Below, one piece after another: positions 1-28,675 of a stretch of 28,675 nucleotides of DNA. The stretch's first letter is position 1. Every line of letters begins with the position of its first letter. The position numbers and the translations under genes are program-made. The notes below the pieces were generated by a model, which worked only from the letters and a program-made list of their open reading frames with translations, was not told where the DNA came from and did no database searches. Source of the DNA: a virus (taxonomy: Duplodnaviria > Caudoviricetes); IMG/VR virus record IMGVR_UViG_3300017956_000087, positions 1 to 28,675 of that record, one strand, 5' to 3'.

Positions 1-3000
1 ATAACAGCTGTAAAACATACAGTTGGTAAATATGATAAAATAGATAGAGGTTGGTCAATACCTACTATACCTGATGTAATGATACCACCGAAATCTACTG
101 ATGGAGTTCCTAAACCTCGTAATGTAATGATAAAATTACTAAAAGGTCAAGTAGATGAAGGAAGTGACGAAGAAATTTCAAATGCAAATGAAGATAGATT
201 CGTACCACCTAGACTTGATGTCTATTGGGGTGTACCTTTAAGTCAAAGAACAGATGATAATGGAGACCCAGTAAATTCTCCATACGAACATATAAGGTCT
301 TTTGAAATAGAGCATAATGTAAACAGTCAAGGCGGAGGAGCTAGAGATGGATTTGATAGAGTAGTTATTGACCCGAGCCGACAAAGTTTTACTATACCAA
401 ATGTACCTAAAAGAGGCGAATTTATTGTTAGAATAAGAACTATAAATACTGCAGGTCAGCCTTCTCCATTTGTACAAAGAAGAATAAAAATTAATCCTGA
501 AAAACCTGCAAAAAATCTAGAACCATTTGTTAGAAAAGGTGGAATACTTACAACAGGATTTAATATTGATTCATCAAATGGATTAGTAGAATTTACAGAA
601 AGCACTTATAATTTTACTCCAGCAGAAACAGATTTACAAACAGTAACTGTAACAAGTGGTACAACTGCTCAAACTTCATGTAGCTTTGCTAACTTAGCAA
701 GTGGAAATACAGGATACTTACTATGGGATTATAGTGATACTACTGACCCATTAAAAGCAGTAGAGTATATTACTGATAATACAGGGGCAGATTTATTCAG
801 ATATTCAAAAAATCTAGATGCAAGTGCATTTACTCAAAAAACAGGAACAGCTACAGTAGAAGCAGGAAACACAATTATTCAAGGAACAGGAACTGCTTTC
901 CTTACTGAATATGAAGCAGGGGATTTGTTTATTTTTGATGATAGTGGCTCAAATAGATTTATAGCAACTATCAATCACATTCTTAGCAATACCTATATGC
1001 AAGTTGCTTATACTCCTACTTCAAATTTATCAAGTAAGAATGTATTTGCACAAAGTATTCAACCTAACTTTATAAAAGATACAATTATTGGAGAAGTAGC
1101 AAATACAAGTGGAACATTTTCCATAATAAATTACGCTAGTGGAAACAAGGGAGCGGATGCCTATACAATTAATGGTAGTAATGAAAACCATAATTTTGAA
1201 GCCGCAAATAATGGAGCAGTATCAGACTTTTCAACATTTATAAATAATTATACAGTCAAGAAAGGAACTGTAAGTTATACGTTCGCTAACAGTGGAACTG
1301 CTTTAAATACTTTTGGATTGTCAAAATCAGATTCAAATTGTACTTCAGCAATAAATAGTTCAAATGGTGCTATTACAGTAAGTGCGCTTACAGCAAATGT
1401 AGCTACAATTACTGTAACTATAACAGATTTATATTCAAGCGAAGTTATCGCAACTCGTGTAATTACTTTAGGAAAATCTCAACCAGGAGTAGATGGTCAA
1501 GACGGTCAAGATGGTACTCCAGGAGTAAATGGAGCAGATGGGTCAGATGGAGCAGCAGGAGCAGACGCAAGAACAGTAAATTTAACTGTTGGAGACCAAG
1601 CATTTTCATACTCAAATACAGGAGCTAATCCTTCTCCATCAAGTACAACAGTTACTGCAACAGCGACAAATACAACAGGCACAGTATATTATGAGTTCTT
1701 TTTAAATGATGTAAGTCAACAAAATACAACATCAACTACATACTCATATACTCCACAGTCTTCTTTTGACAATATGCCTGATAAATTAGAAGTACAGATA
1801 AGAGACAATAGTGAGACTACTGTTAAAGCAAGAGACCAATTAACAGTTTATGGAGTAAAACCGGGTACAGACGGTACAGACGGATTAACAGGAGCAAGTA
1901 CAAATATTGTATTTAGAAGAGCTTCATCAGCACCAAGTACTCCTTCTGCTTCTTCTGGTGTTCCCACAGGTTGGAGTGATTCTCCTCCGGCTGGAACAGA
2001 CTTACTCTTTGCTGTAAAAGGTACAAAAGCAGTAGGGGCTACTAATTTTACATGGGGAACAGTATTTCAAGTAGAAGGAACTGCAGTTGCAGAAATTCCA
2101 ATTTATAGAAAAAATAGTAATGCTACACCTTCAGGTGGTAGCTATAACTTTACAACAAACACATTAACAGCACCTTCAGGATGGAGTACAAGCGTTCCGT
2201 CTTTAACTACTGATGGAGATATAGTATATTTAGCAGTTGGTTTATTTTCAGGTTCTCCAGAAGAAACAGCAGCAACTACGACTTGGTCAACACCTGTAGT
2301 ATATGCTCAAAAAACAGACGGTACGGATGGAGATGATGGAGCAGATGCAATAACAATAATACTATCTAATGAAGCTCACACTGTTCCTCAAAGTAATACA
2401 GGAACAGTAACTTATACTGGGTCTGGTACAGATATAATTGTTTTTGACGGAACAACACAAGTTCCTTATGATGGAAGCTCACCTTATGATTCTCCTTCAT
2501 TTAGAGTATCAGCAAGTGGTAGTAGTATCACCCCAGGTTCAGCAAGTACTGTATCTACTTATACTAGAAGATTTGGAAATCACTCATCAATTACAGCTAA
2601 TACTGCGAGTGTTACTTATACAATTACTGTTAAAAACTCAGCAGGAAATGAGTTAACATTTACAAAGAAACAATCAATATCAAAATCTATTGATGGTGTA
2701 GATGGTACTCCAGGAGATGACGGAAATACCGGGCCAAGAACAGCAACTGGTTATATATTCTATCAATCAGCAAGTTCAAGTGCACCAACAAATCCTTCAA
2801 ATGCAGGTGTATCATATAACTTCAGCACTAGCTTACTAAGTGGCGGAGTCATAGGTACAGGTTCGACAAATTGGAATCAAATACAACCAACATACACAGG
2901 TAGCAACTCTAATAAATATTGGTACGCATACTTTAGTGTTGTTGAAGATAGTTTTGGAGATAGTACTCCAACGATTACATTCTCACAAGCATATCAAGGA

Positions 3001-5493
3001 CAAAACTTTACAGGACTTGTAACATTTACAGGAACCAATTCAATATCAGATGGTACTAATACTCACACAGGAATAACCTCCTCAGATTTAGGGTCAAGTG
3101 GTACTACAACAATTGATGGCGGAAGAATAACAACAGGAACAATAGATGCCGCAAGAATTAGTATAGCAGGTAAAAATATATCAGACCTTAATAATGATGA
3201 AGGGTACACAGATGATACAGCAGCTAATAACGCAGCTAACACTGCTTCAGCAGCTTATGGACAAGCTAATAATGCAGCTAACAGTGCTTCAGATGCAGCT
3301 AACAGTGCTGCAGCAGCTCAAAGTACCGCAGACTCAAAAGTAACTCATGCTGCAGTAAATGCTTCATCAACTATTGTTGGAGGAGGTGTTGGCGGCTGGG
3401 GTATAACTACTTACCATATAGCTGGTGGTGCACAATCAAGTTCAAGTACTAGAAACTTTAATGTAGGAACTTCTATTTCTGGTAATGCTACATTCTTAGC
3501 AAATGGAGGAATTTTACTAGGGTCAGATGGGTTTATTTCAGCAAAGCAGTTTTATATAGATACTGATGGTAATGCAAAGTTCAAAGGAGATATTACTGGA
3601 GCATCAGGAACATTCTCAGGAAGTATATCCGTAGATGCTTTCAACAGTGGTTACACAGGTTCTGATGCAGAATCAGATGCAAGTGATGCAGCTAATGCAG
3701 CTTCAGATGCAGCTAACACTGCTTCATCAGCTTTTGGAGCAGCTAATAACGCAGCTAACACAGCAGGTGATGCTTATGGAGCAGCTAATAACGCAGCTAA
3801 CACTGCAAGTGGTGCTTTTGGAGCAGCTAATAACGCGGCTAATACAGCAAGTGATGCTTATGGAGCAGCTAATAACGCGGCTAATACAGCAAGTGATGCT
3901 TATGGACAAGCTAATAATGCAGCTAACAGTGCTGCAGCAGCCCAAAGTACTGCAGACTCAAAAGTAACACACGCTGCAGTAAATGCTTCATCAACTATAG
4001 TTGGTGGCGGTGTCGGTGGTTGGGGAATAACAACCTATCACTTAGCAGGTGGTGCACAAGCAAACTCAACTACTAGAAACTTTTCAACAGGTACATCAAC
4101 TTCAGGTAATGCCACATTCTTAGCAAATGGTGGTATCATAATGGGGTCAGATGGTTTCCTTTCTTCTAATACTTTCTACATTGATACAGCAGGAAATGCT
4201 AAATTTAAAGGTACATTAGAAGGTGATAATGTAACTGTAAACGGAACGCTTGTATTACCTTCAGAAGGTGCAAATGTAAATGGTAGTGTTATTGGTTCTT
4301 GGGCTACAAACATTATGTCTAACAACTTTGTTACAGAAGTAGGTAGTGGCCCAGGGTTTTATCAAGGTTTTGTAAGAGTTACAGGGGGAACACACTATGT
4401 TAAAACTGTAAGTATTCAAATTAGAACTGGTACTTCTACTGGCAGCCAAGGAACTCTAATATATGAAACACCAAGAATTGACCAATATACTGCAGGTAAT
4501 ATTTCAGAAGCTAGACTTTATGCAAATACATCACCAGTAGCTTCAGGTAATATGCCAATAGCATTTACTTACACAGGCTCAGGTAGTGTATCAGTATTTG
4601 TTAGAGCACAAGCAGATACCGGACCTGACACATTAGGTATAGGTGAAGCTAGATTTATTAAGTTCGGTACAACAGACCCAGTATTTAGTTTTGCTAATCA
4701 AGCAGGAGCAGCATTAAATACAGCGATATATTCAAATACACAAGTTGTTGGAGGATTTGCAGGAACAAAGACAGTAAATATTTCTAATACTTCATTTACA
4801 AGATTTAAAATCGATAATGGAAGTTTTGGAACAGCAAATGCTCAGATTGCAAACGGAAGTTATATTAATGTTGAAATTACTTCAGCCAGTGCTAATTTAA
4901 CAACCAGGGAGACAACCGTACTAATAGGACGAACTTCAGAAGTTTATTCAGTAACAACTGGAGGCACTGGCGGCGGTACACCACCTGGCGGCGGTGGCGG
5001 TTGTTTCGTACAAGGAACTCCTGTCGTTATGGCTGATGGAACTACAAAAGCAATAGAAGATGTAACTACTGGAGAAAGTGTAAAATCATTTAGACATTCA
5101 AGTTTATCACTTGATGAAGATGCTTGGGAAACTTGGACAACTTCAGAAATTGCAAACGGAAGTTTTGGAACATCAAATGTTACTTTAGTAACAGACCCAC
5201 ATCAACATACAAATTATTATTGGGTTAACTACAACTTAAAAGTTACAAATGAACATCCTATGTTAGCCTTTAAAGATAATGTATTTAAATTTGTAAGAGT
5301 AGAAGATTTAGAAATAGGAGATTATCTAATTAGAGAAAATGGTACAAGAGAAGAAATATTTGCTATACCACGAATATACCAAGATTGTATTACACACAAC
5401 ATGGATGTAGAAGATGATGATACTTATGTTGTAAGAGGTGGAAACGGTATTGGGTATATAGCACATAACGTAGAAAATGAGCAGAAGGCATAA
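1..5493 (+). CDS. Tail tip / host-specificity protein J-like central fibre (5'-truncated), with collagen-like linkers, coiled-coil repeats and a C-terminal Hint domain
   Basis: Frame 1 is open from base 1 (ITAVKHTVGKYDKIDRGW, resembling the J-protein 'ItA.eh..gKy..ie' motif), so the ORF-track start at 79 is probably internal. FN3-like segment (FIVRIRTINTAGQPSPF), Gly-X-Asp triplet linkers, TTIDGGRITTGTIDAARI fibre motif, and position upstream of the collar/side-fibre genes as in T5. Confidence 0.8.
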   Translation: MTAVKHTVGKYDKIDRGWSIPTIPDVMIPPKSTDGVPKPRNVMIKLLKGQVDEGSDEEISNANEDRFVPPRLDVYWGVPLSQRTDDNGDPVNSPYEHIRSFEIEHNVNSQGGGARDGFDRVVIDPSRQSFTIPNVPKRGEFIVRIRTINTAGQPSPFVQRRIKINPEKPAKNLEPFVRKGGILTTGFNIDSSNGLVEFTESTYNFTPAETDLQTVTVTSGTTAQTSCSFANLASGNTGYLLWDYSDTTDPLKAVEYITDNTGADLFRYSKNLDASAFTQKTGTATVEAGNTIIQGTGTAFLTEYEAGDLFIFDDSGSNRFIATINHILSNTYMQVAYTPTSNLSSKNVFAQSIQPNFIKDTIIGEVANTSGTFSIINYASGNKGADAYTINGSNENHNFEAANNGAVSDFSTFINNYTVKKGTVSYTFANSGTALNTFGLSKSDSNCTSAINSSNGAITVSALTANVATITVTITDLYSSEVIATRVITLGKSQPGVDGQDGQDGTPGVNGADGSDGAAGADARTVNLTVGDQAFSYSNTGANPSPSSTTVTATATNTTGTVYYEFFLNDVSQQNTTSTTYSYTPQSSFDNMPDKLEVQIRDNSETTVKARDQLTVYGVKPGTDGTDGLTGASTNIVFRRASSAPSTPSASSGVPTGWSDSPPAGTDLLFAVKGTKAVGATNFTWGTVFQVEGTAVAEIPIYRKNSNATPSGGSYNFTTNTLTAPSGWSTSVPSLTTDGDIVYLAVGLFSGSPEETAATTTWSTPVVYAQKTDGTDGDDGADAITIILSNEAHTVPQSNTGTVTYTGSGTDIIVFDGTTQVPYDGSSPYDSPSFRVSASGSSITPGSASTVSTYTRRFGNHSSITANTASVTYTITVKNSAGNELTFTKKQSISKSIDGVDGTPGDDGNTGPRTATGYIFYQSASSSAPTNPSNAGVSYNFSTSLLSGGVIGTGSTNWNQIQPTYTGSNSNKYWYAYFSVVEDSFGDSTPTITFSQAYQGQNFTGLVTFTGTNSISDGTNTHTGITSSDLGSSGTTTIDGGRITTGTIDAARISIAGKNISDLNNDEGYTDDTAANNAANTASAAYGQANNAANSASDAANSAAAAQSTADSKVTHAAVNASSTIVGGGVGGWGITTYHIAGGAQSSSSTRNFNVGTSISGNATFLANGGILLGSDGFISAKQFYIDTDGNAKFKGDITGASGTFSGSISVDAFNSGYTGSDAESDASDAANAASDAANTASSAFGAANNAANTAGDAYGAANNAANTASGAFGAANNAANTASDAYGAANNAANTASDAYGQANNAANSAAAAQSTADSKVTHAAVNASSTIVGGGVGGWGITTYHLAGGAQANSTTRNFSTGTSTSGNATFLANGGIIMGSDGFLSSNTFYIDTAGNAKFKGTLEGDNVTVNGTLVLPSEGANVNGSVIGSWATNIMSNNFVTEVGSGPGFYQGFVRVTGGTHYVKTVSIQIRTGTSTGSQGTLIYETPRIDQYTAGNISEARLYANTSPVASGNMPIAFTYTGSGSVSVFVRAQADTGPDTLGIGEARFIKFGTTDPVFSFANQAGAALNTAIYSNTQVVGGFAGTKTVNISNTSFTRFKIDNGSFGTANAQIANGSYINVEITSASANLTTRETTVLIGRTSEVYSVTTGGTGGGTPPGGGGGCFVQGTPVVMADGTTKAIEDVTTGESVKSFRHSSLSLDEDAWETWTTSEIANGSFGTSNVTLVTDPHQHTNYYWVNYNLKVTNEHPMLAFKDNVFKFVRVEDLEIGDYLIRENGTREEIFAIPRIYQDCITHNMDVEDDDTYVVRGGNGIGYIAHNVENEQKA
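1486..1566 (+). repeat. Collagen-like Gly-X-Y linker (GVDGQDGQDGTPGVNGADGSDGAAGAD)
   Basis: Nine consecutive Gly-X-Y triplets; shorter GTDG/GDDG runs recur near 1864, 2320 and 2695, separating globular modules. Confidence 0.8.
3220..4212 (+). repeat. Internal duplication of a ~120-aa module, with tandem 14-aa (42-bp) Ala/Asn coiled-coil repeats
   Basis: AAAAQSTADSKVTHAAVNASSTIVGGGVGGWGITTYH...GNATFLANGG...GSDGF...FYIDT.GNAKFKG occurs twice (~3220-3588 and ~3865-4212). GAANNAANTASDAY-type 14-mers are tandem at 3736-3903, with partial copies on each side. Confidence 0.9.
5002..5469 (+). other. Hint / bacterial intein-like (BIL) autoprocessing domain at the C-terminus of the tail tip protein
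   Basis: Block A CFVQGTPVVMADGTTKAIEDVTTGESV after a poly-Gly linker; block B VTNEHPM (TxxH); block F HNMDVEDDDTYVV; terminal His-Asn (IAHN). 156 aa with no endonuclease insert; the +1 residue is Val. Confidence 0.9.
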
Positions 5494-5495
5494 TT

Positions 5496-5945
5496 ATGAA
5501 TCATATAATACAAACAGGAACAGATAGCGAAGGAAACGCAATAACAACAACACTAGATGTACAATTTACTTTTACTTATGAGTTTGCTGGACACGAAACA
5601 CAAAATTTTGCAAACAATCAAGAGATGCCTAGAATATTTGAGAACGACATGGTAAAAACAGTACTTGTAAAAGTAACAGGAGTTGATAGTACTACGGCAA
5701 ATGCAGCACATTTAGTAGAAGGACAAGCAGACCAAACATATGAAGAAATAGTAACAGTACCACTACCTTGGAGAGCAAAAGCAGGTGGTCAACTTTCTGG
5801 ATTTATAACTCCTTATGAAAATGTAACTGAAACTATGATGTTAAATTGGGCAAAAGATAGATTATTAGAACAGGAGGTAGTTGATGCGTTTACAATAAAT
5901 TTTGCTACTGCTTTGTACGGTCATAGATATCATGTTCCTCAGTAA
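5496..5945 (+). CDS. Hypothetical phage protein, possible tail-fibre assembly chaperone
   Basis: 149-aa ORF 2 nt after the tip gene; FITPYENVTETMMLNWAK resembles the 'F.p.e.lTe..vl.W' motif of small proteins that follow phage fibre genes. Confidence 0.55.
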   Translation: MNHIIQTGTDSEGNAITTTLDVQFTFTYEFAGHETQNFANNQEMPRIFENDMVKTVLVKVTGVDSTTANAAHLVEGQADQTYEEIVTVPLPWRAKAGGQLSGFITPYENVTETMMLNWAKDRLLEQEVVDAFTINFATALYGHRYHVPQ

Positions 5946-5979
5946 TTTTGGTGTAATAACTACCCCGCAAAAATAGTTC

Positions 5980-6008
5980 TTGACATCACCTCATATTTTT
6001 GATATAAT
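5980..6008 (+). promoter_or_regulatory. Consensus sigma70 promoter (TTGACA-17 bp-TATAAT)
   Basis: TTGACA at 5980-5985, 17-nt spacer, TATAAT at 6003-6008, A-tract just upstream. It lies in the only sizeable intergenic gap and is followed by AGGAG (6018-6022) and ATG at 6030. Confidence 0.92.
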
Positions 6009-6029
6009 TTAGCATATAGGAGTATAAAT

Positions 6030-6368
6030 ATGGCAGCAGGAAATTATGATATAGTTATTGATCAGGGCTCAGACTTTGCGCTCTCAATCACTATTGCCGA
6101 AGATGGCGAGCTAGTAAACTTAGGTAGTCATACTGTTTCGGCACAACTTCGTCCTACCCCATCATCTAATACCCTATCAGCAACATTTACTTGTACGGTT
6201 ACTGACTCAGCAAACGGTGCAATAAAAATGAGCTTACCACACGCTACTACAGCAAATATATCTTCAGGTAAATACTATTATGATTTAGAAGTATATAATT
6301 CTAGTGCTAATACTATCACTAGATTACTTCAAGGTGTAGCGAGAGTAACACAAGAGGTAACGCGCTAA
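6030..6368 (+). CDS. Side-fibre collar / attachment protein (T5 p132/LtfC- or BppU-N-like Ig fold)
   Basis: YDIVIDQGSDF...GKYYYDLEV...TRLLQGVARVTQEVTR motif pattern; syntenic with T5 p132 between the central fibre and the side fibre; strong RBS. Confidence 0.7.
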   Translation: MAAGNYDIVIDQGSDFALSITIAEDGELVNLGSHTVSAQLRPTPSSNTLSATFTCTVTDSANGAIKMSLPHATTANISSGKYYYDLEVYNSSANTITRLLQGVARVTQEVTR

Positions 6369-6748
6369 TGGCAACAACAATAACTATAACTCCTAGTACA
6401 ACTTCTATAAATGCCACGGCACAAACTACAACTCTTACTATATCATCAACAGTTGGAGGAGATGTATCAGATGCCTCTGCTATAACATTCTCAAGTCCTG
6501 TAGGGACTCTTGAAGGGCAGAACACTGTACAAGGCGCGCTCAATTTTTTAGCAAATCAATTTTATGTTGCAACAACAGCACCAACTGCAAATACAACTAA
6601 TTTAGCAGAAGGTGATTTATTTTACGATACTGACGACAATCAGTTAAAGATTTACCGTGAAACATCAAGTGGAACATTTGGATTTGTTCCTATAATGATA
6701 GGCAACGATTCAGCGGACTCAGACACGGTAGACGCAGGGAGCTTTTAA
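6368..6748 (+). CDS. Short tail-fibre proximal segment / adaptor
   Basis: Thr-rich N-terminus; TTAPTA...EGDLFYDTDDNQLKIY fibre motif; ends in DAGSF; TAATG-coupled to the upstream gene. Confidence 0.6.
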   Translation: MATTITITPSTTSINATAQTTTLTISSTVGGDVSDASAITFSSPVGTLEGQNTVQGALNFLANQFYVATTAPTANTTNLAEGDLFYDTDDNQLKIYRETSSGTFGFVPIMIGNDSADSDTVDAGSF

Positions 6749-6766
6749 GCTCGATAGGAAATAATC

Positions 6767-8386
6767 ATGGCACAAACCATTAAAATTAAAAGAAGTAGCA
6801 GTACCGCCGCTCCTACCTCACTTAGTGCTGGTGAATTAGCTTATTCGTCTAATTCTAAGAAGCTCTTTGTAGGTCATCCGAGCAGTGCAGCTGTAACAAC
6901 AATTGGTGGAGATTTATATGTAGAAATGCTCGACCATACAGCTGGTACACTTACAGCAAGTTCAGCAATAGTAGTAGATTCTTCTAGTAAAGTAGACAGA
7001 TTACTAACTGGTGCTACAGCTATAACAGGTGCTAATAATACGTTAGCAACTACTGCTTCTGCTTTAACAATCAAAACCGTAACAAGCGGAAACTTAACAG
7101 TTTCATCTGCAGGAGATTTAATACTTGCTCATGGTGGAACTTTAAATCTAGCAAGTCAATCAAATTCCTTAACTATTATAGATGATAATGCTGCAGCTTT
7201 AGATATTAATGAAGGCGGAACCTCATATATTAAATTAATAACTACTAATGGCGCAGAAGAAATAGAATTAGGAAAAAATGTAGACTTGAATGGTACATTA
7301 GATGTATCAAGTTCAGCAACTGTAAATTCTCTAAGTTCAAACGGAGCAATATCAGCAGCTGGCAATTTAACAATTAATACAAATAAATTTACAGTAACAA
7401 GCGGAGAAGGTAATACTTCTATAGCAGGTACACTTGGTGTAACTAATGCTGCTACTTTCTCTGATAGTTTAACTGTTACAGGAGCATTGACAGGTAATGG
7501 AAATGTTACTTTAGGTAATGCTTCAGGCGATACAATAACAGTAACAGGTACAGCAACATTTGCTGAATCAGCTGACTTTGACGGTGGCTTAACAGTTGCA
7601 GGCTCACAAACAGTTGATATGGGTGGTAACAGAGTAACCAATATTGGTACTCCATCACAAGCAACTGATGCTACAACTAAAGCATATGTTGATAGTGTAA
7701 AACAAGCACTAGATATTAAAGATTCAGTAAGAGTCGCAACAACAGCCGCACTAACAGCTACTTATAACAATGGAACAGGTGGTGTAGGTGCAACACTTAC
7801 AGCAGATGCTAATGGTGCAGTATCAATTGACAGTATTTCTTTATCTTCAGGAGATAGAGTACTTGTTAAAAATCAATCAGATGCTAGTGAAAATGGTATC
7901 TACTCTGTAACAACAGTTGGTGATGTATCAAATCCATTTGTATTAACAAGAACAATAGACGCAGATAGTTCATCAGAAGTTACTGGTGGTATGTTTACTT
8001 TCGTAGAGGAAGGAACCAATGCAGACGCAGGTTTTGTACTTTCAAACATAACTGGCTCCGCAACAATCGGTACTGACAACCTAACAATGACTCAGTTCTC
8101 AGGAGCTGGTAGTGTTACTGCTGGAGATGGTTTAGCAAAATCAGGAAACACACTTTCAGTCAATGTTGATGATACTACAATTGAAATCAATTCTGATAGT
8201 TTAAGATTAAAAGGACTTTCAAATTTATCAGAAGGTGATATAATTTACGGAGCAAATGGAGGTAGTTCATTTACTCAACTTTCAATAGGAACATATGACA
8301 GCACTAACTCAGTAGGACAAGTCTTACAAGTAGGTGCTAATGGAACAATAACATGGTCAAACACATTAGACGGAGGAACATTCTAA
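6767..8386 (+). CDS. Tail fibre protein with Mtd-N-like N-terminal domain
   Basis: N-terminal IKIKRSSSTAAPTSLSAGELAYS...KLFVG; beta-rich G.LTV repeats; DATTKAYVD motif; SVRVATTA...GDRVLVKNQ...ENGIY...FTFVEEGT fibre domain; ends in LDGGTF. Confidence 0.8.
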   Translation: MAQTIKIKRSSSTAAPTSLSAGELAYSSNSKKLFVGHPSSAAVTTIGGDLYVEMLDHTAGTLTASSAIVVDSSSKVDRLLTGATAITGANNTLATTASALTIKTVTSGNLTVSSAGDLILAHGGTLNLASQSNSLTIIDDNAAALDINEGGTSYIKLITTNGAEEIELGKNVDLNGTLDVSSSATVNSLSSNGAISAAGNLTINTNKFTVTSGEGNTSIAGTLGVTNAATFSDSLTVTGALTGNGNVTLGNASGDTITVTGTATFAESADFDGGLTVAGSQTVDMGGNRVTNIGTPSQATDATTKAYVDSVKQALDIKDSVRVATTAALTATYNNGTGGVGATLTADANGAVSIDSISLSSGDRVLVKNQSDASENGIYSVTTVGDVSNPFVLTRTIDADSSSEVTGGMFTFVEEGTNADAGFVLSNITGSATIGTDNLTMTQFSGAGSVTAGDGLAKSGNTLSVNVDDTTIEINSDSLRLKGLSNLSEGDIIYGANGGSSFTQLSIGTYDSTNSVGQVLQVGANGTITWSNTLDGGTF

Positions 8387-8387
8387 T

Positions 8388-8597
8388 ATGGCACATGTCT
8401 TTAAAATAAAAAGGTCTGAAACAGCAAGTAGTACGCCAGGAACAGATGATTTGCAAACACACGAAATTGCAATGAATGTTACTGACCAAAAGATTTATAC
8501 AAAAGCAGCAAATGGGAGTATTGTGACTATTGCAAGTCACAATCCCGATGCTTTAACAACACAAGACTTACTTGCTTTCTCAATCGCATTAGGATAG
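8388..8597 (+). CDS. Small fibre adaptor (Mtd-N-like domain plus C-terminal AFSIALG)
   Basis: FKIKRSETASSTPGTDDLQTHEIAMNVTDQKIY is paralogous to the N-terminus of the preceding gene; tightly coupled to its neighbours. Confidence 0.65.
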   Translation: MAHVFKIKRSETASSTPGTDDLQTHEIAMNVTDQKIYTKAANGSIVTIASHNPDALTTQDLLAFSIALG

Positions 8598-8601
8598 AAT
8601 T

Positions 8602-8934
8602 ATGGCATCAGCATTTAAAACCGCAACAGCAACAAGCGTTGGTACAAGTTTAACTTCAGTTTATACTTGTCCTTCAGCAACAACTGTAACAATAATCGGA
8701 CTTTATCTATGTAATCAAAGCGGTGGCGCAGTAGAAGCGAATGTTGAATTTTACGATGCAAGTTCAGCTACTCATGTTGGACTCATTTCGCAAACAGAAA
8801 TACCAGGTGCATCAACACTAGCTCCAATCGGGGGCGATGCCAAAGTAGTACTAGAAGCAGGGGATATAATAAAAGTACAATCCAATATTGCTTCATCAAT
8901 AGATGTAGTACTAAGTTATTTGGAGCAAACATAA
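8602..8934 (+). CDS. Small virion structural / fibre adaptor protein
   Basis: 110-aa all-beta pattern (VYTCPSATTVTIIGLYLCN...IPGASTL...KVVLEAGDIIKV...DVVLSYLEQT) that I recall following '...AIALG'-ending genes in marine phages. Confidence 0.6.
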   Translation: MASAFKTATATSVGTSLTSVYTCPSATTVTIIGLYLCNQSGGAVEANVEFYDASSATHVGLISQTEIPGASTLAPIGGDAKVVLEAGDIIKVQSNIASSIDVVLSYLEQT

Positions 8935-8935
8935 T

Positions 8936-11698
8936 ATGCCACTTATAGGTAAAGTTTTAGTTCAAGAACAAGCACTTGAAGCAAATGCCGTTACAGCTGC
9001 TAAGATAGCAGCTAACGGTGTTAATGCGTCAGAAATAGCTGCCAATGCAGTAGGAGTATCTGAGCTAGCTACTAATTCAGTAGGGTCTGCTCAATTACAA
9101 GCATCAGCTGTAACCTCAGTAGGGGATAACGCAGTCACATCAGCCTCAATAGCCGCCAATGCAGTAGGAGCAAGTGAGATAGCAACTGGGGCGGTCGGCA
9201 CATCAGAATTAGCTACAGGAGCAGTTACAACAGCGAAGATTGGAGCAAACGCAATAACTTCAGCAGAAATAGCTGCAAACCAAATAGGAGCAAGTGAAAT
9301 TGCTGCAAACTCAATAACATCAAGTGAACTCGCAGCTAACTCAGTAGATTCAGCAGAATTAGTAACAGGTAGCATAGATACTATACACATAGGGTCTCAA
9401 CAAGTTACTACAGCAAAAATTGCTAATGGAGCAATTACAAATGCAAAAGTAGGAGCTGATGCAGTAGATGGTACAAAGATTGCAGATGACTCTATTGATT
9501 CAGAGCATTATGTAGATGGTAGTATAGATACTGCCCATATTGCAGACCTTGCTGTAACAAGTGGCAAGATAGCTGCAAATACTATCGCAACAGGAAATGT
9601 AGCAGATAATGCAATAGACGGAACAAAAATAGCTACAGACAGTATAGTTGCAAGACACATAGCAGCAAACTCAGTAGATTCAGCAGAGTTAGTGACAGGT
9701 AGTATAGATACTATCCATATAGCAGATGACGCAGTTACTGGTGCAAAAATAGCTTCAGAAACTATTACAGGACCAAACATTGCAAATAACGCAATAAATG
9801 CTAATAAGATTGGTACAGATGTTATCGATGCATCACACATAGCAGCTGGAGCAGTAGGTGCTTCAGAACTTGCCGCAAACTCAGTAGATTCAAGCGAATT
9901 AGTAACTGGCTCTATTGATGCAATACACCTTGCTGCAGATTCAGTTATTACAGCAAAAATATTAGATGCAAATGTAACAACTGCAAAAATAGCAGCAAAT
10001 GCTGTTACAGCAGCTAAGATAGCTGGTAATGCAGTTGGAAGTTCAGAAATATCTGCAAATGCTATAGGTGTTAGCGAACTTTCAAGCGGTGCATTGAGTG
10101 GACAAACATTTTCTGGAAATGTCACAATCGGTGGTAACTTAACGGTATCAGGTTCAACTTTTACAGCATCTGCTTCAACTATAGTTGCCGAAGATTCTCT
10201 CATCAAATTAGCTTCCGAAAATGCATCAGCAGATGCTATTGACATAGGAATATATGGTTTATATGACACTAGTGGTTCTCAGGATTTATTTAGTGGATTT
10301 TTTAGAGATGCAGACGATTCAGGAAAATGGAAGTTATTTAAAGATTTACAAACAGAGCCAACTACTACAGTAAACACATCAGGAACAGGATATGCTGTAG
10401 GAACTATAGTGGCAAACATTGAAGGAGATGTAACAGGTAATCTAACAGGTACTGCAAGTGCAATAGCAAATAATACTGTAAACGCAACTAAGATTATTGC
10501 AGGTAGTATAACAGCAGCTGAGATAGCAACAGATGCTATTACATCAGCAAAAATAGCTGGTAATGCAGTAAATAGTGCAGAAATATCAGCAAATGCAGTT
10601 GGTTCAAGTGAAATAGCAACTGATGCTGTTACATCATTACAACTTGCAGCAAACTCAGTAGATAGTGCAGAATTAGTAACAGGTTCTATAGATGCAATTC
10701 ATCTAGCAACAGATTCAGTTATAGAAGCAAAAATACAAGCAAATGCTGTTACAGCAGCTAAGATAGCAGGTAACGCTGTTGGGTCAAGTGAAATAGCAGC
10801 AAACGCTGTTGGGTCAAGTGAAATAGCAGCAAACTCAATAGATAGTGCAGAACTAATATCTGGCTCTGTTGATGCAATACATTTAGCAGCTTCTTCAGTA
10901 ACCTCAGCTAAGATAGGAGCAAATGCTATTAATAGCGTAAACTTTATATCTAGCGGATTGATTACAGCTGACTTATTGGCTTCAAATTCAGTAGATTCAG
11001 CAGAATTAGTAACAGGCTCTATTGATGCAATTCATATTGCAGCTGATGCTGTAACAAGTGCTAAAATAGCTGATAACGCTATTAATAGTGTAAACTTTAT
11101 ATCTAGTGGGTTGATTACAACCGACTTATTAGCAGGTAACTCTGTAACAGCAGCAAAAATAGCCGCTAACGCCGTAGGGTCAAGTGAGATTGCAAATAAC
11201 TCTGTAAGTGTTACTCAACTGAATAGTGGTGCCCTAAGCGGCAAAACAATGACAGGAAATATTACATTTGGAGGAGATTTAGGGTTTGGTGGAAGCACAG
11301 CTAATAAAATAAATGTAGCAGGTAGCATAGGTATTCAAGACATTAGTCCCCCACAAAAACTTCACATAGATGAAGTAGCTGGTATGGATGTTGGTACAGG
11401 AAGTTCAACAGCAACTACACAATTTACATTAGATAGTTTTGCAGCAGCTACATTTAGAACTGCTAAATACCAAGTACAGGTTACAAATTCAACAGACGGA
11501 GACTATCATGCAATAGAAATTTTCTTATTCCATGATGGAACAACCGCATATTTAACACAGTACGCTTCTATATATGACAACGGTGTTCAAGCAACATTTG
11601 ATGCCGATGTAAGTGGAGGGAACGTAAGATTATTAGCAACGCCTGCAAGTACAGATAGTATGGCGTTCAAGTTCATAAGAACAACAATAGAGGTATAA
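8936..11698 (+). CDS. Long tail fibre shaft protein with 10-aa repeats
   Basis: Dozens of decamer repeats (ANAVTAAKIA, ANAVGSSEIA, ANSVDSAELV/TGSIDAIHLA) in two tracts separated by a globular domain; C-terminal LDSFAAATFRTAKYQVQV...HDGTTAYLTQYA...GNVRLLATP domain typical of marine phage fibres. Confidence 0.8.
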   Translation: MPLIGKVLVQEQALEANAVTAAKIAANGVNASEIAANAVGVSELATNSVGSAQLQASAVTSVGDNAVTSASIAANAVGASEIATGAVGTSELATGAVTTAKIGANAITSAEIAANQIGASEIAANSITSSELAANSVDSAELVTGSIDTIHIGSQQVTTAKIANGAITNAKVGADAVDGTKIADDSIDSEHYVDGSIDTAHIADLAVTSGKIAANTIATGNVADNAIDGTKIATDSIVARHIAANSVDSAELVTGSIDTIHIADDAVTGAKIASETITGPNIANNAINANKIGTDVIDASHIAAGAVGASELAANSVDSSELVTGSIDAIHLAADSVITAKILDANVTTAKIAANAVTAAKIAGNAVGSSEISANAIGVSELSSGALSGQTFSGNVTIGGNLTVSGSTFTASASTIVAEDSLIKLASENASADAIDIGIYGLYDTSGSQDLFSGFFRDADDSGKWKLFKDLQTEPTTTVNTSGTGYAVGTIVANIEGDVTGNLTGTASAIANNTVNATKIIAGSITAAEIATDAITSAKIAGNAVNSAEISANAVGSSEIATDAVTSLQLAANSVDSAELVTGSIDAIHLATDSVIEAKIQANAVTAAKIAGNAVGSSEIAANAVGSSEIAANSIDSAELISGSVDAIHLAASSVTSAKIGANAINSVNFISSGLITADLLASNSVDSAELVTGSIDAIHIAADAVTSAKIADNAINSVNFISSGLITTDLLAGNSVTAAKIAANAVGSSEIANNSVSVTQLNSGALSGKTMTGNITFGGDLGFGGSTANKINVAGSIGIQDISPPQKLHIDEVAGMDVGTGSSTATTQFTLDSFAAATFRTAKYQVQVTNSTDGDYHAIEIFLFHDGTTAYLTQYASIYDNGVQATFDADVSGGNVRLLATPASTDSMAFKFIRTTIEV

Positions 11699-11699
11699 A

Positions 11700-11921
11700 A
11701 TGGGACAAAAATTAGATTTTAACATCGAGGACACAGGACTTAAGATTGATGGCTCAGACGCAATTGATGCAAGTAGAAATTTTGAGGGAGCAGTAGCTTC
11801 AGACCGTTTAGGCTCGGGTACTATTGCGAGTAGCAGACTTCCTTTTACTATTACACAATCAGCCCCAAGCAACACCACAGGTACTGAAGACGGACACATA
11901 TGGTTTGTATATTCGAGTTAG
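11700..11921 (+). CDS. Small fibre adaptor
   Basis: 73 aa ending in ITQSAPSNTTGTEDGHIWFVYSS, a 'P....G.dGdIW..Y' fibre-end motif; coupled to both neighbours. Confidence 0.6.
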   Translation: MGQKLDFNIEDTGLKIDGSDAIDASRNFEGAVASDRLGSGTIASSRLPFTITQSAPSNTTGTEDGHIWFVYSS

Positions 11922-11924
11922 TAG

Positions 11925-14900
11925 ATGGCAATTTATGTTAATGACAACGGCACACTTCGACAAATCTCTTTTCTTGCAGTTAACGACAACGGCACAATTA
12001 GAAGAGTTAATGAAGTTTATGTAAACGATGGGGGCTCTCTAGCAGGGCCATTTAGTACTATACATCAAACTTCTAGAAATACTGAAACAAGTAGAACTAC
12101 TATTTCAGGTGTGCAAATAACTGCCTTTAACACAACTACAACATTCGATACTGATTACTCTACTCTAACAACTTTTGATACAAGTAGAACTACAACATTT
12201 GACACTACTAGAACTACTGATACAAGTAGAACTACAACATTTGCAACAACTACTACATATAATACTAATGTAAGTACAACAACTGCATACAATACAACAA
12301 CAGCATTTACAACTACAACTACTTTTAATACAACACAGTCTACAACTACCGCATATAATACAACAACAGCGTTTACAACTACAACTACCTTTAACACAAC
12401 GCAGTCTACAACTACTGCATACAATACAACTACTGCGTACACAACAACAACAACTTATAATACAACGCAGTCTACAACTACTGCATACAATACAACAACA
12501 GCATTTGCAACAACTACTACATTTAATACTACTCAAGGTACGACTACTGCGTTTACAACTACAACGGCATTTAATACTACAACTACATTTAATACTACGC
12601 AGTCTACAACAACAGCTTATACAACTACAACAGCATTTAATACTACAACTACCTTTAACACAACACAGTCTACAACAACAGCTTATACAACTACTACGGC
12701 ATTTAATACTACAACTACCTTTAACACAACGCAGTCTACAACAACAGCTTATACAACTACAACAGCATTTAATACTACAACTACTTTCTTAACAACTAGA
12801 GCAACAACAACTGCATATAATACTACAACAACTTACTTAACAAGTAGAGCAACAACAACTGCATATAATACTACAACAACCTATACAACTTCATTTGACA
12901 CAGTTATTGAGACAAGTAGAGTAACTTCATTTACAAACAATACTACATTTGCAACAACAACAACATTTGCTACTACTACGGCTTATGTAGATAATACTGC
13001 TGTTGCAACTAACACATCTAGAAGTACCAATACAGCTCAGTCAACAGCTTATAATACAAGTACTACAACAGCGTATGTAGCCAATACAACAGTAGCGACT
13101 AATACAGCAAGAAGTACTAATACAGCTCAGTCAACAGCATATAATACAAGCACAACAACTGCCTATGTAGACAATACAACAGTATCGACTAATACAGCTA
13201 GAAATACCAATACAGCTCAGTCAACAGCTTATAATACAAGTACTACAACAGCGTATGTAGACAATACAACAGTATCGACTAATACAGCTAGAAATACTAA
13301 TACTGCTCAGTCAACAGCTTATAATACAAGTACCACAACTGCATATGTAGATAATACTTCATTTGGTACTACAAGAAATACAAATACAAGTAGAACAACA
13401 GCATATGTAGATAACACAAGTTTTGGAACAACTAGAAATACAAACACAAGTAGAACAACTGCCTATGTAGATAATACTTCATTTGGTACTACAAGAAATA
13501 CAAATACAAGTAGAACAACAGCATATGTGGATAATACCTCATTTGGTACTACAAGAAATACAAATACAAGTAGAACAACTGCATTTACAAATAATACAAG
13601 TAGAAGTACTGGATTTACAAACTCTACTGGATTTACTAATAACACAACTAGAAGTACTAATACAAGTGCCTCTACTTCATATGACACTTTTAGAGATACA
13701 ATCTATAGTACACTAGCACAGGTGCCTGGGTATAACTATTTCTTTGTTAGAGAGACAACAGTAAGTACTTCATTTGCTACAACTAGAACAACAGCATTTA
13801 CAAATAATACTTCGTTTGCGACAAATACAGCTAGAAATACTAATACTTCTAGAAATACATCGTTTGCGACAAATACTTCTGCTTCTACTTCATTTACAAA
13901 CTCTACTTCATATACAACTACACAAGCAACAAATACAAGTAGAAATACTGGGTTTACAAACTCTACTTCATATACAACTACACAAGCAACAAATACAAGT
14001 AGAAATACTGGGTTTACAAACTCTACTTCGTATAATACTACACAAGCAACAAATACAAGTAGAAATACTGGGTTTACAAACTCTACTTCATATACAACTA
14101 CACAAGCAACAAATACAGCTAGAAGCACTAACACAGGCACAAGCAGAACTACAACATTTACTACATCAACAGCTTATGTAGATAATACTGCTAGAAGTAC
14201 TAATACATCTAGAAGCACTAACACAGGTACAAGTAGAACTACAACATTTACTACATCAACAGCTTACGTAGATAATACAGCTAGAAGTACTAATACATCT
14301 AGAAGTACAAATACAGGTACAAGTAGAACTACCACATTTGCTACATCAACAGCTTATGTAGATAATACAGCTAGAAGCACTAATACTGCTCAATCTACAA
14401 ATACAGGAACAAGTAGAACAACAACATTTGCTACTACTACGGCTTATGTAGATAATACTGCTGTTGCAACTAATACAGCTAGAAGTACGAATACAGCTCA
14501 ATCTACAAATACAACACAATCTACAAATACAAGTAGAACAACTACATATGAAACAGCATATTTAACTTCTAGAACTTCAAGTAGAGCAACAGGAACAAGT
14601 AGAGATACAACTACAACCTTTAACACTGCAATATTAACAGGAACAAGTAGAGATACAACTACCACATTCAATACTTCTAGAGCTTCTTTAACATCTAGGG
14701 CAACAGGAACAAGTAGGGATACAACTACCACATTCAATACTTCTAGAGCTTCTTTAACATCTAGAGCAACAGGTACAAGCAGAGATACAACTACAACATT
14801 CAATACTTCTAGAGCTTCTTTAACATCTAGAGCGACAGGAACAAGTAGAGATACGACTACAACATTTGCAACTACACAAGGAACAATTACAAGTAGAACA

Positions 14901-15500
14901 ACTGGTTCTAGTAGAAATACAACTACAACCTTTAATACTACACAATCAACAATTACAAGTAGAACAACTGGTTCTAGCAGAAGTACAACTACAACCTTTA
15001 ACACTGCAATATTAACAGGAACAGATAGAACAACAGGTACAAGTAGAACTACAATTTCAACATTCAATACAAATAGAGCAACAGGAACAGATAGAGTAAC
15101 AGGAACAAGTAGAGATACAACTTCGACATTTAATACAACTAGAGCAACAGCGTCAAGTAGAGCAACAGGTACGAGTAGAGCAACAACAAGTGTATTTTTA
15201 ACTTCGAGGTCAACAGATACTTCAAGAACAACAACTTTTGCTACTACAACAACATTTGATACAAGTAGAACTACAACATTTGCAACAGACAGAACTACTA
15301 CTACCACAATTGCAACTACACGAACAACCGAAACAACGAGAACAACTGACCACTTAACAACAACAACGTTTGATACAAGTACAGTTGTATTTGAAAGAAT
15401 AACCGCCACTCAGCTTGGTACAATATTTGATACCGAAGTAGCTAGTGCAAGTGACTTTGGATTATCATTCTGGGATGGCTCATCATGGAGTGAAACATAA
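11925..15500 (+). CDS. Giant Thr-rich (mucin-like) repeat protein, putative distal fibre / filament with mirror-symmetric repeat architecture
   Basis: 1191 aa, by eye roughly 40-50% Thr plus abundant Ser/Asn. Short N-terminal head with three VND(N/G)G hairpin motifs, C-terminal SFWDGSSW, no signal peptide or TM segment; last large gene of the fibre operon. Confidence 0.8.
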   Translation: MAIYVNDNGTLRQISFLAVNDNGTIRRVNEVYVNDGGSLAGPFSTIHQTSRNTETSRTTISGVQITAFNTTTTFDTDYSTLTTFDTSRTTTFDTTRTTDTSRTTTFATTTTYNTNVSTTTAYNTTTAFTTTTTFNTTQSTTTAYNTTTAFTTTTTFNTTQSTTTAYNTTTAYTTTTTYNTTQSTTTAYNTTTAFATTTTFNTTQGTTTAFTTTTAFNTTTTFNTTQSTTTAYTTTTAFNTTTTFNTTQSTTTAYTTTTAFNTTTTFNTTQSTTTAYTTTTAFNTTTTFLTTRATTTAYNTTTTYLTSRATTTAYNTTTTYTTSFDTVIETSRVTSFTNNTTFATTTTFATTTAYVDNTAVATNTSRSTNTAQSTAYNTSTTTAYVANTTVATNTARSTNTAQSTAYNTSTTTAYVDNTTVSTNTARNTNTAQSTAYNTSTTTAYVDNTTVSTNTARNTNTAQSTAYNTSTTTAYVDNTSFGTTRNTNTSRTTAYVDNTSFGTTRNTNTSRTTAYVDNTSFGTTRNTNTSRTTAYVDNTSFGTTRNTNTSRTTAFTNNTSRSTGFTNSTGFTNNTTRSTNTSASTSYDTFRDTIYSTLAQVPGYNYFFVRETTVSTSFATTRTTAFTNNTSFATNTARNTNTSRNTSFATNTSASTSFTNSTSYTTTQATNTSRNTGFTNSTSYTTTQATNTSRNTGFTNSTSYNTTQATNTSRNTGFTNSTSYTTTQATNTARSTNTGTSRTTTFTTSTAYVDNTARSTNTSRSTNTGTSRTTTFTTSTAYVDNTARSTNTSRSTNTGTSRTTTFATSTAYVDNTARSTNTAQSTNTGTSRTTTFATTTAYVDNTAVATNTARSTNTAQSTNTTQSTNTSRTTTYETAYLTSRTSSRATGTSRDTTTTFNTAILTGTSRDTTTTFNTSRASLTSRATGTSRDTTTTFNTSRASLTSRATGTSRDTTTTFNTSRASLTSRATGTSRDTTTTFATTQGTITSRTTGSSRNTTTTFNTTQSTITSRTTGSSRSTTTTFNTAILTGTDRTTGTSRTTISTFNTNRATGTDRVTGTSRDTTSTFNTTRATASSRATGTSRATTSVFLTSRSTDTSRTTTFATTTTFDTSRTTTFATDRTTTTTIATTRTTETTRTTDHLTTTTFDTSTVVFERITATQLGTIFDTEVASASDFGLSFWDGSSWSET
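12258..13580 (+). repeat. N-arm tandem repeats: 8x66 bp (12258-12785), 2x48 bp (12786-12881), 4x90 bp (12981-13340), 4x60 bp (13341-13580)
   Basis: Units FNTTQSTTTAYTTTTAFNTTTT (22 aa), FLTTRATTTAYNTTTT (16), AYVDNTTVSTNTARNTNTAQSTAYNTSTTT (30) and AYVDNTSFGTTRNTNTSRTT (20), counted from the translation. Confidence 0.9.
13893..15194 (+). repeat. C-arm tandem repeats: 4x60 bp (from 13893), ~4x90 bp (~14110-14470), 48-bp unit(s), 8x66 bp (14667-15194)
   Basis: Units FTNSTSYTTTQATNTSRNTG (20 aa), AYVDNTARSTNTSRSTNTGTSRTTTFTTST (30), FNTAILTGTSRDTTTT (16) and FNTSRASLTSRATGTSRDTTTT (22). Confidence 0.9.
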
Positions 15501-15664
15501 TGAAACTACAAGAAAAAGACATTACACCAAAGTATGTAAATGATAAATTAGAAAGTATGATGCATGCAGTATTCGACAGTTTAATGCAGGCAGAAGAAAG
15601 ACTAAAAAGTATGGAACAACAACTATTTGAGTTAAAGCAAAATGGCAGCACCAAAACCAAGTAA
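15500..15664 (+). CDS. Small coiled-coil protein (54 aa; missing from the ORF track)
   Basis: ATG overlaps the TAA of the Thr-rich gene (TAATG). MKLQEKDITPKYVNDKLESMMHAVFDSLMQAEERLKSMEQQLFELKQNGSTKTK* fills the gap to the next gene and has a heptad pattern. Confidence 0.75.
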   Translation: MKLQEKDITPKYVNDKLESMMHAVFDSLMQAEERLKSMEQQLFELKQNGSTKTK

Positions 15665-16532
15665 GTTAGTTCCTTTATCAAAAGATGAAGAGCTAGGAAA
15701 TATTCCTACTCATTTTATGAAATCTGGCTCGTCTTTAAGACCAAAAAAAGACTTGACTGATTTACAGAAATTTAAACGCAGATTACTTCCTTCTCAAATA
15801 GAAGGTTTAGATGTAGAGTATGATGTTTGGTTTAATACCAATGAATTACATACTGTACGAAAATGGTTATATACAGATTTTTTAGGCAAAGGTATATACA
15901 TGCGGGTAAATTCTATAAAAATAAATAATAAGTTATTTAGAAGTATTGCGTCCTCGGACATAAAAATAGATGAAGAACGCATAGAAAACATAAAAAATAA
16001 TTTACAAAATAAATATGCGTTAGGCATAAATCAAGAGTATTATGACAATGTAATTTTTACTCCAGGAAGTAACCTGTTATGTAAAGACAAAGTTGTTCAT
16101 TTTGGAAGAATGAAAGCTCTTGTGAATAAAGGTTATATAATAAAACCACATCCTATAACTGCACCAATATATATGGCAATTCTTAGAAAGCATTTTGGAA
16201 AAGAAAATGTTTTACATAAGAAAGCAGGAGGACTAGAATTATTACTTAACTGTAAAAATGTAGGCACAATGCAAAATAGTGAAATGGGACTAATTGCTTT
16301 ACTACTAGGTAAAGGTTTAAGTTTAATTTCATATACTATGGAAGAAAGAGAAAAGAATTTATTAACTTACGAATCTTTTTACTATGCTTGTGCTGGTATT
16401 GGACAAAAGGCAATGTATAAATTACTGTCTGCTAAGAACTCAGGTATAATATTTGATTTTGATAAAGACGCAGACGAAAGATTAGAAAATTATGTAAATA
16501 ATTTTTGGGAGTATAAAAAAGCAGATGATTGA
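15642..16532 (+). CDS. KpsC/KpsS (Capsule_synth)-like GT-B glycosyltransferase, probably CMP-sugar dependent
   Basis: IIKPHP motif, followed by LELLLNCKNVGTMQNSEMGLIALLLGK, matching the 'll..a..V.t.nS.vG.eAll.gK' motif of KpsC/KpsS-type beta-Kdo transferases. Confidence 0.6.
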   Translation: MAAPKPSKLVPLSKDEELGNIPTHFMKSGSSLRPKKDLTDLQKFKRRLLPSQIEGLDVEYDVWFNTNELHTVRKWLYTDFLGKGIYMRVNSIKINNKLFRSIASSDIKIDEERIENIKNNLQNKYALGINQEYYDNVIFTPGSNLLCKDKVVHFGRMKALVNKGYIIKPHPITAPIYMAILRKHFGKENVLHKKAGGLELLLNCKNVGTMQNSEMGLIALLLGKGLSLISYTMEEREKNLLTYESFYYACAGIGQKAMYKLLSAKNSGIIFDFDKDADERLENYVNNFWEYKKADD

Positions 16533-17451
16533 ATTAGTAATAGAATATAAAAAGACATGGAGTATGTTTACTCTTGCGTCTTTATTAGATAAAAACGAAG
16601 AATTTCGTTTGCATCTTTATGTTCGCGAAGCAGATTGGAAAGACGCTCCTATTGACTGGATTATTGATAACTTCCCAAATGTAAAAATTTATCAAGCATT
16701 TTGGACTACCAACTTTATTCCACGAGCTATATGCCATCTTCGTGAATTTTGGAAAAACAAAGGATTAAATAAAAGAATAGTAGTAGCTTCAGGAAACAGA
16801 GTATTTACTAGAAATAATTGGAAGAATGAAATACCAAATCCTGACTTCTTTCAAAATAAACTTTCTCATCTAAGTCATAAAAGAGTGTTTAGGAATCATC
16901 CTAAATTTGCTAGATTTTACAGATTACTTAATATACCTTATGATGCAGAAAACTGGAAACATGTAGACCCAGAGTTTTTTATTTTAAATTATGACCAATT
17001 AAAAAATGTAACATACAGAGATTTATTTTTTGGAGATAACAGATTTCCAAATGATATTGACCAACGAGTTTTACGAACAGGTGAAACATATTTCTTCCAC
17101 CAACTTCTACAAAAAGAACACGCTTGGGTACCTCTTTATATGAATGGTAAAAATGATGTACTTATACAGGAAGACGCGATAGAAGCTAAAGACTTAATGG
17201 ATTATAATGTAATGTTAAGAAAGTCTTGGAGTATAAATGTACAACATAAATGGTTGCACTTAGAATATTGGAAAACTCCTGTAGGTATTCAATTAGCAAT
17301 ACCTTGGGATTTATATACAAGACAAATTGAAAATATTCCTTTAGAGTATAGAAATGCAAGAGCAAACGAAATACTATTAACGAAAGCAGAAAAGCAAAAA
17401 CAACAATTTGGTAAACTATTAGAAACTGGATTTATATTAGGAAAGATCTAG
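16525..17451 (+). CDS. Divergent GT8-like (GT-A fold) protein lacking DxD
   Basis: FTLASLLDKNEEFRLHLY (GT8 N-terminal pattern), RIVVASGNRVF at the rvlYLDxD position, VDPEFFILNYDQLK (cf. fNsGvllin...w) and WVPLYMN (cf. lp..yN). Confidence 0.45.
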   Translation: MIELVIEYKKTWSMFTLASLLDKNEEFRLHLYVREADWKDAPIDWIIDNFPNVKIYQAFWTTNFIPRAICHLREFWKNKGLNKRIVVASGNRVFTRNNWKNEIPNPDFFQNKLSHLSHKRVFRNHPKFARFYRLLNIPYDAENWKHVDPEFFILNYDQLKNVTYRDLFFGDNRFPNDIDQRVLRTGETYFFHQLLQKEHAWVPLYMNGKNDVLIQEDAIEAKDLMDYNVMLRKSWSINVQHKWLHLEYWKTPVGIQLAIPWDLYTRQIENIPLEYRNARANEILLTKAEKQKQQFGKLLETGFILGKI

Positions 17452-18087
17452 TAAGCCTTCATCAAGGTCAGATAAAATTTTCCAATTTAATCTACCTTCT
17501 TCAAACCACCGCATAACAGTTTCTTTTTCCTTGCTGTTATGCGGATTTTTATATACGCTGTTTATAGGCATATGCCAACTTGCAGGATAATCTGTTCCTG
17601 TCATTACAGGTATTCTTTTAGAGAAAAAGTCAAAACCAATCAAAGTAATACTTTTACATTTGCATTTATTCAAGAAAAATAATATACCAAGAAATCCTGC
17701 ACTTGGTCTATCTCCTTCAGGAACTCCATTCTTTGCCCCAACTTGTTCAAAAACTTTATATAGTTCTTCGTCTGTAAATAAATTCGTATACTCAAATGGT
17801 ATTTTCTTTTTTACTTCTTTATTTAAGTGAATACGACAACGATTAAATAATTTATATGCTTTCGGAAAGAATGTATGATTTTCCATGCGAAGCCATCCAG
17901 TTATCCAAATATCTGTTCTTTTACCAATTGCATCAAAGTTCCCCCAATCTGGTATACCTCTTCCAAATCGTACAACTGTATCAAAACTATCTATGTATTT
18001 TCCATACTCATGTCGTAGAATCTCAACTGAGTTTCCCACAAGTACAATATTTTTATTTTCTGTTAGCGTCTGTAAAGTTGCATCCAT
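17437..18087 (-). CDS. GT29 sialyltransferase-like protein
   Basis: Sialylmotif L (IVLVGNSVEIL...YGKYIDSFDTVVRFG...IGKRTDI), sialylmotif S (PSAGFLGILFFLNKCKCKSITLIGFDF) and a VS-like H...E motif (PHNSKEKE). Confidence 0.8.
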   Translation of the reverse strand: MDATLQTLTENKNIVLVGNSVEILRHEYGKYIDSFDTVVRFGRGIPDWGNFDAIGKRTDIWITGWLRMENHTFFPKAYKLFNRCRIHLNKEVKKKIPFEYTNLFTDEELYKVFEQVGAKNGVPEGDRPSAGFLGILFFLNKCKCKSITLIGFDFFSKRIPVMTGTDYPASWHMPINSVYKNPHNSKEKETVMRWFEEGRLNWKILSDLDEGLLDLS

Positions 18088-18692
18088 ATTGCTGTAAGCT
18101 CCGAGTCATCGTTTATATTTAGCCACGGTCCACCGTCTGTGTAGTGGAGGGCTTTTGGATTTTTAAATTTGTAGTAATTTACCATGGCGTTATATTGTGC
18201 AGGAAGTTCCCCTATGCTTTCTGCCCATCTCAACTCATGCAATGCACCCGCTGGGGCTTGGTTTACATAATCAACTGTAAGTTTTTTACATTTAGAATTA
18301 TTAAAAAGCATAAGACTTGACCAGTATTTTCTAGGATAACCATGGTTTTTCTTGTTTTTCATTTTCTTAGGTTTGACGAGAAAACTAGGATGTTTTACCA
18401 CATGAACTGTATGTTCATCGGAAAAATAATCCATAACTTCTTCAGGGTCACAAAGCCATAAGAAATCTCCATCACAAAAGAGAGCAGTCCCTTCGAAGTC
18501 ACAGAGATGTGGTATTAAAAAACGAGTAAAGGCAAATTCCGTACTCTCCCCCTGATATGGCCGAGTGTAATCGGATATTTCCGATTTTTTGAGTGGTATG
18601 ATTTCATGATTGGAATTGTAACGGACTATGCTTTTTCTACATACCTCAAACATTTCAGGATAGTCAGTTTCATAACCTATAAATATTTTCAT
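18063..18692 (-). CDS. GT-A glycosyltransferase (GT8-related, CDI-like family)
   Basis: KIFIGY...STEFAFTRFLIPHL...ALFCDGDFL (DxD)...YPRKYWSSLMLFN...IGELPAQYN...LHYTDGGPW. Confidence 0.8.
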   Translation of the reverse strand: MKIFIGYETDYPEMFEVCRKSIVRYNSNHEIIPLKKSEISDYTRPYQGESTEFAFTRFLIPHLCDFEGTALFCDGDFLWLCDPEEVMDYFSDEHTVHVVKHPSFLVKPKKMKNKKNHGYPRKYWSSLMLFNNSKCKKLTVDYVNQAPAGALHELRWAESIGELPAQYNAMVNYYKFKNPKALHYTDGGPWLNINDDSELTAIWMQLYRR

Positions 18693-19402
18693 CGAATTTT
18701 ATTATTGTATTCAGTAATATGATTTAAAATTGACATTCCTCCAGTCATTTTTATAAATGCTTTTACATCTTTTGGAAAACAATGTCCGCCCCATCCTCTT
18801 TCTTCTGTAACTTCTGTATGACTCTCACCTATGCGAGAATCTAATCCAGTTAGTTCTGCTACTTTTTCGTAATCTATATTAGACTTCTTACAGTAATCGT
18901 ATATCTGATTAAAGAAAGAAACTTTGGTAGCAAGAAAACTATTCCTAGCGTATTTAGCAACTATTAATTCTTCTACTGTTGCTTCAACTACTTTTTTATT
19001 AAACATACTACCCCAGAATTTTACAAGACCTCCACCTATAAGTAACTCTTTTGCAACAAGTAAGTCTTGACTTGCTGTTTCTGCTCTAAGAAATTCAGGG
19101 CTATAACTTATAATTAAATCAGGAAAGTTAGCTTGTATAACTTCCCATGTACGCATATCTATTGTGCTTTTTATAAGAATAGGAACTTTAGGAGCTTCTT
19201 TTAGTACATTATAGATATTACTATAATCGCAGCTACCATCAGGCATTGATGGAGTATCAACACATATTATCAAACCATCTGTTTTAGCATCTACTTTTAA
19301 ATCATTTATCTTTGGGTCTACTATTCGTAATGCACATTTCTTTGTAAAGAAATCTTTATGTGCATTACCTACTACACCCGCCCCAGCTATTGTTAATTTC
19401 AT
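18689..19402 (-). CDS. ugd: UDP-glucose/GDP-mannose 6-dehydrogenase family protein, short form
   Basis: Rossmann GAGVVG, ICVDTP, ILIKST, SPEFLR, catalytic K...N (AKYARNSFLATKVSFFN), DSRIG and catalytic Cys in GWGGHCFPKD; only 237 aa. Confidence 0.85.
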   Translation of the reverse strand: MKLTIAGAGVVGNAHKDFFTKKCALRIVDPKINDLKVDAKTDGLIICVDTPSMPDGSCDYSNIYNVLKEAPKVPILIKSTIDMRTWEVIQANFPDLIISYSPEFLRAETASQDLLVAKELLIGGGLVKFWGSMFNKKVVEATVEELIVAKYARNSFLATKVSFFNQIYDYCKKSNIDYEKVAELTGLDSRIGESHTEVTEERGWGGHCFPKDVKAFIKMTGGMSILNHITEYNNKIR

Positions 19403-20763
19403 TCTATAATCCTAGGTGACGCTTCCATACCAGAAGCATTAAAATAAGGAAGATTTTTTAATGGTGGGTTTAACACTATGCTATGATTTTCTAGTGTTTG
19501 TCCAAATGCTTTGCATAAATCTTCCGCAAGTATTTCAAAATTTTTATTTCGTAACATTTGATAGTGGTCTATTTCCCAGGTGTATTCCCCTTGAATAAAC
19601 TCTAACATTTTTAATATATTATTTATTTCGTCAGTTCTTTTACCAGTATAGTTTGTAATTTTCCAACTATTATTTTCTAACTCAAACTCTGGCTCATCTT
19701 GGCCTGTTCTACTAACTCCATAATCATGAGGTGCTCCTTCTTCATACAAATCAATATCAGGTAAGTTTACTCTATGTAGTCTGCCTTGTTTTTGTAAATC
19801 AAGAGCAACTGAATTAAATGCACCCATCCATAAATAACTTCCATAAGTCTGGCTTATAGAAGCAGTATGTCCTACAGATGCTTGATTGTATACATAAGTA
19901 GCAGGCATTTCTCTATGCCTTGCCATATTTATATTACCTCTTACATGGGCATCTTTTAGGAGTAAGTACATATATAAATCTTCTCCCAATCCCATATGTT
20001 CAAAAGTTCTAAATCTACAAATCTTTTTAGAATACCAAGTTACTCTTGCAAAAGATTCAAAATGAATATCATCATAGAACTCATTCGCTGCTAGACAAAT
20101 ATTGTGGTGTTCTAAATCCCACTTTATATATTGCTCTAACATTTTTTCTTCACTACCATATTTGGCAATTTCTTTGTTTAGACCTTTTAATGTTTCTCCA
20201 CCTTTGCGTTTGCTTAAGTAGATTCTTTCTTTCATAAGACGCATTAAGCTAGGTCTATATACTTCATAATTACGATATGCTTTGAAAAAATTATAATGGT
20301 ATCTTTGACCCCATATATAATTAGAACACATCCAAGAATTATAAATACATAATGCGTCTGGCGGATTGTCTTGTTCTGCTAGTTTTTTATAAAACCAAAC
20401 TCCATAAGGAGTCAAGTAATCATCACCGTCTATAGGAACACAGTAATCATCATTTGATGCTTCAAAAACATCTACTACTGCATTTTTACCTCGACCTGGT
20501 TTTCCATTTGATTTAGTAATATGGTATTCTAAACCTCTTTCTTCACACCACTTAGAACAATCAATTTCATACTGTCTACTTAATGTGTTTATTACTATGA
20601 CTGCGTCTTTGTAATCTAAGTTACTCCAACGGGGTGAAAAATGTCTGCCAAGGTCTTCAAGAGAATTTTCCTCAAAAGTCTCAAAATCAGTCTTTTGGTA
20701 AATTCCCTTGTAGTCCTCTTTAGCGGTAGTTAATATATAGAATCTAAGTTTCTTGTTCGCCAT
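19399..20763 (-). CDS. GT-A (GT2-like) glycosyltransferase with extensions
   Basis: SNGKPGRGKNAVVDVF...DYCVPIDGDDYLTPYG (G...arN followed by DxDD) and a downstream GEDL motif; lies in the glycosylation cluster. Confidence 0.6.
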   Translation of the reverse strand: MANKKLRFYILTTAKEDYKGIYQKTDFETFEENSLEDLGRHFSPRWSNLDYKDAVIVINTLSRQYEIDCSKWCEERGLEYHITKSNGKPGRGKNAVVDVFEASNDDYCVPIDGDDYLTPYGVWFYKKLAEQDNPPDALCIYNSWMCSNYIWGQRYHYNFFKAYRNYEVYRPSLMRLMKERIYLSKRKGGETLKGLNKEIAKYGSEEKMLEQYIKWDLEHHNICLAANEFYDDIHFESFARVTWYSKKICRFRTFEHMGLGEDLYMYLLLKDAHVRGNINMARHREMPATYVYNQASVGHTASISQTYGSYLWMGAFNSVALDLQKQGRLHRVNLPDIDLYEEGAPHDYGVSRTGQDEPEFELENNSWKITNYTGKRTDEINNILKMLEFIQGEYTWEIDHYQMLRNKNFEILAEDLCKAFGQTLENHSIVLNPPLKNLPYFNASGMEASPRIIE

Positions 20764-20947
20764 TTAACTGAGCACCTAAATCATTTACATATGCTTGTTT
20801 AGCAGTGTGGCATATAGCAATAATATGCTTACATCTGTCTGCTTCTTCATCACACTTGTAAATAGCTTGAACTATTTGTTTTTGCTCTTGTGTTAAATCG
20901 TCCAAATGATATTCTTTGCCATCTATAGTTATGCTTTTGTTTTCCAT
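20744..20947 (-). CDS. Small helical protein, DUF6447-like
   Basis: ITIDGKEYHLDDLTQEQK...IAICHTAKQAYVNDL pattern recalled from DUF6447; coupled to nrdB and the GT gene. Confidence 0.6.
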   Translation of the reverse strand: MENKSITIDGKEYHLDDLTQEQKQIVQAIYKCDEEADRCKHIIAICHTAKQAYVNDLGAQLNGEQET

Positions 20948-21909
20948 TACTTAAATATATCCTGCCAGTTTCCTTGTGTACTACTTTTAGCATACTCTGT
21001 AGCACGGTTTTCAAAAAAGTTGGTATGCTCAACTGCGTTTACCTGCATATCAATCCATGGAAGTGGATTAACTGTACTATGAAATATTGCTTTCATACCA
21101 AGACCAAGTAATCGTCTATCGGCGATGTATCTTATGTATTCTTTCACTTCCTTCGCTGTTAAATCTTGAATATTTGCTTTATCAAAACAAACATCAATAA
21201 ATTTATCTTCTAATTCAACAACGCGTTCTGCTGCACAGTATATTTCATATTTTAATTTATCTGTCCATATATCAGGATTTTCTGCGATAAAAGTTCTAAA
21301 GAGTTTTGAAAGTCCTTCAACATGAAGTGACTCATCTCTTATAGACCATGTTACTATCTGACCCATACCTTTCATAAGATTGTGTCTTGGATAGTTTAGA
21401 AGTATAGCAAAACTACTAAATAATTGTACTCCTTCTGTAAACCCACTATAAACTGCCATGGTCTTTGCAATTTCATGTGGATTGCTCATATTAAAGTCAG
21501 TTAAGTACTCATGCTTTTCTGTCATAGCTTGTATTTCAAAAAACTCTGTATACTGGTCGTCTGACTTTCCTAATGTTTCCAACAATAAAGAATATGCTTC
21601 TTGGTGTACTGCTTCCATAGCAGCATAACTTACTAGCATCATTCTTATTTCTGGTTGTTTAAATGTTGGTAGATAATGCTTTGCATATCCACAACACACA
21701 TCAACATCTGCTTGTGTAAAGAACTTAAATATATTATCTATAAGTGTTCTTTCGTCATCTGTTAATTTTTGATTATAGTCTTTGATATCATCTTGGAGTG
21801 GCACTTCATCAGGTAACCAATGCATTTGTTGTTGTTTTTTGTAAAACTCAAATGCCCAAGGATAATCAAAAGGTTTATAATAATCCCTTTCTGTTAATAA
21901 TTTACTCAT
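20947..21909 (-). CDS. nrdB: Ribonucleotide reductase class Ia beta subunit
   Basis: YKPFDYPWAF, HWLPDEV, FFTQADVDV, EAVHQEAY (metal ligands and radical Tyr), TEGVQLFSSF, RDESLH and NFFENRATEY. Confidence 0.97.
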   Translation of the reverse strand: MSKLLTERDYYKPFDYPWAFEFYKKQQQMHWLPDEVPLQDDIKDYNQKLTDDERTLIDNIFKFFTQADVDVCCGYAKHYLPTFKQPEIRMMLVSYAAMEAVHQEAYSLLLETLGKSDDQYTEFFEIQAMTEKHEYLTDFNMSNPHEIAKTMAVYSGFTEGVQLFSSFAILLNYPRHNLMKGMGQIVTWSIRDESLHVEGLSKLFRTFIAENPDIWTDKLKYEIYCAAERVVELEDKFIDVCFDKANIQDLTAKEVKEYIRYIADRRLLGLGMKAIFHSTVNPLPWIDMQVNAVEHTNFFENRATEYAKSSTQGNWQDIFK

Positions 21910-23682
21910 TTATCCCTCGCAACTTAGACAATCTGATTGCTCAAAAATTATCTCTCTTTTAGCCTGAGAAGTAATATTATCAGCTCTACTGATAGCTTCA
22001 CTTCTTAAATAATATAATGTTTTTAAATTCTTTGCCCACGCTAACATATGGACATTATGCAAGTCGGCTTTGTTCACATCAGGTGGAAAGAATAAGTTTA
22101 CACTCTGTGCCTGACAAATATATTCTTGTCTTACAGAGGCATGCTCAACAACCCATGACTGATTGATTTCAACTGCTGTTTTAAAAACATCTTTCTCCCA
22201 ATCATCAAGTATATCTAAATGTTGAACACTTCCTTTATTTGCAACTATACTTCTCCATGTTTCTGTATACCCTTCATAATCTGTTCTATCTTTGATAATT
22301 TTATCCAAGAATTTATTTTTAACTAGATTACTTCCTGTTTTTGTTTTTTGAGTATAAGCATTTGCTCTAAATGGCTCTATGCTTGGTGAAGTATTACCAC
22401 AAATAATACTTGAACTAGCGTTAGGAGCAACAGCAAGTAAATGTGCATTTCTTACTGATGCGGTATCATCGTCAGGGCACGCGCCTCTTTCGATAGCTAG
22501 TTGTCTAGTTTCTTTGTCTGCTTCTCTCTTTATTTTCTCAAACATTTCTAGATTAACACTACCTGCCATAGCACTTTCAAACGGTATACCATTCTTCTGT
22601 AAATACGCATGAAAGCCCATGGCGCCAAGTCCAATGCTTCTCTCCCTCATAGCACTAAACTTAGCTTTTTCTAATTGTTCTGGAGCGTTATCAATAAAGT
22701 ACTGAAGTACATTGTCTAACATACGAATTAAATCTGGAATAAACGCTCCGTGGTTTTTCCACTCGTCAAAATATTCTAAATTAACTGAAGATAAACAACA
22801 TACTGCAGTTCTTTCTTCATTCGTTGCAAGAGTTATTTCACTGCAAAGATTACTATGATGAACTCTTAAACCTTTTCTTTGTTGAAAGTCAGGCAACTCA
22901 TTATTTACCGCGTCTTCAAACATAATATAAGGCTCTCCAGTTTCCATTCTATTCTGTAACAGTTTTACCCATAAAGCTCTTGCACTTACTGTTTTAACCA
23001 CTCTTTTAGTGTGGGGATCGATAAGATCCCAGCTATCATCGAAATTATCAATTTTTCCAGCGTTGTGTATTCGTTCCATAAAGGCATCAGAGACAACAAC
23101 ACCATGGTGCAAATTAAGACACTTGCGATTACTATCACCACCTGTAGGCTTCCGTACATCTAAGAACTCCTCTATCTCGGGGTGGTTTATGTGTAGGTAA
23201 CCAGCGTATGAACCCCGTCTTGTCACACCCTGACTAAATGCTAACATTTCAGCATCTACTACTTTAATAAAAGGTATTACTCCAGTAGATTCAGACCCTT
23301 TGGATGTTCTAGTTCCAATAGAACGAACATCAGACCAGTGTCCACCAATACCACCACCAAAACTACTTAAAAAAGCATTTTCAGTAAAGTGGTCTGTAAT
23401 ACCTTCTCTACTATCATCTACATAGTTTAGAAAACAACTAATTGGTAAGCCTCTTCTTGTACCACCATTAGATAGTACAGGAGTCGCAAACATAAACCAT
23501 AAGTTACTGACATAGTCATATAAACGCTGTGCGTGGTCTTCGTCATCTGCAAATGTTTCTGCAGCACGAGCAAACGCTTCCTGAGGAGATGTTTCTCCAG
23601 GAATCATATATCTATCTTTGAGAGTTGCTATTGCAAATTCATCAAGCAACTCATCTCTACTATAATCTATCTTTACTGACAT
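21910..23682 (-). CDS. nrdA: Ribonucleotide reductase class Ia alpha subunit (no ATP cone)
   Basis: ATPVLSN, LPISCFL, SQGVTRRGS, SNLCSEI (catalytic N-C-E), VCCLSSVNL, APNASSS, KTLYYLRS and C-terminal CLSCEG. Confidence 0.97.
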   Translation of the reverse strand: MSVKIDYSRDELLDEFAIATLKDRYMIPGETSPQEAFARAAETFADDEDHAQRLYDYVSNLWFMFATPVLSNGGTRRGLPISCFLNYVDDSREGITDHFTENAFLSSFGGGIGGHWSDVRSIGTRTSKGSESTGVIPFIKVVDAEMLAFSQGVTRRGSYAGYLHINHPEIEEFLDVRKPTGGDSNRKCLNLHHGVVVSDAFMERIHNAGKIDNFDDSWDLIDPHTKRVVKTVSARALWVKLLQNRMETGEPYIMFEDAVNNELPDFQQRKGLRVHHSNLCSEITLATNEERTAVCCLSSVNLEYFDEWKNHGAFIPDLIRMLDNVLQYFIDNAPEQLEKAKFSAMRERSIGLGAMGFHAYLQKNGIPFESAMAGSVNLEMFEKIKREADKETRQLAIERGACPDDDTASVRNAHLLAVAPNASSSIICGNTSPSIEPFRANAYTQKTKTGSNLVKNKFLDKIIKDRTDYEGYTETWRSIVANKGSVQHLDILDDWEKDVFKTAVEINQSWVVEHASVRQEYICQAQSVNLFFPPDVNKADLHNVHMLAWAKNLKTLYYLRSEAISRADNITSQAKREIIFEQSDCLSCEG

Positions 23683-24517
23683 AATTATCTACCAATCCTA
23701 TTATTTCTTCTGCATGACCGAGAACTGCTCCGTCAACATCATATGTTAAATCCATAAGTTTTACACCTGTTTCTAGTCCTTCTACACCGAACTCATTTAA
23801 GTTCTGAATGAATTTATACTTTCCATCAAGTGGCAAACTTGCCATAATATCAAATACATCACCGTATTGTTCAATTAACTGAGTAGCACGCTTTGGTCCA
23901 ACTCCGTCAACTCCTGGAACATTATCTCCTTTATCCCCTGTTAAGCACTTGTACGTTAGAAAGTACTCAGGCTCAAAGTCATAATGCTCATCCCAGTTAT
24001 GCACTGTTGTTTCTTTTCTTGTAACAGTCGAAAAACGACTGATTTTATCATCGACTAGTAAATCCCAGTCTTTATCTGATGATATCAACCAAATTTCATC
24101 AACTCCTAATTCTTCTCGTTGTTGTGTAATTAGTGCTGCTATATCATCAGCTTCTGTTCCAGCATATTTTAAAGTCAAATATCCTTTCTTATTTAGAGTA
24201 TTCATAGTTGTTTGAAACTCTGCAAGAAATTCTAAAAATTCTGCTTCTTCTTCTGCTGTTTGTTCTGCATATCGTTCTTTACGATTTGCTTTATACTCTG
24301 GATATATTTCTTTTCGATAGTTACTACCACCATCTCCAAGTACAATAATATGTCCACAGTTATAGGACTTTGCAAGACTTTCTACTGTCCGAACATAATC
24401 ATGTTCAAAGTCGTTGTTGCCTTGATGTTTCCATCGGAAAGCTAGATTGAGTCCATCAACAATCAATAAGTTCCCATTCGGGATTGGCTTTCCATGGCTC
24501 GTAAACTGTATCGCCAT
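23660..24517 (-). CDS. 5'-3' exonuclease / flap endonuclease (T5 D15-like)
   Basis: LLIVDGLNLAFRW, YPEYKANRK, EADD, LISSDKDWDLL and helix-hairpin-helix LTGDKGDNVPGVDGVGPKRA. Confidence 0.93.
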   Translation of the reverse strand: MAIQFTSHGKPIPNGNLLIVDGLNLAFRWKHQGNNDFEHDYVRTVESLAKSYNCGHIIVLGDGGSNYRKEIYPEYKANRKERYAEQTAEEEAEFLEFLAEFQTTMNTLNKKGYLTLKYAGTEADDIAALITQQREELGVDEIWLISSDKDWDLLVDDKISRFSTVTRKETTVHNWDEHYDFEPEYFLTYKCLTGDKGDNVPGVDGVGPKRATQLIEQYGDVFDIMASLPLDGKYKFIQNLNEFGVEGLETGVKLMDLTYDVDGAVLGHAEEIIGLVDNYVSKDRL

Positions 24518-24944
24518 TTGTAAATTTTACCTCTTGTGTTTCTAAAAATTGTTCAGCTAAGGTAACATAACACCCTAACCAGTTTATATACATATGTTTT
24601 TTGTAAAGTGGCTTTCTTGTCGTTGCCACATACCATTGAGAGTGGTTTTCTTTAAAGAATAGTATGGGCTCTTGTTGCATTTCTTGAGCCTGTTTTACTA
24701 GCTTTGACCACCAACCTACAAATTTATTACTCTTTTGAGTAAATATTTTGTGATTGAAGGACATATCTCTATAGAATTTTACTTCAATAGTAAATAAATT
24801 ATGTTTGTGGGCTACCATCAAATCGCCTTTGATTTTACCACTACCAGAACCAGGCGTCTGTACGAACGCCTCGCCTGTATGTCTATGTAACATTCCTGCT
24901 ACTTTGATTTCTGCGTCGTTTCCTTTTCGTCTACCATTAACCAT
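24456..24944 (-). CDS. Holliday junction resolvase-like PD-(D/E)XK nuclease (T5 D14-like)
   Basis: GRRKGNDAE...TPGSGSGKIKGDL...IEVKFY; syntenic between D13 and D15. Confidence 0.85.
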   Translation of the reverse strand: MVNGRRKGNDAEIKVAGMLHRHTGEAFVQTPGSGSGKIKGDLMVAHKHNLFTIEVKFYRDMSFNHKIFTQKSNKFVGWWSKLVKQAQEMQQEPILFFKENHSQWYVATTRKPLYKKHMYINWLGCYVTLAEQFLETQEVKFTNGDTVYEPWKANPEWELIDC

Positions 24945-25167
24945 TTAGCACCTTCTCGAGTTCTAAGTAACCACCTATAAGCTCGCCATCTACAAATATT
25001 TGTGGGAAGGTTCTTGCTTGTGGAAATAACTCTCTTACATCTGCTGGTTGAAACTCTTTGCCCATTGTATTGTAAACAACTTCATGAACTGAATTATGAT
25101 TCTCTGCCATCATTTTTGCTTTTGAACACGCAGGACAATTTGGTATACTATATATTTCTACTTTCAT
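24937..25167 (-). CDS. Glutaredoxin
   Basis: CPAC active site, ARTFPQIFVDGELIGGY; 76 aa. Confidence 0.92.
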   Translation of the reverse strand: MKVEIYSIPNCPACSKAKMMAENHNSVHEVVYNTMGKEFQPADVRELFPQARTFPQIFVDGELIGGYLELEKVLNG

Positions 25168-26981
25168 TAGTCTAACCTCGATATATTATTTTCTTTTATA
25201 ATTTCAATTTTTTCTAAGAGTGGGTGAGTCCAGCCATGAGAAACCAAATAAGTATTTAGATTTTCTTCTTTTAGCAGGACTTCCACTACTTTTTCTTTTC
25301 CTTGTTCATCTAGTGCTTGATTTACTTCATCAAGAAAGAGAACATTAATTTGACTTCTACTTATCGAAGTCATCAGTTTTCTAATGGCGACTAACGTTGC
25401 AATATTTACTCTTGCTAGTTCACCTGAAGAAAGTGCAAGTATATCAATAATATTTCCATTATCAGATACTTCCACATTTAGTTTATCGTTTGTTACAACG
25501 AAATTTATACTGAATCTACCATCACTAAACTCTGCTAAATACTCATTCGTAAGTATTTCTAGTTCTTTAACAAGGGACTCTATTTTGTATGCGAGGAGTC
25601 CGTTTGTTGAGAAAGCTTTTTTAAGTGTTTCAAGTATCGCCAGTTTGTTTTCTGAACTTTCCAGTGCATTCTCGAGTTGAGTAAGTTGCTCTTGAAATTG
25701 TCCAGTTTGCTCAAGAATAATCCCAATTCTTGTATTGTGTCTTTCTCTTTGTTCATTTTCTTCTACTACTTTTTGGATTTTATTCCTAGTTTCCAAAATC
25801 CTTGAACGAAGGTCAGCAATTTCTCTTTCAAGTTTTTCTTTGTTGATAGCTTTTGAGGGGAGGCTGTTGTCAATAGACCTGTAGAGGTTTTCCCAATCTT
25901 CGATATCTTGTTTTGCTTTCCTATGATTTTCATTATTTTCTATTACCTTTGCATATTTTTCTTGTTCTTTTCCAATTATGCTTTCGACATTTTTAACTCT
26001 GCTTTCGTGTTCTGTAAGCGACTGCCTAACAAATGTTTGGTCAATAGACTGCTCACATGTAGGACACTCAGCGTCTTTCATTTCTGCCAACTCTTTATAT
26101 TTGTCTAGCATTTTTTGCTCATGCATAAGCTCACTCTTCCAACCTCCTAAAGCAGTGAGTTGTTGGCTGGCATCTATTTTTTCTGGGTTAGCTTGCAGTA
26201 AACGTTTTGCAGAATCAATGTCAATATTTTTTAACTGTTGTTTCAGATTTTCATTCTGATTTATTTTTTTATTCTTTTCGGAGATATTTTCAAATTCTAT
26301 TTGTAGAGAACGCAAAGATTCCTCGTCTTCTTCCGACTCAAATGGTAAATCCATTTTTGAAAGTATGGAAGTATCTTCGAGAATATTGTCTTCTAACCAT
26401 TTCTCAATTGTTGCAATTTTGGCGTTGCTTGCTGTAATATCACTAGACGCTAGGCGTACTTCTTCTTTGAATATTTCAAAGTAAGAAACATACTCGTCAA
26501 GTTTCAACAAGTCAATTAAGAACTTTTTACGGTTTGTATCTGTTGCAGTTAAGAACTGTAGCGATGCATTAGTATTTTGATAGACTAACTGTGAAAAAGT
26601 TTTGAAATCAATTCCAAGAACTTCTCCTAATGTTTTGTAAGTATTAGACGCTGTGTGCGAACTAATATCTTCTCCATTTTTTGTTAGCTTACATTTGAGT
26701 GTTGCACGCCGTATAACAGTAATGTTATATACATCACTGTCAACAGTAAACTCGAGACTAATATCATATCCTTTGTTAACATATCTATTTGCTATATCCG
26801 CCTTTTTAACATTTTTACTATTTTTATTAAATAGTATTTCTTCTAAAATTAATGGAATAGATGACTTACCTACTCCATTTGTACCCACTAATTGTGTAAG
26901 GGTGTCTTTTGATAAATCTATTTCATTACCTTCCCCGTATGAAAAGCAATTATCCCATTTCAACTTCTGAAGAATAATCAT
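25167..26981 (-). CDS. sbcC: SbcC/Rad50-like recombination ATPase (T5 D13-like)
   Basis: Walker A GTNGVGKSS, Q-loop, coiled coils with CPTC zinc hook, signature LSSGE, Walker B LFLDE and H-loop VSH. Confidence 0.95.
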   Translation of the reverse strand: MIILQKLKWDNCFSYGEGNEIDLSKDTLTQLVGTNGVGKSSIPLILEEILFNKNSKNVKKADIANRYVNKGYDISLEFTVDSDVYNITVIRRATLKCKLTKNGEDISSHTASNTYKTLGEVLGIDFKTFSQLVYQNTNASLQFLTATDTNRKKFLIDLLKLDEYVSYFEIFKEEVRLASSDITASNAKIATIEKWLEDNILEDTSILSKMDLPFESEEDEESLRSLQIEFENISEKNKKINQNENLKQQLKNIDIDSAKRLLQANPEKIDASQQLTALGGWKSELMHEQKMLDKYKELAEMKDAECPTCEQSIDQTFVRQSLTEHESRVKNVESIIGKEQEKYAKVIENNENHRKAKQDIEDWENLYRSIDNSLPSKAINKEKLEREIADLRSRILETRNKIQKVVEENEQRERHNTRIGIILEQTGQFQEQLTQLENALESSENKLAILETLKKAFSTNGLLAYKIESLVKELEILTNEYLAEFSDGRFSINFVVTNDKLNVEVSDNGNIIDILALSSGELARVNIATLVAIRKLMTSISRSQINVLFLDEVNQALDEQGKEKVVEVLLKEENLNTYLVSHGWTHPLLEKIEIIKENNISRLD

Positions 26982-27909
26982 TGAAAACTCCTATAATATT
27001 TTTAATTTTTTCATCATCAAAGTTAAGTATTTCTTTTAAATACATAACTAACTCGTCAGAAATAGAAAGGTCTGATGTTAAATTTAATGTAGCGTCAATC
27101 TCTCTACGAACTACTTTTTTATCAAGTAATTCTGAGTTCTTGACTTTAGCTAAATCTTGTACATCTCCCTCTAGTTCATAGATAGTATGATGAAATTCAG
27201 TTTGTATCATTTCATTCGGGTCTTCCACAGTCTTACGAATAAGTTGTGGTAAGTTGAATTTATGCCATGTCCAATCATTCATTTGATTAGGGTTAATTAT
27301 TAGATAACCCGTTTGGACTTCGCTTCTGTGAAAAGATGTTGTCATTGGACTTCCTGGATACACAATATTTCGTTGAGTATTCTCGTGAGCATGTAAGTCT
27401 CCAGCAAATACAACATCAAACTTATCAAATCTATCTAAATCTACTTCTGGTACTACATGAGGTGGTATTTCTCCACGAACATGAGTAAATAAAACATCTG
27501 CTTGGATGCTTTCTATTTGTTTCTTTTTATGCAAATCCGCATAGGGAAGAATTGCCCAATTATCCTCGTAGTGTGTTTCTGTTACTACTTCTACTAGAGG
27601 ATTTATACTATTTGTGGCACGAATTAAATTACTAAAAAATGTATGATTTTTTCTAGTTGCTTCGTGGTTTCCATCATAAATAATTGTTCTTACTTTTTGT
27701 TGTTTAACAAAATCAAAGTAAAGAGTAAGTTCATCCATAGAAGGAACTCTATCAAATAAATCTCCGCCTATGATATGTAAGGAAACATTATGTTCGTCAA
27801 TAGCATCTTGCACTTGTTCAAAAAACATTTGATATCTAGCACAAGCCCATGCTGTGGGGACATTTTTTTGTCCTAATTTAATATGCCAATCTGCTGTAAA
27901 TAAAATCAT
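26950..27909 (-). CDS. sbcD: SbcD/Mre11-like metallophosphoesterase nuclease (T5 D12-like)
   Basis: FTADWH, GGDLFD, DGNHE, FTH, AGDLH and YPGSP motifs. Confidence 0.95.
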   Translation of the reverse strand: MILFTADWHIKLGQKNVPTAWACARYQMFFEQVQDAIDEHNVSLHIIGGDLFDRVPSMDELTLYFDFVKQQKVRTIIYDGNHEATRKNHTFFSNLIRATNSINPLVEVVTETHYEDNWAILPYADLHKKKQIESIQADVLFTHVRGEIPPHVVPEVDLDRFDKFDVVFAGDLHAHENTQRNIVYPGSPMTTSFHRSEVQTGYLIINPNQMNDWTWHKFNLPQLIRKTVEDPNEMIQTEFHHTIYELEGDVQDLAKVKNSELLDKKVVRREIDATLNLTSDLSISDELVMYLKEILNFDDEKIKNIIGVFNDYSSEVEMG

Positions 27910-28406
27910 TTAATCCACCTAAGTCCATGTAATTGTTTTATGTCTGACCATATAAACCAAGCGTAATCAGTAGAGTCAGTTCCACTGCCTGTAAATGAAG
28001 GTCTTTTACTAAGTACGACCAGCCCATCAGGTGTAAATTGTTTCCAAAAATCATGTCTTGCTTGGCTTCCTAAAAAATTAATTCTTAATAACATGATTAC
28101 TGTTGAAGCACACGCTATGGAGTGCTCAATAAATTCTCTTGCAATACTAAAGGGTGGATTGGTGAGGATTAAATCTACCTCACCATCCCACTCAAAATAA
28201 TCTTTGCCTTCTTGAATTTCTGTCCAAGAAGTCTTGATTCCTTTGTTTTGTAGAAAAGATACTATTCTGCCATCTCCTTTGCATGGTTCATGCGCAGTCT
28301 TAAATTGACTCCAATCAATAGGGAGTTTTTCGTAACACCACTCAGGAGTTGGATAAAAATCGTATGCGTTTCTAGGCAACGAAGTCCTCGCCTGGTTGCC
28401 ATTCAC
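27906..28406 (-). CDS. Small amino (N6-adenine/N4-cytosine) DNA methyltransferase
   Basis: DFYPTP, EPCKGDG SAM-binding motif and ILTNPPF catalytic motif. The true start may be the TTG at 28379, which has GAGG upstream. Confidence 0.85.
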   Translation of the reverse strand: MNGNQARTSLPRNAYDFYPTPEWCYEKLPIDWSQFKTAHEPCKGDGRIVSFLQNKGIKTSWTEIQEGKDYFEWDGEVDLILTNPPFSIAREFIEHSIACASTVIMLLRINFLGSQARHDFWKQFTPDGLVVLSKRPSFTGSGTDSTDYAWFIWSDIKQLHGLRWIK

Positions 28407-28674
28407 AACCTGTTAATCCACCAGCTTTAATTGCTTGTAGAGTTCTAAGTACTTCGTTGGCATTTCTGCCTGTATCAAGTGCATTTACACTTACGTGCTG
28501 TACAATATCATTTCTATCTATGATATATGTGGCTCTATAGCAAACACCTGCTTCTTCGTTTACTATTCCAAGTTTAGAAGACAGTCCTAAACCGCAATCT
28601 GCAGCTAAAGAGTGTTTGATGTTGCCAATGAGTTCATTATCTTGTTTCCAAGCTAATTTACAGAACTCATTGTC
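28372..28674 (-). CDS. ahpC: Peroxiredoxin AhpC, C-terminal part (5'-truncated by the window; missing from the ORF track)
   Basis: Manual translation: DNEFCKLAWKQDNELIGNIKHSLAADCGLGLSSKLGIVNEEAGVCYRATYIIDRNDIVQHVSVNALDTGRNANEVLRTLQAIKAGGLTGCEWQPGEDFVA*, containing the RATYIID, GRN..EVLR and C.W.PG motifs. Confidence 0.9.
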   Translation of the reverse strand, partial: DNEFCKLAWKQDNELIGNIKHSLAADCGLGLSSKLGIVNEEAGVCYRATYIIDRNDIVQHVSVNALDTGRNANEVLRTLQAIKAGGLTGCEWQPGEDFVA

Positions 28675-28675
28675 G

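Follow-up and report, generated by a model that had tools for sequence, protein, structure and literature searches.

A threonine-rich phage protein with mirrored repeat arms that probably folds back into one long antiparallel beta-hairpin

Among described phage fibres, an out-and-back course of the chain is seen in the needle (D10-D11) of T4 gp37, where stem residues 882-931 and 960-1009 run antiparallel and a receptor-binding tip (932-959) is inserted between them (PMC6957217). The needle is obligately trimeric, coordinates seven irons through His residues and includes a collar domain; it has neither tandem repeats nor a pairing code. The gp38 adhesins of T2-, T6- and S16-like Straboviridae are described as monomers joined to a trimeric fibre by an N-terminal attachment domain (PMC12032242), and consist of a compact beta-helix with a polyglycine sandwich. 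The CryoSeek structure TLP-12 is reported as a thin, Ser/Thr-glycosylated repeat fibril of beta ribbons (bioRxiv 10.1101/2025.09.30.679562); it is a parallel trimer whose repeats are 12 residues long, has been ascribed to alveolates, and is described without fold-back or mirrored arms. Full-text searches, mostly of open-access papers, returned no fibre of the architecture considered here, and the words hairpin, antiparallel and ribbon are absent from the RBPseg atlas text. An earlier note on this DNA knew of no described phage fibre of this kind; the searches agree for the design as a whole, although the gp37 needle is a short antiparallel precedent.

The protein considered here is encoded in a 28,675-nucleotide stretch of a marine Caudoviricetes genome (IMG/VR record IMGVR_UViG_3300017956_000087; the window), where its ORF sits among tail-fibre and virion genes (Table 1). 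Thr makes up 40% of the ORF, and Ser/Thr account for 595 of the 1114 arm residues. As in the gp37 needle, the chain would run out and back around an inserted tip, which on the side of the fibre is read from sequence covariation only, and its stems comprise ~550 residues rather than 50. The His-based iron sites of the needle have no counterpart in a protein with 2 His in 1191 aa, and neither a gp10/gp12-like collar nor homology to the needle was found (Pfam and PHROG for the whole protein, PDB for an N-terminal profile). The gp37 needle is the closest known system; the fibre is not a member of the needle family. The polyglycine sandwich of gp38 is likewise lacking (Gly at 37 of 1191 residues; Pfam gives no Gly_rich_2 match), and parallel in-register repeats of the triple beta-helix or TLP-12 type do not fit the arm signal, which is antiparallel and shows no peak at parallel offsets.

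Table 1. Features of the fibre gene and its neighbours in the window
Feature	Residues	Positions	Strand	Remark
Upstream protein, 73 aa, ending GH[IV]W[FY]VY		11700..11921	+	Proposed trimeric anchor
Putative fold-back fibre ORF	1191 aa	11925..15500	+	No Pfam or PHROG match to whole protein
N-terminal domain, three 14-residue VNDxG repeats	1-46	11925..12062	+	Likely attachment domain; period 14
Outgoing arm	47-597	12063..13715	+	From repeat blocks and pairing
8x22 block, outgoing	117-292	12273-12800	+	Mirrored at 1207
2x16 block, outgoing	293-324	12801-12896	+	Mirrored at 1207
Linker between 2x16 and 4x30, each arm	28 aa		+	Mirrored at 1207
4x30 block, outgoing	353-472	12981-13340	+	Mirrored at 1207
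4x20 block, outgoing	473-552	13341-13580	+	Mirrored at 1207
Tip with Val-Pro-Gly	598-609	13716..13751	+	Gly602 at offset of Gly in tight-turn relatives
Returning arm	610-1160	13752..15404	+	From repeat blocks and pairing
4x20 block, returning	655-734	13887-14126	+	Mirrored at 1207
4x30 block, returning	735-854	14127-14486	+	Mirrored at 1207
2x16 block, returning	883-914	14571-14666	+	Mirrored at 1207
8x22 block, returning	915-1090	14667-15194	+	Mirrored at 1207
Conserved C-terminal base segment, ending in WDGxxW motif		15405..15500	+	From an alignment
Predicted coiled-coil ORF, overlapping fibre stop codon	54 aa	15500..15664	+	
Probable KpsC/KpsS-like (PF05159) glycosyltransferase	296 aa	15642..16532	+	Weak concordant matches
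Conserved protein, final module gene	308 aa	16525..17451	+	

Taken as a whole, the reverse matching of the two halves makes it very likely that the protein forms one long antiparallel beta-hairpin, and likely that this is a thin virion stalk with its variable tip toward the host, a reading to which a probability of about 0.75 is assigned. The mirrored repeat architecture described in the earlier note is borne out, the block boundaries being exact at i+j=1207; the codon that it placed at the midpoint (13725-13727) is Pro601 of the central Val-Pro-Gly, and the sub-variants mirror as claimed, each arm having TTQG in its fifth 22-mer, next to three innermost units that are nearly identical. Reverse-complement symmetry was not found in the fibre DNA, and a DNA palindrome was rejected on that ground as the origin of the mirrored arms; since the arms also differ in sequence, no DNA process links them. 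An antiparallel mutual-information scan of the protein has its maximum at i+j=1207 (1.17 bits, against a scan mean of 0.54 and sd of 0.09; best parallel offset, 0.49). At this register F or Y stands opposite R, K or Q in 87/95 aromatic-containing arm pairs, compared with 43/96 at the next-best register and 33/75 at the best parallel offset. Contacts had been foreseen near i+j~1202, a register rejected here with 0/94 aromatic pairs, the side-chain register being 1207. The expectation that N-arm aromatics would face Arg/Gly-rich units was correct for Arg, with Gln and Lys as further partners, but not for Gly, and the aromatics of the 87 pairs lie on both arms (55 on the N-arm, 32 on the C-arm). 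Judged from sequence, ~550 positions are paired in a single register, with large pairs every 4 or 6 residues along one face, Thr-Thr pairs between them, and an opposite face of nearly all Thr, Ser, Asn, Ala or Gly. Antiparallel beta pairing of the arms is very likely.

The same rule recurs among relatives, in which the pairing register is denoted S (S = i+j). In a first set, found through the fibre termini, S minus the position of the terminal Trp is 24 in 70/72 distinct complete proteins of 668-1621 aa; in a second, found through the neighbouring gene, S minus length is 20-23 in 40/43 distinct complete proteins of 311-1956 aa. One terminus-anchored register with single-residue complementarity is thereby seen in 110 distinct sequences, with arm stems of ~55 to 950 residues across the family. 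Pooled over 24 cluster representatives, the code is symmetric (FR 293 vs 41 expected and RF 130 vs 15; YR 207 vs 25 and RY 145 vs 11; FQ 130 vs 13 and QF 100 vs 8). In 12/12 well-paired representatives the large pairs keep to a single parity bar one pair per protein, and they are spaced by 4 or 6 in 798/893 intervals. The rule stops short of the inner arms in 6/28 cluster representatives, leaving 138-518 residues unpaired, and the register is off-range or not clear in L267, L389, L353, L356 and L370. It also holds in finished genomes of cultured phages; among the gp41 proteins, that of Lullwater is marginal against residue shuffles (2/200 reached its score) and that of Quill no better than them (138/200).

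It could be argued that the tract is disordered and mucin-like, or a parallel beta-solenoid, and that repeat expansion or assembly produced the mirror order as a side effect, as the low-complexity composition, the low AlphaFold2 confidence and one-arm indels among near-identical contigs would allow. However, arms that differ in sequence and lack inverted DNA symmetry, complementarity at one register across the 110 sequences, parallel-offset controls that are flat in the window and the relatives, and the recurrence of the rule in finished genomes make this reading very improbable. The lengths of the two arms, whose co-variation the earlier note had proposed to check, do co-vary (r=0.998, 71 proteins), with the tip located from residue composition in the central third of the sequence, independently of the pairing rule. 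Between L054 and L070, indels of +12, +2, +18, +4 and +6 occur at mirrored places in both arms. Over 31 aligned pairs, net indels are equal between the arms in 16 (2 of them zero) and unequal in 15, 6 of the latter being 96-100% identical siblings with a whole-unit change in one arm. Independent variation of the arms, named earlier as a refutation, is seen at times as one-arm unit changes among near-identical siblings, in whose contigs assembly error is possible; diverged pairs carry matched indels. The fibre likely grows in two steps, in which a whole repeat unit would slip in one arm, the repeats would re-zip around the resulting bulge, and a matching change would later be fixed in the opposite arm. 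By analogy only, this resembles an RNA stem-loop, with its complementary code, compensatory substitutions, length-matched indels and variable loop; unlike that of RNA, the code of the fibre is one of side-chain complementarity, many-to-many, and occupies about one position in five.

AlphaFold2 models of the relatives L051 (668 aa) and L248 (400 aa) had mean pLDDT of 36 and 38 and no confident fold; because no confident model was obtained, structure and oligomer state are here deduced indirectly. Low-confidence strands in L051 (47-76 with 603-635) and at the tip of L248 (197-208 and 213-224) match the register and are not counted as support. The coupling between arms is handed, the large face coupling at offset 0 and the small face at -2 and -4 but not at +2/+4, a pattern seen again in 22 independently found proteins and in 14/14 half-samples, and it points to a twisted ribbon. 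The single two-stranded ribbon of the earlier note is likely, and its length of ~180 nm stands as an upper bound, the ribbon being shorter if coiled. It is possible, though with lower probability, that three (or two) such hairpins instead close into an antiparallel barrel resembling the T4 needle, itself a six-stranded antiparallel trimer (PMC9659904), the small face lining the interior and the aromatic-cation pairs lying on the exterior. Phage fibres are mostly reported as trimers (PMC12143355), the near-exclusive Thr/Ser/Asn/Ala/Gly face is what a narrow core would need, and small-face coupling at -2/-4 rather than 0 is also expected from a sheared neighbour strand. However, the handed pattern and the position of the turn are also compatible with a single ribbon at S-2, and it is an even question whether the backbone register lies near 1205 with the aromatic-cation pairs set diagonally.

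The base of the fibre also bears on this choice. A 73-aa-type protein precedes the fibre gene in every relative with sufficient DNA, and a collagen-like Gly-X-Y protein in prophage locus L348 ends in the same motif. The hairpin is borne by two N-terminal domains that look unrelated, each of which is also found on Gly-rich payloads, the domain type reported for the monomeric gp38 adhesins (PMC12032242); in L076 the N-terminal domain of the fibre is fused to a Gly_rich_2 domain. This likeness to gp38 extends to homology with its attachment domains only putatively. The N-terminal domain reached pLDDT ~78 in the L248 model, and the end domains matched no PDB chain, the N-terminal profile giving no significant match there. 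The three N-terminal pseudo-repeats, the collagen-like partner in L348 and the domains shared with Gly-rich adhesin-type proteins together suggest that the fibre docks 1:3 on the upstream GHIW-type protein, which argues against the barrel. A single chain forming a twisted two-stranded ribbon, its three N-terminal repeats capping a trimer of that protein, is slightly more probable than not.

That the hairpin is a virion appendage whose tip contacts the host or another surface is likely. The tip is the most variable region and often contains an inserted globular domain, with heads of ~80-105 aa in several relatives. Gly occurs at (S-3)/2 in the window fibre and in 10/10 tight-turn small-phage relatives, which are close kin, and in just 8/32 T5-like members with odd S. 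The hairpin gene is directly 3' of the tail fibre in Caulobacter podophages, follows the major capsid gene in a SAR92 prophage, and in KVP40-type phages lies among hypothetical genes, away from annotated fibre genes; the main texts of mostly open-access papers yielded no evidence of the fibre in virions. Alternatively, the hairpin may be mainly a scaffold that carries glycans made by the phage, the resulting glycofibril providing shielding, buoyancy or non-specific adhesion. In addition to the Ser/Thr content of the arms, the hairpin is followed by a KpsC/KpsS-like gene in T5-like, small, T7-like and T4-like phages, genes for a GT29, a GT8-like enzyme and UDP-glucose dehydrogenase adjoin in the window, and glycosylation of mycobacteriophage virions has been reported (cited in PMC12619734). 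However, the variable, often domain-bearing tip is as expected of a contact site, and the gene of the putative enzyme is present without the hairpin in DLP6, so that a scaffold in place of a receptor-binding stalk appears unlikely. The 296-aa product is probably KpsC/KpsS-like, its matches being weak but concordant (KpsC 6mgb, E=0.42; PF05159 in 2/22 members, best E=0.065, below the curated cut-off; ESM Atlas cluster 0.94, PF05159 in 14% of members), and its sub-threshold alignment to PF05159 spans the KxHP and S-x-M-G motifs. Addition of sugar to Ser/Thr of the stalk by this neighbour is conceivable, at slightly less than even odds.

The gene module, comprising a trimer-like anchor, the hairpin, a coiled-coil peptide, the KpsC/KpsS-like glycosyltransferase and a protein of unknown family, is common to T5-like, small and prophage genomes. 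Small ORFs similar by eye to the coiled-coil peptide are found at the corresponding position in L078, phi-pp2 and DLP6; the 308-aa protein had no PDB match and no consistent Pfam match; and in DLP6 and at 5/81 loci no Thr-rich ORF immediately precedes the KpsC/KpsS-like gene. It is rather doubtful that every element holds jointly, namely a self-complementary single-chain ribbon of up to ~180 nm (~300 nm in the longest relative) with a register set by its pairing code, compensatory indels like those of an RNA stem, a monomer docked on a trimeric anchor, glycosylation by the phage, swappable heads at the turn, and a mobile module spread over T5-, T4- and T7-like and temperate phages. If the hairpin reading is true, strands separated by hundreds of residues would settle into a single register through a legible complementarity code, and length would evolve by matched duplication. 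This would inform the question of how long beta structures escape mispairing and amyloid as they fold, supply natural rules by which rigid beta rods could be designed to a desired length, and give abundant marine phages a further type of fibre. Short versions in Vibrio phage KVP40 (KVP40.0254), phi-pp2 (249), 6E35.1a (p0320) and the Caulobacter podophages Lullwater (gp41) and BL199 (gp42), together with the prophage in a SAR92 genome, make the model bench-testable. Searches of protein databases with the fibre ends scored 0/851 and 0/27 candidates, and a profile search of 1.84 billion representatives gave 19 matches, mostly short fragments; full-length members thus seem poorly represented there, and these counts do not bear on rarity. 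A C-terminal profile retrieved nothing from GTDB genomes or annotated phages, and the neighbouring gene served better as a query.

The mirror in the window fibre is real, residue-exact and conserved. The repeat blocks run outward as 8x22, 2x16, a 28-residue linker, 4x30 and 4x20 to the centre and then return in reverse, and the mirrored order proposed in an earlier, sequence-only note becomes exact once block boundaries are mirrored at i+j=1207. An unbiased scan over S, the sum of paired positions, scored the mutual information of residue i with residue S-i; its maximum was 1.17 bits at S=1207, against 0.54 on average across the scan (sd 0.09) and 0.49 bits at the best parallel offset. At this register Phe or Tyr lies opposite Arg, Gln or Lys in 87/95 aromatic-containing pairs, compared with 43/96 at the next-best register and 33/75 at the best parallel offset; at i+j~1202, the register originally suggested, 0/94 fit, and that value gives way to 1207. 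An antiparallel alignment that allowed gaps and had been trained on different lineages yielded a single register throughout residues 50-597, with residues 598-609 as the tip. Inverted symmetry was looked for in the fibre gene DNA and none was found, so the link between the arms acts at the protein level. The fibre very likely folds back into a hairpin.

With the two terminal domains as queries, viral contigs yielded 72 distinct complete proteins in 28 clusters. In 70 of them (668-1621 aa) the best antiparallel register equals the terminal Trp position plus exactly 24, the exceptions being L078 (offset 31) and L074, which is without the terminal Trp motif. The pair code is symmetric between the two arms; large pairs (Phe/Tyr opposite Arg/Gln/Lys) share one parity at a spacing of 4 or 6 residues on a face that is otherwise Thr-Thr, and the opposite face carries Thr, Ser, Asn, Ala or Gly, as expected of beta strands. 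Co-variation of arm lengths across homologues, a check that the earlier note had called for, was borne out: in 71 proteins whose tip was located from composition inside the middle third of the chain, the two lengths correlate at r=0.998. The simple pairing rule is not traceable through the inner arms of 6/28 cluster representatives, several of which have Cys/His- or Phe-rich inner arms; the tip in these representatives is still near the midpoint. Cys- and His-rich inner arms with odd-length register drift were seen in five relatives (L017, L026, L032, L033 and L034), where metal or disulfide cross-links may replace the aromatic-cation rule.

Net indels are equal in both arms in 16 of 31 aligned pairs and non-zero in 14 of these, often at mirrored sites and always of even size (L054/L070: +12,+2,+18,+4,+6 on both arms). 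They are unequal in 15/31, six of which are siblings 96-100% identical with whole-unit differences in one arm; L001 has one 30-mer fewer in its N-arm than the window. At the junctions of such one-arm sibling indels, exact homology extends over 3 to 83 bases, and the indels may reflect misassembly or be genuine intermediates. In the remaining nine pairs, gaps are placed near the tip or the inner arms have diverged.

The window comes from a T5-like phage genome. Fibre and virion genes lie upstream on the plus strand, among them those for several tail-fibre-like proteins, an LtfC/L-shaped fibre assembly protein and the 1804-aa protein with a Hint-like domain; downstream on the minus strand are replication genes (ribonucleotide reductase, exonuclease, SbcC/D) and sugar-enzyme genes. 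Pfam and PHROG searches gave no match to the fibre ORF itself. In all end-found relatives with enough DNA, the fibre is preceded by a small protein ending GH[IV]W[FY]VY and followed by two proteins, some 295 and 310 aa long, and in the window a 54-aa coiled-coil-like ORF separates the fibre from the ~295-aa protein gene. Weak matches that agree with one another link the latter protein to KpsC/KpsS-type glycosyltransferases. Used as bait, this protein brought in 81 loci, drawn from metagenomes and a single bacterial genome, with a Thr-rich ORF directly upstream in 72, none in 5 and too little upstream DNA in 4. In this second group, register equals protein length plus 20-23 in 40/43 distinct complete proteins (311-1956 aa), L389 showing no clear register peak, and the chain turns at the tip either tightly, at Gly, or through an inserted globular head of some 80-105 aa. 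One locus (L348) lies in a prophage of SAR92 clade bacterium H921; there the gene immediately before the fibre encodes a collagen-like protein with the same GHIW motif at its end. Collagen-like proteins are trimers, and the GHIW-type anchor is thus likely trimeric. This prophage offers a link to a host and a hint of head fibres; in some phages the fibre may be seated on the head.

Feature coordinates (window positions unless a locus is named)
Feature	Position	Strand	Remarks
Proposed fold-back fibre ORF	11925-15500	+	1191 aa, 479 Thr
Virion-module protein, 1804 aa	79-5493		Ala-rich 14-residue repeats; C-terminus Hint-like (sub-threshold Pfam matches)
Fibre-like protein, 920 aa	8936-11698		Upstream of anchor gene; Ala/Ile/Ser-rich, 10-15-residue repeats
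GT29 sialyltransferase-like, GT8-like and UDP-glucose dehydrogenase genes	17437-19402	-	Converge on fibre module; possible further glycan machinery
Whole module, SAR92 clade prophage	L348:4078-9558		Head-gene region, after major capsid gene
Unannotated ORF like the KVP40 short hairpin gene, Vibrio phage F86	L240:1595-2149		Likeness seen without scoring
Unannotated ORF like the KVP40 short hairpin gene, Vibrio phage VS2	L241:1465-1965		Likeness seen without scoring

In a pseudo-likelihood analysis of pooled sequence windows, the large-pair face couples directly at offset 0, and the small face does so at -2 and -4 but at neither +2 nor +4, a pattern repeated in 22 second-group proteins and 14/14 half-samples. 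By general beta-hairpin geometry, such handed coupling fits one twisted ribbon whose backbone register is S-2 (about 1205) and whose aromatic-cation pairs lie diagonally; it also fits a barrel in which the neighbouring strand is sheared. In the window, position (S-3)/2 is Gly602, and Gly is also found there in 10/10 tight-turn second-group members, but in only 8/32 T5-like members with odd S. At 3.3-3.4 Å per residue, 551 pairs would give at most 182-187 nm; the ~180 nm first proposed is an upper bound. AlphaFold2 models of two relatives were of low confidence (mean pLDDT 36 and 38), unlike the N-terminal domain of one (about 78), and the oligomeric state is therefore one that we infer; putative monomer state, glycosylation and host contact range from likely to plausible.

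The nearest known design is the T4 gp37 needle, trimeric and iron-bound, with out-and-back 50-residue stems and an inserted tip (sections of PMC6957217 and PMC9659904). In contrast, the window fibre has no His sites, collar or homology to it, and thus works partly like the needle without being a member of its family. TLP-12 glycofibrils are parallel trimers (in part of 10.1101/2025.09.30.679562). A literature search of incomplete coverage aimed at fold-back fibre architecture found no paper, and the RBPseg atlas text, in which hairpins and ribbons were looked for, makes no mention of them.

Matches to the ~295-aa bait occur in 42-43 annotated phage records. Vibrio phages KVP40 (gene 0254), phi-pp2 (249) and 6E35.1a (p0320) encode a short hairpin of ~55 residues per arm that satisfies the pairing rule in 9/12, 9/12 and 12/14 pairs, respectively, scores matched by 0/200 shuffles. 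A Cys pair flanks the turn in F86 and 6E35.1a. Caulobacter podophages carry a 215-aa version directly after the tail fibre; the pairing in this version was reached by 0/200 shuffles for BL199 gp42 and 2/200 for Lullwater gp41, and was not significant against residue shuffles for Quill gp41. DLP6 has the glycosyltransferase-like gene and no hairpin; directly before that gene, a long unannotated ORF spans the record start and, judged by eye, apparently ends in a Hint-like segment, as the 1804-aa window protein does. These cultured short members make the putative monomer state, glycosylation and host contact directly testable.

The Vibrio hairpin N-terminal domain differs from the window type. 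In other contigs it heads many payloads, some Gly-rich, and the window type also heads a Gly_rich_2 protein, so that both look like modular attachment domains. They recall the monomeric gp38 adhesins (sections of PMC12032242). Seven loci (L328, L329, L334, L335, L340, L342 and L345) encode small proteins with a very short stalk and a head domain apparently inserted within a KVP40-type attachment domain, and these heads resemble, by eye, the tips at L261 and L348.
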